DNA from: a virus
Taxonomy: Duplodnaviria; Caudoviricetes
Reading direction: 5' to 3' (one strand)
Length of the DNA stretch: 64,000 bases
IMG/VR virus record: IMGVR_UViG_3300021254_000026
Location: 32,001-96,000 of that record
Below the pieces are notes generated by a model that was given only the letters and a program-made list of their open reading frames with translations, searched no databases and was not told the origin of the DNA. The translations under genes were made by a program, and so were the position numbers. Shown here one piece after another: positions 1 to 64,000 of the stretch; the first letter of the stretch is position 1; the number at the start of each line of letters is the position of its first letter.

Positions 1-964
1 ATTATGCTAGGTTGGGTGAATTTAAGACAGAGTCTCAGGCTGTGTCAAACCTACAGGACTACTACATGAAGAGTGCTGGCTACAAGTGCCCTCTAAGACA
101 GGCAAAGGAAGAGGTGGACTATTGTCTGAATCTGTACAAGAAACTACAGATTGGTAACTATGCATTGGAGGATGACTACACTTTTCCTGTTATGAACACT
201 CCTTGTGGAGTTGACAAGAAGTTATTATGGATTTGCCCGCTTCCTTGCGTTAGAAAGTACCTTGAAGAACAATGTGGATATAAAACACGATGGTATCATA
301 AGTTATTTTGGAAAGGTAAGAAACATTTTTAATTATGACAGACAAACAAAAAGAAGCCATTAAAATACTTAATAGAATAAGAAATTCTTCTGCTGGAGTT
401 CTCACAGAAGAGGATTACATGACAATTCTTGAAGCAATTTGGGATAATGATGTAAAAGATAAGGTTCAAATACAACCAATTCCTTTTAACATTCCTGATT
501 ATCAACTACCTTGTTATCATCCTGATGGTGTTTGTATAAATCCACAAAAGAATTGCATTAATTGCCCCAAACAGGGAACTTATAGTTCTACTTGGACTAG
601 TAATACAACAATTAATAAAGAAAAACCTGAAAATATATGATTGCAACTATTATTTTACTTATTTGGATGGTGTTGGGCCTTGGTGTTGCTATCGGTAAAC
701 ATGGAGAAGACCAGGGCGAATACAATGCTTGGATAACTTTACTATCCGCAATTATTCAACTTGTATTGCTCTACTACGCAGGACTATTTGACAAATTCTT
801 TAATTAAAGAAACTTATGAAAATTAATTATGCAGAACTTTATGGTGTAGCGCCTAATGAACAAGATTTCAGTGGAGCAATTAAGAGGTCACTTAATATGG
901 GGGTGATGCATCTTGGGGAGAATTTTATAGAAGCCATAAATAAAATCAGAAAAGGAGAATAACC

Positions 965-1192
965 ATGTTCAACAAGAAACGACTGAAGGAAATAGCAAAA
1001 TGACCATCGGTGTACGATTTAGCGTCATCCTATGGTAGATTGCACCAAGGTATTGTTAATATAGAAATCTATGAAGATGGTGCTGTGGAGGTAGTCAAGA
1101 GAATCGAGGACAAACTAAATCTCTATTGCAATAGACCAAATGAATTCTATGATGCAATTGAAAGAATGATTAAGGAACTAAAAAGAGAATAA
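965..1192 (+). CDS. Hypothetical protein with in-frame TGA at 1001-1003
   Basis: ATG 965 follows the same GGAGAATAACC junction as neighbouring genes; MFNKKRLKEIAK-(TGA)-PSVYDLAS is in frame with the ORF called at 1010. Confidence 0.55.
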
Positions 1193-2221
1193 ACTATGGA
1201 ACTAATAGATAAAGATAAAGTTGCAGCGGAGATAGAAAAAATTATGAGCCAACAGCAAGAAGTCTGTAAGAATGATGTTGCTAACGGTGAAGACCCAAAA
1301 ATAGAAAATATTTCTGTTATTTATCATCTTCAACAACTGTTAAAGATAATTGACACATTCAAAGTGAAAGATGTGGATTTGGAGAATTTATTTCAAGCAT
1401 TGCCTGAAAAGATTGCTGATGAGAAATCACATCAAGTATATGAATTGTCCATATATCATTATGACGGTCAGTGTGTTGTTGATTATGTAGGAGAAATTGA
1501 CCACGATTCTTTATATGCTTTTGGTGGAAACACTCTCTATGAGGCAATAGAAAAAGCGTGGAATTGGTTGCGTAAAAATTCAACAGGAGGATAGTTATGA
1601 GAAGATGTAATTTAAAAATGAGCGATAACTGTTATGGTTGTCCATATTACGGGAGTGGAGATGTAGAAGGTTGTAAATTAACTATTGCTTTTCATAAGAA
1701 ACACCTGAACCATACAGACGAAGATTATGAGAAATATATGCTAAAACACAGAAAGGAGAATAAACTATGAAATTGATAGAAAAAAGAAAGGCAACAGGAA
1801 AACTCGCTGAACTTATCAAGGAATTTAATGACCTCCCTTGTGAGGAAAAAATTCGTAGGATTAGTGAAACTCGTTTGGAAATGGAGAAAGAAGTTTGGAT
1901 AAGTAAAGCCTGTAAATATCTTGAAGAGAATCTGCTTGGTTATTGGAGTCAACTCAATGCCAATGACACCGATGATTTTATAGAAAGATTTAAGAAATCA
2001 ATGGAGGAGAATAAAATATGAAACTGATAATTAAGAATAGGTTTCTTCGCAAAGTAATTTTTTGTGTTTTATTTCCGATTGTCTTTATATGGCTTGGCTC
2101 TTGCTGGCTTATTATGAAATTAGGTCATGGCCTTTATGTGACAGGCGATTGGCTTAGCGGACACAGATTGGACGAGTATAATTGGACAGAAGAATTGTAA
2201 ATAATAAAGGGAGAATAAACT

Positions 2222-2662
2222 ATGAAAAGTTATACAGATTTAGAGCAAAGCAAGAAGTTGACAGAAATCCTGCCACAAGATAGTGCGGACATGTTTTATA
2301 AATATGTATTACCAAAGTCTGATAAGATACACCACATCCCAGAAATTGGCAACCCTATTAATTCATTGAAATGGTATAACGAAGGGTATACATTTAGAGG
2401 CAAGAAAGAACCAATAACACTAAATGAGTATTGTGTTCCTTGTTGGTCACTTGCTGCATTACTCGAAGCACTTGATGATGAAATTACTGATAAAGAAGGA
2501 AATGACTATACATTAACTATTGTAAAAGAAAATCTACAATATCAGCTTTATTATCATGATGCTTGGGGTCAAGTAGAAGATATTGAAACAGACTATTACG
2601 ATGATATGGTTGATGCTTGCTATGAGATGCTCGTAAAGTTACACAAGTTAAACTTATTGTAA
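2222..2662 (+). CDS. Hypothetical phage protein
   Basis: 146 aa ORF with the typical junction; YTDLEQSKKL...PCWSLAALL resembles Bacteroidota phage proteins. Confidence 0.7.
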   Translation: MKSYTDLEQSKKLTEILPQDSADMFYKYVLPKSDKIHHIPEIGNPINSLKWYNEGYTFRGKKEPITLNEYCVPCWSLAALLEALDDEITDKEGNDYTLTIVKENLQYQLYYHDAWGQVEDIETDYYDDMVDACYEMLVKLHKLNLL

Positions 2663-3353
2663 TTTATGCCTACATATTACGAAAGACAACAAGAATTAGC
2701 AGAAACGTTAAAAGATAAAATTAATAATCTGCTTGAAAATGATTCTGATATAGAAGTTAATTCTATTGATGAATTAGAAGATAAAGTTAAGAAATTAGTA
2801 AATCCTTATCATAATCTTCCAGAGATTAAACCTTATAATATAAATCAATCTACTTCCGCTGATGGTTGGAAATATGCTAAAAGAAAGTAACTATGACACA
2901 AGAAGAAATTAAAAAGGTTGAAGAGTTATATGAATATTGTAGACTCTATTTAAATGAAGAGTTTTCATGCACTAAATGTAAAGAAATCATAAAGCATTCC
3001 GATTGTAAAGGATGTCCAATTTATGTATCACATTTTGAAAATGATTAACTATGGATTACGAACAAAAATTAAAAGAAGCATTATCTGATGTAAATACACC
3101 TTATATAATTACTACTTGGATAGAGGAAAAGTTTCCAGAACTCGTAGAATCGGAGGACGAGAGAATAAGAAAACAAATCAGGGAGCTATTACTGGATGCC
3201 CCAACTGATGAACTTAGAAGACTTGATATAGACTTAAAGAAGGCTTTTAATTGGCTTGAATCGGTTAATCTCGACTTTTATCAGATAAGAGAAGGCGTGT
3301 TTAGTAGGCAATTAGTTGAAGATTTTAGAAAGTACATGGAAGGAGAATAAATT

Positions 3354-3566
3354 ATGATTAAAGTATTAGAAGAAAAACCTGTTCCACGCAAGACCATCAT
3401 TTGTGGCAATTGTGGTAGTGTCTTAGAGTATGGAAATGCAGACTTACATAAGGATTATGATCCTGATTATGAGCCTAATTATACTGGATTATACAGACCA
3501 ATGTGTTTTACATGCCCAGTATGCGGAGTTAAAGTAATTGCAGGCTGGATAGGAAAAAGAAAATAA
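3354..3566 (+). CDS. Small zinc-ribbon protein
   Basis: CGNCG...CPVCG pair. Confidence 0.7.
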   Translation: MIKVLEEKPVPRKTIICGNCGSVLEYGNADLHKDYDPDYEPNYTGLYRPMCFTCPVCGVKVIAGWIGKRK

Positions 3567-3811
3567 CTATGACGCACACTTGGAACAAGCAAGAGGAAAA
3601 TGATATTGATAATTTTACCATTGGATGGGAAAATGTCGATTTTGCTTGCATTATGAGAGATGGAACACTAAGAAAGTTTTCCGCATTTTTGGATGAATGC
3701 TATGATGGTTCCATTAATAAACACATTGAATGTTTTGAAAATGATGACTATACAACTGATGACATCTTGTATTGGATAGATATGCCATAATATAAAAAAT
3801 GAGGATAAACT

Positions 3812-4216
3812 ATGAAATATAACAAAAATATTAAAAACGAAGTACCCTGTCCAGAAGATATGGACGAGCAGTGTATTGAGTTGTACTACCTGCTGAACAG
3901 CCTTCCTGACACAGCAACGTTTGACTGTTGCTGCGGTCACGAAAGAAAACCATTTATGATGTTCTTCAGATGTGATAACATTGGGGTTCTGACAAGGCTT
4001 GGAAGAGCGGTTAACAAGAACTATTCCGATGGTAACTGGGAACTTCTTGTGGATAGCGTTGACGCAGAGCCTTATGGCTGCTTCTGGCTCAGGACAAACA
4101 AGGTTCTTACAAAGGAAGAACTTGATACAAGTCTTGACGGTTTGCTTTATAGCATAAGATATTGGTTTAGCGACGAGTTCGATGACTATTTTAAAAATCC
4201 ACTTAAGGAAGAATAA
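3812..4216 (+). CDS. Hypothetical phage protein
   Basis: 134 aa ORF with T..CC.GH motif; higher GC than flanks. Confidence 0.65.
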   Translation: MKYNKNIKNEVPCPEDMDEQCIELYYLLNSLPDTATFDCCCGHERKPFMMFFRCDNIGVLTRLGRAVNKNYSDGNWELLVDSVDAEPYGCFWLRTNKVLTKEELDTSLDGLLYSIRYWFSDEFDDYFKNPLKEE

Positions 4217-4460
4217 GTTATGACAAGAAAAGAATATTATAACATTCTAGAAAAGATTGGCATACAGCAGCAAGTGGCAACTTTTCTTAAATATGTTATG
4301 AATATGCGTGAAATATATCCACAATTCAAGCAAATGACTTTAGATGAGATATATGAGTATTTAAATCAGAAAGAAACTGTTTGGGAGTTAGAGATACAGC
4401 AAGATTTAAAAGTAGAATAAATCATGAAAATCGAGGTTTACGACTGAATATTTAGAATTT

Positions 4461-5105
4461 ATGTATTTAGATTTAGAAGACAATACACTTTGGGAAAATT
4501 GTAAACCTGGTGTAAATAAATGGAGACAATTTATGGGGTTGTCACCTGAATATCATTCAGACTTTGTTCGATTTAAATGTGTTAAACATGAAGATAGCTA
4601 TAAAACAGCTGGAATACAAACAATACCGTTACTTAGCGATGGCACTGTTGAAGTAAAAGCACGATTTAAAGGAGGTAAGAGTAGTTGGCCAGCAATATGG
4701 ATGATAAATGAAAGAAATGTTACACAATATTATGAAATTGATCTTTGTGAATATTTTGGCGATAACAACAAAGTAAAGTCTGGTGTGTTTATGTCTAAAC
4801 ATATGTCTTCACTAATTAGAAGATTGTTTAGACCAAAAAGGAATACTAAAATAAAGAAGGGAGATTGGAATGTATTTAGGTGTGAATGGGATGATAAAGC
4901 AATTAAAATATATGTCAACGGAAAATTAGTTATAAACTATAAAAATAACGGAAAAGAAACATCATACCCACAAACAAAAGAAGACCGTAAATATAATTTA
5001 TTTTTATCAATGCAATATGCACACGGAAAGCCTAAGCCAAATCAGTTGCCATTATGGATGGACGTAGCATATGTAAAATACGATTCTAAAAATGAAACTA
5101 ATTAA
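4461..5105 (+). CDS. GH16-like glycoside hydrolase (ConA/laminarinase fold)
   Basis: GTVEVKARF, SWPAIWM, catalytic EIDLCE (ExDxxE), MDVAYVK. Confidence 0.75.
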   Translation: MYLDLEDNTLWENCKPGVNKWRQFMGLSPEYHSDFVRFKCVKHEDSYKTAGIQTIPLLSDGTVEVKARFKGGKSSWPAIWMINERNVTQYYEIDLCEYFGDNNKVKSGVFMSKHMSSLIRRLFRPKRNTKIKKGDWNVFRCEWDDKAIKIYVNGKLVINYKNNGKETSYPQTKEDRKYNLFLSMQYAHGKPKPNQLPLWMDVAYVKYDSKNETN

Positions 5106-5358
5106 AACTTGTAACGCTTGTCCAGAACAATATGATGTTTTGGATGAAAAAGGTAAATATGTAGGATATATCCGATTCAGATTTGGAGAATTAGAAGTAC
5201 ATCCTATAAAAGATGACGGAGAACCAGACTGGGAAGTCCATTTATTAAGTAGATCGGTTAATGACGATTTACTTGGAGTTATTCCTGATGGTGTTAGAAA
5301 AAAATGGTTAGAAGAAAGTAAACAAGCAATTTTAGATTATTATGATTGTAACAAGTAG
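5092..5358 (+). CDS. Hypothetical phage protein
   Basis: TCNACPEQYDV...GYIRFRFG motif. Confidence 0.7.
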   Translation: MKLIKTCNACPEQYDVLDEKGKYVGYIRFRFGELEVHPIKDDGEPDWEVHLLSRSVNDDLLGVIPDGVRKKWLEESKQAILDYYDCNK

Positions 5359-5983
5359 TAATATAAAAGACCTTAACATTTCTGAAAGTGAAAAGAAATT
5401 TCTTCATGCTGATTTAGTGGATATTGAAGAAATTAATTCTATAACTGGAAATGAGTTTTTCATTCATTATCAAGATTGGCATGACGAGTATTCACCAGAA
5501 AGAACAGATCCTTGCCCAGACTATTATGGATATTTTAGTGTTAGAGAAAAAGATAATCCATATGAAGATATTGGGTTAAAATGTGCAACTGAGGATTGTC
5601 TTCAAACGACAATTTTTACAATATATCAAACCTGTGTGGCAATATTCGGAGAAAATCATTATGAAGTTGGAGATGGTTGGGTTCCTCTTATTAAAGAAGC
5701 AGAAAGAGTTGTGAGAGAATGGAATATTAATCATCCTGATGAACCACGTATAAAATTCATTCAAATTAAAGAGAAGTATGGTGGTTTAAGATTATATGTA
5801 AATGCTGCTCCGAAAGAAATTTTCGATAAGTTGGATGAACTAGAAGAAAAGTCTTATACTATTTGTGAATTTTGTGGCGCTACTGAAAATGTAGATACTA
5901 AAGAAACACATGGTTGGATATATACATTATGTGATAAATGTAGAAAAAAAGAAGAAGAAAGATGGACAAATACGATTCAGTAA
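5342..5983 (+). CDS. Phage protein with C-terminal zinc finger
   Basis: GDGW...QIKEKYGGLRLY...CEFCG...TLCDKC. Confidence 0.7.
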   Translation: MIVTSSNIKDLNISESEKKFLHADLVDIEEINSITGNEFFIHYQDWHDEYSPERTDPCPDYYGYFSVREKDNPYEDIGLKCATEDCLQTTIFTIYQTCVAIFGENHYEVGDGWVPLIKEAERVVREWNINHPDEPRIKFIQIKEKYGGLRLYVNAAPKEIFDKLDELEEKSYTICEFCGATENVDTKETHGWIYTLCDKCRKKEEERWTNTIQ

Positions 5984-6179
5984 TTCAAGACTTGTTTAAG
6001 AAACAAAAAGAATATGTAGATTTAAGAGAAGAGTATAATTTAAAGATTGTTGATTTTATTAAAGATAAGATTATACAATATCCTTCCCTTAGATTCTATC
6101 AATTGTTAGATATATTAGGTTTAACAGAGCCTAATAAATTTTACGAAGAATCGGTAGAAACATATAATAAATTAACAAA

Positions 6180-7367
6180 ATGTCTCTAATTAATAAAGCA
6201 ATTGGTTATTCCTATAATGATTTAAGTATTATTCCAACAAAAAGTTCTAGTGTTAACTCTAGAAAAGAATGTTGCCCCTATACTCAAGATTCGTATCTTC
6301 CTATATTTACAGCACCAATGGCAAGTGTTGTAAGTGATAAAAATTGGTATGTTTTTGAAAATAATGGTATTTATTCTATTATTCCAAGAAATATAGATTT
6401 ATCTATTAGGAAAACTCACATAGAGGTTGGACATTGGGTCGCATTATCTTTACAAGAATTTCAAGACATTTTTATTTCAGAAAATTGTGATAGAAAAAAA
6501 TCCGCTGTATATAAAATATGTATTGATATTGCAAATGGACATATGAGCAAATTGTATAATTTATGTTCTATAGCAAAAGAGATTGCTCATAAACAAGAAT
6601 ATACACTTATTATTATGACAGGTAATATTGCTAATCCAGAAACTTATGATTGGATTACAGATATGAATGAAAATCATAATTATAACGTAGTTGATTATAT
6701 AAGGGTTGGTATTGGATCTGGATCGGGATGTATAACATCTAGTAATACTGGAATACATTATCCTATAGCATCATTAATTAATGAGTGTAGTTTGTATAAA
6801 ACAAAACATTCGCCTAAGTTAATTGCTGATGGAGGAATTCGCAATTATTCAGATGTAATTAAAGCATTAGCTCTTGGTGCTGATTATGTAATGATTGGTA
6901 GTCTGTTTGCACAATGTATTGAAAGTGCAGGTACTAAAATCATTAAAGATGCTAAAAATTGTGTATTTAAACTAAATAAATATAAAAATTTAGTGTGTGA
7001 AAATCAAGTTTGGTATGGATATAATTCAGATGAAACCTTAGAATATTATAAAAATAAGGTGTTTACAGACCAAGAACTACCAAGTTGTTTCTTCGAAAGG
7101 AAACTTGTTGGTAAATTAGATGTAGTATTCTTTGGTATGGCTTCAGCAGATGGTCAGAAATCTATATCTGGAGAAAAGACTAAAACTGCTGAAGGTATTA
7201 CTAAAAGATTACCAGTATTATATACTCTAGAAGGTTGGTGTAATAATATGGAAGATTATTTAAAATCAGCTATGAGTTATACAGACTGTAAAACACTTAC
7301 TCAATTTAAAGTAAAAGCAAATTTAATTGTAAACAGTATTAGTGAAATTAATTCAGTTAATAAATGA
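6180..7367 (+). CDS. GMP reductase / IMP dehydrogenase family protein
   Basis: IDIANGH, RVGIGSGSGCIT, IADGGI, ALALGADYVMIGS, FFGMAS. Confidence 0.9.
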   Translation: MSLINKAIGYSYNDLSIIPTKSSSVNSRKECCPYTQDSYLPIFTAPMASVVSDKNWYVFENNGIYSIIPRNIDLSIRKTHIEVGHWVALSLQEFQDIFISENCDRKKSAVYKICIDIANGHMSKLYNLCSIAKEIAHKQEYTLIIMTGNIANPETYDWITDMNENHNYNVVDYIRVGIGSGSGCITSSNTGIHYPIASLINECSLYKTKHSPKLIADGGIRNYSDVIKALALGADYVMIGSLFAQCIESAGTKIIKDAKNCVFKLNKYKNLVCENQVWYGYNSDETLEYYKNKVFTDQELPSCFFERKLVGKLDVVFFGMASADGQKSISGEKTKTAEGITKRLPVLYTLEGWCNNMEDYLKSAMSYTDCKTLTQFKVKANLIVNSISEINSVNK

Positions 7368-7594
7368 CGATAGTTTTTAATTTAAGTTGCATAATCTTAT
7401 ATTTTTTAGAAATCTGTATTATTATTAAAGATGTATGAAGGAAGACGAATTTGTTGTAATTACTTGGCCCGAAGTTCAAGAGTTGTTTGGATTGGAAGAT
7501 TTTAGGGAAAATTCAAGTCTTGTAAATACTCCTGAATTGTTAGAAGAATATGGAAGCAGTGCTTATTTTGTAAGAAAAGATTGGTTGTGGTCAC

Positions 7595-8056
7595 ATGTAC
7601 TATAAATTAATAAATTTATACCATGATATTCGTTCATGGTTCAAATGGTGTTTTACCAAGTATAAGTATCAATTAGTTAAAGAAGCATTTAAGGGTCAAA
7701 ATTGGGACTATGCATATCTTTTAGAACTTGAACAAGCAAAGATGAAAGAAATGCTTAACTACTATGAAAACAAAGTTACTTGGATTGATACTACAGATAT
7801 TGTAAGGGACCTCAAGCTTTGTATAAAACTTCTCGATATTATAACAGGTAAGAAAGAAATTTATAATGTTGAGTGGGTTTGTGGAAGAGCAGAGCATAAG
7901 TGCTTAGTAAATGTTAATTTACGGAACTACAAGAGATTCTTTCTTGAAGGAGATTATAAGATCTTACAGAAATATAAGGAAGATTTGTATATGCATAAAG
8001 CTTGGCACTTGTATCATTTGATTAGAGAGTATAATATGCAAAATTGGTGGGATTAA
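7595..8056 (+). CDS. Hypothetical phage protein
   Basis: 153 aa ORF ending NWWD. Confidence 0.7.
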   Translation: MYYKLINLYHDIRSWFKWCFTKYKYQLVKEAFKGQNWDYAYLLELEQAKMKEMLNYYENKVTWIDTTDIVRDLKLCIKLLDIITGKKEIYNVEWVCGRAEHKCLVNVNLRNYKRFFLEGDYKILQKYKEDLYMHKAWHLYHLIREYNMQNWWD

Positions 8057-8058
8057 AT

Positions 8059-8589
8059 ATGGAAAAAGAAATTAAAGTTGTTGTCCCAGAGGGATATGAA
8101 ATTGATAAAGAGAATTCTACGTTTGAGTGTATCAAATTTAAACCTGTAAAACAAAAGTTTGTATATATTGATTTAGGTCTTCCTAGTGGAACTCTTTGGG
8201 CTACTTGTAATGTGGGAGCAAAAAATATGTCAGATTTTGGAGATTATCTTACATTCAGCGAAGCCTATAAAAAATATGAATTACCTAAGATGTGGCAATT
8301 TGATGAATTGATAGAAGAATGTACCTGGAAATGGGATAAATTCGATGAAATATTCGGATACTATGTTATTGGTCCGAATGGTAACTCCATATTCCTACCT
8401 GCTACAGGGATTCAAGACAACGATACGTCACTACATGGTTCTTATGGCAGTTATTGGTCACGTACACTCTACTCAATGGGCCCAAACCGCGCGTGGGGTC
8501 TGTATTTTATCAATGATAAGGTGAGTATGAGCAGTTTATACCGATGCTACGGACGAAATGTTCGTCCAATATTAAACAGAAAACAATAA
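8059..8589 (+). CDS. Bacteroidales C-type-lectin-fold protein (DUF1566/Fib_succ_major-like)
   Basis: IDLGLPSGTLWATCNVGA, GPNGNSIFLPA, YWSRT, RCYGRNVRPI. Confidence 0.75.
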   Translation: MEKEIKVVVPEGYEIDKENSTFECIKFKPVKQKFVYIDLGLPSGTLWATCNVGAKNMSDFGDYLTFSEAYKKYELPKMWQFDELIEECTWKWDKFDEIFGYYVIGPNGNSIFLPATGIQDNDTSLHGSYGSYWSRTLYSMGPNRAWGLYFINDKVSMSSLYRCYGRNVRPILNRKQ

Positions 8590-8599
8590 AAATATTAAA

Positions 8600-10153
8600 A
8601 TGATAAAAGAAACAATTTTATTAACGGATGGTTATAAGCTTGGCCATCATCGTCAATATCCTGAAGGCACTGAAATGGTTTACTCAAACTGGACACCTCG
8701 TAGTAACAAATACTTTCCAGAAGCTGAGGATGGTTCAGTAGTATTTGGGCTTCAATATCTTATTAAAGAGTATCTTATTAAGCAGTTTAACGAGAATTTC
8801 TTTAATATACCTGAAGAAGAAGCTGTAGAACAATTCTATTATAGGGTAAATAACTTTGTAGGAATTGATAATGTTGGTATTGACCATATTAGACAACTAC
8901 ATAAATTAGGATTCCTCCCTATTGAGATTAAAGCACTTCCAGAAGGTTCTGTTTGTCCTATTAGATGTCCTATGATGACTATTAAGAATACAATTCCTGA
9001 GTTTTTCTGGTTAACAAATTATCTGGAAACTCTAATTAGTTGTATTCTTTGGATGCCTTGTACTAGTGCTACTAAATCAAGACTTTATAAAAAGGAATTG
9101 ATAAGACACGCAAATCTTACTGGATATAACGAAGGCTTAGATTTCAGTTGTCATGATTTCTCTATGAGAGGTATGGGTGGTATTGAAGCTGCTATTATTA
9201 GTGGAATGGCTCACATGACTTCATTTTGTGGTACTGAAAGTATTCCTGCTATAGCTGCTGTAGAAGAATATTATAATGCAAATTCTTCAAAGGAACTTGT
9301 TGCGGCTACTGTACCAGCAACTGAGCATAGTGTTATGTGTGCTGGTGGAGAATATGGTGAAATAGAGACCTTTAAGAGACTTATTAATGAAGTATATCCT
9401 ACTGGTATTGTAAGTATAGTATCTGATACTTGGGATTTCTGGCAAGTAATTGAAAAGTTCTTACCTACTCTTAAGAAAGATATTATGTCTAGAGATGGTA
9501 GAGTTGTAATTCGTCCTGATAGTGGAGACCCTGTTGATATTATTTGTGGACTTAGAACTAACCCACATTATAATACTAAGATTAAGGATGGAAAATATTA
9601 TGTATGCTATGAACCTTTTAAGGAAGATTCAAAGTATGTAGAAATTTCTAAAGGACAATACTATGGTGCTTACTGGATGCTTGGAGAAATCTTTGGTTGG
9701 CAAACAACAAAAAATGGATATAATTACCCAGATTCTCATATAGGATTGCTTTATGGAGATTCTATTACACTTGAGAGACAGAAACATATTTATTCTAGAC
9801 TTGAAAGTGTTAAGTGTGCAGCATGTAATCTTGTGCTTGGTGTAGGTAGTTATAGTTTCCAGTATGCAAGTAGAGATTCACTCGGATTTGCATTGAAAGC
9901 AACAGCTTGTGTTGTAAATGGAGAATATCGTCCAATCTTTAAACATCCTAAAACTGATGATGGAACTAAGAATTCTCTTAAAGGTCTAATTGCTGTTTAT
10001 AAGAGTGAGACTGGTAAATATTATGCTAAAGATGAAGTTTCATTTGAAGAAGAGAAACAAGGTGAATTAAAGACTGTCTTTAAAGATGGAAAACTCCTTG
10101 TTGACTGGACTTTACAAGAAATCCGTGATAGAATAAATGAAAGCTTATCTTGA
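8600..10153 (+). CDS. nadV: Nicotinamide phosphoribosyltransferase-like protein (NadV/Namat-like)
   Basis: LLTDGYKLGH, HDFSMRG, PATEHSVM, SIVSDTWD, VIRPDSGDP, LYGDSIT, KNSLKG. Confidence 0.93.
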   Translation: MIKETILLTDGYKLGHHRQYPEGTEMVYSNWTPRSNKYFPEAEDGSVVFGLQYLIKEYLIKQFNENFFNIPEEEAVEQFYYRVNNFVGIDNVGIDHIRQLHKLGFLPIEIKALPEGSVCPIRCPMMTIKNTIPEFFWLTNYLETLISCILWMPCTSATKSRLYKKELIRHANLTGYNEGLDFSCHDFSMRGMGGIEAAIISGMAHMTSFCGTESIPAIAAVEEYYNANSSKELVAATVPATEHSVMCAGGEYGEIETFKRLINEVYPTGIVSIVSDTWDFWQVIEKFLPTLKKDIMSRDGRVVIRPDSGDPVDIICGLRTNPHYNTKIKDGKYYVCYEPFKEDSKYVEISKGQYYGAYWMLGEIFGWQTTKNGYNYPDSHIGLLYGDSITLERQKHIYSRLESVKCAACNLVLGVGSYSFQYASRDSLGFALKATACVVNGEYRPIFKHPKTDDGTKNSLKGLIAVYKSETGKYYAKDEVSFEEEKQGELKTVFKDGKLLVDWTLQEIRDRINESLS

Positions 10154-10295
10154 ATGGAGATGCCGAACCAATTGGCATAATAAATATTTGAAATATATTA
10201 ATGAGTGGGTGTCCAATGTGACTCCCACTCAATTAGAATATTTTAAAATTGAGAAACAACATTTAATAGATAAAGGAGTTTATTATGAGATATAA
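10137..10295 (+). CDS. Small hypothetical protein (52 aa)
   Basis: MKAYLEWRCRTNWHNKYLKY...; bridges the two flanking genes. Confidence 0.6.
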   Translation: MKAYLEWRCRTNWHNKYLKYINEWVSNVTPTQLEYFKIEKQHLIDKGVYYEI

Positions 10296-10746
10296 TTTTC
10301 CTCCATTTATACATCCGTTCTGTGATGATGGGTGTATAACTCGGTTAATAGACGAGTATTGTAAATATAAAAATTTAGTAATTGGATTTGATTTTGATAA
10401 TACTATATTCGATTACCATAACAATGGACAGTGCTATGCTCAAGTAATTGATATTCTTAAAAAATGTAAAGATTTAGGTTTTACTCTTTGTCTTTGTACT
10501 TCTGAATTGGACCCAGAGTGATTAGACTGGAAAATTAAATATTGTGAGCATTTTGGAATTAAACCAGATTATGTAAACGAAAGTCCAATACTGAATGGAA
10601 CTAAGAAACCATTCTTTAGTATTTTACTAGACGATAGGGCTGGTTTACAAAGTGCTTTCTCAATATTACAAAAGGTGATAAAATATGCAGAAGAAGAACA
10701 AATTGGTGGTAATATTCAAACTATTAAAGAGAATATTCATTCATAA
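10285..10746 (+). CDS. HAD-superfamily hydrolase interrupted by in-frame TGA at 10519-10521
   Basis: Motif I GFDFDNT upstream of the TGA; VNESP and motif IV ILLDDRA downstream in the same frame. Confidence 0.75.
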
Positions 10747-11230
10747 GTTTTGGGTAGCATATTATTGTTTTCAGATAGGATTATATTGGCAAGGTTTAAC
10801 ACATGATTTATCTAAGTTTAGTTGGACTGAATTTAAAGGAGCTATTAAGTATTGGGATGACAATATAAGTTCTTTAAGAAATGAAAAACTTAAGAATGGT
10901 TATTCTGAAACATTCCTACATCATAGAGGCAGAAACCCACATCACTATGAATATTGGATTCATAGCTTAGACAACGGAGGAATACCTGCACCAATGCCTA
11001 GAAAGTATGCTCTAGAATTAGTGTGTGATTATTTGGCTGCCTGTAGAACATATGGTAGTAACCCCAGAGACGAATATGATTGGTGGGAAGAGAATTCTAA
11101 ACGAATGAAAATTGAAAACTCTACTAAATATTATATTGGGAAAGTGTTCTGGGCGTTTCAACAAGGGTTATATTTAGAACAGGCTGTTGAGTTTGCTGAT
11201 TCTAAAATGTATAATAAATTATATATGTAA
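10685..11230 (+). CDS. HD-domain-like protein (DUF5662-like)
   Basis: HKFWV...HDLSKF...HHRGRNPHHYEYW...CDY. Confidence 0.75.
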   Translation: MQKKNKLVVIFKLLKRIFIHKFWVAYYCFQIGLYWQGLTHDLSKFSWTEFKGAIKYWDDNISSLRNEKLKNGYSETFLHHRGRNPHHYEYWIHSLDNGGIPAPMPRKYALELVCDYLAACRTYGSNPRDEYDWWEENSKRMKIENSTKYYIGKVFWAFQQGLYLEQAVEFADSKMYNKLYM

Positions 11231-11232
11231 TT

Positions 11233-12036
11233 ATGCAAGTATTAAATTTAATTAGACCAGAAAAAAGTGAAATCTCTTATGAAATATTCCACTTTCCTGA
11301 CGGTGAAGTCCATATTAAGTTAGGAGAAATTAACAGAAAAGATAAAATTGTTGTATTATGTAGGATTACTAATGCAGATGAACTGTTTGTATTAATGCAA
11401 GTTGGTGATATTCTTAATAGACATGATGTTAAGTGGTATTTGACTATATATTATCTAATGTCTATGAGAATGGATAGAGTAATTAACTTTAATGAAGCAT
11501 TTTCTTTAAAAGTTGTTACTAATATGATTAATTCCTTAAATCCTTCTGAAGTAACAGTAGTACATCCACACTCAAATAGGTCTCTTGGGTTACTTAAAGC
11601 AACTTCTGAAGGTAGCGTACATCCTAACTATAAGGAATTTCAAAATTACCAAATGTGTTACCCAGATAAAGGTGCCGTCCAAAGATATAGTACAGAGTAT
11701 AGGAATAAATATCCTGTACTTATTGGAGAGAAAGTAAGAAATCTTGAAACTGGTAAAATCGAAAAGATTGTTATCAAGAATCCAGAAAATCGAGACTCCA
11801 CTGTTCCTATAATGGTTGTTGACGATTTATGTGATGGCGGTGGAACTTTTGTTGGGATAGCTAATGCTATTAAAGAAATTGATAGTAAAGCCAAACTTTG
11901 TATTAGTGTAGTACATATGGTTAACAGAAAAGGTGTTGAAAATCTTTCTAAATATTATGATAAAGTAATATTTACTAATACATATAAAGATTGGGATAAC
12001 CTGCCTGATAATTGTGAAATGATCAAAGTTTGTTAA
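11233..12036 (+). CDS. prs: Ribose-phosphate pyrophosphokinase-like protein (Prs/Adps-like)
   Basis: FPDGE, RMDR, HPHS, PDKGA, VVDDLCDGGGTF. Confidence 0.9.
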   Translation: MQVLNLIRPEKSEISYEIFHFPDGEVHIKLGEINRKDKIVVLCRITNADELFVLMQVGDILNRHDVKWYLTIYYLMSMRMDRVINFNEAFSLKVVTNMINSLNPSEVTVVHPHSNRSLGLLKATSEGSVHPNYKEFQNYQMCYPDKGAVQRYSTEYRNKYPVLIGEKVRNLETGKIEKIVIKNPENRDSTVPIMVVDDLCDGGGTFVGIANAIKEIDSKAKLCISVVHMVNRKGVENLSKYYDKVIFTNTYKDWDNLPDNCEMIKVC

Positions 12037-12037
12037 T

Positions 12038-12895
12038 ATGTCTAAGTCAAAAGATATTAAGCCACAAGATATAATAGATCAAATGTGGAAATTCCATCGT
12101 GATTTTATGATGGATTCTATGTGGATGTCATATAGATATTGTATAGGTCGTCATACAATTGCATCTCATGCGCGTGCTAGAGAAATTGCTGAATATTGTT
12201 ATGGACATATGAGTAATGAGCGTTCAGTTTTTACAGCGTACGATATTAATAGAGAGATTGAAGATAAAATGAGGTTTGGTGCTGGAGGTCCTAATTGGCA
12301 TTTTCCAATTACTTCATTAAATAAAATCTATACAACAGCTATTGATATATTCTGTGAATTTTTGGAAGACTATAATATTAAGTCAAAAGAAGATTATCTT
12401 AAGTATTATAGTATAGATGTTATCCTTTCTGATAATGAACGTGGGTATAAAATTGAAACTACAACCTGGAAAGAAAAACTTCAATCATTAATTCCCATAT
12501 TTAAAGAAGTATATGATATGGATAATGTAGAAGACATTATTTCACTTATTAAGGTGTTACGTCAAAAGAGTACAGATGATGTAGATTCAAGAATCCGTTG
12601 GATTATTCGTGATTATCCAAATCCAGAATATTTCTATTTTCATGATATAGAAGATTTATTTATTTGGAATAATCTAGCTCATTTATTTGATTTGGAGCAT
12701 CATTATAAGGTAGAACTTATTGATGGGACAATCGAAGAAGTGTTTGATACGTGGACAGAAAAAACCGAACAACGTGACGATAGTTATTATTATAAAACGT
12801 TTGGGTATAGAAAGATCACAGTTCCTGTAAACAAATTTCCAGATTCTGTTGTAACTTACATTCCTAAAGAAAATATTAAAAGAATTATAGAATGA
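12038..12895 (+). CDS. Hypothetical protein
   Basis: 285 aa ORF. Confidence 0.7.
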   Translation: MSKSKDIKPQDIIDQMWKFHRDFMMDSMWMSYRYCIGRHTIASHARAREIAEYCYGHMSNERSVFTAYDINREIEDKMRFGAGGPNWHFPITSLNKIYTTAIDIFCEFLEDYNIKSKEDYLKYYSIDVILSDNERGYKIETTTWKEKLQSLIPIFKEVYDMDNVEDIISLIKVLRQKSTDDVDSRIRWIIRDYPNPEYFYFHDIEDLFIWNNLAHLFDLEHHYKVELIDGTIEEVFDTWTEKTEQRDDSYYYKTFGYRKITVPVNKFPDSVVTYIPKENIKRIIE

Positions 12896-13010
12896 TTCTA
12901 GAACTATCTGACGAAGAATGTTCAGCAATGATTCAAGCAATTGATTGTTGTTGTATTGAAGAAAAAAGAATATTAGGTAGAATTAAAAAATTATTAAAAA
13001 AACTATTAAA

Positions 13011-13436
13011 ATGAATAAAATTAAATTGTCTTTTGGAGATCGGAATAATTATACATGGGTTGAAAACGAGAATGCTACGGTATGTAGAATTAAGTGTGAA
13101 ATTAAAATTGATAATATTTGTGATAAATATCAAGACAAACTCCAAAAATTGTTCCCACATATTAGTTTTAATTATTTTAACAATATGATAAGATTTACAA
13201 GTACAGGAGTAGCAAAACTTAGTCCAGATGATAAGTATGATAAAATTCTCGGAAGACATATTGCAGAAGCAAGAGCTAAACAAAAAGCTTATAGTGTTGC
13301 AAACAGAGTAATTTGTACTTATTATGATATATTAAATGAGGATATGGATGTTCTTTATGATTTTACTGAAGAATCTGCGCATCAATACGCACACGAAGAA
13401 GAACATATTGAATATCTGATAGAAAAAGGAGAATAA
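13011..13436 (+). CDS. Hypothetical phage protein
   Basis: GVAKLSPDDKYD..LGRHIAEARA motif. Confidence 0.7.
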   Translation: MNKIKLSFGDRNNYTWVENENATVCRIKCEIKIDNICDKYQDKLQKLFPHISFNYFNNMIRFTSTGVAKLSPDDKYDKILGRHIAEARAKQKAYSVANRVICTYYDILNEDMDVLYDFTEESAHQYAHEEEHIEYLIEKGE

Positions 13437-13545
13437 TTGTTTTTTAAAGTTTCCAATTTACTTTGAAAATTGGTGACTCTTGCTAGTTGTCAACAAGATG
13501 TTTAACTAGCAGTGAAAGGCATCACTGGCAAAATGTACAAGTATT

Positions 13546-13572
13546 AGAGTAGTGTCTACCACTACTCTTTTT
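13546..13572 (+). terminator. Rho-independent terminator
   Basis: AGAGTAGTG-tctac-CACTACTCT followed by T-run. Confidence 0.7.
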
Positions 13573-13576
13573 ATAT

Positions 13577-13707
13577 GGAGAATACTACAGGAGGCAAAAT
13601 GTAAGAATAAAAAAGAATATAGAGACTCTGGGTTAATAAGGTTTATAAGTTACGATAAATGTTTTCTCCCTTATTCCTGCGTGGGTTCGAATCCCACTAT
13701 TCTCCCA
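13577..13707 (+). ncRNA. tRNA-like RNA (acceptor stem + T arm, no canonical D/anticodon arms)
   Basis: GGAGAATA pairs with TATTCTCC; T arm GTGGG-TTCGAAT-CCCAC; CAGGA/TCCTG inner stem. Confidence 0.65.
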
Positions 13708-13788
13708 AATATATTTTGAAAATTTTAGTAAAATGAATAAATTTATCTATGTTAAATATAGATACTTTTAAAATTTAAATTTACTAAA

Positions 13789-14772
13789 ATGGAAACAAAT
13801 TTTACATTTATTAATGGAAGTGACTAGAAATCTAGTTACTTTGATAATAAAACTAAATCTAATTTAGTTGTTACTATTAAAGATCCTAATAAATTAACAG
13901 ATGGATATACTAAAACTGTAATAAAAATTAATTCTGATAATAAACATGATTATTCAAAGGATTATTTAACCTTTGTTGCGTTAGAAGACGGAACGTTTGC
14001 TTTCACTGCTAGTATTCAATACTCTATTGACAACGGAAATACTTGGACACAACTTGCTCCTAATACGAATAGTCCAACAATAATGGCAGGAAATAAGATT
14101 CTTTGGAAACAAACTAACCCAACTATTTATGACACTGCTGGTATCGGAAGCTTCGTATCTACTAATCGTTTTAATGTTGAAGGAAATGTAATGTCTTTAT
14201 ACTATGGTGACGACTTTCAAGATAAAGTAGATTTAACTGGAAAGAATACTATTTTTTTAGGTTTATTTTTTAATAATCCTAATGTTATAAATGTTGAAAA
14301 TTTTATTCTTCCAGCAACTATATTATCTAATTTTTGTTACATTTATATGTTTTCAGGTTGTACAAATCTAACAATTGCTCCAGCATTACCTGCAACAACG
14401 TTAGCAGATAATTGTTATTCTTACATGTTCAACGATTGTACAAGTTTGACAACAGCACCTGAGTTACCAGCAACAACGTTGGTTAATGGTTGTTATCAAT
14501 ATATGTTCAGTGGTTGTACAAGTTTAACAACTGCTCCAGAATTACCTGCAGCTATATTAGCTGAAGGTTGTTATGAAGGCATGTTTAGTGATAATTGTAC
14601 AAGCCTCAATTATATCAAGTGTCTGGCAACGAATATAAGTGCTAGTAATTGTTTAACTAATTGGGTAGATGGTGTTTTATCAACTGGAACGTTCATCAAG
14701 GTTGCTAGTATGAATGGCTGGCCAAGTGGAAAAAATGGTATACCAAATGGTTGGACAGTAGAAGATGTATAA
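13789..14772 (+). CDS. BspA-like leucine-rich-repeat protein (1 in-frame TAG read as Gln)
   Basis: Open from ATG 13789 apart from TAG 13825; repeats MFSGCTSLTTAPELPATTL..CY. Confidence 0.8.
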
Positions 14773-14802
14773 AATTATTCAAACTAAATAAATTAATAAA
14801 TT

Positions 14803-15330
14803 ATGAGTCCTAAAAGTTATGAAAATACTGAATCTGTTGTTAACTTTAACAGTCAATAGGAAGATCCTAAATTAATAAATTATTCACAACAGAAAAATAA
14901 TTATATTAATCCTAAATATGTTGAACATTTAGCAAAATAGTTTTCAAACGCTAAATGTGATGATAGTTCAATAAGTTATTAGCAAATTGGATATATTAGT
15001 TCTGATACTGGACTTATTATATTTATATGCAATAATGAAAAAATAACACTCGAATAGTTACTTTTAAGTAGTGAAGAAATTCCAAATCCTTACTCTCAAA
15101 AAAATTTATTAAAAAAGGCTGATCCATGTATCAATGTTGAGGTAACTGATTTACCTTTAGACACTCCTGTTATATCATTAATTCCTTGTACTTCTAATAA
15201 TCATGCTTTTGATGGGATGTATTTATTTATTAATTTAAATAATAATAAAGTATATAATATAAGTAGTCAATGTGGATTTGTGAAATTAAATGATTTTCAT
15301 CCTTTATATTCAGATTTTAATATTTTTTGA
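14803..15330 (+). CDS. Hypothetical protein, TAG-recoded (4 TAG)
   Basis: 176-codon frame interrupted only by TAG. Confidence 0.7.
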
Positions 15331-15349
15331 TTTTATTGATCTTTAATTT

Positions 15350-16069
15350 ATGAAACATTTAATATAGAACTCACTTACTGATGGAGCGGGTGTTAAAAGT
15401 AATTATTTTAATTTAATTCTTTAGAAGAACGGACAAAAAATATTCTAGAAATTTGGAATTAGTAGTAGTTGTGAAAATAATAGTCAATGTAAACTTTTAG
15501 AAACTTATCCTATTTCTACGTTTGCTACGGAATATAGTGAAAATAATGAACCTGTTCCTTATGTTATAATATTAGACAAAAAGTTTTCGGAATTATCAGC
15601 AGATGGTTATATCGCAATTATATCTCCAGATGATTCCGAACCAACTAGTATTGGAATAATTGAATAGGTTATAGAAGGAATAACAGATTACTAGTATTAT
15701 GTAAGGATGGATAATGGATTATATATTACATTAGAACATGATCCTAATACAGGTAATATTAGGTTTATTATGGATAATGTTACGAATGTTGTTGGAAAAT
15801 ATCTTTTAGACCGATCAAACTTAAGTTTTACTTTTTATTATCCTTGTATTGAATATACAAATGAACAAGCTGGAAGTTACGAATATGGATATTTAAATTA
15901 CGATCCATTATATTTTAAAGAACAATCTGATACAGAACTCATTTTATAGACTTTAAATGGAGTAGATGTAATTATAGACAAAAATAATCCTGAAAATTGT
16001 AGAATTAATTTAAATGGATTAGAGCCTGAAAATGTAGTTCTGATAATAAAAATAGAACCTGGAAAATGA
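15350..16069 (+). CDS. Hypothetical protein, TAG-recoded (6 TAG)
   Basis: 240-codon frame containing ORF 15707-15949; ATGA overlap with next gene. Confidence 0.75.
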
Positions 16070-16743
16070 AATATTTAAGAAAAGTATATTATCCACATAA
16101 GTCTAATGGAGATCCAGATTTTAGTTAGCTTTCAAATATATTTGATGCTAATGATTATTATAATACGTCTAATGGAATTGGAATTGATAGTAACAATTCA
16201 GTAGAAGTTGTTGTAGGTATAAATATATTAAATAATCCTGATCTTTGGAGACAAGCGCAGTTATTTTATTCTAGTGTAATAGTTCCTTAGTATGACATTA
16301 GATATAACAAAAATTCTAATACTTCTGTTTATACTGGTTATGGTTCTCTTTATTCTGATTATATAACATTTGGAAATCCTGGATCTAATTATATACACAG
16401 CATCTATGGAGAAGATTCTTATAATAAAGTGAAATCTAATTGTATTTATGATATAAATAATTTAGAAAACAGCGACCATCTTGTAGGAATAGATATTGGC
16501 CCTGAAGTTGCATTTTGCAGTTAGCTGTTTCAAAGTAATGCTTCAGTTAAGTATATAACTTTTTATTCGAGTGTTCCAGTTCAATATGATGTTGAAGGAC
16601 AATAGTCAAATTATTCAATTAATTTTAGTAATTCATTAAAAGCTATTGTAGTTGATGATGTATATTATTCTAATTTCAAAAATAGTTTAGCATTTAGTTT
16701 AGTATCTAATAAGATTATGAAAATATCCCAGGTATCTTTGTAA
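16066..16743 (+). CDS. Hypothetical protein with LRR-cap-like C terminus, TAG-recoded (4 TAG)
   Basis: 226-codon frame; C terminus LKAIVVDDVYYSNFK...SNKIMKISQ resembles a BspA cap. Confidence 0.7.
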
Positions 16744-16799
16744 TATTATCAGAATTTGTGAAGTCTAAAGTAATAACGAGAAACGGAGATCATTTATTG

Positions 16800-17025
16800 T
16801 AATAAAAAGCAGGACGGCTGTGTTATGAGACTAATTAGGAGTTGAATCAGTGCTACAACTAACATTGCATAATCAGTCCAGTGGACATCGGACTTCACTA
16901 ATTCAACTTTCCGATATACTACTATCATAATCGCGGAATTAGATTTCTTCGGCTCTTTGATTTAATCTCCTTATCTGACAGAGAACCGAATTAATTCTAT
17001 AATGCAGTCAGGCCTGCTTTTATTA
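16800..17025 (+). ncRNA. Structured rod-like ncRNA of unknown family
   Basis: Ends pair (AAAAGCAGG/CCTGCTTTT; GGCTGTGTTATG/TATAATGCAGTC with G-U pairs favouring the + strand); no long ORF. Confidence 0.55.
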
Positions 17026-17073
17026 TATTTCATACACTCACAAATATATTTTGTACATCAGAACTAAAACCAT

Positions 17074-17104
17074 TTTGATATTTTGAGAATAACAAATAAC
17101 TTTG
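17074..17104 (+). promoter_or_regulatory. Bacteroidota sigmaA-type promoter (-33/-7)
   Basis: TTTG-N19-TAACTTTG ending 26 nt before ATG 17131. Confidence 0.7.
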
Positions 17105-17130
17105 TAATATCAAACTTTAAATAGAATAAT

Positions 17131-18621
17131 ATGGCAGAAACAACTTATTACAAGAAACCAATGTCCGTAGTCAGATATGATGAAAATGGATAGAAGTATT
17201 TAGAACTTTTGCCAACTACTGTAGAAGGGAATAGAGCATATACAGATTATGGTGAAGTTCAAGATATGCGTCCATTAGATAATACTGTTCAACAGAGAAG
17301 ATGGTACACAGCCACTAACGCAAAGAAAATGAATAGAGCACTTCCATATGTTGCTGGAACATTAGCAAGTCCTGTTATGTTAGTAGGAGGAATTGGTGCA
17401 ACTGCAAGCGAAGCTCTTGTACCTACTGTAGGTAAAGCATTGAACTTTGGAATGAGAGCTATGACTCCATCCTCATATACAGGATTATTTGGAACAGGAA
17501 CATATAATACCGCCTTAGGTGGAAGTGGAGCAAGTGCCCTCGGAGCAGCTGCTGATGCAGGATTAGCAAGTTACTATGCAGCTTCGGCAAAAAGAGCCTA
17601 TGATAATAATCCTAACTTAAGACATGGAATTGAGTTGGGATTAGCTGCATTGCCTGCGATTGCTACTTCAAAAGTTGTGTGGAAAGCAAGAATACCCCGA
17701 TTTAACCCTATTTACGAATCCGATATTCCAGAATTGTAGAAACTATTAGACGAAAATAAATTCGTAGAAAAAATAACTTCAGACGGACAAAAGATAAAGA
17801 TGTATTTTCCTTCAGGAAACAAACAGCCGATGAGAGAAGATGAATTAATAAATTTACTTGCTCGATATAATAAACGTACATTATCTCCTTCAGAAATAGA
17901 ATCTGCTAAAAAAGCTCCTGATATAATCAATCAATTTGAAAAAGAAGGTATAAAAGGATTTACAGATGATTTTTGGTTTTAGGGATTAGATAGAGAAATT
18001 ACTTAGTTAGACAAAGATATATTTCATAGTCATATACCTGAATATTACGATTTATATTAGGATCTTACTAAATCTGGTAATTTAATTAAGAAAGGGGATA
18101 CTTGGTATGGAAAATTTTCTAACGGTATGCAAGAAGTACATCCAGAGGAATATATTGTTGCTCACTCTAAAGCATTTATTAATTCTGGTTTAAAATATGA
18201 TGGATAGAATAGAATGAGTGCAATGAGTAAAGATAAATATGATGAATTTATTAAAAACGGAGGACTTGGAGCAACAACGTGGACTACAAACAATTCTAAA
18301 CAAGGTAGTGTGTTTCTAAAAGAAAGAGAACCTGGACGTCTTGTTCAAAATTTAGTTAGTACTGACGCTCCTTAGATAAAAATATCAACAGAGAATGCAA
18401 AAGTAGGCAGAGAAGTAGAACACGGAATTTAGTATTCTCCGAATGTAAATTACAGACAGACAACTGGAGATTATATGTTATTTGGTCACGATATGTAGAT
18501 GAAAGCACTTCGTGGGAATAATGGAGATTTTAATATGAGAAATAGACATTACTTACGAAATTTTGGAGTTCCTATAATTTTAGGAGGCAGCTTAGTTGGT
18601 AATATAAGAAGTAATAATTAA
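17131..18621 (+). CDS. 496-aa TAG-recoded protein (9 TAG); Gly/Ala-rich hydrophobic N half, polyvalent-protein-like C-terminal motif
   Basis: Single frame joining ORFs 17209 and 17800; (TAG)MKALRGNNGDF resembles QIKSxxxNNGxF. Confidence 0.8.
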
Positions 18622-18630
18622 ATTTGCAAA

Positions 18631-19023
18631 ATGTTATACCCTTTAGTAAAAGATGCTGATAGATATAGTAATGCTGTCCAAAATCTCGGCTCAGATTTTG
18701 TGAACCAGCCTTTTAGTGAAAAGGATTTAAAAGACTTTTCTATTCAAGTTTATTTTCCAGTACCGACTGGTACAGAGTATGCAGAGGAATTTATTACATT
18801 AGAACCGCCAGCAATAAAATATTGGGGAGAACTTTATGATAATTATTTGCCTGATGATTATTACGGTTATAATGGTAAATTATACGATTTGCTGAAATTT
18901 GACTTTAAAAAGGAAATGTTTAAAGAACATTCGTTGTTTTTGTTAAAAGCACATTTGAAGGCTTTCGCTCCTTATCATAGATTAGCAAAGAAACTATTAG
19001 TGAAATTAGAAAATTTAGAATGA
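18631..19023 (+). CDS. Hypothetical protein (possible immunity partner)
   Basis: 130 aa, no TAG, 9 nt after the recoded gene. Confidence 0.65.
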   Translation: MLYPLVKDADRYSNAVQNLGSDFVNQPFSEKDLKDFSIQVYFPVPTGTEYAEEFITLEPPAIKYWGELYDNYLPDDYYGYNGKLYDLLKFDFKKEMFKEHSLFLLKAHLKAFAPYHRLAKKLLVKLENLE

Positions 19024-19460
19024 TCAAACAAAAAACTCCTACTAAATTAATAGCACGAATAAGCCTGTTATCCCGCTTCATTAATGCACAAGATAATGGA
19101 GGTATCTATGAGAATACTTCCAACTATCAGACTGCATTAAAAGAAATAAAAGAAGGACGAAAAAAGACACATTGGATATGGTATGTCTTTCCACAGATGG
19201 CTGGAATAAAGGGAACCCATAGTCAAATGTCCAAATTCTATGGAATTAATGGTCGGGAAGAAGCCGAACTTTACATCAATCATCCCGTACTTCGTGAACG
19301 ACTCATAGAAGCTACGCGAGCTATTCTTGAGAGTGATAAGACAGTGTATGAAATCTTTGGCGACGACACCATGAAAGTCCGAGCATGTATGCTCCTCTTT
19401 TCGTCAGTTTCTGATATATCGGAGTTTAAGAAATTGAAGAACAAATATTGCTGGAAATAA
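19020..19460 (+). CDS. DUF1810 family protein
   Basis: LSRFINAQ, ALKEIKEGRKKTHWIWYVFPQ, HPVLRERL, IFGDD.MK. Confidence 0.85.
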   Translation: MIKQKTPTKLIARISLLSRFINAQDNGGIYENTSNYQTALKEIKEGRKKTHWIWYVFPQMAGIKGTHSQMSKFYGINGREEAELYINHPVLRERLIEATRAILESDKTVYEIFGDDTMKVRACMLLFSSVSDISEFKKLKNKYCWK

Positions 19461-19669
19461 AGAAAGTAGTCCCCGTACTTTCTATTAATAATGGAACTCA
19501 CATGGAGTTATGAACGGAAATAACGAATCAATTCAACCAGTGCAACGAACAGTCTTAAATTATTCTATTTCTATTTCATACTCACACCTCCTCTCCGGGG
19601 ACGTAATATAACGGAGAGTGAGGTGTATTTTGTACAACTATGACTACTGTTTCAGAATAATTTCACGAT

Positions 19670-19918
19670 ATGAAAAAATTTGCAATAGATCTTATAGAAT
19701 CTGGTGATATATATGACATCCAGAAATTAAATAGTTTTTTACATTCAGCAGATAAAAAAACTATAAGAGAGTTAAACTCTGAATTTCGTGATAAGTGGAT
19801 TGAACATGGAACTCTTACTTACTATGCTGAAGACTTTCCTAAATATCAAAAGTCTAAGAGGTTAGAGGAAGGATTGGAAGTATTTGTACTCTTTTTATTA
19901 TACAATGCTTTGCAATAA
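19670..19918 (+). CDS. Hypothetical protein
   Basis: 82 aa ORF. Confidence 0.5.
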   Translation: MKKFAIDLIESGDIYDIQKLNSFLHSADKKTIRELNSEFRDKWIEHGTLTYYAEDFPKYQKSKRLEEGLEVFVLFLLYNALQ

Positions 19919-20137
19919 ACCATTCTATGTCTAAAATCTACGAACACCTCGATAAATAAAAAAGGAGAGCGAATAAGTACCCTTATTACTCTCCAATGAA
20001 TTATCTGATAAAATCTGTTTATCTTTGCTCTATCTCTTATTTGTTGAGCAATAACTTTATCCGAAATAGCCGCACATGTACTCAAGAGAACCTGACATGT
20101 TGCCTCAAAGACTGGCTATATATGATAATTCATGCTG

Positions 20138-20169
20138 CAAAGGTACGGACTATTCTTGTTATTTGCAAG
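20138..20169 (-). promoter_or_regulatory. Bacteroidota sigmaA-type promoter on - strand
   Basis: TTG-N20-TACCTTTG(CAGC). Confidence 0.6.
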
Positions 20170-20254
20170 GATTTTCCGTATCTTGCACAAGGTTGTGAGA
20201 ACAGAATCTCAAATTTTATTTTGATTTTTCATGCAAAGATGATATATTAATTAA

Positions 20255-20476
20255 GTTGTGATGAAATATTTTTGAAAATTTGTAAGACGAGGTTTCGATT
20301 ACCTCCTAGTCCACTTTAGGATTTTTATTTTATGGGCTAGTTAAGGGATTGATTGCAAACAAGTAGAAATTATGGAGCAACAAGCCAAAATAAATGGCAA
20401 TAAATCAATTTTTCTTGATAGAGTCACTAGGTTGGCTGCTTGATAGCGTTAATAGTGAAGAACGAAATCTTCACTA
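20255..20476 (+). ncRNA. ssrA: Circularly permuted (two-piece) tmRNA; tag (A)GNKSIFLDRVTRLAA
   Basis: T arm GAGGT-TTCGATT-ACCTC + CTAGTCC-A (20306-20313) precedes 5' GGGCTAG (20334-20340) with G3:U70; resume context ATAAAT|GGC at 20396; tag ends LAA. Confidence 0.88.
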
Positions 20477-20479
20477 ATT

Positions 20480-20552
20480 GCTTCGTTAACTCAATTGGTA
20501 GAGTAGCTGAATTGTAATCAGCCTGTTGTGGGTTCGATTCCTACACGAAGCT
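20480..20552 (+). tRNA. tRNA-Thr(UGU)
   Basis: Cloverleaf GCTTCGT...GCTGA-ATTGTAA-TCAGC...GTGGG-TTCGATT-CCTAC-ACGAAGC. Confidence 0.9.
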
Positions 20553-20560
20553 CTAAAAAT

Positions 20561-20633
20561 GCAGATATAGCTCAATTGGTAGAGTGCAAGTTTTCCAAAC
20601 TTGAAGTTGCGGGATCGTACCCCGTTATCTGCT
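20561..20633 (+). tRNA. tRNA-Gly(UCC)
   Basis: Cloverleaf GCAGATA...CAAGT-TTTCCAA-ACTTG...TATCTGC-T; atypical T loop ATCGTAC. Confidence 0.88.
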
Positions 20634-20683
20634 CAAAAAGTTCCTCCAAGATACTTTTAATAAACTTTAAATTTATTTAACGT

Positions 20684-20995
20684 ATGAAAAGAATTTTAAT
20701 TTTATTAACAAGTTTAATTGTTGGATTATCTGTTTATTCTGTAGAAGGATTTGATACTCTTAATGTTGATGTTCCTTGTAACATTAAAATCTTTAAAACA
20801 GATGGATATTTAGTAAGAGTATTAAATAAAAACGGAAAGCCGAGTAAAAATGTTACTTGGGAAATCAAAGATAGTGTTTTACAAATTAAAGGATCTGGTG
20901 AAGATGCAAATGAAACTACCGTAGTTGTATTTGCTCCAAATGATCAAAAAATATTGATAGACACTAAAAAGTACGATTTAAAAGAGACAGAGTAA
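20684..20995 (+). CDS. Secreted GIN-domain (DUF2807-like) protein
   Basis: Signal peptide; FDTLNVDVPCNIKI...WEIKDSVLQI. Confidence 0.55.
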   Translation: MKRILILLTSLIVGLSVYSVEGFDTLNVDVPCNIKIFKTDGYLVRVLNKNGKPSKNVTWEIKDSVLQIKGSGEDANETTVVVFAPNDQKILIDTKKYDLKETE

Positions 20996-21073
20996 TTTAA
21001 CAATTAATGCAGGAAAGGGAATTTGCCCTTTCCTATTGAGAGAGGAAAAGATAATTATTTTTAACTTAAAATT

Positions 21074-21241
21074 ATGATTATGAAGAAATTATTATTTGTA
21101 TTTGCTGCTTTTGTAGCTATTTGTTTTGCTAGTTGTACTACTAAATGTACTTGTGACAATCAATCCGAAGAAGATACTACAGTTGTAGATACTGCAGTTA
21201 TGGATACTTTAAGTGTAGATTCTTGTGAGGAAGTATGTTAA
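21074..21241 (+). CDS. Small lipoprotein
   Basis: MKKLLFVFAAFVAICFASC lipobox, acidic tail. Confidence 0.75.
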   Translation: MIMKKLLFVFAAFVAICFASCTTKCTCDNQSEEDTTVVDTAVMDTLSVDSCEEVC

Positions 21242-21458
21242 ATGGTTAACTGAGAGTAACCGATAGAAACATCTATTGTATGCAATTCCAGCATCGTTTA
21301 TTGGTACATTTCTATTTGGAGCAGGATTAGCTTGTGGAATGGAATTTAAAGATAAACAATATGGTAATAAATGGGATTGGTTAGATTTATCTGCAACCTT
21401 AATAGGATCTGGAATTGGATAGGCTTTACAATTATTATTAATCTGGATTATTAAATAA
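21225..21458 (+). CDS. Small membrane protein, TAG-recoded (2 TAG)
   Basis: WLTESNR(Q)KHLLYAIP...MEFKDKQYGNKWDWLDL...GIG(Q)ALQ; start uncertain (GTG). Confidence 0.75.
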
Positions 21459-21703
21459 TGGACGAAAAAATTAGTTATGAAGAACTCGAAAACAGAAATA
21501 ATTTTCTTTTGAAAAGGGTTCGAGATTTACAGGATCAACTGTCTCAAATTTCTAATTTAAATAATACTTTATATTGGTTATTTAAAGCGGTTGAAAATAA
21601 GGAAATTTTTGATAAGGATTTCATAATTAAAATAAAGAATCATTTGCAAAATATACTTACTCCTCCAGAAAATGAAATATTAGAAAATAAAGAACAAGTG
21701 TAA
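21458..21703 (+). CDS. Hypothetical coiled-coil protein
   Basis: 81 aa ORF. Confidence 0.7.
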   Translation: MDEKISYEELENRNNFLLKRVRDLQDQLSQISNLNNTLYWLFKAVENKEIFDKDFIIKIKNHLQNILTPPENEILENKEQV

Positions 21704-21863
21704 AAAAGAAGGTAAGTAGGCAATTCTTCCTGGATGGAAAGGTTATTTTAAATGGGACTATAGTTCAAATTAGTTTATATTTTATAATGGAAAATATAGA
21801 TTAAATGAATGTTAGTTAAATGAAAAAGTATCACACAGAGATGATTTTATATTGATAATATGA
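21672..21863 (+). CDS. Small protein, TAG-recoded (4 TAG)
   Basis: MKY(Q)KIK...LPGWKGYFKWDY...; fills the gap and overlaps the RNase H start by ATGA. Confidence 0.7.
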
Positions 21864-22264
21864 TTATATATACGGATGGTTCTTGTAGAGCTAATGGAAT
21901 AGGCGGAGTAGGGATAGTGTGGATTAAAGATAATAAAATAGTTAAAGAATACTCTAGAAGATTTGAGAAAGCAACTAATAATACAATGGAGTTAACGGCT
22001 ATTTATATAGCATTATTATCTATTAAAAAACCAATTGAATCTTTAGAAATAATTACAGATTCACAGTATTCTATCGGAGTGTTAACAAATCCTTCTTGGA
22101 ATCCAAAAAAGAACATCGGGTTAATTAGTAAAATAAAAAATCAAATTAAAAAAACTCAAACTTTGGTAGAATTTCCAATAATATTTTCACATACAAAAGG
22201 ACATTCTACTGATCAATTTAATAACAAATGTGATTTATTAGCAACACAAGCGAGTAGTTTATGA
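21860..22264 (+). CDS. rnhA: Ribonuclease HI
   Basis: IYTDGSC, TNNTMEL, ITDSQY, HTKGH, NNKCDLLA. Confidence 0.93.
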   Translation: MIIYTDGSCRANGIGGVGIVWIKDNKIVKEYSRRFEKATNNTMELTAIYIALLSIKKPIESLEIITDSQYSIGVLTNPSWNPKKNIGLISKIKNQIKKTQTLVEFPIIFSHTKGHSTDQFNNKCDLLATQASSL

Positions 22265-22886
22265 CTAAAAGAGAGTTATTTAAAGAAGTAAATGTTAAAT
22301 GTTTAGAACTCCAAAGTAAGTATCGTATTAATTGGGGAGGATGTTGTTATGTAGCAGCGGTTTTAGCTGAATTATTAACCAAATATGATATTCCGTATCA
22401 AGTAGTTTATTTTGCTGATGGAGGATGTCATTATGCTATTAGAGTATGTGATAGGTATCTAAATCGGGATGAATTTAATAAACATTATATTTATTATGAA
22501 TATAACGCTAATTATGAATCGTTATATAAAGAATATTATAATGGAGATTGGAATGATGTGTATGATACAAAGTACAATGGAATTGTAAAAATTTCTTTAA
22601 TGAGAATATTTAATAAATATGGAAAGAGAAGAAATCGTCGAAAGACTCAATAAAAGTTTTCAGAATAATACATTAAACGCTGATGAGTATCTTCCGTTAC
22701 TTACTGAATTTTTAGAGTGTGAGCATAAAGATAAAGTTGATAAAATTATTCAATTAGTTTTATATCAACCTTTGCTTTTAGGACAAACTATATTAAAAGT
22801 AAAAGAATATTTTATAAATAAATATGAAATATTTACATTAAGTAAGATTATTAATAATCAATATATTAATTTATGTTTTTATTAAA

Positions 22887-23111
22887 ATGAAAAAATTATT
22901 CTTATTATTTGGAATTATATTGTTATTATCTTCTTGTGATTCTGTAACAACTGTTTCTAATCCATATTATGATACTAATAGAATTGTAATTTATCAAAGT
23001 CCTTATTACTATTGGACTAGACCTTATGTAAGAATTACTCCTCCACCTAGAATATATTATAGTCATCCAAATTATCATAGAAGACATCATTATCATGGTG
23101 GAAGACGATAA
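22887..23111 (+). CDS. Small lipoprotein
   Basis: LLLSSC lipobox; Pro/His/Arg-rich tail. Confidence 0.7.
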   Translation: MKKLFLLFGIILLLSSCDSVTTVSNPYYDTNRIVIYQSPYYYWTRPYVRITPPPRIYYSHPNYHRRHHYHGGRR

Positions 23112-23527
23112 AATTATAAATTATGAAAGCTAAACATAGAAGAAAGAATCTGGAATTAAAACAAAAGTGGTTTGATGCACTTCCTAACAATGTTAAAAAT
23201 ACAATGACTAGACCTGGATCTGTTAAAAAGAGCTAATATGGAAGAAAACGAAAAATCAGATTTTAGAATACAAGAAGAAGATTTCATAATGGAACCAGTT
23301 AAAGAAGGATCTTCCTTCTTTAATTTGGTTTTTATGAAAAAGACTAAAAAAAGAAATACGGGTGAAATTGTAATTGAACCCGGAAAACCGATGTATGGAT
23401 TACCATTGCATGCAGCATTGTTAAGAATTGTACATCATAAAACTTCTAAAAAACTTCAAGGAAGAACTGTACAGCTAAAAGAATTTTTGGTTGAGTTTCA
23501 AAAAGAATTTAAAGAAATGATAGAACT

Positions 23528-24104
23528 ATGTCACGAAACTTTACCAGAACGATTGAAATATCAATAATCATAATTCTTTTAGTAGTAGAGTTCTTTTTTG
23601 TTAAGAGTTTATATTATAAATCAGATAATACGGATATACTCATTAGAAAAATAGATAAATTAGAAAAACAGTTAAATGTTTTATCTAATAAGAAAGATAG
23701 TATTAGAATTGTTATAGATACTATCAACAACGAAATAGTTCGTAACAATTACTACTATGAAAAAACTAATGATATTATTATTTCTCAACCTAGTGATTCA
23801 GATGCCGCTTTTGTCAGATACTATATCAGTAGATTCTGTGAAAGCCACGGCTATAATCTTCAATGATCATGCTAGATTAGAGAAAGAAAATTCTCTTTTG
23901 CTGAGAAAAATTGGATCTTTAGAAGATCTAAATAAACTTTACGTTCAATCTGATTCTATTAAAGATTCCGAAATAGAATTATATAAAGAAAAATCAAATA
24001 AAGATGAACGTAAAATTACGAGACTGAAAAAATCCAGAAAATTAATCGGAATCGGTTCTGGAATTGGTGGAATTTTATTATTTATTTTAGGTATATTGAT
24101 ATGA
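23528..24104 (+). CDS. Overlapping membrane coiled-coil gene pair (23528-23866, 23757-24104), spanin-like
   Basis: First: N-terminal TM + coiled coil; second: signal-like N terminus, coiled coil, C-terminal TM; 110-nt overlap. Confidence 0.45.
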
Positions 24105-24735
24105 AACAGCAATATAATCTTTATTATGGAACAGTGGATGGTCCACTTAAGGTTAAGTATAGAGTAACAAGAAGCTTTAATGATGATATTTCTGCTAAAA
24201 ATGCAGCATTTGAAGAAGCTACTAACCTTTATTATAAGAATGAAGGAACATCAGGATTACCTGGATATTCGATTATTCAAAAAGAATCAGAGGTTACGGG
24301 AATAAATATCTTGAAACTTTATAAGGAACATGTAGAAGATTTAATGATGTGGTTTGCAGTGCCTACTGTTCTAGATACAGTAAGTAATAAGAAATTGAAA
24401 TTTAGTTAATGACTACAATACATGCTCAATTGGTTGCATTTGAACAAGATTTGTTAAATTATATAACGTATGTATTTAAAAATCTTGATAATGCTCCATT
24501 TGGACATAATTATATAATGTGTAAAAGATTTCCAAATTGGCAATCTGGACCCATTAATTTAGGAGATTCTGGTTTTTTAACATATGATGTTGTAGAATCC
24601 GGAAGAGATACATGGTATGACAAAAATACAGGTCAGAATATTCCATACAATTATTCTGATATTATATTTATAAGTTTTACTAAAGACAAAAATATAGATA
24701 CTTCAAAAGAAATTATATTATGATTAAGATTTTAT

Positions 24736-25623
24736 ATGAATACTACATTAGGTGATGCGTTAACTAAGGCTTTAGATAATAAGAAACCAGATTATTCTCA
24801 ATTTAAATGGAAGGGACCAAAGGTAAGAGAAGGAGATAAAACAGTTCAAGAAACAGTTAAACTTGTTGATGCAAATCCAGCACAATTAATTACCTGGTAT
24901 AATCATTGTGAAAAAATGTTAAATAATGAGGATCCTAGGAATCCTGGAAGATACAATGTGTTTGAACAAGTAAAGGATGAAATGTATAAGTGTAATATTG
25001 AACTATTGATTCGATATTTTAAGAATGCTTATTTGTCTGGTTCTAGACCTTCTATTGAGAGATCTGAACTTGTTCCTATGTTATTTTCACTTCAGCACAA
25101 CAATCCTGAAATTGAAGATTGGAGTAAGGTTAAAATGAATCAGATAAATGCTATGGAATCTTATATTCCTGGTGGAATTCCTGATGAATTTGCAAATATA
25201 TCTGTAACAGATCTTATGTCTGGTTGTACTAATAGTCTTGGTTCATTTGATAAAAGTCATTTAACAATGACATTTATTGTAAAAATGGGTTTATGGATTA
25301 CTAAGTCAGAGGAAAATGAACTTAAGGGTAACGATAATTCTAATGGTGAAAGATTGAGAGTTGCTAAAGAAAGACTACATATTCCTGCTAAATTGAATTT
25401 GAAATTTAGTGATAAAGGACTATCGTTTCATGAAATGCGAGCAATTTTGACACTTCCTAAACGTCAAAGATATTCAGACATGACTACTGAACAATTAATA
25501 ACTTTAAGAAATTTAGTATTGCCTAGATATTTGAAGGAAGTAGACAATCACATCTATTCGTGGAAGCAACTGAAAAGACAAATAGAACTTGTTGCTAAAA
25601 GTAAAAATATAAAGTTATCATGA
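24736..25623 (+). CDS. Hypothetical protein
   Basis: 295 aa ORF directly upstream of the helicase. Confidence 0.75.
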   Translation: MNTTLGDALTKALDNKKPDYSQFKWKGPKVREGDKTVQETVKLVDANPAQLITWYNHCEKMLNNEDPRNPGRYNVFEQVKDEMYKCNIELLIRYFKNAYLSGSRPSIERSELVPMLFSLQHNNPEIEDWSKVKMNQINAMESYIPGGIPDEFANISVTDLMSGCTNSLGSFDKSHLTMTFIVKMGLWITKSEENELKGNDNSNGERLRVAKERLHIPAKLNLKFSDKGLSFHEMRAILTLPKRQRYSDMTTEQLITLRNLVLPRYLKEVDNHIYSWKQLKRQIELVAKSKNIKLS

Positions 25624-26879
25624 CAAGAACTGAACGACAACAAGAAGCTATAAGAAGATGGTTAAAATCTAAAGGCAAAGGAACAATAGAAATGCCTACG
25701 GGGGTTGGTAAAACTAGGACAGCTATAATGACTGTTAAAAAAGTATTAGAGAAATATCCAAATCTTAGAATTCTTGTTGTCGTTCCTACTACTACTTTAA
25801 AAGAACAATGGGAAAGTCAATTAACTGATTGGGATATAATATTTAATGCAGAAGTTCAAGTAATTAATTCTGTAATTAAACATAATTGGACTTGTGATTT
25901 TTTAATTTTAGATGAAGTGCATCGTTATAGTGCTGAAACATTCTCAGAAGTATTTCAAAAAGTTAAATATAAACTTATAATGGGTTTAACTGCTACTTTT
26001 GAAAGGTTAGATGGAAAACATGTAATTATTGAAAAATTTTGTCCGATTGTTGATAAAGTTTCTAAAGAAGAAGCAATTATTAATGGTTGGATTTCAGAGT
26101 ATAAAGAATATCAAGTACTTTTAAATGTAGATGATATTGAATATTACAAACAGTTAAATAAAGAATTTGTTAAATATTTTGAATTTTTTGGTTTTGATTT
26201 CAAAAAAGCGATGGATTGCCTTGGTCCTAATGGATGGCAAAATAAGTTAAGACTTCGTGATGAAATTTATCAAGGTAATGATGAATCTGAAAGAAAGAAA
26301 ATCCTTCAATTAATTACTATAAACGCTATGGGTCTTCAAAGAACTATGGCACAAAGAAAAGCATTCATTAATAATCATCCAAAAAAGATTGAAATTGCTA
26401 GAAAAATCATGGAAGCTCGACCTAATTCGAAAATTATAACATTTAGTAAAAGTGTTAAAATGGCTGAAGCCTTAGAAAACGGACAGAATGTATATACTGG
26501 AAAAATTTCTAAGAAAAAAGGTAGAGTAATGATTGAAGATTTTAATGATGTTGATGTAGGACATTTACATACATGCAGTAAGGCTGATGAAGGCCTCGAT
26601 TGTAAAGGCTTATCAGTAGCTATAATACTTGGATTTGATAGTAGTGAAACTAAAGCTAGACAAAGAAGAGGTCGAGCAATTCGTAAAGAAGGAGATAAAC
26701 AAGCTGAAATATTTTATCTTGTTATTAACGATACTCAAGAATTATCTTGGTTTAAAAACTCACACAAATCTGATTCAGATTATTTAACAATTGATGAACA
26801 TGGACTTGAACAAGTTCTTAATGGAGAAGTTCCTGATTTATATATGAAAAAACAAGCACAATTTACTTTTAGATTTTAA
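25620..26879 (+). CDS. Superfamily II (DEAH-type) helicase
   Basis: PTGVGKT, LDEVH, LTAT, EGLD, QRRGR. Confidence 0.93.
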   Translation: MTRTERQQEAIRRWLKSKGKGTIEMPTGVGKTRTAIMTVKKVLEKYPNLRILVVVPTTTLKEQWESQLTDWDIIFNAEVQVINSVIKHNWTCDFLILDEVHRYSAETFSEVFQKVKYKLIMGLTATFERLDGKHVIIEKFCPIVDKVSKEEAIINGWISEYKEYQVLLNVDDIEYYKQLNKEFVKYFEFFGFDFKKAMDCLGPNGWQNKLRLRDEIYQGNDESERKKILQLITINAMGLQRTMAQRKAFINNHPKKIEIARKIMEARPNSKIITFSKSVKMAEALENGQNVYTGKISKKKGRVMIEDFNDVDVGHLHTCSKADEGLDCKGLSVAIILGFDSSETKARQRRGRAIRKEGDKQAEIFYLVINDTQELSWFKNSHKSDSDYLTIDEHGLEQVLNGEVPDLYMKKQAQFTFRF

Positions 26880-27121
26880 GATTATGACGATTGAAAGAAT
26901 GCTAAGATTTTTAGTTCTTAGAGGAATCAATAATGATATGGTTGAAAGTAATAAATTTTCAAAATATATAAAAACACATTATGATTCTAATAGACTTCTT
27001 AAAGATTATGAAACTCTTGGAACTGAATTTTTACAAGAATATGCTTTAGAAACACCTCGAAAGAGTGAATAAATTAAATGCAGTTGGAGATATTTAATTT
27101 AAATATTGAAAACTGATACGA

Positions 27122-27724
27122 GTGGAAAAATTTGAGACAACAATAGAAAATACGTTAGCTCTGCTGGAGAAATATAATATTACTCCAACAGAGCTATTTG
27201 TAATTAAATTAATTTTATTAATTAAAGAGGAAGGAGAATATGAACCTTTACAAAGATATGCTTCTATATTTAATATAAGAGAAACTTTAGAATCTTTAAG
27301 AAATAAAGAAATTATTTTGAAAAGTTATAAAATTCCTAATTCTGGAGAAAAGTTTGAACCAGAAAGAGTAGAATTTAATAAGAACTTTATAAAACAATTC
27401 TTTAGAGCATCTTTTGAAATGGGAAAAGAACTATTTGATGTGTATCCACAAACTACTATAGTTAATGGGTCAGTCTATAATTTACGTAGAATATCAAAAA
27501 AATTTGATTCTTTAGAAGATGCATTTCTTAAATATGCTAAATATATAAATAATTCTCCAGAACAACACAATCAAATTATAGAACTGGTTAAGTGGGGTAT
27601 AGACAACGGATATAACTTTACTACACTTGATGACTTTATTTGTGACAATGCTTGGTTAGCTATTGAAGCAATTAAAAATGGAGAAGCAATTAATATAAAT
27701 ACTAATGCAATTAAAATGATATGA
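27122..27724 (+). CDS. Putative replication-initiator-like protein
   Basis: 200 aa ORF between helicases; function inferred from position. Confidence 0.45.
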   Translation: MEKFETTIENTLALLEKYNITPTELFVIKLILLIKEEGEYEPLQRYASIFNIRETLESLRNKEIILKSYKIPNSGEKFEPERVEFNKNFIKQFFRASFEMGKELFDVYPQTTIVNGSVYNLRRISKKFDSLEDAFLKYAKYINNSPEQHNQIIELVKWGIDNGYNFTTLDDFICDNAWLAIEAIKNGEAININTNAIKMI

Positions 27725-28883
27725 AGAAATATTTAGTACGATTTACCACAAAAGGTGGTGATTATGATAAAGAGTGGTGTTATGCTAATTCTGAACAAGA
27801 AGCAGCTGATGAGATAGAACACGAGCATTGGAATATTGCTCATATTGATTTAGTAGAGAAAATATATGATTGAGAATGTAGAATTAAAAATTACTCCTGA
27901 GTTTTCTAATTATTTAAAATTTTGCGAAACAAATCCTACGGAAGAAGAAAAAATTAAATACTTATTAAAGAATTATGGAGTTAATAGAAGCTAAAGAAAA
28001 ATTTAAGGATTTATTAATGAGTTTGGATAAACCTCCTACTTTATATGAAGATTCTAAAGGAAATATATATTTAAGAATAGGAGAAAATCAGAATTTGAAA
28101 GTTTAAGTAAATTTAAATAATATTTTATGAGAGATAATAGATGTCCGTATATTGGTTCGTGTAGCCTTTGTCCATATTTAGAGAATTGTCCTTGCATAGA
28201 TGAAGAATTTAAATATTATTTTTATAGACTAAATCGTAGAAATAGTACTTATAAGGAAATCTCACATAGCAACAATTATGTAGAAATTATGAAATCTGTA
28301 AGTATTTATTTATCTGATAAGAAACATTTAAGAAAAAATTTACAGTTAGTAGTTACGTTAAATGGACCTTGTTCTTGGAATAATTCAATAAGAATAGATT
28401 ATGAATCAACAAGAATTAATTAATAAAATTTATCACGAGTTTGCTGATAGATTTTATGAACTTAGTAAATATAGTTTAAATGAACCTATAACATTACATT
28501 ATTCTGTAGGAGATATAATATTGTGTTTCAAACCATATCGTGATGAATGTTATGGAGAAGACTATGATGATTGGGGTGTTGGTCCTGATATTGGTGATTT
28601 AGACGATGCGATGGGATGATATATTATGATGAAATTGCAGAATTAGCATGTTTAATGTTACATGTTAATTATAATGAATTATTAGATCAAGGATATGATG
28701 AATCTTATATAGATGATATGTTTTATGAGGAATATAATATAACTTTAGAAGATTTTGAACATATTCTTAAAGACTTAATAAAATTTACTCCAACTTGGAA
28801 ATCCCCTTTAACAGATGAAATATATCAAGGATTTGTTGTTAACGAAGGAGAAAGTTTGTGGAGATCTGTAATTAGAGAAAAGT

Positions 28884-29972
28884 ATGACGATAACTGAATC
28901 TCTTTTAAAAGAAATTGAGTTAGGTAGAGAAGGAAAGTCCCAGGGATATTCTATGGGTTTACCAAAACTAGAATCTATAATTGATGGAGTTACTAAAGGA
29001 ACTATGACTATTATAGGAAGTAATACCGGTAGTGGTAAATCCAGTTTTGTTTTATATGCATATGTCTATCGTCCATTAATGGAACATTTGGAAGATGATA
29101 ATTTTAAAGTGTTTTATGCCTCATTAGAGATGAATGCTAATATGCTTTTTGCTAAATTATTATCTACTTATATCTTTGAACATTATGGGAAAGAATTAAC
29201 AATTAAAGAAATATTATCAAGAAAACGAAATTATCGTTTAAGTGATGAAGATTTTAAAATTGTTTTGGAAGGACTTGAATGGTTAAAGAAAGTAGAAACT
29301 AAAGTAGAAGTATATGATAAATCTTTAACAGCTAAACAACTATATGCAATTCTGTTAAAGAGATTAGAATCATTAGGTGTATTTGAAGAATCTGAGAATA
29401 GAAAAATTTTTAAACCTTATAATCCAGACTTGATTTATGAAGTAGTATTAGATCATGTCGGAATTCTAAAACCAGATGGTGGAACTAAAAAACAAGAAAT
29501 AGATAAAACTATTGCTTGGTTAATTACGCTTAGAAATATGTGTGGAATAAGTCCCACTATTGTTCAGCAAATTAATAGAGATCAAGGAAATATAGAACGA
29601 TTTAAAGCTGGACGCACTCAAATTACTTTAAATGATTTTAAAGAATCTAGTGATACTACTGATGGTGCGGAAATAGTAATAGCATTATATAACCCAAATC
29701 GAGATAAGCTTGCTACTTATAGAGGTTATGATGTAAAGAAATTAGGTGATTTATTTAGAGTTATAACTGTACTTAAATCCCGATATGGAACATCTGACGT
29801 AGAAATTGGAACAAATTTCTTAGGTATGGTTAATATCTGGAAGGAACTTCCGCTTCCTAATGAAATATATGATTATGATAAATACTTAACCCCAGATTAT
29901 ATTTTGGAGAAAGGAGATAATAATGAAAATGTAGATGATTTAAATGAAACGAAATTTAATTTTATATTATGA
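28884..29972 (+). CDS. DnaB-like replicative helicase
   Basis: GSNTGSGKS, SLEM, VLDH, QQINR, KSRYG. Confidence 0.88.
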   Translation: MTITESLLKEIELGREGKSQGYSMGLPKLESIIDGVTKGTMTIIGSNTGSGKSSFVLYAYVYRPLMEHLEDDNFKVFYASLEMNANMLFAKLLSTYIFEHYGKELTIKEILSRKRNYRLSDEDFKIVLEGLEWLKKVETKVEVYDKSLTAKQLYAILLKRLESLGVFEESENRKIFKPYNPDLIYEVVLDHVGILKPDGGTKKQEIDKTIAWLITLRNMCGISPTIVQQINRDQGNIERFKAGRTQITLNDFKESSDTTDGAEIVIALYNPNRDKLATYRGYDVKKLGDLFRVITVLKSRYGTSDVEIGTNFLGMVNIWKELPLPNEIYDYDKYLTPDYILEKGDNNENVDDLNETKFNFIL

Positions 29973-31871
29973 GTTCACTTGTAAGTCTTTGCGGGCTTTC
30001 TAATAGTGGTAAGAGTACTAGTTTAAGATACCTTAACCCTTCAGAAACATTTATTATTAGTTGTACTAATAAACAACTACAAATTCCAGGTTTTAGAAAA
30101 AAATATCCCAAAGCCACGATAGAAGATAAAAAATTAGTTGGAAATTGGTTAGTAAGTAATAATTATGCAACCATTACTAAAATACTTAATGCTGTGTCCA
30201 AAACTAGGCCAGAGATTAAAGTAGTGGTCTTAGATGATACTAATTATCTTCTATCGAATGAGACTTTTCAAAATGCTCTTGTAAAAGGATATGAGAAATT
30301 TTCTGTTCTTGCAAAGAACTATTATGATCTAATTCAAACTTGTCAAGAGTTAAGGGATGATATAACAGTAGTATTTATTTCACATATTGAGAATGTTGGA
30401 ACTGACATTGATCCAGAATATCGTATGTGGACGACTGGTAATTAATTTTGCCTGTATTACCCCTAATTCGGTGAACCCTAAACTTATTTATAAGCATGGG
30501 AATACCGAGCCAAGCAGAATAATATATTCGGGCGCGTGTAACGACTAGTTCCGTATCGGGAACGTAAAATAAAGATGATACCTTTATTTGAAATGGGGAT
30601 GTTATAAAATGTTAAAAATTTTGATGTTGTCAAAAAAGTAAATATTATTAATACATAATAAAAATTTAATATTATGTATGAAGTAAAAATTTACACACTT
30701 TCATCGAATAGAAATATAAATGATATTCGATATGTTGGAAAGACAACTCAAAAATTAAAACGTAGACTCCAAGGACATTTATGTGATGCTAGAAAATCTA
30801 AAAAGGAACATAAAAATAATTATGTTCACAATTGGATAAATGAAGAAATAAATGCTGGATACGAGATTGTAATAGAAGAAATTGATTCTATGATATTTGA
30901 AAACAAAGATAATTGGAAATGGTTAGAACGTTATTGGATTTCTCAAATGAAAATTTGGGGATTTAATTTAACAAATTATACCGAAGGAGGAGAAGATAAT
31001 TATCTTCCTAATCCAACACAAGAAACTATTAGAAAAAGAGCTAATAAAATCATAGGAATAGAAAGAGATTTAGAAACAAAACAAAAAATTTCAAAAAGTT
31101 TAAAAGGAATAAAAAGATCTGAGGAAACTAAAGAAAAAGTTAGAAAAAGTATAATAGATCTTCAAGGTAGATCCATACAACAATTTGATAAAAATGGAAA
31201 ATTTATTAAAGAATGGGAAGGTTGTGCTACAGCAGCAAGAGAATTGAACTTAGATAAATCTAATATAAATTCTGTTTGTAGAGGAAAACGTAAAACTTGC
31301 GGAGGATTTATTTGGATGTATACTGATGATAACTTAGAGATTGATAAAAGTAATTACATTGTTCAACTAGATTTAGATGGTAATTTTATCGCAGAATATT
31401 CTTCAGCTGCTGAAGCTGAAAGAATATTAAAAATAAACGCGAATCTCATTAGAAGAACTTGTAAAAAAATTCAACCTCAAACTTATAATTTTGTTTTTAA
31501 ATTTTATAAAGACTATTACAATAATTAATTATCATTTTATAATGAATATTTAGTCTCAACTATAAAGAAATTTATAGAGAAATATAATTGGAATTAGTTT
31601 AATCACCTAATTTATTTAAACAATTGTATTCAAGATTTTGAAAATGTTAACTCAAGCTATTAATCTTGATGGACTTTTTTCATACACTATTTATGCTGAA
31701 AGATATATCGATGATCAAGATGATGAAGTAAAATATAGGTTCAGAACAAGAACTAATGGAAACGATACTTGTCGTTCTGTAGAAGGATGTTTTGCAGAAA
31801 AATATATTGAACCAAATATGCAATTGGTAATAGATACTATTAATAAATTTGAAGAAGGCGAAAACGAATGA
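29969..31871 (+). CDS. AAA ATPase (Sak4/AAA_24-like), spliced: exons 29969-30439 and 31641-31871
   Basis: GLSNSGKST, VLDD; splicing restores WTTG|KMLTQAINLDGLF. Confidence 0.88.
30440..31640 (+). mobile_element. Group I intron in the AAA ATPase gene
   Basis: P1 GGT|A...TGCC with U.G pair; AATTCGGTGAA, AATACCGAGCC, GTAACGACTA, TTAGTCT core elements; terminal G at 31640. Confidence 0.9.
30674..31528 (+). CDS. Intron-encoded GIY-YIG homing endonuclease with NUMOD repeats
   Basis: KIYTL...RYVGKT, RRLQGH, NLTN..EGG, NUMOD3/NUMOD1-like repeats. Confidence 0.88.
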   Translation: MYEVKIYTLSSNRNINDIRYVGKTTQKLKRRLQGHLCDARKSKKEHKNNYVHNWINEEINAGYEIVIEEIDSMIFENKDNWKWLERYWISQMKIWGFNLTNYTEGGEDNYLPNPTQETIRKRANKIIGIERDLETKQKISKSLKGIKRSEETKEKVRKSIIDLQGRSIQQFDKNGKFIKEWEGCATAARELNLDKSNINSVCRGKRKTCGGFIWMYTDDNLEIDKSNYIVQLDLDGNFIAEYSSAAEAERILKINANLIRRTCKKIQPQTYNFVFKFYKDYYNN

Positions 31872-32422
31872 GTTGGAAAGTAAATTCTATTAAAGTAACT
31901 TATGAACTTGTTGATGAAACAACAGGTGAGATTATTACAGAAACAAGAGAACTTGGTGAAGGAACTGTAAAGAAACCTAGAGCTTCTAGAAGTAAAAAGA
32001 ATGAAGACACAGATCCTACACCTAAAGCTATATTACTTGATAATAAAATTCAGCTTAATAATGCAGCAGTAGAATTGACTGGTTTTCAAGCTGACGACAA
32101 AATTAATGTAAAATATGAAAAGAAGGGGAGAATAACTACTCCTGTAATGTTGTTAGATGAAAAAGAAGGTAACAGACTTACAAAAACAAACACAATATCT
32201 TGCAGAGGATCTAAACGAGAAGAGTTACTCAAGTTTGGAGACACCTTTATTGTTGAGGAACATCCTAGTGTAGTAGGAACTTTTATATTAAAAGGAAATG
32301 TCGAAATTGAAGATGATATTGTAGATATTCCAGAAGAAATTGCTTCTGATGATGAAATAGATGATTCACTTGATGACATCAATGATGATGTTAATCTTGA
32401 CACTTTTAAATTTGAATTTTAA
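31868..32422 (+). CDS. Hypothetical protein with acidic C-terminal tail
   Basis: 184 aa; D/E-rich end. Confidence 0.7.
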   Translation: MSWKVNSIKVTYELVDETTGEIITETRELGEGTVKKPRASRSKKNEDTDPTPKAILLDNKIQLNNAAVELTGFQADDKINVKYEKKGRITTPVMLLDEKEGNRLTKTNTISCRGSKREELLKFGDTFIVEEHPSVVGTFILKGNVEIEDDIVDIPEEIASDDEIDDSLDDINDDVNLDTFKFEF

Positions 32423-33111
32423 TGGGTATGTTTGAATTTGGTACACTTGCAACGAATGACTTTACTAGCTCTGCTAGCAGATCTTTGAAACCTTTTGGTA
32501 TTTATGAAGTTTCTTTAACTGATATATCTTTGAAAGATATTCAAGGTAAGAAAGATCCAAATGCTGTGTATCATACAATTCATTTGGAATTTACTGGTGA
32601 CGAAGGTACTTATCAAGAAAATCTTTTTATTCCATCTACTGAACAAGATGATACTAGACCAGTATTTAAAAATGCAGCAGGACACGAGTATCAAAGACCT
32701 TCTAGATTTGAAGAATATCAGTTTAAATTAATGCAAATAGTTGAAGCTATTAATCCAACAAGAGCAAAGAAAATTAAAGAAAATAGTTCTAAAATTAAAA
32801 CTGTTGAAACTTTTAACGATTTAATCATCAAAGCCCTTACTGGTAAATCTGATGTAAAAGTTAAGCTTAAGCTTGTTGGAAGGAATGTTAATGGAACTGT
32901 TTATGCACAACTTCCAAATGCTTGTGGATTAAATAAAGAAAACAAATTGTTTCCTATTAATTTTATTGGAAATGATTTATTCTTTAGTGCATACGAACAG
33001 CAACAGGCTGAACAATATAAAAATGCTAAACCTACAGTAATGAATAGTAGTGTTCTCGCATCTACTGATGAAGATTCTGATAGTTTAGATGTTTCTGACT
33101 TGGAGCTTTAA
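32422..33111 (+). CDS. Putative single-stranded DNA-binding protein
   Basis: OB-like beta pattern, acidic tail, located between the ATPase and primase. Confidence 0.55.
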   Translation: MGMFEFGTLATNDFTSSASRSLKPFGIYEVSLTDISLKDIQGKKDPNAVYHTIHLEFTGDEGTYQENLFIPSTEQDDTRPVFKNAAGHEYQRPSRFEEYQFKLMQIVEAINPTRAKKIKENSSKIKTVETFNDLIIKALTGKSDVKVKLKLVGRNVNGTVYAQLPNACGLNKENKLFPINFIGNDLFFSAYEQQQAEQYKNAKPTVMNSSVLASTDEDSDSLDVSDLEL

Positions 33112-33147
33112 TTTTGAAAATATTTAGATTCTTGATATAATTAAAGA

Positions 33148-34149
33148 ATGGAATTTAAATTTTTAGTAAAACCACAAATTACAAAAGAATATATTCTTTC
33201 TAAAGTAAGTCAAGAATCTATATTTAACTTCTATACTGGAATGGAGGTAACTAGTAAGAAATTACAGTTATCTCCATTTCGGGCTGATAATAAGGTTACA
33301 GTATCCTTTTATAGATCAAAGAATGATATAGTTTATCTTCATGACTTTGCTACGAATGAACATATTAGTTGTTTTCAGGCAGTTATGAAGTTATTCAATC
33401 TTAACTATTATCAAGCTCTTGATAAAATAGCTGCTGATTTTAAATTAACAGATAATTATTCACCAGATACACAAAGAATAGAGTTTCAACCAGAATTACA
33501 AGAGAATAAATCTTCTATAATTCAATGTCAGATTAAAGAATATACTGTAGAGGAATTAGAATGGTGGAAATCTTTTGGAATAAATCAAAAACTACTTAAG
33601 AAGTTTCATATATTCTCGATTAAACACGTATTTTTAAATGGAGATTTAAAATTTACTAGTTCTGATAAAAATCCAATTTATGGTTATTATTTTGGAAAAG
33701 ATAAGAATGGAAATGAACAATGGAAAATTTATTTTCCTTTAAGAACCGAATTTAGATTTTTAGGTAATCTTAAGAAAAAAGTTTTACAAGGCTATAAACA
33801 ATTGCCAAAAAAAGACGATTTATTAGTTATTACAAAAAGTATGAAAGATGTAGTTAGTATGTATGGATTTGGAATTAATGCTGTTGCCCCTAATTCTGAA
33901 ACATTGTTTATTTCTGATAAGCAACTTGAAGAATTTAAATCTAGATTTAAATACATTCTTGTTTTATACGATAATGATAGGCCCGGAAAACACAATCTTT
34001 GGAAAATTAGAAAAGATCATCCAGAATTAAACTATTTCTGTATGCCTAAAACATTAGAAAAAGATTTTACTGATACTATTGCTAAATACGGTGTAGAAAA
34101 AATGAGAGAATTAATTAATGATTTTAAATTAAATTATAAATTAAAATGA
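33148..34149 (+). CDS. DNA primase (Toprim)
   Basis: SPFRAD, HDFA, ITKSMKDV, YDNDRPG, KDFTD. Confidence 0.88.
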   Translation: MEFKFLVKPQITKEYILSKVSQESIFNFYTGMEVTSKKLQLSPFRADNKVTVSFYRSKNDIVYLHDFATNEHISCFQAVMKLFNLNYYQALDKIAADFKLTDNYSPDTQRIEFQPELQENKSSIIQCQIKEYTVEELEWWKSFGINQKLLKKFHIFSIKHVFLNGDLKFTSSDKNPIYGYYFGKDKNGNEQWKIYFPLRTEFRFLGNLKKKVLQGYKQLPKKDDLLVITKSMKDVVSMYGFGINAVAPNSETLFISDKQLEEFKSRFKYILVLYDNDRPGKHNLWKIRKDHPELNYFCMPKTLEKDFTDTIAKYGVEKMRELINDFKLNYKLK

Positions 34150-34437
34150 AACAAGATAACATAGATGGATGTGGGTGTTTATTGATGTTGTGGTTAATAT
34201 TTTTAATAATTTACTTTATTATTATATGAAAGTCTATATAGCTAAAGATTGGACAGGTGTTTGGGTATTTGCCAATCAACCTCATTTGTCAGAAAATTTT
34301 GGAGGAGTTCTCCCAACTTGGAATGGTCATAAATTAACTTTCTTTAAGTTAGCAGAAGATTGGAATGATAAATTAAAAATTAATACTTTTGATGAATTTA
34401 ATATTTGATGGAGTATAGGTAAAATTATAAAATAATT

Positions 34438-35579
34438 ATGTATAAAATATTTGCATCTATAGTCGATGATGAAACTAGAAAACAAGTAGAAGAACTATCA
34501 AAATCTGAGGCTTATTCAGATTGTGAAATTAGAGTAATGCCTGATTGTCATGCAGGAAAAGGATGTACAATTGGTAGTGTAATTCAAATTAAAGATAGAA
34601 TAGTACCAAATACAGTCGGAGTAGATATTGGATGTGGTATGCTCGTATGCGCTTTAGGTGATGTAGATATTAATTTAGAAGAATTAGATCATATTATAAA
34701 TACTAATATTCCATCTGGGTTTAATATCAGAGAAAATGCTTTAAAGTGTTTTTCTAAAAATTTTATTGCTGATGTACATGATTGGAGTTATATTCAAAAG
34801 TCCTTAGGAACTCTAGGGGGAGGTAATCATTTTATTGAACTTGATATTGATGAAAATAATAACAAGTATATTGTAATACATTCTGGAAGTAGAAATCTTG
34901 GAGTTCAAATATGTAATTATTGGCAAAATATAGCAATATCTAAGTTTGTCAGTAAAAAAGAAATAATTAATAACTTAATTAAATCTTTAAAAGAACAGGG
35001 AAGAGAAAAAGAAATCCAATCTGAATTAAAGAAATTACAACTTCCAAAAGTCAATGAGGATTTAGCATATTTAGAAGGAAAAGACTTAGAAAATTACTTA
35101 CATGATATGCAAATATGTCAGAAATTTGCTTCTGATAACAGAAAAGCAATGATGAATATAATTCTTCATGAGTTAAAACTATCTCCTATTTATACGTTTG
35201 AAACTATTCATAATTATTTAGATATTGAATCTAAAATAATTAGAAAGGGTGCTATTAGAGCTAATAAAGATGAAACAGTAATTATACCTATGAATATGCG
35301 TGACGGTTCATTAATTTGTATTGGAAAAGGTAATAAGGATTGGTTATATTCTGCTCCACACGGTGCTGGTAGAATTATGTCAAGAAAACAAGCTCTTGAG
35401 TCGATAGATATTAATGACTTTAAAAACAGTATGGATGGAATATACTCTACATCTATTTGTGAATCTACTAAAGATGAAGCTCCTATGGTTTATAAGCCAA
35501 TGGATGTAATAGTTGAAGATATAAAAGATACTGTTGAGATAATTAATGTTATTAAACCAATTTATAATTTTAAAGCTAA

Positions 35580-35583
<4 letters not shown>
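34438..35583 (+). CDS. rtcB: RtcB RNA ligase
   Basis: MPDCHAGKG, GVDIGCG, GTLGGGNHFIE, HSGSR, SAPHGAGR, DEAPMVYK. Confidence 0.95.
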
Positions 35584-37678
<2,095 letters not shown>

Positions 37679-37888
37679 ATATATATATTCTATTTGTCCT
37701 TCTGATGAATGGCCACAAATTAAAACTATAATGGCTACAGGAATTGAGGAAGCAGAAGAAAAAGTTATATCTAAATATAGTGAATATTATGATTTAAACG
37801 ATAATAACTGGGACTTCATACAGTTTAGAGACGAATTGAATGAACAAAGAATGGTGGTAATTAGTGATTTATACGATATAGAAGAATT

Positions 37889-38422
37889 ATGAAAAAACTC
37901 AGAATAGGTTCCGATCTTGACGATACTCTGAATGTTTGGTTTGATATATATGTAAAACGTTTTGGATTTCCTAAAAATGATTATGAAATTACAAAAAATT
38001 GTCAGCAAAAGCTTAGAAAGGATAAGGATTTTTGGATTAATCTCCCTGTGTTACATCGTCCTAATTTTAATGTACATCTTTACTGCACTAAAAGAACATC
38101 TAGTAAAGATTACGCAAAGAGATGGCTTGAAATAAACGGATTTAATGAAGCCCCTATATATCAGTGTTTTTATCAATATGGGAGTAAAGCTCCGCTTATT
38201 AAAGGAAAATGCGATTTATTTATTGATGATAGTCCTTCTAACTTTCTTGATTTAAATAGAAAAGGAATTCCTTGTTTACTGATGGACGGACCGCACAATA
38301 GACATTTAGGTGAGATCCTTAGAGTTTATTCAATGGATTATGATGAACTGTTTGAAACTTTTGTTTTAGGACAAGTTACGAACATATTCAAAGATTTTGA
38401 AATGTATTTTCCTAAAAATTAA
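37889..38422 (+). CDS. HAD-family 5'-nucleotidase-like protein
   Basis: DLDDTL, LFIDDS, PHN. Confidence 0.8.
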   Translation: MKKLRIGSDLDDTLNVWFDIYVKRFGFPKNDYEITKNCQQKLRKDKDFWINLPVLHRPNFNVHLYCTKRTSSKDYAKRWLEINGFNEAPIYQCFYQYGSKAPLIKGKCDLFIDDSPSNFLDLNRKGIPCLLMDGPHNRHLGEILRVYSMDYDELFETFVLGQVTNIFKDFEMYFPKN

Positions 38423-38674
38423 TTATGATATATAATTTACAAAAAGAAATATCTAGAGACATACTTGAAAACGGAGTGTATGAGTCTTTAAGTTCTCCTT
38501 TAAAGAATGAAGATTTTACAGAGTATAGTAAAAGAATTTGTAAAGAAATTGACGATTGCCCATATTTGTATTGTCCAGATTATAACTTATTAGTTCCAAT
38601 TAGTGAAGAATTAATATGTAATAATGATAGTGTATATGGCGAGTTAGCTAATTTGATTTACGAAAGATGGAATT

Positions 38675-39703
38675 ATGAAAATAGATTTTGATTTATCTAA
38701 AATTAAAATAACTCCTTTGTTAGAAACTTTAGTTCTTGAAGATATAAGTGATAATGACTATTTTTCAGAAAAATATTCAGATAGAATATCTAATTCTAGA
38801 CTAGGATTACTTAAATCTAAAGGGGCTAAAGCTTTTTTTAATAATGAGAAATTAGGATTTAATAGTTCATTTCAATTTGGGGGAGATCTTCACGCTCTTA
38901 TACTTCAACCAGAATCTTTTGAACTAATAGAAGGAGTAAATAAACCTACTGCAAAAGCGGGATTAGTTGCAGATTGGCTTTATAAAGGAGAAGAAACTTT
39001 TCCTTCAGATGATGATATTAAAGTTGCATCTATTAAGTGTTCTTATTATAAAGATAAATTAACTCAAAAGAGAATTGATGAATTTAGGCAAAAAGCAGAA
39101 CCTTATTGGAAGCAAAGATTTATATATGAAATGAATAATCCTAAATCCGATAAAATTAGAATTTATACAGATGAAAAGAGTCAGAATTTATTAAAATTTT
39201 GTATGGAATCTATAAATTCTAATGAACAAATACAGGAACTTTTACATCCTTCTGGATTGATAGAAGATCCATATTCTACTTGTGAAAAGACAATTTTAAT
39301 GGATATACAAGTAGAAATTCCAGGATATGATCCTGTAATATATAAGTTTAAATCTAAACTTGATAATTTTACAATAGATAAAGAAAATAATGTTATTACA
39401 GTTAACGATTTAAAAACTACATCTAGATTAGCTAAAGATTTTAAAGAAGTCATAGATTATTATTCATATAATAGAGAAATAGCTATCTATTCTTGGTTGT
39501 TGTCATATTGTTCTAAAAAGTTTTTTAATATGAATAATGCTACAATTAAAGGAAATTTTTTAGTAGTATCAACAATTCCTGAATACGATACTGCCGTTTA
39601 TCCTATGACTCCAGAATTATTTAGAAGAGGATTTAAAGAGTTTGTATATTTAATGAGAGTTGTAGCTTATTTAAATATTATAAAAGGTTATAAATTTAGT
39701 TAA
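38675..39703 (+). CDS. PD-(D/E)XK exonuclease (RecE/DUF3799-like)
   Basis: SNSRL, H.LILQP, KLDN, DLKTT, Y.REIAIY. Confidence 0.8.
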   Translation: MKIDFDLSKIKITPLLETLVLEDISDNDYFSEKYSDRISNSRLGLLKSKGAKAFFNNEKLGFNSSFQFGGDLHALILQPESFELIEGVNKPTAKAGLVADWLYKGEETFPSDDDIKVASIKCSYYKDKLTQKRIDEFRQKAEPYWKQRFIYEMNNPKSDKIRIYTDEKSQNLLKFCMESINSNEQIQELLHPSGLIEDPYSTCEKTILMDIQVEIPGYDPVIYKFKSKLDNFTIDKENNVITVNDLKTTSRLAKDFKEVIDYYSYNREIAIYSWLLSYCSKKFFNMNNATIKGNFLVVSTIPEYDTAVYPMTPELFRRGFKEFVYLMRVVAYLNIIKGYKFS

Positions 39704-40196
39704 TATGTTATTTGAAGATTTAAATAATCTTTATAAACAAAATTTTTCTTTAGGCTATTTAGGTAAGTCTATTGAGAATAAGTTGGCTTTAATTAGTTTA
39801 ATTTGTTATGTTACATATAAATATAGACTTAAGAAGCCAGATGTAACTTATTATCAAGTTATAATGAAAATATGTGATGGATTAGGTTTCTCAGAAGACC
39901 TAATAAAAGCTCTTGCAATAATTTGTGAGGATTTTGGATATATGTGTACTGAATTTCCAACTTTTGGATTAAAAGGAAATGAAGTTATAAACAAGATCCG
40001 AGAATTATTGAACAACTATTTACCTTTTTAATGAGATTTTGTCTCATTAAAATTTTTTAAAATTTTTCTTAAAATCATTTTGATTTTTTTATCAAGATGA
40101 TATATTAATATTACGATTTCCCAATGAGGGAAATTTAAGTTTATTATTTAAATAAATTAGATACTTATGAAAATGAATTAAATGTGAATTATTATT

Positions 40197-40733
40197 ATGG
40201 AAAACAAAATTTTTAGAAAACTCGAAGTTGTTGGTACTACCAAAGATGAAGCTATTGAAAATGCACCCTTTAAGCTCCGTGTAAACGCTACTCAAGCTTA
40301 TGAAAAGTGGCGCAAGTCTGCAAAAGACGTCAGCGATGCTGCTGTATCTGAATGGATGAAGGAGTATTTGAAGACTAAGAAGTTTAATACTGCTGGCGAT
40401 GGTGCATATATCGTAATTCAGTCTCCTGTAGGCGATACTCGTAAGCGTCCTTATCAAGTAGAAAAGATCAAGCATGATGCTAAGACTCATACTCCTCAGT
40501 TGATGTATGTAGTTCGTGATGCAGCTGGTCAAGTAATTGCTACTGAAAAGAAGAGTGTTGACGCTCTCAACGCAGCTAAAGAATTTACTACCGACATGCG
40601 TGAGGACGCTTATGTTAAGAGAGAAGGCGTAATTAAGGAAGGTAATGATCTTTACGCAATAGTACACTATACTCCTAGTAAGGGTACTCAAAATGCAATT
40701 CTCTTGTGCTTTGGTTATATCGACGTTGACTAA
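40197..40733 (+). CDS. Hypothetical protein, probably highly expressed
   Basis: Biased codons (CGT, GCT, AAG); own promoter and terminator. Confidence 0.75.
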   Translation: MENKIFRKLEVVGTTKDEAIENAPFKLRVNATQAYEKWRKSAKDVSDAAVSEWMKEYLKTKKFNTAGDGAYIVIQSPVGDTRKRPYQVEKIKHDAKTHTPQLMYVVRDAAGQVIATEKKSVDALNAAKEFTTDMREDAYVKREGVIKEGNDLYAIVHYTPSKGTQNAILLCFGYIDVD

Positions 40734-40755
40734 TAGAGTTTTCTATTAATATATT

Positions 40756-40797
40756 GAATAGGTGGGCAATTAAATTTGTCCACCTATTCTTATTTTA
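40756..40797 (+). terminator. Rho-independent terminator
   Basis: GAATAGGTGGGCAA/TTGTCCACCTATTC stem + T-rich tail. Confidence 0.8.
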
Positions 40798-40832
40798 TAA
40801 GTTATTAAATCGAATTATTAAAACATTGAAAA

Positions 40833-42344
40833 ATGAGTAATCCAATTTCGAAAAATAAAATTAAAGAAATAATTAAAGAATTAAAAAATACCAAAGCTGA
40901 ATCTTTGTCAGACGCAGCAAAGAAAAACGGGCACACAATAAGTTATTATAGTTCACTAATTTATAAAGCCAAGAAGTATTTTAGTGGAACTGATTTATTG
41001 AATGAATTACTTGAAGTAACATCTAATTTTAATCAAAAATCTAAAGTAAGTCAAGATATTGAAACAGACGATAGAGCTGTTACCGAAGTAGAACGCGATG
41101 AAAATGGAAATATTCAGTATTATACGTTTGAAATCTTTAGAAAAAATAATCCTACATTAAGAGGAAAACTTTCTCGTTCTGAAATGGAAACAATTTATAG
41201 ATTATATTCTATTTATGGTGCAAATCTTACTCAGAAAATTGTTTCCAGAGAGTTTCCTCAATATACCTTTGTAGAATTTAAACGGATTCTTCACGCTTTT
41301 AATATTTATAAAAGTGATTCTGAATTTCCTCTTCACATGATTGAAGAAAAATCTGAGGAAGATCTTATTAATTTACATAATAAGAATAAAGAGAACAATC
41401 TCCTTAGAAAATTAGAAAAGAATGAACTCCGTGATACTCAGAAATTACTTGAAAAAATATATAAAGAAAATCAAGAACTTAAAGAACAGTCTGGAGTTTG
41501 GGAATTTGAGATTACAAATAATGTTACTCCTGTATATTCAAACGAATTTATTAAATCCGATAACGATTTAATATTGTATCTTTCTGATCTCCATATAGGA
41601 GCAACTCTTGAATCTGGTGCATTAACAGATTTTAATTGGGATGAACAAGAATTAGAAAGAAGACTTTTTGCTCTTATCAATAAAATTAAAGACTTCGGAA
41701 AACTTGATAATCTTGTAATTTGTTTACTTGGTGATTCTCTTGATGGAATGGATAGAATGACTGCTAGACGAGATCACGTAATGCCTCAGAATATGGATAA
41801 TCGCCAACAATATAATATATTTATTAACAAAATGATTAAATTTATTGGAGGGTGTATCGGATTAGCAAATCATATTAAAATTTACGCTGTTCCAGGAGGT
41901 AATCATGATGGAGATTTTGGATATGTTGCTCATAGTGCATTAGGATATGCTATTGGAGTTAAATTTCCAGAAGTTGAATATACTTTGTTTGATAAATTCT
42001 TTGGACATTTCGCTTTTAAGAATCATAACTTCCTTATCTGTCATGGTAAAGATAAGCAGTTTATGAAGAAGCCTCTTCCTCTTCATCTTAACGACAAGGT
42101 TTCCGACTGGATTAAAGATTTTATTATTGATGAAGATATTCCTACAAGAAATCTTCATGTAGTAAAGGGCGACTTACATACCGAAGCCTATGATGATTGT
42201 CGACAATTTGATTATAGAAATGTACTAAGCTTATTTGGAAGCTCTGATTATTCTCTTTATAATTTTAGAAGAAATAATTATGGAGTTTCTTATGATTTAT
42301 TTATAAACAATAATTTAGTTCGTGGAACATTTCAAGACTTTTAA
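40833..42344 (+). CDS. Calcineurin-like metallophosphoesterase with long N-terminal domain
   Basis: SDLHIG, LGDSLDG, GNHD, CHG, GDLH. Confidence 0.85.
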   Translation: MSNPISKNKIKEIIKELKNTKAESLSDAAKKNGHTISYYSSLIYKAKKYFSGTDLLNELLEVTSNFNQKSKVSQDIETDDRAVTEVERDENGNIQYYTFEIFRKNNPTLRGKLSRSEMETIYRLYSIYGANLTQKIVSREFPQYTFVEFKRILHAFNIYKSDSEFPLHMIEEKSEEDLINLHNKNKENNLLRKLEKNELRDTQKLLEKIYKENQELKEQSGVWEFEITNNVTPVYSNEFIKSDNDLILYLSDLHIGATLESGALTDFNWDEQELERRLFALINKIKDFGKLDNLVICLLGDSLDGMDRMTARRDHVMPQNMDNRQQYNIFINKMIKFIGGCIGLANHIKIYAVPGGNHDGDFGYVAHSALGYAIGVKFPEVEYTLFDKFFGHFAFKNHNFLICHGKDKQFMKKPLPLHLNDKVSDWIKDFIIDEDIPTRNLHVVKGDLHTEAYDDCRQFDYRNVLSLFGSSDYSLYNFRRNNYGVSYDLFINNNLVRGTFQDF

Positions 42345-43357
42345 TTATGACTAGACACGAAGTATTAGAACAAGCTTGTGCCCAGTGTATGAAGGAACTA
42401 TATGAATATGTAGTTCCTCATATAACTTGGAATCAATTTAAGAAGGAATGTGAAGAATATTCTAAGCGGTATAAGGAGTGGGAATCTAAATGTAACAATG
42501 AATGGAAAGGAAAATCCATTACTGAATGCATTGGACCAAAACCGTATGAGTTTTATTATCTTCCTAAAGAAATTCTAGACGATATTTGTAACTCTTATAT
42601 TTATGCATATAAGTTAAATGCAAAACAAGAATTACTTGATACCATTTGTGTATTAAAAAATTATTGTAAAAAACCGATAGTTGATAAATATATTGAAGGA
42701 GAATTGCGCGAAGATGGAACTAGATGGCCTGGACATAGAGGTTATGATCATCCTGATAATTTAGCTGTTCAAGTAAATGATATATTAAACAATAAACATC
42801 CAGAAACAGAACTTGTTGTAAATAAATTCTTTGAGTTTCTTGATATGGCTGGAAATTTCTTTAACTGGAATAGAGATTTAAATAGTTTTAATGTGACTGT
42901 TTATCTTGGTCCAAGTCCAAACTCTAACAAGGAAGCAGTTATTAAAAATTGGAAGAAATATAGGAATCAAGATATTGAGATAGACGAAAACAAAATTAAA
43001 GAAAATTATTATGGAGAAGAAATTGACGATTAGTGACATATTTTACTTTGTCAATCAAGCAATGGAACGTGATGTTGTTTTAAAGTCGGAACATTATACA
43101 CTGGTAGAAAGTAAAGATTTTTGGATTAAACATAAAGATTTTGATATAATATGTAATTATACTGATAAAAAAATTATTGTGCAAAATAGAAAAAATAATG
43201 TAACAAAATTAGATGTTACTGATATGGACATTGCTCAATTCAAGGTTCTTTGGGAAAAAGTTAAACAGTATTCTGAAAATATGCTTTGTAACAAATTCTT
43301 AAAGTATTTCACATCTGAAGATAATACAATTAAAACAATAGACCAAATTGATGATTA

Positions 43358-44140
43358 ATGGAAATTATAATCAATGAACTTTTAGAGGGAAGAGCTACTA
43401 GAATAAAGGATAGAGATTATTTTGCTACTAAAGCATATGTAGAACCCTTTTTAGAAAGAGCTAACAAATATACTGATAATTTTAAAGTAAAAGTTGAATT
43501 ACCAAATCAAGTAACATATACTCAAGATGGTAATATAAATACTGAAGATATTACTTATAATAGAGTATGGATTCAGGGACTACTTCCAGAAATGTATGAT
43601 GTTGATGGAGTTCAACAGGTACTTGGAATGGTATATGGATTAGATGTAAGAAAACCTGTATTTAAAGTTTACACTGGAGGTCTTGATACAGCTTGTACTA
43701 ATTTGTGTATATTTAATCCAAATATGTTAAATTGTCAGGAAATTCAACCTGAAACAGCAGTGGACTTTAGACCTGTTGATAACATTATGAAACAAACAGA
43801 TGATGTTCAAATGTGGCTTCATAAACTTATTGATACAGAGTTTAATTGTGAAAATTCTATGGTAAATGAATCTCTCGGAAGATGGATTCGAAATTGTATG
43901 GAATATTCTTACGATACAGGATTTGGAAAAGTAAAACTTGCAACATCTATTCCAATTGAAGCATATAAACTTTTATTTGAAAAAGATGATAGTCGTTATA
44001 ATGTAAATCGAAAAAATGTACCATCTATGTTCGATGTATATGGTGCATTTACTCAAGTAATCACAGATAATTTGAAAAAAGATATTATGAATCAGACTGA
44101 AAAAACTCTTCTCTTAAAGTCGATTCTTGACTTAAATTAA
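43358..44140 (+). CDS. DUF932-like protein
   Basis: KVYTGG...ACTNLCIF...FDVYGAFTQ. Confidence 0.6.
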   Translation: MEIIINELLEGRATRIKDRDYFATKAYVEPFLERANKYTDNFKVKVELPNQVTYTQDGNINTEDITYNRVWIQGLLPEMYDVDGVQQVLGMVYGLDVRKPVFKVYTGGLDTACTNLCIFNPNMLNCQEIQPETAVDFRPVDNIMKQTDDVQMWLHKLIDTEFNCENSMVNESLGRWIRNCMEYSYDTGFGKVKLATSIPIEAYKLLFEKDDSRYNVNRKNVPSMFDVYGAFTQVITDNLKKDIMNQTEKTLLLKSILDLN

Positions 44141-44233
44141 ATTTTGATTAATACAGTTTAACAGATATAATTATAGTCTATACACTTAATAAAAGTGAGA
44201 TTATAAATTATATTTGTTAAACTTTTTATTTTT

Positions 44234-46489
44234 ATGACAGTAAATGAATGGTTAAATGGAAATGAGTTATCTATAGATATTTGGAAAAATAAATATAGAT
44301 ATAAAGATGAATCTTTAAATGAATGGTTCAATAGGGTTAGTAGCAACAATCCATTGATTAAAAGACTTCTTCAAGAAAAGAAGTTTTTGTTTGGAGGACG
44401 TACTTTATCTAATGTTAATACAGATAAATCTGGAAGTTATTCAAATTGTTATTCTCACGGATATGTTCCAGATTCATTAGAAGGAATAATGGAAGTTGCT
44501 AATAATATTGCACTGACATTTAAAGCTCAAGGTGGACAAGGAGTATCATTATCTAAAATCAGACCTAAAGGTGCTTTAATCAAAGGACAATTTGAATCAG
44601 ATGGAATAGTTCCGTTCATGGAAATATTTAATACTGTAACCTCTAGTATATCACAAGGAGGTTCTCGTAAAGGCGCATTAATGATGTCTATTGATATCTG
44701 GCATCCAGAAGCAGCTAAATTTATTACAATTAAATCTGATTTAAATAAAATCAATAAAGCAAATTTATCTTTGGAAATTAATGATGCATTTATGACTGCT
44801 GTAGAAAAAGGAGTAACAGAACTACATAAGACATTTGAATATGAAGGTGGTTCTTTTGAATATACTGTTAATCCTGTTGAATTATTTAATTTGATTTGCG
44901 AACAAGCATGGAATTATGCTGAACCTGGGATATTATATACACAGCGTCTTAGAAACTATAATCTGATGCAGTATTGTGATGATTATCAAGTTGAAACTAC
45001 AAATCCCTGCGGTGAACAACCACTTTGTAAACATGGAGCTTGTAACTTATGTTCCATAAATATATCAGAATATGTAAATAATCCTTTTACTAAAAATGCT
45101 TCGTTTAATTATTCAGAATTAAAAGAAGATATTCCTGGTATAGTAAAAGCAATGGATGATATTCTTGAAAAGAATCTAAATAATCACGCATTAAAAGAAC
45201 AGAAGGAAGCTGCTCAAAATTATCGTAATATTGGTATTGGTATTATGGGATTATCAGATTGTCTCGTTAAACTTGGATATAAATATGGGAGTCCTGAAGC
45301 TGTAGGCTTTTGTAAGAATTTAATGAAGCATCTTTTCAGAGAGTCTGTATTTGCTAGTGTTGCTTTGGCGCAAGAAAGAGGTAGTTTTCCTAAATATTCT
45401 AGTAAAGTTTGGGATTCTGATATTATTAGAAATGCTTTTAACGATGAAGAAATAGAGCAGTTAAGAGAATTGAACTGTCTGAGAAATTGTTCTTTATTAA
45501 GTATTGCTCCAACTGGGTCGATAGGAACAATGCTTAATGTATCTACTGGTTGTGAACCTTTCTTTATGCTTTCTTATACTCGTAAGACTGAGTCTTTAAA
45601 CGGAAAAGAATCTTATTATGAAGTAGAAGTTCCAATAGTACAAGAATATAAATCTATTACTGGAAATGTTAAACTTCCAGATTATTTTGTAACATCTAAT
45701 AATATTGGATGGAAAGAAAGAGTAGATATGCAGTCCGCATTACAAGAGTTTTGTGATACTGCTATTAGTTCTACTGTAAATCTCCCAGAATCTGCTACTA
45801 TCGAAGACGTTAAAAATCTTTATTTGTATGCTTGGCATAAAGGATTAAAAGGAATTACGATTTTTAGAAATAATTGTAAGAGATTGGGTATTCTTACAGA
45901 AAAACCTAAAGAAGAAATAGTTCAACTTGAAGCAAGTCATGATGAACTTCCAAGAGGATTTATAGTTAAAGCTGGTGATGATTGTATTGGGTTGAAACGA
46001 ACTTTGACTACGGGTTGTGGTACGTTACATTGTACTGCATATTTCCATCCTCAAACTGGAGAATTACTTGAAACATATCTTTCTAAAGGTTCAAAAGGTG
46101 GATGTCAGAACTTTATGGTAGGATTAAGTCGTATGATTAGTCTTGCTGCAAGAGGAGGACTTCCTTTAGAAGCAATTCTCGATCAATTAAAATCTTGTGG
46201 CACTTGTCCATCTTATGCTGTGCGTTCAGCAACTAAAAAAGATACATCTTTAGGTAGTTGTTGTCCAATTGCAGTAGGTAATGCTTTGAAAGACATGTAT
46301 AATGAAATGCAAGAAAGATTGAAAAATTGTGTTCCTGACCAAAGAGAAAAAAGAAATGTTAAAATGTCAAATTTTAAACCACAAGATACAACTGAATTAG
46401 AAGAGTGTCCAGAATGTCATCATAAAACTTTGATACATTCCGGGGGTTGTGTTCAATGTATCGACTGTGGTTGGTCTAAATGTAATTAA
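44234..46489 (+). CDS. nrdJ: Class II (AdoCbl-dependent) ribonucleotide reductase with TSCPD-like C terminus
   Basis: SNC, GGQG, TNPCGEQPL, IAPTGSI, AISSTVN, KGITIFR; C-terminal CPEC/CIDC; no beta subunit seen. Confidence 0.92.
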   Translation: MTVNEWLNGNELSIDIWKNKYRYKDESLNEWFNRVSSNNPLIKRLLQEKKFLFGGRTLSNVNTDKSGSYSNCYSHGYVPDSLEGIMEVANNIALTFKAQGGQGVSLSKIRPKGALIKGQFESDGIVPFMEIFNTVTSSISQGGSRKGALMMSIDIWHPEAAKFITIKSDLNKINKANLSLEINDAFMTAVEKGVTELHKTFEYEGGSFEYTVNPVELFNLICEQAWNYAEPGILYTQRLRNYNLMQYCDDYQVETTNPCGEQPLCKHGACNLCSINISEYVNNPFTKNASFNYSELKEDIPGIVKAMDDILEKNLNNHALKEQKEAAQNYRNIGIGIMGLSDCLVKLGYKYGSPEAVGFCKNLMKHLFRESVFASVALAQERGSFPKYSSKVWDSDIIRNAFNDEEIEQLRELNCLRNCSLLSIAPTGSIGTMLNVSTGCEPFFMLSYTRKTESLNGKESYYEVEVPIVQEYKSITGNVKLPDYFVTSNNIGWKERVDMQSALQEFCDTAISSTVNLPESATIEDVKNLYLYAWHKGLKGITIFRNNCKRLGILTEKPKEEIVQLEASHDELPRGFIVKAGDDCIGLKRTLTTGCGTLHCTAYFHPQTGELLETYLSKGSKGGCQNFMVGLSRMISLAARGGLPLEAILDQLKSCGTCPSYAVRSATKKDTSLGSCCPIAVGNALKDMYNEMQERLKNCVPDQREKRNVKMSNFKPQDTTELEECPECHHKTLIHSGGCVQCIDCGWSKCN

Positions 46490-46860
46490 TTATGAAATAT
46501 ATAGTAGAAACTAACGAAACAAATACATATCTTGAAACTTATAAATATATTGTTGAAGCAGAATCTGAAGAAGAAGCTGAAAATAAAGTAAGAGATTCGG
46601 ATTATGATGATGCAGAATTAATAGAACAGAATTATGAATCTGGAAATCTTGATGAAATTGTAAATATAGAAGAAGTATGAAATATATAGTAAGAACGCTA
46701 GAGTCTGTAATGGGACATAGAGTTATTGATAATTATGTAGAAGCAGATTCCAAAGAAGAAGCTATCAAAGCTTTTAAGTATAGAGATGTGGAAGATTATG
46801 ATGTTTATGACGAAGACGTAGAATGTGACGTTGAAGAAATTTTAGAAGTGAAACCTTACA

Positions 46861-47610
46861 ATGAGTAAAGTATTAGTCATTCCAGATATTCATTGTCGTA
46901 ATTTCTGGGAAAAACCTTGTGAAGAATGGGATGGAGAAATTGTCTTTTTAGGTGATTTCTTCGATCCTTATCCTCAAGAAAAGATTGAAAATCCATATGA
47001 AAACGCAAGAAAAGCTATTAAATTTATTCTTAAAAACAAGGAACGAGTTACTATTATTCCAGGAAACCACGACCTTCATTATATCTTTGAAAAAGAAGGA
47101 TTTATTCAAGGAAGTAGATTTTGTAGAGACAAAGAGCCAAGACAATTATTGCAAAAAATTAAAGAATTATTTAAAGGAGCTTTAATTAAAGATGATGTAA
47201 TATTTAGTCATGCTGGAATTTCTGAGGATTGGGCATATTCTTTTCTTGACGAATTTATGAAACGTGATGTATCTTCTTTATTAAACTGTGATTGTGTTTT
47301 AGAAACGGCGGAAATATTACAAGATACTCCATTAACTAATTATAACCAAGAATATATTCAAGCTTTATCCATGATAGGTTTTGAAAGAGGCGGAATTGAG
47401 CCATGTGGATCTTGTGTATGGGCTGATGTATCAGAACATTTTACTATAAAAATGTCCGGTTTTAGTCCTAAATATTATAGTAAATATCAAATATTTGGAC
47501 ATACTTGGTTAAAGAATCCGATAATTCATGATTGGTGGGCTTGTTTAGATTGTGGAGGAAAGGCTTTCATTGTAGATACAGAAACTCGTGAAATAAAAGA
47601 ATATGTATAA
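46861..47610 (+). CDS. Metallophosphoesterase
   Basis: PDIH, GDFFD, GNHD, SHAG, FGHT. Confidence 0.88.
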   Translation: MSKVLVIPDIHCRNFWEKPCEEWDGEIVFLGDFFDPYPQEKIENPYENARKAIKFILKNKERVTIIPGNHDLHYIFEKEGFIQGSRFCRDKEPRQLLQKIKELFKGALIKDDVIFSHAGISEDWAYSFLDEFMKRDVSSLLNCDCVLETAEILQDTPLTNYNQEYIQALSMIGFERGGIEPCGSCVWADVSEHFTIKMSGFSPKYYSKYQIFGHTWLKNPIIHDWWACLDCGGKAFIVDTETREIKEYV

Positions 47611-47861
47611 TGCATATATAACATATATAAATAAACGGGATAGAGAATATTTAGAAAAAGTAAATACTCAAATTCCTGTTTATTTATATTTTTTTGATAT
47701 GAATTCTTACTCTAATAAGAAAAATGGATGGAAAATTAAAAATGTAGCAGGTGCTAAATTAGATCCGTTTGTTTTAGTTAAAGATGAAAAAGATAAGATA
47801 ATTAAAGCATTTTATTCTGAATCTGGAAAAAATGCAATTAATCAATTAATTGAATTTTTAA

Positions 47862-48347
47862 ATGCAAATAAAAGTAAAGAAGCTTAATGAAAATGCAGTT
47901 TTGCCACATTATGCTCACTATGGAACTGATATGGGTGCTGATTTAACAGCTATAGATTATAAATATGATCCAGAAAAAGATAGATATATTTATAAAACCG
48001 GATTAGCATTTGAAATTCCGAAAGGTTTCGGAATGTTAATTGTACCTAGAAGCTCTAACGGTAAAACAGAAGCTTATCTTGCGAATCATGTAGGAGTTAT
48101 TGATTCAAATTATAGAGGAGAAGTGATGTTTATTTATAAGCTTAGAACTCGTAGACAAGATTTATTCCCCGATGTTGATGAAAAGTTAGCTTCTCTTGAA
48201 ATGGAAAATGAATTAGCTCCTTATAAAATTGGAGATAGAATTGGGCAAGCTATAATCTTGCCATATCCTATTATTGACTATATAGAATCTGATGAATTAA
48301 GTGAAACCGATCGAGGTGAAGGTGGTTTTGGTAGTACTGGAAATTAA
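47862..48347 (+). CDS. dut: dUTPase
   Basis: GADL, PRSS, GVIDSNYRGE, RIGQ, RGEGGFGSTG. Confidence 0.95.
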   Translation: MQIKVKKLNENAVLPHYAHYGTDMGADLTAIDYKYDPEKDRYIYKTGLAFEIPKGFGMLIVPRSSNGKTEAYLANHVGVIDSNYRGEVMFIYKLRTRRQDLFPDVDEKLASLEMENELAPYKIGDRIGQAIILPYPIIDYIESDELSETDRGEGGFGSTGN

Positions 48348-49010
48348 TAAAATTATGATTACATTTGAAGAATTTAAATCTGCTATTAATTCTTTATCTA
48401 AGATAAACAATTTTATAGACAATTTAGAACAAATTACAAAATTAAATATTTCTGAATCAGATTTAGTGCAAGAAACTTGGAAATTATTTGATTTATTTAT
48501 AAATTCTCATTTTACTGAAGAAGCTTCTGATTTAATATTTTGGTGGATTTACGAAGAAGTACCTAAGGTAATATATCAAGATAGTATTTTTGGAAAAGAC
48601 GAGATTAATGTAGAAAATATTGAAGATCTTTGGAAATATATGATAAGTGAAAAAGAAATATATTTTAAGTAATAATGATAAAAGTTAGTGATAAAATAAG
48701 GATAGATGTAGATTATCGATATTTATATAATATAAAGTTATATCGTGATCCACATAGAACTCAATTAGAATACTATTCACAGAAGTTTTATTTAAATGAA
48801 AAAGTTTGTATAAAATATCCTATAATTCTTATCTATTATAACGATGAACATTTCTTTTGGGATAGTACTAGAATATATGATGTAAATATAATTAAAGATA
48901 TTTTAAAAAGAAATCTTTCTTCTTCCGAATCAAAGGAATTTCTAAATAATGATACTCTTATGATAAAATTTGATTTAGATGTTATTCCTCTGAAAAATGT
49001 ACTATAATTT

Positions 49011-50249
49011 ATGAATAACTTTTTTAAAGAAATTCCAAATGAAAGAACCGAATATTTAATATCTCGTGATACTAAAGGCAAAATCAGACTTTGTATCTTT
49101 AGCTACGAATATGATCAAGATAACAAAAAATTTATAATTCATCGAATATCTGGACAATTAGGTGGTAAAAGAACTAATCAGCCAGATAAAGAAGTTCTTC
49201 GTGGAAAAGCTAAAAGAAGTTTACCTGAACAAGTCGAACTTGAGTTTAATCATTTAGTTAAAGAAAAACTCGATAAAGGTTATAAATTAATTGATAAAGA
49301 TCCTGAAGAATATTCTGAATCTGAATTGAATGAAATCCTCGGTGAAATTATTACAAGTCAAGATGGTATTCCCAAGCCGATGTTAGCTAAGCAATCCGAT
49401 AAAGTAACTAACATTAAAACTTTTGATAAAGAGTATTACGCTTCGAGAAAAATTGATGGATTGAGAGCGTTAATATATATGGGAGACGATGGAGAACTTC
49501 ATACTGCTTCTCGTGGAGCAATGAATTACGATTCTGCTATGGTTGAAATTCTTACTCATCCCGATCTTATTGAATATTTTAAAAATTATCCAGGTCTTAT
49601 TCTTGATGGAGAAGTATATCGTCATGGAATGAGTCTTCAAAAGATTAATTCTATTGCTAGAACACAGGTAAAAGCTACTGATTATAGTGTATTACAATTC
49701 TATTTATACGATATTGTAGATTTGCAATTACCTTTTGAAAAACGACTTGAAAAAATAAATGAATTAGCTAAAGATTTAAATTTAACTTTTGAACCAGAAA
49801 GGACTTTCAATGATAACGAACTTCGAATTCAAGTAGTTCCTCATGAAAAAATATCAGGATGGAATAATATTAAATCTTTACACGACAAATATGTGTCTGA
49901 GGGTTGGGAAGGTGTTGTAATAAGACTTGCAGACAGTTTATATAAACCTAATTCTCGTACAAATTCTTGGATTAAAGTAAAACAATATAAAGATTCTGAA
50001 TTTAAAATTATTGGATATGAATTGGGTTTACGTGGAAATGAAGATATGACATTTAGATGCATTACAGAAGATGGAATTGAATTTTTAGCTAAACCTTGGG
50101 GCGATAGAGAATTAAAAGACTGGTATATTGAAAACTTTAATGAAGAATGTTTAAATCAATATGCTGTTGTAAAATATTTCTATCTTAGTGATGATGGAAC
50201 TCCACTTCAACCTTCTGTAAAATGTGTTAGACTTAAAAGTGATATGTAA
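49011..50249 (+). CDS. ATP-dependent DNA ligase
   Basis: PMLA, KIDG.R, LDGE, EGVVIR, WIKVK. Confidence 0.92.
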   Translation: MNNFFKEIPNERTEYLISRDTKGKIRLCIFSYEYDQDNKKFIIHRISGQLGGKRTNQPDKEVLRGKAKRSLPEQVELEFNHLVKEKLDKGYKLIDKDPEEYSESELNEILGEIITSQDGIPKPMLAKQSDKVTNIKTFDKEYYASRKIDGLRALIYMGDDGELHTASRGAMNYDSAMVEILTHPDLIEYFKNYPGLILDGEVYRHGMSLQKINSIARTQVKATDYSVLQFYLYDIVDLQLPFEKRLEKINELAKDLNLTFEPERTFNDNELRIQVVPHEKISGWNNIKSLHDKYVSEGWEGVVIRLADSLYKPNSRTNSWIKVKQYKDSEFKIIGYELGLRGNEDMTFRCITEDGIEFLAKPWGDRELKDWYIENFNEECLNQYAVVKYFYLSDDGTPLQPSVKCVRLKSDM

Positions 50250-51016
50250 TTATGAAAGAGTATTTGTTAAAAATATTATCTCAATTATCTGAGGATTGGA
50301 ATATCGTAGAATACGAAGAATCTAAATTTATTAGAGTTATTATAAGTGGAGGTGAAAATGGGTTAGGAAAATTTTCTAATTATACGTTACAACTAAATTC
50401 ATTAGCTAATAAATTAGAAGAAACATTTTCTGAAGTGTGGCTTATTAAATGGGAAAATGATGTATTAGATGATATTTGGTATTTAGAGTTAGGGTTAATG
50501 CCATGACCGACAACTTTCAAATTGTAGTTAATTCTACTTTATTGAGAGAGTTTCCAAAAAATATATTTCTTCTTTATTACGCTAGGTTTTATTATAACTC
50601 TGATGAAGATCTAACTAATGAGGGCGTAATTCAAAATAACATTAAAGATTTGTTAGATTGGGATGCTAATGGAGATTCGGGTTTAGAGATTTTTTGCTCT
50701 AAATTCGAATCTCTAAAGAAAAAAGATTTAAAAATGTTAACGAATTATATTATAGATAAAGCTGATGAAATAAAGAAAAAAGCAAAAGAACCAATTAAGC
50801 TTAGAAAGTTAGAACATTATAAGATAATTCGAAGTGAACAAGAAAAACAAGAAGAAAAGATAAAAACACATTTTTGTGATGAAAATTATGAAGCAAATCC
50901 TTATGGTAAACCAGCTAAAGAAACTGTTTATGAAGGAAGAGTTTATAAGTCAAGACAAGAATGTATGTATAAAGAAGGATTAACAAAAGCTCAATTATAC
51001 AAGTATCTAAAAAATA

Positions 51017-51853
51017 ATGAAAAATTTTAAGATAACTAAAAATATTCTTAATGAAAAAAGTGATGTACTTTTAGATTATTTTAATGATATTCGAGGAATC
51101 GGACTTATTAATCAAGATAAGGAAAAAGAGTTGGCTATAAAAGCTAAATCTGGTGATCAAAAAGCTTTAGATACTTTAATAAAATCAAATCTAAGGTTCG
51201 TTATAAGTTGCGCTAAACAATATGTAAATCAAGGAGTAGAGTTAATAGACCTTATTTCAGCTGGAAATTATGGGCTTTTACAAGCAGCGCGAAATTATGA
51301 TCCCGATAAAGGATATAGATTTTTAACTTATGCTGTGTGGTATATTAGAAGAGAAATATTAAAAGAAATTTATAATAACGGAAGAACAATTCGTTATCCT
51401 ATTACTTTTATAACTAATGTGTCTAAAGTTAAAAAAGCATATGATAAATTTATAAAAGAAAATAATAGAGAACCTTCTGAAGATGAGTTATTAGAATTAG
51501 CCGATGTTTCTAAAAAACAATATGATTCTGTAAATTTAAATAAAAATTATTGTCAATCATTAGAAACTCCTATTTACGAAGATGCTACTCTTGAAGATGT
51601 TGTATTGGATGATTCTGTTGATATAGAACAAAATTTTGTTACTGATGCTATATTAAATTGTATTAATAGATTACCTGAGCGTGAAAGAATTATAATTAGA
51701 GAATATTTTGGAATAGGGTGTGTAAATAAGAAAATTCCAGAAATAGCAGAGGAGTTAGGGTTGGGTAATGAACGAGTAAGACAATTAAAGAAATCAGGGT
51801 TACAAAGATTAGAAAAATATAAAAATATATTAAAACCTTTGTTAAATGGCTAA
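51017..51853 (+). CDS. Sigma70-family RNA polymerase sigma factor
   Basis: SNLRFVISCAKQY, DLISAGNYGL, YRFLTYAVWYIR, region 4 ERVRQL. Confidence 0.92.
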   Translation: MKNFKITKNILNEKSDVLLDYFNDIRGIGLINQDKEKELAIKAKSGDQKALDTLIKSNLRFVISCAKQYVNQGVELIDLISAGNYGLLQAARNYDPDKGYRFLTYAVWYIRREILKEIYNNGRTIRYPITFITNVSKVKKAYDKFIKENNREPSEDELLELADVSKKQYDSVNLNKNYCQSLETPIYEDATLEDVVLDDSVDIEQNFVTDAILNCINRLPERERIIIREYFGIGCVNKKIPEIAEELGLGNERVRQLKKSGLQRLEKYKNILKPLLNG

Positions 51854-52735
51854 AAAAAGTATTGAAAAAAGACTTAAACCCGACTATCATATTTTGATAG
51901 AATTTCCAGATGGAAAAAAGATTTCTAAATCTAACTTATTAATATCTCAATTATTTAATATTTATTTCATAAATTTAGATAAAAATCTTTCTGTGAAGAA
52001 ATACTCTATACACGATGCAGATTCTATTATGAACAAATATGATGAATTATTCAAAAATTGTAAAGTTAAAATTCAATATACAGATAGTTGGGGTCATAGA
52101 TGGAAAGGCAAAGAAGCCTGGCCGAGAAGAGAAAAATTTATTAATTATTTAAAAGAAAGAATATTAAATTATGAAACTTATTGCTAGTGAAGAGTCTACG
52201 ACATTCTACGAATTTGATGAAAATGTTTTAGAAGAATATAAAGATTGGGCAACAGCATATGAAAAACCTTTGTCTAAAACATCCTTTACAGAATTTATTT
52301 TCGATTACAACGATATTGAAGAATATAAGATTGATACAGATTATTCAGGAGATCTTAAATTTAGAAGCTTTAATGAGTGGATTAATCAATAATGACAGAA
52401 AAAGAATTTTTAGAAAAGAGAGAACCTTTTTGGTTAGAAGGTGAAGATTTAAAAATTGTTATGCCTACTAATTCAGATAGGCAAGATATACATTCTCATT
52501 TATGTAAAAAGTATGGATATAATTGGCTTTATGCTTTAAGAGGATATTGGATGCCTGATCAACATTTTGCCATACTTTATTCTGGAGACTATGAAACTCC
52601 TAATTGTACTATAATGGTTGCTCAATATTTACTAAATTACTTTCCAGAAGTTGAATGGATAGGTTTTGGATGTAATAAAGGAAAACCTGGAGAAATTTGG
52701 GAGCCTAAGATTATAGTTAAAAAGGGTGATAAATT

Positions 52736-55700
52736 ATGATAGTTGAAATATATGATTTAGAATGTCTATCTAATTTATTTACTTATACTGGATATATACC
52801 ACATACTAACGAATGGTTTCAATATGTAATATCTGATTGGAGAAATGATGCTGAAGAGTTATATAATCATTTAACTAGAGGAAATTTTATAATGTGTGGA
52901 TTTAATAACAACGCTTATGACTATCCTCTTCTTCATCATTTTCTTCGACATTTTAAAGGAGATTATGAATATAAATCAGGTTTAGACATAGCAACTAAAC
53001 TTTATGAAAAATCTCAATATTTAATTGAAGAACAATTTACAGAGGTTAAAAAACCTTTAATTCCCCAAATTGATTTATATAAGATATGGCATTACAACAA
53101 TAAGGCACGTCATAGTTCGTAAACTAAAATTAGCGAACTTTAAACCAAATAAATTGCGGGGAACCCCTTAGAGCTTAATCTACAGCACATTACAGTAATG
53201 TAAATGGTAGCAAATAAGTTAATGCTTATTGAATTGTAAAAACGATTAAGATTGGGCAATCACATTAAAACGCAGCCAAGTTTCCATTTTATGGAAAAAG
53301 GTTCAACGACTATCCTTTTATAGGAGTAGAAATGTGTTTAATCATCATATTTCGAAAAATTTGGCATAATATTTTGATACTTTGATAATTGATAATATAT
53401 TTATAATAATAAAATTAAAAGTTATTATGAATATAAAAAAATTATCAGAAATACCTACATGTAGTGGAATTTATCGTTTTACTAATACAGAAAATGGAAA
53501 AATCTATGTAGGTAGCGCAAAAAACCTTAGAAAGAGATACGGAAAACATATAAGTTGTCTCAGATTAAATAAACATCATTCTAAACATTTTCAAAATGCT
53601 TGGAATAAATACGGGGAAGATAAATTTAAATATGATATTATTGAATTTGTTGATGATATTTCAATTCTCTTAGTAAGAGAACAATATTATCTTGATACAT
53701 TATTATTTGCTCAAGAATACATTAGAAAAGAATCTAATAAATTTCTTGAATTAGGTTATAATATAAATCCTTGTTCTTCTAATAGATTGGGTGCAGTTCA
53801 ATCAGAAGAATCTATAAGAAAAATAATATTAGCTAAAGCAATTCCAATACTTCAATATGATTTTAATGGAAATTTTATAGCTGAATATATATCTTGTGGA
53901 GAAGCTTCTAGATTTTTAAATATAGATGTTCATCTCATAGCTTCATGTTGTAAACATCAACAAGAATATACACATGAATTTTTCTTTATTTATAAAAAAG
54001 AATTAGAGAATTACAAAGATTATTTTGAATCTTTAAAAGAATCTCCATTTATACCACAAGTTTGGAATAAAGGATTGAAAGGAATTAGACCCAATAAAGA
54101 TGATTGTTTGATAGTGTTTGATAGATATGGAAGATATATTAATACTTTTGCTTATCAAGTCGATATAGCAAAATTTATTGGATGTACAACTGCAAATTTA
54201 TCTAAAGCTAAAAACATAAAAATAATAAAAAATTATTTAGTATTTGATTTAAATTTTGATTATCAATCTAAAATAGAAGAAATTAGAAACGAATATTCTT
54301 TTATTTACACTTTAAATCAAATTCCAGATAAAATAATGATGTACGATAATTTTGAGAACTTTATTAGTGGATTTGAAAGTGTTCATGAAGCAAGTCTAAT
54401 AACAGGATTAAAAGAAGCTTCTATATATGATGTTTTATGTGGAAGAAGAAAACAAAATAAAGGTTTTATTTTTAAATATTATGATGATATAGTCTAATCT
54501 ACATAGAAATATGTAGGTTATCAAAGTTAGAGTGATTAACTAACATAAAATTTGATAACACAATGTAAAAGACCTTGAAATAGCAATGAGAATGGATAAT
54601 GTTGAAGAAATGCCTATTCATCATACTCATTGGTGTAATAAAGAAGATTGTAATTTGATATTAGAGTATAACAAAAATGACGTAGAAGCTACTTATAGAT
54701 TTCTTCTTGTCACTTTAGGCAAAACAGACTATCCGTTATATAAAGGAAAAAATAAACTTCAACTTCGATTCGATTTAAATAAAAAATTTGGAGTAAACGT
54801 AACTAATATGGGCGATGTTCCAATGGGTGAAGAATTAATGTTACAATTATATTCTAGAGCCGTTGGAATAAATCCATATGAACTTAAAAGACAAGGTGGA
54901 ACACCACGCTCCGAAATTAAATTGAAAGATTGTATTCCATATTGGTGTAATATAAAATCTAAAGAATTTAATAAATTTCTAGATAAAATTAAATCTACTA
55001 TTATTAAAGGTGAAAAAGGAGAATTTTCTTATTCTGTAATTTTTCATGAAAATAAGTTTGATTTTGGAATTGGGGGTGCTCATAGTTCAATAAAACCAGG
55101 AGTATATGAATCAAATGATTATTGGCAAATAGTAGATTTTGATATTTCATCACTATATCCAAGTGTAGCTAAATCTTTAGGTTTATATCCAGCACATCTT
55201 GGTCCAGAATTTATGCAATTATATTCTCAGTTTATCGACAAACGAATTGCTGAAAAACATAAACCTAAAAATGAACGAGATAATGTTCTTATTGAAGGAT
55301 TTAAACTTATACTCAATGGAACCTACGGTAAGAGTAATGAAGATAAGTCTTTTCTTTATGATCCAATGTATACTTTTAGTACAACTATTGCAGGACAACT
55401 ATTTATATGTATGTGGGCTGAAAGAATGGTAAAAGCTTGTCCAGAACTAGTGTTCTTGCAAACAAATACGGATGGAATAACCGTAAGAATACCTAGAAAA
55501 TCCTTACAAGCTATTAGAGAAGTTAATGAACAATTAACTAAAGAAACAACACTAGTTATTGAAGAAGCGTTCTATTCTAAGATGTTTTTAAGGGATGTAA
55601 ATAATTACGGAGCTGTATATGAAGATTCTACACCTGATAATGAACATATTAAATTAAAAGGAGACTTTGAGATAGATAAAGAATTTCACAAAGATCCTTC

Positions 55701-56139
55701 TATGAGAATTGTTCCTCTTGCTGTAAAAGAATATTTTGTATATGGAATTCCTGTTGAAGAAACAATAAAAAATAACAGAGATATTTTTAATTTTTGTATA
55801 AGATTAAAAACAAATTCTGGATGTACTGCATATTTCAAGTATTTTGACGAAAACAAGCACCTAAAGGATAAACCTCTAGATAGAACAACTCGATATTACA
55901 TAAGTAATGGTTATATAGGATTAGATCCTACGTCAGAAAATGGAATTATAACTAAAAATTTCAACGACGGAAGAATAACTGGAGTAAATGTTGGGTTTTC
56001 AGCAACTTTATTTAATAAAGTTATAAAATTAGATAATTGGGAAGATTATCATATTGATTATAAATTTTATATATCTGAAGCTAATAAATTAAAGAACCCG
56101 TTAGCTATTAAACAATTAGATTTATTTAGTGATTTATGA
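52736..56139 (+). CDS. Family B DNA polymerase, spliced: exons 52736-53120 and 54566-56139
   Basis: Exo YDLE, FNNNAYD; pol DISSLYP, KLILNGTYGK, NTDG; junction ARHSSLKDLEIAMRMD. Confidence 0.92.
53121..54565 (+). mobile_element. Group I intron in the DNA polymerase gene
   Basis: P1 AGTTCGT/GCGAACT with U.G pair; AAATTGCGGG, CGCAGCC, TTCAACGACTA, GATATAGTCT; terminal G at 54565. Confidence 0.92.
53427..54497 (+). CDS. Intron-encoded GIY-YIG homing endonuclease
   Basis: SGIYRFTN...IYVGSA, RYGKH, REQYY, GYNI, NUMOD1-like repeats. Confidence 0.92.
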   Translation: MNIKKLSEIPTCSGIYRFTNTENGKIYVGSAKNLRKRYGKHISCLRLNKHHSKHFQNAWNKYGEDKFKYDIIEFVDDISILLVREQYYLDTLLFAQEYIRKESNKFLELGYNINPCSSNRLGAVQSEESIRKIILAKAIPILQYDFNGNFIAEYISCGEASRFLNIDVHLIASCCKHQQEYTHEFFFIYKKELENYKDYFESLKESPFIPQVWNKGLKGIRPNKDDCLIVFDRYGRYINTFAYQVDIAKFIGCTTANLSKAKNIKIIKNYLVFDLNFDYQSKIEEIRNEYSFIYTLNQIPDKIMMYDNFENFISGFESVHEASLITGLKEASIYDVLCGRRKQNKGFIFKYYDDIV

Positions 56140-56607
56140 AATTAGAAGAAGTAGTTCCTGAAATGACTGAACAAAATTTTCAGTACGAAGTAAATAAAAT
56201 AATTGAAGCTCAAAAGAAACCAGGAAGTATTTATTACCCTTTATTTAGAGATAGAAATTGGACTTTTGAGGAATTAATTAATGAATTATCATTAATACAA
56301 AATAAAACAAGTAATTTGTCAAGATTTAAACGTGATGCTGTTAGTACAATAATACATGCAGCTTTACTGAATATGGTTAAAACTGAAGAGTGATGTGGAC
56401 ATTGTTAATATACTTAATAGGTAGTTTTTACGCCTTTATGTTAGTTTTACAAATGTATTCTAATGAATATAATAATGAGATTCCAGAATTAAATGAACTT
56501 AAGAGAGATTATCCTGAAGCTATTATTATATTTTGTTTTGCAACACTAACATCGTGGTTATATGTAATATTGTATATTGTAGCTAATATATCTAATAAAT
56601 ATAGAAA

Positions 56608-57537
56608 ATGAAATTTATTAACCCATCTGTAGAACTATACCCTCAGGAGAATTATACTCTTGAGGGCATATATAAACAAATAGAAAAATGTGCTAGAGTG
56701 TCTTATAAATCAGAAGATAAGATCACAGAAACATCTAGTAAAACATTTGTAGATAATCTTATTAAAGCTGGACATTATGCTCCATTAGAATTTGGAACTG
56801 TATATTTATACTTAGAAATAAATACAGAAAATGCTTTTAGTAAGTTTGAATATCCTTTAGCTCACTTTACAGCAGGTTATAATTGGTCAGATGTTGTAGG
56901 AAGTATTGCTGCAAGATATAGAACAAACCAGTACTCAAAAGTTAGTCAAGTTATTGAAACCTCTAAAACTGAATCTGGAAGTACAAAGGTTATTCGAAAA
57001 TATTTTATAACAAGTAATTACAGAGCAATTATCGAGAATAGTTGGCAAGACGATTTACAATTTGTATGTACTCCGACAGAACATCACATTAAAAGATATT
57101 GTGTTAAGTTCACTACTGATATTGGTACAGCGAGAGAATTTACTAGACACAGAGTATTTAGTTTTATGCAAGAAAGTACTCGATACTGTAACTATTCTAA
57201 AGGAAAATTCAACGAAGAACTTGCGGTGATAGTTCCTTGTAAATCAGATTGGAACGGTGTAGAAGGTAACGCTTATTATCAAATGTTAGGTCTTTTAGAT
57301 GATATAGAACGAGTATATATGATGGGAGCTAAAGAGGGGATAAAACCTCAGATACTAAGAGATATATTACCTTTAAGAACTAAAACTGAGTTAGTAATGT
57401 GTGGATTTGAAGATGACTGGAAACACTTCTTTAATTTAAGATTAAGAGGTACTACAGGTGCTCCACACCCTGATGCAAAAGAAGTATCACAGTTAGCTTG
57501 GGATTTATTTAAAGAAACTTATAAAATTGAATTATAA
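56608..57537 (+). CDS. thyX: Flavin-dependent thymidylate synthase
   Basis: GHYAPLE, REFTRHR.FSFMQESTRY, FFNLR, AHP-like end. Confidence 0.92.
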   Translation: MKFINPSVELYPQENYTLEGIYKQIEKCARVSYKSEDKITETSSKTFVDNLIKAGHYAPLEFGTVYLYLEINTENAFSKFEYPLAHFTAGYNWSDVVGSIAARYRTNQYSKVSQVIETSKTESGSTKVIRKYFITSNYRAIIENSWQDDLQFVCTPTEHHIKRYCVKFTTDIGTAREFTRHRVFSFMQESTRYCNYSKGKFNEELAVIVPCKSDWNGVEGNAYYQMLGLLDDIERVYMMGAKEGIKPQILRDILPLRTKTELVMCGFEDDWKHFFNLRLRGTTGAPHPDAKEVSQLAWDLFKETYKIEL

Positions 57538-57718
57538 TCTTAGTGATAAACAACAGAATATTGTTGATGCTTTAGAAGAACTAGGTTGGACAATCGTAGG
57601 TATAAAATGAACAATTGAGTCCGGAATTGGTCCTAATTGTATTCTGTATTATAAGTTAACTAAATCGAATCTGAAACAAATAGGAAGTGAAATAAGAAGT
57701 AATTGTATTTATAGATAA
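57527..57718 (+). CDS. Small hypothetical protein with in-frame TGA at 57608
   Basis: 64-codon frame filling the gap after thyX; TTG start uncertain. Confidence 0.4.
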
Positions 57719-58302
57719 ACAATGAGATACATAGATAAATATCCAAAATGTGTAGGGTGTCCCGTAGAAAAGTATTGCGGGACTGCTGTAAGTAGTATTA
57801 GACTGTGTAATTCTTATGAGAAAACTGAAAATTAAGAAACATTATTGTGAAGAGTGTGGAAAAGAGTTATCAGAACAAGAATATATAAACAATGATTCTC
57901 TTTGTAATAAATGTTATGAATCTTTATCGGAATGAAAAAAGTTATTAATTTAAAATCAAGACAAGATGATGATTATACTTTAATTTGGGTAGAAGGTAAT
58001 TTATATAAAGCTGATTTTGGTGAAATGATGGAATGGGTAAGATTTGGTGGAGATGGAATTAATGGATCTTATGATTTTGTTGATCCACCAGGTGGACCGT
58101 TTATTCACATTGGTTATAAATTACCAACTGGGGAAACAGTTGAATCTATTAAAGTTGACAGAGGAATATATTTAACTTTGAAAAATGAATGAATTGATTG
58201 ACGATCTTAAAATAAAATTAGAAAGTTTCTTTCGCATTATTCCTGGATATTTTAATATAAAACAAGAAATATTAGATTTAGTGAATAAAATAAAAAGAAC
58301 TT

Positions 58303-58572
58303 ATGAGTAACGTAAATCATCCTTCACATTATAATACTAATAATCCAACAATATATTTTAATAATGGAAAAGAGATTATTGAAATTCCTGTAGAATGTAT
58401 TGACGTTATTAGAGATATGCCTTCGTGGAAGGGAAATGCCATTAAATATCTTTGGAGAGAAGGTTTAAAAGAAGATAGTTCCTTATCTGAGGTAGAAAAA
58501 GAGATCGAAGATCTTGAAAAAGCTATTTGGTATATTCAAGATAAAATTAATCAATTAAAATTTAAACTATGA
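58303..58572 (+). CDS. DUF3310 domain protein
   Basis: VNHPSHY, ECIDVI, GNAIKY.WR, EDLEKA.WY. Confidence 0.85.
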   Translation: MSNVNHPSHYNTNNPTIYFNNGKEIIEIPVECIDVIRDMPSWKGNAIKYLWREGLKEDSSLSEVEKEIEDLEKAIWYIQDKINQLKFKL

Positions 58573-58719
58573 ATTGGAGTAAATTAGACTGGAAATTAAA
58601 GTACGCAGTAGTACTTATTGCAACAGCTGCTGTATTGGTAGGACTTGCATTTTTGAGTTCATTAACTTAAAATTTAAATAGGGAGAGATTTAAATCTCTC
58701 CCTTATTAATTATTAAAAT

Positions 58720-58863
58720 ATGACATTTATAATTCATTTTAAAAATAAACCCAGAAAAACATATTCTAACCGATATAACGAAGATATTGAATACGAAAGA
58801 GACGCTGCTTGGGATGACGTATATAGTCAATTTCCAGATGCAGATTATATAGAAGAATTTTAG
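58720..58863 (+). CDS. 47-aa protein ending in TAG, in frame with the downstream HAD gene
   Basis: MTFIIHFK...YIEEF-TAG-GTT-ATG(58867). Confidence 0.6.
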   Translation: MTFIIHFKNKPRKTYSNRYNEDIEYERDAAWDDVYSQFPDADYIEEF

Positions 58864-58866
58864 GTT

Positions 58867-59304
58867 ATGATTATAGCTATTGATTTTGACGGAACTTGTG
58901 TTACACATGAATATCCTAAAATAGGTAAAAATATTGGAGCAGCTCCAGTATTAAGAAAGTTAGTAGAATGTGGACACAAACTAATTTTATTTACTATGCG
59001 CAGTGACTTAAACGGTGATTTAGGAGATGCTTTAAAATGGTTTGAAAAAGAAAATATTCCACTTTATGGAATTAATGAAAATCCTTCCCAAACTTGGAGT
59101 ACTTCGCCTAAAGCTTATGCTCATTACTACATTGACGATTCGGCAATAGGATGTCCTACTACTAGTAACTATTATTTAAATAGACCTCATGTAGATTGGT
59201 TTGAAATAGCAGAAATTTTAGATAACTTAGGTGCTTTTTCAAATATTACAACAAATGAAGAATGGAATAATTTGTTAGAAGAAATAGACAATGACTATAC
59301 ATAA
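58867..59304 (+). CDS. HAD-superfamily hydrolase (BT0820-like)
   Basis: IAIDFDGT, LFTMRS, INENP, YIDD. Confidence 0.88.
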   Translation: MIIAIDFDGTCVTHEYPKIGKNIGAAPVLRKLVECGHKLILFTMRSDLNGDLGDALKWFEKENIPLYGINENPSQTWSTSPKAYAHYYIDDSAIGCPTTSNYYLNRPHVDWFEIAEILDNLGAFSNITTNEEWNNLLEEIDNDYT

Positions 59305-59622
59305 TAATGATAATTATCCTCCTATGATGCGAAGTGAATATGAAAATGCTCCGTGGAATGAAAAAGCAGTTCTTGGTGTAGCAACAGTTTATTGTTCATA
59401 TAGTAAATCTGTTCCAATAATGAGTGACGTAAATTTTAAAGAAAGGTATTATACAATCCCTGAATTATTAGAGGAATTGAGAACTATGTGTGAAGAAAAA
59501 TTAAAGAATGCAGATCTTAATAATTCTGAACGTAAACATTATCAACGAATTGCAGATAATTGTAAAGGTTGGATTGAAGATGAATTTTGTGATGATTTTG
59601 AAGAAGAACAAAACGATTTGGT

Positions 59623-60291
59623 ATGAAAATTTGTGCAATTAGTGATACTCATGGGCAACATAGAAATCTTAAAATAGAACCTGCTGATATTCTGTGTATT
59701 GCTGGAGATATATCTCCTTTAAGAATTCAAGGTAGAAAGTCAGAAATGTTAAATTGGTTAAAAGAAGATTTTTTACCTTGGTGTGAAGAACTTCCTGTGA
59801 ATAAAGTATTTGTGGTGTTCGGCAACCATGAATTAGCGGTTAGTCACATGGAAGAAGAAGTTTTAAATCTTGTTAATTTAGAATCTAAAGTAACATTCTT
59901 AATTAATAGTGGAGTTGAATATAAAGGTTATAAAATATGGGGAAGTCCATTATCCAATAAATTTGGAAATTGGGCATATATGAATCCAGAATCAGAACAA
60001 GTTGAGATATTTAAAACAATGCCTGATAACGTAGATATTCTTATTGTTCACGGGCCTCCTTATAATGCTTGTGATATATGTTTACAACATCCGTATGGAA
60101 ATGTCAATCATTTAGGAAATCCAGCTTTAACGATAGTTATAGAACAGAAGAAACCCAAAGTTACTTTATGTGGACATTTACATACTGGACAAAGACATGA
60201 AAAATTATATGGAGAATATGATGTATATAATGTGTCAGTATTAAATGAACAATATGAAATTTGGAGAGAACCTTTATATTTAGAAATATGA
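59623..60291 (+). CDS. Metallophosphoesterase
   Basis: SDTH, AGD, GNHE, HGPP, GHLH. Confidence 0.9.
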   Translation: MKICAISDTHGQHRNLKIEPADILCIAGDISPLRIQGRKSEMLNWLKEDFLPWCEELPVNKVFVVFGNHELAVSHMEEEVLNLVNLESKVTFLINSGVEYKGYKIWGSPLSNKFGNWAYMNPESEQVEIFKTMPDNVDILIVHGPPYNACDICLQHPYGNVNHLGNPALTIVIEQKKPKVTLCGHLHTGQRHEKLYGEYDVYNVSVLNEQYEIWREPLYLEI

Positions 60292-60860
60292 TTACTTTAG
60301 TAATTTGCAATTGTCAAAGTGATTTTATAGCAGGAACTATGTGTAAAAAATCAACTAAAAGTATTCTTCCTGTTATAAAAACATTTATAAAAGAAAATAA
60401 AAATAATATCGATAAAATAATATTTACAATAGACTGGCATCCTTATAATCATTGTTCTTTTAAAAAGAATGGAGGGAATTTACCTATACATTGTGTACAA
60501 GATACTCCTGGAGCTTGTATAGAACCCAAATTATTAAAATATATACAATCTTTAAACATAAATTATGATGTCGATAGACTTGGAATTTATGAAGATTTAG
60601 AAGAACACGGGGCATTTAAAGATATATTATCGACAAATGATATATTAGGAAAACGATATTATTTTGACAACATTTTAGTTAATCCCGATTCAGATATTGT
60701 ATTATGTGGGATAAACGAAAATGATAGTATTAGAGAAACAATAAATAATTTAAAAATTAAATCTATATATCCAAAAATTTTAGTTTCTGGAATTACTTCA
60801 TTAGAAAATGAAGAAAAATTATATAAATTTATAAAAGAAAATGGAATAGAAAAAATATAA
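60288..60860 (+). CDS. Nicotinamidase/isochorismatase-fold protein, catalytic triad apparently lost
   Basis: DWHP..HCSF and HCVQDTPGA retained; catalytic D, K, C positions read N, L, S. Confidence 0.8.
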   Translation: MITLVICNCQSDFIAGTMCKKSTKSILPVIKTFIKENKNNIDKIIFTIDWHPYNHCSFKKNGGNLPIHCVQDTPGACIEPKLLKYIQSLNINYDVDRLGIYEDLEEHGAFKDILSTNDILGKRYYFDNILVNPDSDIVLCGINENDSIRETINNLKIKSIYPKILVSGITSLENEEKLYKFIKENGIEKI

Positions 60861-60865
60861 ACAGA

Positions 60866-60909
60866 AACCCCGATTTACCATTTATTTGGTAGGTCGGGGT
60901 TATTTTTTT
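60866..60909 (+). terminator. Rho-independent terminator
   Basis: AACCCCGATTTACC/GGTAGGTCGGGGTT + T-run. Confidence 0.85.
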
Positions 60910-61007
60910 CTACAATCGTTTGAAAATTTTGAGATGAACATTTTATCGCTAAACATATTTAATGCGATTGTAGTTAATTCTAGATAAGAGTATAACAAAA
61001 TTTTAAT

Positions 61008-61268
61008 ATGAATTATTGGAATAAAATTTCAGCAATTTTAATGGACACAAATTCTGAAAATAAATTGAATACAGATATACTTCTTGAGACAAGTGAAGAA
61101 CAAGGACTTTCCACATTAGAAATGTTACATATTGATAAATTGTGGCAAGAACCTAGTTCTGGAGAAATAGGATATACATTACAAGGATGTGATGAAGAAT
61201 TTGATTTATCAGAATTGGAAGAATGACAATTAGCAGATATTTATGAGCAATTGGTTTATTTATTATAA
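61008..61268 (+). CDS. Hypothetical protein with in-frame TGA at 61224
   Basis: DLSELEE-(TGA)-QLADIYEQLVYLL-TAA, then next ATG at 61271. Confidence 0.55.
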
Positions 61269-61387
61269 AAATGAATACAATAGATTTTATTGAAAAATAT
61301 TGTAAAATTAAAATCAAAAATTCGGATAAAATTGAAAATATAAAATTAAAAAATTATCAAAAAGAATTTATTAAGTATTTAGAAAAC

Positions 61388-61434
61388 AAAAAGGGAAGAT
61401 TAACCAGAAACGGTTAGTCTTCCCTTATTTTTTT
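61388..61434. terminator. Bidirectional terminator between convergent transcription units
   Basis: AAGGGAAGATTAACC/GGTTAGTCTTCCCTT flanked by A- and T-runs. Confidence 0.85.
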
Positions 61435-64000
61435 ATTCTTCTTTTCCGTTATCTCCAATTTTTCTTCCCAAAGTTGATAATTTTATATAATCCCACATAG
61501 GTTTAGTTGCATTAGTAGAACCATTAGATTTAATTAAGAAATCATATAAGTCTTGTTTTCCAGTTCCAACTTTTATTAAATTCTAAGCAAGTCTATCTGT
61601 ACTTTGAATTGCGAATGGTGTCCAGTCTTTGCCTCTACCAAATATAGATTCTATAAAATTAGCATCTAATGTTGAAGCTTTAAGTATTTGAGTACCTCCA
61701 CTTAAAATAGTATTAGTAAATGCTTTACTAACAGAATCATTTCCAGATGCTTTAACATAATCTTTAACTTGAGTTTCTACTGAACCAAGAAGCAAGTTTC
61801 CAATAAGTAACCATATTAATAAATCAGAAATAAGCTATCTCATATTAGAACTATATAATCTTCTAATTTGAGGATCAATCTCTTCATTGTTAAATAAATC
61901 CTAAATAGCTACTATTCCAGATTTATTTGTCATATCAGATTTTCCAGCAAATGCTTTTATTAATTCAATTCCAGTAAGAAAAATTCCTTCCTGTGGTCTT
62001 CCTTTCCATACTTGAAGTGGAACTCCAGTATTTTCAGTAGTAGGAATTAAATCTCCGTCTTCATCCTCTTTCCAATAATAAAACTAACCATTCTCTTCAT
62101 ATTGAGACCAATCACCTTCTTGAGTAAAAGAACGGGTTTGAGCATATTGGTTTTTCTTAGCAGACCAATATGTATTCATCTGCATTAACATAGAGCCAAC
62201 TAAACTGGAATGAATCATAGATTTCTTTTCATGGGCATAATATCCGTATATTCTATCGGATAAAGCCTTCATTCCTTCTGACTATTGATTAGTATACGCT
62301 TTAGGAAGAGATTGAATATTTTTTAAATCTAATTTAAATAACGAACCATCCTCATTTCTTGCTCCTTCTTGCTCTAACTACTATCCCATAGTTATATAAA
62401 GAGACTTCTATCGGTTATATTTTTCTAAGTTAGATTTATCCCCCTTAGCAAAGACATCAAATCGTTTATCTTTAGTCCAATCATAAATAAGTTTACCATC
62501 AACCATTTTATGTGCATCAAGACTTCCATCTTTATACATTTGTGCATAGAAAATAGTCATACGGTTGTAATAGTCAGGTCTAGAAGCAAACCTAAATCCA
62601 ACATTCCAGAAATGATAAAGAAGTCCGGTATTATCAGTTTTAATTCTATCAATATAGCTATTAGCATCCATGTCATTAAATCCGTATTGTTGATTTAATA
62701 ATTCTCCCATTGTAAAATTATTTCCGAAATGTGCTAAATCAGACATTGCCAGTTTCCAACCATTTAATAATCCTTCCTTAGTAAATGGAGTTCCTTCTTC
62801 TGGAGTATTTCTAAAATATAATTGACAATCCTTCCATATTCCATCTAAGAACTAATACCATTGTCTTGGATTAAATGCTAAAGCTAATTTAGATGCAGTT
62901 GACATCATAGTTTTTGTTACATCAGCTGCAACCTATTCTAGTCCATCTTTTCTATTTTCAACAGGTTGATTATGTATTCTTGTTTTAACATACTTTAAAA
63001 TATATTCCAAGTCATTTTGAAATTTATCATTAAGAATAGCTCCTTGAGCATTTAAATTGAGAGTAAGTGCTCTAAGAACCGGGAATATATTATTTAATTC
63101 GTCGGACATTTTATAAGCTGAAGTATGTTTTAGCAGAAGAGTTTCAACATTATGTTCAAAGTAGGATTTTCCACCTAGTGCTTCACTACTTAAAAGTTGT
63201 TGACGATATTCATCGTTATCTTCAGAAGCATCAAATGAATTAATTGCTTCCCACATATCTTCATTCTCAATCCTTTCCTATTGAGCATCATTAAGAAGAT
63301 TAGTAGCAGCTTTATCAAATCTTTCTTTTAATCTAGAAGGAGATAACATTGCAAATCTACTTCTAATAAAATTCATCCATCCACCTCTAACAGCAATTTC
63401 AGAAGTTAAGTCTCCTTTAACAAGAGGGACTCTTAAATACTTAGCAGGATTAGATTTTATTAAATTCTCAATGTTATTAGGATCAAAATTCTTTATACGA
63501 TTATCATTAATCTTTAATAAAGCAAATTTTAAGAAATCTCTTTCTTCGTTAGAAAGATTAACATTATTATCCCAAGGATTAACAAACATTAAGTCTTCAC
63601 TATCCTAATCAAACATATTCTAATAAAGAGAAGAAACTTGGTTTCCAACTATATATTGTGAAATTAATCCAAATCCTTTAGCTTTCTTTAGAGCTTCAAC
63701 TTTCTATCTTAATTCTTGATTAAAAGCTATAACATTATCTCTAACATTCTAATAAGCTTTTGTTACCTAATCAGTAAATTCATTAAGGGTTTTACTCTAA
63801 AGTGTTCCAGGATTATCAATTTCTGTACCTGAGATTCCTCCAGCTAATGTAAATTTAGCATGGTCTTCAATCTATTGTAAAAGTTTTACTCCAGATAATT
63901 GAGATATCGCAAATAGAATATCTTGGTGTAATTTATATTCTGGATTGTTTTCCTCGTTTTGAATTGTCCCCTTTTCTTGTTTTAATTGAGGATAAGATTC
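61433..64000 (-). CDS. C-terminal 855 aa of a giant TAG-recoded late protein (probable virion cargo/ejection protein), truncated by the window edge
   Basis: One frame joins five ORF-track fragments; 18 in-frame TAG and no TGA/TAA until TAA at 61433-61435. Confidence 0.88.

Follow-up and report, generated by a model that had tools for sequence, protein, structure and literature searches.

Five consecutive genes that can be read only if TAG is a sense codon stand, in the same orientation, amid phage metabolic and replication genes that are free of TAG. This raises the question of whether the recoded island is real, which residue its TAGs specify and why it lies where it does. The window, the whole stretch of DNA analysed here (64,000 nucleotides), is part of a 108-kb phage fragment from sheep rumen that is ~62% complete, the whole genome being ~171-183 kb; sheep-rumen samples of the SHIW14 series carry the phage, and a full sister contig measures 171 kb. 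The phage is distantly related to Crassvirales, with whose terminases its own shares 27-28% identity. Its genes lack Shine-Dalgarno sites, and the host is for this reason probably a Prevotella or another member of the Bacteroidota. Throughout, 'early' and 'late' are classes assigned from gene content, strand and TAG use alone.

Under table 11, positions 13789-18621 give fragments only. Reading TAG as glutamine yields five intact, closely spaced ORFs on the + strand with 1, 4, 6, 4 and 9 in-frame TAGs (the last count taken from the ATG at 17131), exactly as given in a first-pass annotation, which had claimed that the five genes are open only with a sense TAG. No in-frame TAA or TGA occurs in the 1,462 codons of the island, and the other two frames are full of both. 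Because TAG makes up only 22% of the off-frame stop triplets, the occurrence of TAG at 24 of 24 in-frame stops has P ~1e-16. As with known genes, codon-usage log-odds were positive in the reading frame of the island genes (0.61-0.73 bits per codon) and fell below zero in the other frames; the two intergenic gaps were at ~0. All 15 TAGs of genes 1-4 are kept in a related strain, L005 (94-97% DNA identity). The first TAG falls within the first 21 codons in each gene; the bias towards an early first TAG, i.e., an N-terminal 'gate', was not significant (combined p 0.077). The flanking enzymes lack internal TAG, as had been claimed: the genes for the GMP reductase-like protein, NAMPT, PRPP synthetase, DUF1810 and RNase H all have none in frame. 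A further ORF, singled out earlier for its GIG(TAG)ALQ stretch, does exist at 21213-21458 with 3 TAGs and moderate coding potential (0.48); it matched no family. We conclude that a five-gene TAG-containing island in a TAG-free early block is real.

We compared TAG use across the genome. The early + strand block has no TAG in 11,112 codons of 39 genes, with 331 CAA/CAG. The island has 24 TAG versus 31 CAA/CAG, or 44% of its glutamine codons (Fisher 2.7e-23 against the early block), which is not different (p 0.66) from the 40% of the late genes (166 TAG versus 251 CAA/CAG). In the late genes TAG stands at 2-2.6%, with 8 in TerL, 9 in a portal fragment and 35 and 74 in large late ORFs, and no TAA or TGA in frame. 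A codon-usage classifier of late versus early genes found the classes to differ barely, and general usage did not set the island apart from early genes. As a terminal stop, TAG is rare in early-block genes (7 of 124), and six of these seven have TAA or TGA 0-5 codons later. The early and replication genes of the phage are compatible with the standard code, and the island is rightly described as lying within the early/middle strand, in a block of TAG-free + strand metabolic and replication genes.

Several columns of related proteins indicate the residue at TAG. Of 61 related phages, 59 have CAA/CAG at TerL column 457, a TAG here, and 29 relatives have CAG at column 733; conversely, at TerL columns with TAG in relatives, the most frequent codon in the present phage is CAA (41 cases). 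The earlier proposal of glutamine had drawn on the motif (TAG)MKALRGNNGDF of gene 5. Seventeen of the 25 aligned homologues have Q at this position (column 456), and the codon itself is CAA in phage L009 and in the standard-code phage L014; the proposal is supported by both proteins. Over all gene 5 TAGs, 6 of 43 aligned residues are genuine CAA/CAG, versus a 3.2% background; BLOSUM scoring of these columns with five DNA-verified homologues did not separate Q from K or E. In a PDB alignment of the endolysin the TAG columns fall in variable positions and are uninformative on glutamine. Of the decoding machinery that the annotation suggested looking for, a tRNA with anticodon CUA was found by ARAGORN at genome position c[10760-10834], outside the window, but neither GlnRS nor a release factor turned up in the 108-kb fragment or in three relatives that are 99-100% complete. 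The tRNA(CUA) sits in a small, nearly TAG-free unit on the - strand, the arrangement found also in the complete relative G002, and is present also in G001 and G004. Its similarity to the phage's other tRNAs did not discriminate an isotype (~61% to Gln, Glu, Lys, Thr and Met). Judging from the aligned codons and the tRNA, the phage reads TAG as glutamine.

Gene 1 (13789..14772, +; 327 amino acids) has one TAG, at codon 13, followed by 85 open codons without an alternative start. The N-terminal part has an Asp-box-like SIDNGNTW, and the C-terminal part 26-residue BspA-type LRR repeats, encoded by a 78-nt tandem repeat of 2.9 copies. No direct Pfam hit was obtained at E<=0.1, and 7999 of 8000 scored candidate homologues passed E<=0.001, PF13306 (LRR_5) being present in most of the best 120. 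By this homology, gene 1 is assigned to the BspA-type LRR family. The island had been said to include LRR-type proteins; this is correct for gene 1, but genes 2-4 are orphans and gene 5 belongs to another family. Gene 2 (14803..15330, +; 175 amino acids, 4 TAG) has an in-frame coding score of 0.67 and keeps all its TAGs in L005, with 4 synonymous versus 13 non-synonymous changes. Gene 3 (15350..16069, +; 239 amino acids, 6 TAG) matched only itself among 5.8 billion proteins; further sheep-rumen contigs carry an identical copy, and their stored gene calls likewise require TAG=Q. Gene 4 (16066..16743, +; 225 amino acids, 4 TAG) overlaps gene 3 by 4 nt and keeps its TAGs in L005 and L008, with 0 synonymous and 7 non-synonymous changes relative to L005. 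In each of genes 2-4, non-synonymous changes between strains equal or outnumber the synonymous ones. Nothing useful came from Pfam and PHROGs for the five island proteins; gene 3 and gene 5 found no relative in scans of IMG/VR, and blastn of the island DNA against GenBank phages found no match.

Between genes 4 and 5 lies a structured element (16808..17022, +) with a long closing stem followed by a T-run; its MFE is -56.5 kcal/mol (z -3.0), it is ~98% conserved in L005, and it has no match in Rfam. In L004 these genes seem to be parted by an insertion, but the extra length is a scaffold gap filled with N. A Bacteroidota-type promoter-like site, TTTG-N19-TAACTTTG (17074..17104, +), a consensus match only, precedes gene 5 by 27 nt; only 4 sites of this type occur in 108 kb. 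No late-promoter motif common to the island and the late operons was found, and only one 13-mer is common to both island gaps. Just upstream of the island, a tRNA-like remnant (13613..13705, +; T-arm and acceptor 3' half) scores 23.5 bits with the Rfam tRNA model, under the gathering score of 29; it is not called by ARAGORN and folds no better than shuffles. GC skew over 14-20 kb is below that of the flanks.

Gene 5 (17131..18621, +; 496 amino acids, 9 TAG) encodes a conserved N-terminal module, a Gly/Ala-rich hydrophobic region and a well-folded C-terminal domain (AF2 pLDDT 82-98). Among its 63 homologues the N-terminal module is common to proteins with differing C-termini. Fold searches with the C-terminal domain gave weak hits to PARP, Tpt1 and RES (E 0.02-0.4) and a weak match to exotoxin A and cholix (Z 4.0-4.4); the best viral matches include PolyVal ART domains (E 3.5e-3, TM 0.48) and a MuF-like fusion protein. 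The hits agree with one another but are weak (Foldseek E 0.004-0.1), and the predicted model weakly suggests an ADP-ribosyltransferase-like fold. H, E, Y, S and W residues are near-invariant across the family, with the conserved H and E in a predicted helix, and no recognisable ART H-Y-E catalytic triad could be mapped onto them. Pfam gave no hit, hence no ART profile, at E<=1 for gene 5 and 29 homologues. A search of the genome for PF18760, made without a positive control, was negative; the gene 5 profile retrieved nothing from PDB sequences, and tblastn with gene 5 found no counterpart in GenBank phages.

Gene 5 homologues are always followed immediately by a ~130-residue partner gene (here 18631..19023, +; 130 amino acids, no TAG), whose family alignment (A4) shows FPV..GT.Y and F..HSL.L.K as invariant motifs and whose best, weak, fold hit is 2jek, a DUF1810 fold (TM 0.54, E 3). 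The third member of the cassette is a DUF1810 gene (19020..19460, +; no TAG; PF08837, E 1.5e-36), which matches Rv1873/2jek at 1.7e-18. The order gene 5, partner, DUF1810, with 0-12 nt spacing, recurs in L009, L010, L011, L012 and L014, and in L012 the partner is fused to DUF1810. Gene 5 homologues are recoded in L009 (18 TAG) and L010 (5 TAG), where the neighbours have 0 TAG, and contain no TAG in L011, L012 and L014. Therefore, in all three recoded phages, the present one included, TAG is confined to gene 5 within the cassette.

In our view the island is very probably a late-class accessory gene cluster placed in the early block and gated by the phage tRNA(CUA), according to the known two-phase scheme. 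The phage's own tRNA(CUA) would reassign TAG to glutamine; genes needed ahead of established suppression would avoid TAG, and those wanted late would carry it at ~40% of glutamine positions. As long as host RF1 read TAG as a stop, the amber codons would truncate the island proteins, and full-length product would form only once the suppressor tRNA was active. The genes for the BspA-type LRR protein, the three orphans and the effector-like protein sit in, and are co-oriented with, the early metabolic and replication block but would belong to the late-translated class. The timing of the island would depend on the level of suppressor, and gene 5 may be a late-made effector, either packaged or toxic.

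Since only gene 5 of the three-gene cassette is recoded, gating seems to operate gene by gene at translation, and not per transcription unit. It is conceivable, though we would not count on it, that the amber codons are a per-gene translational lock within an operon in at least three diverged phages, such that one mRNA would give the partners early and the effector after the code switch. A more specific version, an elaboration of the main explanation for gene 5 and no substitute for it, is that gene 5 is harmful or host-directed, possibly an ADP-ribosyltransferase, and that the unrecoded DUF1810-type genes are protective or handling partners, forming a code-gated effector plus immunity/chaperone cassette. 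The conserved gene order, the fusion of the two downstream genes in L012 and the restriction of TAG to gene 5 in the recoded phages are in line with it, as are the ART-like fold hits and the host-type promoter-like site (a consensus match) before gene 5. In L005, moreover, gene 5 retains its first 48 residues, and its C-terminal part, the partner and DUF1810 are replaced together. Joint replacement of a C-terminus and the downstream partners is the pattern of polymorphic toxin cassettes. However, the ART assignment is weak, with the catalytic motif not identified, and standard-code relatives carry the same cassette ungated, so gating is not essential to it; we regard this version as tentative.

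Another explanation of the late-class TAG use is that the island proteins, at least those of genes 1 and 5, are made late as virion parts or packaged and ejected cargo, their location in the early block being incidental. The viral fold matches of gene 5 point this way, since packaging and injection are predicted for the ARTs of polyvalent proteins, and T4 Alt is a packaged product of late translation (Iyer et al. 2017, PMC5512222). So do the presence of its N-terminal module on proteins with different C-termini and a homologue of gene 1 (43% identity) within the late (structural) block of the complete relative G002. But none of the island proteins matched a virion family in PHROGs or Pfam, hhalign did not link gene 5 with the ART-PolyVal-like protein of G002, and four relatives that are near-complete or complete (90-100%) lack gene 5, which is, therefore, not a core virion component. 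We consider cargo a possible but rather unlikely role. That the island was recently acquired from a TAG-recoded phage, or consists of pseudogenes, its TAGs reflecting ancestry or decay and not regulation, is improbable: it would fit the variability of the region between strains, the tRNA-like remnant at the left edge, the non-synonymous changes in genes 2 and 4 (at least as many as synonymous) and the lower GC skew, but decay should also have brought TAA, TGA and frameshifts, of which the 1,462 codons contain none, the TAGs are all kept between strains, gene 5 is found at the same locus beside DUF1810 in distant phages, and, as TAG genes can be expressed only under suppression, acquisition would leave the gating consequence intact whatever the origin of the island.

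Preferring the late-class cluster gated by tRNA(CUA), we see several uses for the locus. TAG content marks five accessory genes as late-class within an early block and, in several phage lineages, sets one gene of a conserved three-gene cassette apart from the other two; the cassette gives a testable context for two uncharacterised families, DUF1810 and that of gene 5. If true, the per-gene amber lock would make it a code-gated toxin/immunity-like or effector/chaperone cassette. Since table 11 shatters the island genes, rumen and gut virome catalogues will mis-call them.

The present phage shares with the code-15 crAss-like phages, especially the large Zeta group (Yutin et al. 2021, PMC7886860; Peters et al. 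2022, PMC9523058; PMC12386605), a size of ~170-180 kb and a tRNA(CUA); as in them, the late structural and lysis genes contain TAG, the replication block does not, and the few TAG stops have a second stop behind them. For crAss-like phages, code 15 has been proven by proteomics (PMC9523058). Unlike the named Crassvirales, it comes from sheep rumen and is only distant kin, and, whereas crAss-like phages are described with one recoded unit (10.1101/2021.08.26.457843), it has a separate five-gene recoded cluster ~27 kb into a standard-code block. Late-gene recoding and scattered recoded modules in phages have already been published (10.1101/2021.08.26.457843; PMC7886860), as has a recoded gene inside an early region (Borges et al. 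preprint 10.1101/2021.08.26.457843), and the present phage resembles these in having recoded genes at several sites amid standard-code genes. Isolated recoded genes also occur in the early blocks of three relatives, among them G001, where the gene encodes a GIY-YIG endonuclease, and G002. The recoded island on the early strand, which the first-pass annotation took as the notable point, is, thus, real but less unusual than supposed. Scattered modules have been read as translational timing or as protection from premature expression (10.1101/2021.08.26.457843). Those published consist of structural and lysis genes or a homing endonuclease, in contrast to the LRR protein, orphans and effector-like gene of the island, and differ also in that gene 5 is recoded in an operon with unrecoded downstream genes. 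With T4 Alt and the PolyVal ARTs, gene 5 shares a possible ART-like fold, as modelled, and putative late-class expression, as for packaged effectors; unlike the PolyVal ARTs it has no PF18760 hit or recognised catalytic triad, and, unlike polyvalent proteins with their many domains, it has one putative enzymatic domain and Gly-rich hydrophobic segments. The island adds one more clear instance to a phage strategy already known and is not a new kind of system. It is a clean case from nature for the idea that phages recode stop codons to time genes one by one, and not as a property of an entire late region.

Gene calling of window positions 13789–18621 with table 11 returned short fragments only. 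With TAG read as a sense codon, the same stretch holds five intact + strand genes: gene 1 (13789–14772, 327 aa, one TAG), gene 2 (14803–15330, 175 aa, four TAGs), gene 3 (15350–16069, 239 aa, six TAGs), gene 4 (16066–16743, 225 aa, four TAGs) and gene 5 (17131–18621, 496 aa, nine TAGs). These counts reproduce those of the first-pass annotation, whose observation and interpretation as TAG recoding both hold as a whole. None of the five genes has an in-frame TAA or TGA, and the other two frames of each contain dozens. Since TAG makes up 22% of the off-frame stop triplets of the phage genome, the probability that all 24 in-frame island stops would be TAG is ~1e-16. Scored with codon usage learned from 20 long flanking genes, the five ORFs reach 0.61–0.73 bits per codon in their own frames and fall below zero in the others; the two intergenic gaps of the island score ~0. 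The only TAG of gene 1 precedes a run of 85 open codons that contains no ATG, GTG or TTG, which makes read-through the most economical interpretation for this gene as well. The first TAG falls at codon 6–21 in all five genes. Two small ORFs elsewhere are likewise open only if TAG is sense and may make up a second mini-island immediately before the RNase H gene: 21213–21458 (three TAGs, coding score 0.48), whose product resembles a two-TM membrane protein, and 21672–21863 (four TAGs, coding score 0.39). A lone in-frame TAG at codon 5 of 35580–36125, present if the upstream ATG is taken, may mean no more than that translation really starts further downstream.

Codon alignments support glutamine as the residue that TAG encodes, as had been proposed partly from the gene 5 motif (TAG)MKALRGNNGDF. 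The TAG of this motif stands opposite Q in 17 of 25 homologues, and the corresponding codon is CAA both in L009, a locus of another TAG-recoding phage, and in the standard-code phage locus L014. Over the gene 5 TAGs, the aligned residues were genuine CAA/CAG in 6 of 43 cases, versus a background of 3.2%. We also examined the codons under this phage's eight TAGs in the large terminase (TerL) gene, using 62 related terminase loci with DNA. At column 457, 59 relatives have CAA or CAG and 2 have TAG; column 733 has CAG in 29, and columns 84, 409, 557 and 610 have genuine Gln codons in 4–9. TerL is free of TAG in 36 of the 62 relatives, and Gln in these is standard beyond doubt. In the reverse check, at positions where relatives have TAG, this phage mostly has CAA (41 cases), followed by GAA and AAA.

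The suppressor tRNA that such decoding suggested looking for is present outside the window: ARAGORN reports a CUA-anticodon tRNA at genome c[10760-10834] (complement strand; full record, L001). Its isotype was not readable from tRNA similarity; U1, A73 and the T-loop TTCGAGT, which it has in common with the phage tRNA-Gln(UUG), are consistent with Gln without being diagnostic. A tRNA-Ser directly adjoins it in the ARAGORN calls (c[10672-10757]); its anticodon, ACT, is unusual. A phage GlnRS or release factor, also suggested as a check, was absent from the 108-kb fragment and from three near-complete or complete relatives. Beside tRNA-Thr and tRNA-Gly, window 20254–20443 matches Rfam 'tmRNA_permuted' at 47.3 bits (gathering score 47), which would make it a two-piece tmRNA encoded by a phage that alters the meaning of a stop codon.

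The source record (108,009 bp, no end repeats, estimated 62% complete; the window is its bases 32001–96000) has a near-identical contig of 171 kb from sheep rumen, and complete relatives measure 175–183 kb with terminal repeats. TerL is 27–28% identical to Crassvirales terminases and 44–47% identical to those of unannotated gut 'Bacteriophage sp.' records, which makes this large phage a distant relative of the crAss-like phages; its size is about that of their Zeta group (PMC7886860). Recoded − strand late genes, with a TAG density of 2–2.6%, include portal, large terminase and ORFs of 1,642 and 2,856 aa, and the adjoining + strand lysis pair (amidase and a tail-lysozyme-like protein) is likewise recoded. 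The + strand early block, from ~16.7 kb to 93 kb of the genome, encodes a GMP reductase-like protein, NAMPT, PRPP synthetase, RNase H, helicase, sigma-70 and others. There, 39 genes contain no TAG in 11,112 codons, bearing out the claim that a recoded island sits amid standard-code genes. TAG accounts for 44% of Gln codons in the island, 40% in late genes and 0% in early genes; the island thus resembles the late genes (p 0.66) and differs from the early ones (p 2.7e-23). As a terminator, TAG ends 7 of 124 early-block ORFs, with TAA or TGA 0–5 codons later in six of the seven; at window 1196–1600, 42347–43036 and 51846–52190 the second stop comes 0–1 codons on (TAG-TGA tandems). Zeta crAss-like phages have the same habit of backing rare TAG stops with a second stop (PMC12386605). 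A candidate for driving middle or late transcription is the sigma-70 family factor (51017–51853; regions 2, 3 and 4; PHROG 351 at 1e-60), whose gene lies among those in standard code.

TAG use was mapped over three near-complete or complete relatives (G001, G002 and G004), which share the overall layout, with the late block, lysis genes and tRNA(CUA) adjoining the start of the early block. All three carry isolated recoded genes within the early block: 138260–139810 (516 aa, 18 TAGs) and 162962–164287 (441 aa, 12 TAGs) in G002, 35057–35794 (seven TAGs) in G001, and a few small candidates with 2–6 TAGs in G004. Early-block GIY-YIG homing endonuclease genes also contain in-frame TAGs in G001 (L099; 45740–46375, five TAGs) and G002 (150765–151406 and 152761–153396). 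No other cluster of this kind in the four genomes mapped is as large as the five-gene island.

Gene 1 has no direct Pfam match; PF13306 (BspA-type LRR_5 family) occurs in most of its best 120 homologues. It contains a 26-aa repeat, and a homologue of 43% identity lies inside the late − strand block of the complete relative G002. No homologues were found for genes 2–4 (the gene 3 search finds itself only), and tblastn against three relatives gave no match. A strain variant of the island (L005 and L006, 94–97% DNA identity) keeps genes 1–4 with all 15 TAGs unchanged. Gene 3 does not differ between the variant and this phage; synonymous and non-synonymous changes number 45 and 52 in gene 1, 4 and 13 in gene 2, and 0 and 7 in gene 4, which suggests that the constraint on some of these genes is weak or diversifying. 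The variant diverges past codon 48 of gene 5, and the remainder of gene 5 and the two genes behind it are swapped for others, several also with TAG.

Those two genes, a 130-aa partner (18631–19023) and a DUF1810 gene (19020–19460), form an operon-like cassette with gene 5. A partner homologue starts 0–12 nt after the gene 5 homologue in five loci, DUF1810 comes next in L010 and L014, and in L012 (5580–6434) partner and DUF1810 are fused. Recoding within the cassette is gene-specific. In two other TAG-recoding phages, gene 5 homologues have 18 (L009) and 5 (L010) TAGs, with five more in a 150-aa piece upstream of the latter, and their neighbours have none except for one 73-aa L010 ORF (a single TAG). 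In the standard-code phages L011, L012 and L014, gene 5 homologues have no TAG, and in L014 TAG terminates the DUF1810 gene. Synteny and TAG pattern together indicate a conserved cassette whose first gene alone gained TAG in recoding lineages. Gene 5 is absent from all five related records searched, G001, G002 and G004 among them.

The partner family has invariant FPV..GT.Y and F..HSL.L.K motifs. The best PDB match of its model (pLDDT 80), albeit weak, is Rv1873/2jek (TM 0.54, E 3), a DUF1810 fold, as the window's DUF1810 protein matches 2jek at 1.7e-18. The partner thus appears, from the model, to have a DUF1810-like fold and, given the L012 fusion, the cassette may hold two DUF1810-type paralogues (18631–19460). 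Gene 5 has 63 homologues in a library of 1.8 billion proteins. Common to them are an N-terminal module, a Gly/Ala-rich hydrophobic region and a C-terminal domain in which H, E, W, G, P, Y, S and F residues are near-invariant and which carries the GNNGDF motif. Three independent fold searches with the AlphaFold2 model of this domain (pLDDT 82–98) agree, all weakly, on an ADP-ribosyltransferase (ART) type: PARP1, PARP2, PARP4, tRNA 2'-phosphotransferase and RES toxin (E 0.02–0.4); 'PolyVal ADP-ribosyltransferase' and ART-PolyVal-like proteins of crAss-like phages (E 2e-4 to 0.09); and exotoxin A, cholix and PE-like toxin (Z 4.0–4.4). Pfam, PDB profile search and hhalign against the G002 ART-PolyVal-like protein gave no sequence-level support, and a search for the catalytic triad yielded no mapping; we treat the ART-like fold as a lead only.

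Around the island, a terminator-like hairpin (13546–13568) and a promoter-like TTTG-N19-TAACTTTG site 27 nt before gene 5 are consensus matches only. The 13-mer CAAATATATTTTG (13706–13718 and 17041–17053, ~80 nt ahead of genes 1 and 5, respectively) occurs just twice in the 108-kb contig, each time before the start of an island transcription unit, and may be a shared regulatory site. At the left edge, 13613–13705 is tRNA-like, with a perfect T-arm GTGGGTTCGAATCCCAC and an acceptor 3' half; at 23.5 bits, under the Rfam cut-off, and with no ARAGORN call, it may represent a tRNA in decay or the scar of a former integration. A structured intergenic RNA of ~215 nt between genes 4 and 5 (16808–17022, MFE z −3.0) matches no Rfam family and is 98% conserved in L005.

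Early in infection, RF1 would be expected to terminate at the first TAG of each island gene, and full-length products would appear once tRNA(CUA) is abundant. If a host-type promoter transcribes gene 5 and the two unrecoded partner genes as one unit, only the putative effector would be delayed by amber codons. It is possible, if tentative, that the cassette works in this way, with the gene 5 effector held back by TAG and its partners not. That the island proteins are virion cargo is possible to about the same degree; the two readings are not mutually exclusive. That the island is decaying or merely imported is improbable.

What is new is that the island consists of accessory genes and that, inside a conserved cassette, recoding goes gene by gene. 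The phenomenon itself is of a known kind, that of code 15 phages with late-biased, modular recoding, and the island is an instance of the pattern described by Borges et al. (10.1101/2021.08.26.457843), who interpreted recoding as post-transcriptional timing; the recoded GIY-YIG genes of the relatives echo their recoded intron endonuclease.

Follow-up and report, generated by a model that had tools for sequence, protein, structure and literature searches.

The window analyzed here, 64,000 nt long, spans positions 32001 to 96000 of a viral record in IMG/VR; the record is 108 kb long, is estimated to be 62% complete and has a G+C content of ~29%. It encodes a tmRNA gene in permuted order, followed by two tRNA genes. 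The following features were identified at the locus.

20220-20250, plus strand: candidate promoter, TTTG-N19-TATATTAA, read from the sequence (position only)
20221-20248, plus strand: candidate sigma-70-like promoter, TTGATT-16-TATATT with TG, from a promoter scan
20252-20479, plus strand: the whole permuted tmRNA gene (Rfam RF04321, ARAGORN -ps)
20252-20313, plus strand: acceptor piece (3' tRNA-like module), with P2 strands, T arm, acceptor 3' strand and A73
20255-20259 with 20377-20381, plus strand: P2 segment GTTGT/GCAAC (strands listed as 20252-20259 and 20377-20384)
20266-20273 with 20366-20373, plus strand: P2 segment ATATTTTT/GAAATTAT
20279-20285 with 20353-20359, plus strand: P2 segment TTTGTAA/TTGCAAA
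20289-20305, plus strand: T arm, GAGGT-TTCGATT-ACCTC (5-bp stem, 7-nt loop)
20306-20312, plus strand: acceptor 3' strand, CTAGTCC
20313, plus strand: discriminator A73
20314-20333, plus strand: intervening spacer of 20 nt, AU-rich (U-rich), predicted to be removed
20334-20395, plus strand: 5' part of the coding piece, with acceptor 5' strand, D-loop analogue, P2 strands and a short linker; no PK1
20334-20340, plus strand: acceptor 5' strand, GGGCTAG, giving G3:U70
within 20334-20395, after the acceptor 5' strand, plus strand: D-loop analogue, TTAAGGGATTGA
20396-20446, plus strand: tag frame GNKSIFLDRVTRLAA, from GGC at 20396 to GCT at 20440, then TGA TAG (ARAGORN)
20422-20426 with 20433-20437, plus strand: small covarying hairpin inside the tag ORF
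20447-20479, plus strand: 3' tail with a 9-bp terminal hairpin (20453-20461 with 20468-20476, loop ACGAAA)
20480-20553, plus strand: tRNA-Thr(TGT), directly 3' of the permuted gene in every family member
20561-20634, plus strand: tRNA-Gly(TCC), probably co-transcribed with the permuted tmRNA

The circular permutation proposed in the first-pass annotation is borne out by RF04321 and by ARAGORN -ps: the 3' tRNA-like half lies upstream of the 5' half, with P2 between the parts. The positions given there for the T arm, acceptor strands, spacer, P2, tag and hairpin all hold on re-reading. The tag frame reads GGC AAT AAA ... GCT GCT TGA TAG, and the terminal hairpin stops three bases short of tRNA-Thr (20480). 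Just the first C of CCA is encoded after A73. An encoded CCA is also absent from the tRNAs of the phage itself, and CCA is not always encoded in tmRNA genes (PMC11915505). The promoter candidate rests on position only, because sites of this kind are no more numerous around the locus than expected by chance. A tRNA occupies its place in the diverged homologues L189, L190 and L192.

The record encodes RNR, NAMPT, GroEL, RtcB, a ligase and a family-A polymerase, the gene for which is preceded by a homing-endonuclease gene. There are 12 tRNAs in the whole record, and one of them, with the anticodon CTA, is an amber suppressor. Once TAG is taken as a sense codon, giant ORFs (2856 and 1644 codons) appear on the minus strand; a PHROG search with them returned no match. 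The terminase (TerL), queried with TAG translated as Gln, matches phrog_6681. Its top tblastn matches are two unannotated, unclassified human fecal phage contigs (45-47% identity), and it is 25-28% identical to the terminases of crAss-like phages of Bacteroides, Flavobacterium and Azobacteroides. The viral contig, the crAss-related terminase, the amber-suppressor tRNA and the giant ORFs together support the earlier claim that the gene is phage-encoded.

An independent ENA scaffold of 170,997 bp is 100% identical across the locus over 6.3 kb. Thus, the permuted order is not an artifact of a single assembly. A putatively crAss-like, TAG-recoded genome of roughly 171 kb is a fair description of this phage, which is likely of a gut or rumen type related to the crAss-like phages, with Bacteroidota as the likely hosts. 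A search of the 108-kb record for SmpB (PF01668) found none, thus the SmpB of the host is presumed to be used. No standard one-piece tmRNA was found in the 108-kb record (the genome is ~171 kb).

Detection and conservation of the permuted gene

The first-pass annotation had proposed Rfam and ARAGORN searches. The gene passes the Rfam model by a small margin. RF04321 (tmRNA_permuted, Rfam 15) matches at full length (model positions 1-213 all matched) with 47.3 bits and E = 3e-6 for the 64-kb window, the curated gathering cut-off being 47 bits. The homologues pass similarly narrowly (57.2 bits in L189, 50.0 in L192 and 49.3 in L190). At default stringency ARAGORN reports two tRNAs only and no tmRNA at the locus, though at 95% stringency (-ps) it labels the gene 'Permuted', assigns it the domains listed above and reads the tag as GNKSIFLDRVTRLAA, followed by two stops. 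The models for the known two-piece lineages were run on the window and its homologues. The beta model (RF01850) gives partial matches of 33.9 and 23.1 bits (cut-off 84), the alpha model (RF01849) partial matches of 30.7 and 16.2 bits (cut-off 50), and the cyano model (RF01851) no match. The gene family lies at the detection limit of present annotation tools.

Folding of the single sequence gives the acceptor stem and a P2 of 7+7+5 bp (z = -2.8). When the two pieces are cofolded, the heterodimer is favored by -9.7 to -13.7 kcal/mol in all four lineages, compared with -4 to -8 kcal/mol for a shuffled acceptor piece.

Homologues were reached via a 103-residue protein encoded just downstream of the locus, which pointed to syntenic loci in other assemblies. 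Near-identical strains from three other samples (L193-L195) show 99.2-99.4% identity overall, and the lone tmRNA difference falls in the spacer. Three diverged lineages were identified: L190 (Logan DRR868879), L192 (ERZ27247102) and L189 (ERZ842383, a 145-kb contig). In each of these the permuted gene lies directly upstream of tRNA-Thr and 3' of another tRNA. A short variant contig (L196) lacks the permuted tmRNA gene.

All homologues are called permuted by ARAGORN -ps, with the tags GNNNYFLDRANRLAA (L190 and L192) and DKHETFLDRATRLAA (L189), each followed by two stops. The first-pass annotation had claimed a tag of the phage's own, to be doubted if the frame were not kept among relatives. The frame is conserved across the four lineages free of indels, with synonymous changes (GAT/GAC, TTG/TTA) and a shared pattern, xxxxxFLDRxxRLAA and a double stop, in which the hydrophobic C-terminus ends in AA. 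The alanine identity elements noted earlier are also retained. G3:U70 (U:G, alignment columns 72/98) is present in 5/5 sequences, and the A that follows the acceptor strand does not vary.

Covariation among the homologues, another check proposed earlier, extends through the acceptor stem, T arm and P2. The acceptor stems of the four lineages read GGGCTAG/CTAGTCC, GGGCTCG/CGAGTCC, GGGCTAT/ATAGTCC and GGGCTTA/TAGGTCC, and the T stems GAGGT/ACCTC, GAGTC/GACTC, ATGGG/CCCAT and GACGG/CCGTC. The T-loop is non-canonical in L189 (GGCAGUA) and 6 nt long in L190. Without any prior structure, RNAalifold recovers the acceptor stem, T arm, three P2 segments, ORF hairpin and terminal hairpin, and 24 of the 57 pairs in its prediction are compensatory. 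Across the 49 pairs that define the structure, pairing holds in 93.4% of cells (33-46% in slid-partner controls), and both sides have changed in 23 of these pairs (2-5 in the slid controls). None of 500 shuffles matched the observed paired, both-sides and covariation values.

Conservation differs by module. The spacer, 14-20 nt long in the homologues, is the least conserved (35-63% identity between lineages), followed by the tRNA-like and P2 modules (46-79%, pairing retained) and the tag (71-76%). The stop codons and tail hairpin are 88-100% identical and, along with the tag C-terminus, most conserved; the neighboring tRNA-Thr shows only 38-74% identity. The stretch GCTGCT-TGA-TAG-CGT-TAA-T plus the hairpin is near-invariant among lineages.

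An exact 28-nt T-arm/acceptor probe found nothing in IMG/VR, and probes from the invariant 3' module found nothing in IMG/VR, deposited phage genomes or species genomes. The sole match of the probe GGGNNNNTTAAGGGATTGATTG (L004) is coding sequence, and the one match of a junction pattern in species genomes (L198) is a chance occurrence in GC-rich coding DNA. A T-arm probe recovered 67 loci from viral and metagenome contigs; the T arm is not clade-specific, because it is common to many unrelated tmRNAs. The 'Permuted' call made by ARAGORN for L097 at relaxed stringency was rejected as spurious.

Architecture and proposed function

The linker between P2 and the resume codon is 11-18 nt in all four lineages, and the Rfam alignment drops the hairpin expected between P2 and the tag ORF. 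The stop codons are followed by six bases, a single hairpin and then tRNA-Thr. Thus, with a linker this short and a 3' hairpin that abuts the tRNA, there is no room for PK1-PK4; the first-pass annotation had called the gene minimal and apparently pseudoknot-free, and had seen no room for PK2-PK4. The tmRNA is very probably without any pseudoknot. Candidate pseudoknot-like pairings (linker AGCCAA with UUGGCU, and the hairpin loop with the T-loop) were dropped for want of covariation. Once matured, the RNA is predicted to consist of one piece of ~62 nt (plus CCA) and another of ~146 nt, ~208 nt in total, which would make this one of the smallest tag-encoding tmRNAs seen. In a 2005 survey the shortest ORF-bearing tmRNA was 250 nt (PMC1168896).

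Our literature searches found no natural ORF-bearing tmRNA without any pseudoknot. The jakobid mitochondrial tmRNA is an ORF-less organellar relic. Reduced forms of the E. coli tmRNA have been engineered, with PK2-PK4 replaced or PK1 changed to a hairpin (Nameki 2000, Wower 2004 and Tanner 2006, as outlined in PMC3968760). These constructs show that a tRNA-like domain, P2 and an ORF can suffice and that pseudoknots chiefly help folding. They are laboratory constructs, whereas the phage gene is natural, ORF-bearing and selected, and has no replacement hairpin before the ORF. In E. coli, tagging is reported to require PK1 unless a stable hairpin replaces it (PMC3968760), thus the phage tmRNA, which lacks PK1, might be less active or act in another way. 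Substitutes for PK2-PK4 are tolerated, and fewer pseudoknots are present in two-piece tmRNAs (PMC3968760). Since pseudoknot number varies, their absence does not exclude the gene from the tmRNAs. A selected tmRNA without PK1-PK4 would define a minimal working architecture, consisting of a tRNA-like domain, P2, an ORF and one hairpin, and could provide a small substrate for structural and biochemical work.

We conclude, with a probability of roughly 85%, that this ssrA gene provides the phage, which is TAG-recoded and has the crAss-like phages as relatives, with a functional two-piece tmRNA. From the sequence and from known two-piece systems we infer processing, CCA addition, charging, SmpB use and tagging. 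Two-piece precursors are cut by tRNA-processing enzymes and the pieces stay base-paired (Keiler 2000, as cited in PMC11915505 and PMC3968760). According to the same two sources, AlaRS charges two-piece tmRNA via G3:U70 and SmpB delivers it to stalled ribosomes.

We predict a single precursor co-transcribed with tRNA-Thr and tRNA-Gly. Its 5' end would come from the upstream tRNA in the homologues, or from the promoter-like sequence at 20220-20250 in the window phage. Host RNase P would cleave 5' of G1 (20334) and 5' of tRNA-Thr (20480), the latter cut setting the 3' end. The spacer would be trimmed to A73 (20313), and CCA would be completed by the host CCA-adding enzyme. With RNase P sites at 20334 and 20480, and trimming and CCA addition at A73, every end could be produced by tRNA enzymes. 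The ~62-nt and ~146-nt pieces would be joined by the 7-bp acceptor stem and ~20 bp of P2, and host AlaRS would charge alanine via G3:U70 and A73. For cleavage into two RNAs that remain paired, the short, variable spacer and the favorable cofold of the heterodimer give indirect support. With host SmpB, the tmRNA would then enter stalled ribosomes, resume translation at GGC, add (A)GNKSIFLDRVTRLAA and stop at UGA.

Could the gene instead be an assembly artifact, or what is left of a one-piece tmRNA after rearrangement and loss of function? The borderline Rfam score, the silence of ARAGORN at default stringency and the short variant contig without the gene might suggest so. However, the independent 171-kb assembly has an identical sequence and three other samples show 99.2-99.4% identity. 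The order, pairing and frame of the gene are kept in diverged homologues with strong covariation, which effectively refutes this possibility. The locus is well outside what chance would produce, and we are highly confident that the permuted gene is a genuine, selected two-piece tmRNA. A genuine tmRNA descendant might still serve not as an efficient rescuer but as a decoy or competitor that binds host SmpB, AlaRS or ribosomes. It would thereby damp or redirect trans-translation by the host, a system that, left alone, would tag phage proteins whose synthesis stalls at in-frame UAG. In recoded E. coli, tmRNA tagging at UAG blocks viruses that contain UAG, and ssrA deletion restores them (PMC6207430). 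The phage has both a suppressor tRNA and TAGs in frame, inhibition of host tmRNA is reported for a phage tmRNA that lacks a CDS (DS6A; PMC11915505), and the loss of PK1 might lower tagging activity. Yet the tag frame, resume context, C-terminal RLAA and double stop are all kept, with synonymous changes. This conservation argues that the ORF is translated, and a pure decoy would need no ORF, thus we consider a decoy unlikely.

Origin of the permutation

Two-piece tmRNAs are a textbook case of gene permutation, found in three main bacterial clades and in phage copies derived from them. The classical lineages (Keiler et al. 2000 and Sharkady & Williams 2004, as cited in PMC11915505) are those of Alphaproteobacteria, a betaproteobacterial lineage and cyanobacteria (the alpha, beta and cyano types), for which RF04321 is the merged model. 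The phage gene shares with them the gene order, the acceptor stem and P2 that hold the pieces together, G3:U70, A73, fewer pseudoknots and a match to RF04321. It differs in its Gly (GGC) resume codon, lack of any pseudoknot (PK1 included) and shorter length (~208 nt), and in failing the lineage models.

Phage two-piece tmRNAs are already known, mostly from marine phages, and permutation in a phage is not new as such (PMC9004378). In that survey 53 of 133 unique phage tmRNAs were two-piece, 50 of them aquatic, and they group with the alpha or cyano lineages. The genes of marine and aquatic myophages (OM43 phage Melnitz, pelagimyophages and cyanophages; PMC9004378) resemble the window gene in being phage-borne, permuted and of the type found by ARAGORN, and both probably rely on host SmpB and tRNA-processing enzymes. 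The myophage genes belong to the alpha and cyano lineages, are larger and sometimes have a glutamine riboswitch, whereas the window gene belongs to none of those lineages, comes from a TAG-recoded phage of gut or rumen type and is pseudoknot-free. In Bacteroidota, 24,380 of 24,454 catalogued tmRNA genes are one-piece (PMC11915505). Permuted genes account for 48 of the 24,454 from Bacteroidota assemblies, without discussion, and the same database lists 79 phage tmRNAs (PMC11915505, 2025). Our literature searches turned up no publication that describes a permuted tmRNA from a crAss-like phage, which agrees with the caveat in the first-pass annotation that it knew of no described example.

The TerL query recovered 62 related contigs from IMG/VR, and several of these are 160-185 kb long and have terminal repeats. 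Across 50 related records RF04321 gave only sub-threshold matches; those of 18-31 bits in 13 records proved, on inspection and with RF00023, to be the 3' ends of ordinary one-piece tmRNAs. The one-piece model RF00023 scores above its cut-off in 11 of the 50 (up to 96.5 bits), with more just below. Examples are G046 (IMGVR_UViG_3300028832_000119; TerL 74% identical), with a 374-nt standard tmRNA of 67 bits and the tag GNKAKTVTIGSRSFRMAA, G029 (73 bits) and G052 (96.5 bits). These sister one-piece tmRNAs come from the same clade as the permuted gene (TerL 44-76% identical) and share with it GGC tags (GNK..., GKN..., GNS...) that end in AA, and tRNA neighbors. They differ in having the standard order, a length of 370-570 nt, PK1 and further pseudoknot regions, and another tRNA array. 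G046 and the permuted gene have in common the T-arm stem GAGGT/ACCTC, the 3' end TCCACTTTA and a 14-mer at the resume site, TAAATGGCAATAAA, identical at 14/14 nt.

Synteny between the permuted gene and the one-piece gene of the sister clade was looked for and is absent. In G046 and G005 the one-piece gene sits in the array Glu-Ala-(Arg)-Asp-[tmRNA]-Ser-Val, and the permuted gene precedes Thr-Gly instead, thus synteny fails to link them. Nothing tmRNA-like was found inside the Asp-Ile gap of G008, nor a permuted tmRNA in the complete 99-kb genome of a relative identified by its polymerase.

These comparisons bear on the proposal in the first-pass annotation that the gene was permuted independently, which is likely. 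The failure of the alpha, beta and cyano models, and the Gly resume context and T arm shared with the sister genes, speak for it; the missing synteny does not. Judged from sequence comparison, an origin separate from the three known two-piece lineages is probable, and the most likely source would be Bacteroidota-style one-piece tmRNAs such as those of the sister phages. This stays an inference, since synteny with a one-piece gene is lacking and only four lineages are known. The alternative is that a genuine two-piece tmRNA was acquired already permuted, from the alpha, beta or cyano lineages or from a phage family such as that of L153 and L165, and then shrank. Phage genes of the alpha and cyano types are common in aquatic phages (PMC9004378), the beta and alpha models give the best partial lineage matches, and the absence of synteny with the sister gene would also fit. 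Moreover, tRNA-rich contigs recovered with the T-arm probe (L153, L165 and L162) contain unclassified permuted tmRNAs whose tags are Bacteroidota-style, and L153 has the same T-arm stem and 20-nt spacer as the phage gene. However, the lineage scores are far below their cut-offs, and the GGC resume codon and its context fit the sister one-piece genes rather than the Ala-start tag (ANTK...) of the one alpha-type gene encountered (L123). L153 and L165 retain a long segment from P2 to the tag, with room for PK1, and their tags are different. Acquisition in permuted form is therefore a rather improbable route. If the separate origin in crAss-related phages, whose likely hosts have one-piece tmRNAs, is correct, permutation would appear to recur readily in mobile genomes.

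Ribosome rescue and TAG recoding

In recoded E. coli, tmRNA rescues ribosomes at unassigned UAG (PMC6207430). TAG reassignment by the phage would give non-stop read-through on host messages that end in TAG. Ribosomes translating phage messages would pause at in-frame TAGs, risking tagging of the phage's own proteins. A compact rescue RNA supplied by the phage, with its own tag, could keep ribosomes free or out-compete the host tmRNA. We regard a link between TAG recoding and the phage tmRNA as plausible, yet tentative. The fuller scenario, in which a working pseudoknot-free tmRNA arose when a Bacteroidota-type one-piece gene was permuted within the phages, the fourth such event, and was kept because of TAG reassignment, is possible and rather speculative. 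A TAG-recoded phage should load the rescue system, making the connection between code change and ribosome rescue directly testable.

The tag of the permuted gene terminates at UGA, ahead of UAG, and tmRNAs are common in this phage clade.

Conservation and possible module exchange at the permuted tmRNA locus

Diverged syntenic loci carry homologues of the permuted tmRNA gene:
L189:3506-3747, permuted tmRNA homologue
L190:3481-3720, permuted tmRNA homologue
L192:155-384, permuted tmRNA homologue

Between window 20438-20476 and the homologous parts of these lineages, sequence identity is 88-100% over the end of the tag, the stops and the terminal hairpin, whereas in the adjoining tRNA-Thr it is just 38-74%. 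This difference points to a sequence-specific constraint or to module-wise exchange. The tag frame is closed by three in-frame stops (TGA TAG CGT TAA). The T-loop is non-canonical in L189 (GGCAGUA) and comprises 6 nt in L190 (UUCGAA). Tag and linker are identical in L190 and L192 but the tRNA-like domains differ, which suggests, on sequence comparison, that acceptor and coding parts are exchanged as modules.

A 941-bp contig of a strain variant (L196) is 99.8% identical to the window from within tRNA-Thr onwards (compared with window 20533-21053), with a different gene of 147 codons, and no tmRNA, at the position upstream of tRNA-Thr. This could mean that the permuted tmRNA gene is accessory, or L196 could be a chimeric contig. 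Mosaic breakpoints occur at two sites: the near-identical strains L193-L195 are fully divergent upstream of window 19999, and an indel somewhere in window 16020-17684 separates the 171-kb ENA scaffold (L188) from the IMG/VR record.

Permuted and one-piece tmRNAs in other phages and phage-like contigs

Permuted tmRNAs were also identified on phage-like, tRNA-rich metagenome contigs, the first two with Bacteroidota-style tags:
L153:7865-8071 (-), permuted tmRNA, tag GNENSRYALAA
L165:4433-4690 (+), permuted tmRNA, tag GNNNNYALAA
L162:1745-2118 (-), permuted tmRNA
L158, reverse-strand positions approximately 2218-2785, candidate permuted tmRNA

None of the alphaproteobacterial, betaproteobacterial and cyanobacterial two-piece models fits these genes. 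The L158 candidate, whose permuted order was judged by eye, was called by neither Rfam nor ARAGORN.

In the sister clade, which comprises large relatives of crAss-like phages, one-piece tmRNAs occur frequently (loci L086-L099) and score above the Rfam cut-off in 11 of 50 records, for example:
L094:1501-1874, one-piece tmRNA
L093:1501-1870 (-), one-piece tmRNA
L099:1501-1828 (-), one-piece tmRNA

Their usual site is within a Glu-Ala-(Arg)-Asp-[tmRNA]-Ser-Val array of tRNA genes; the first tag residue is Gly (GNKAKTVTIGSRSFRMAA, GKNNVSFAITSYRVAA, GNSHRNIISLYNERKAA). The presence of tmRNA varies within the clade, since the complete 183-kb relative G008 has at this array site a 243-nt gap without tmRNA-like features (L102:1881-2124).

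TAG recoding and the DNA polymerase locus

Genes relevant to recoding and to the polymerase are:
G000:C1:10760-10834 (L006:10760-10834, outside the window) (-), amber-suppressor tRNA, anticodon CTA
Window 53382-54497, homing-endonuclease gene, GIY-YIG/HNH-type matches
Window 54586-56139, family-A DNA polymerase, C-terminal part

Reading TAG as sense yields two giant late-strand ORFs, one of 2856 codons with 74 in-frame TAGs (L005:6423-14993 (-)) and one of 1644 codons with 35 (L005:434-5368 (-)); a PHROG search returned 0 matches for both. The homing-endonuclease gene adjoins the C-terminal polymerase part immediately on its 5' side, which suggests that the polymerase gene is split or intron-interrupted.
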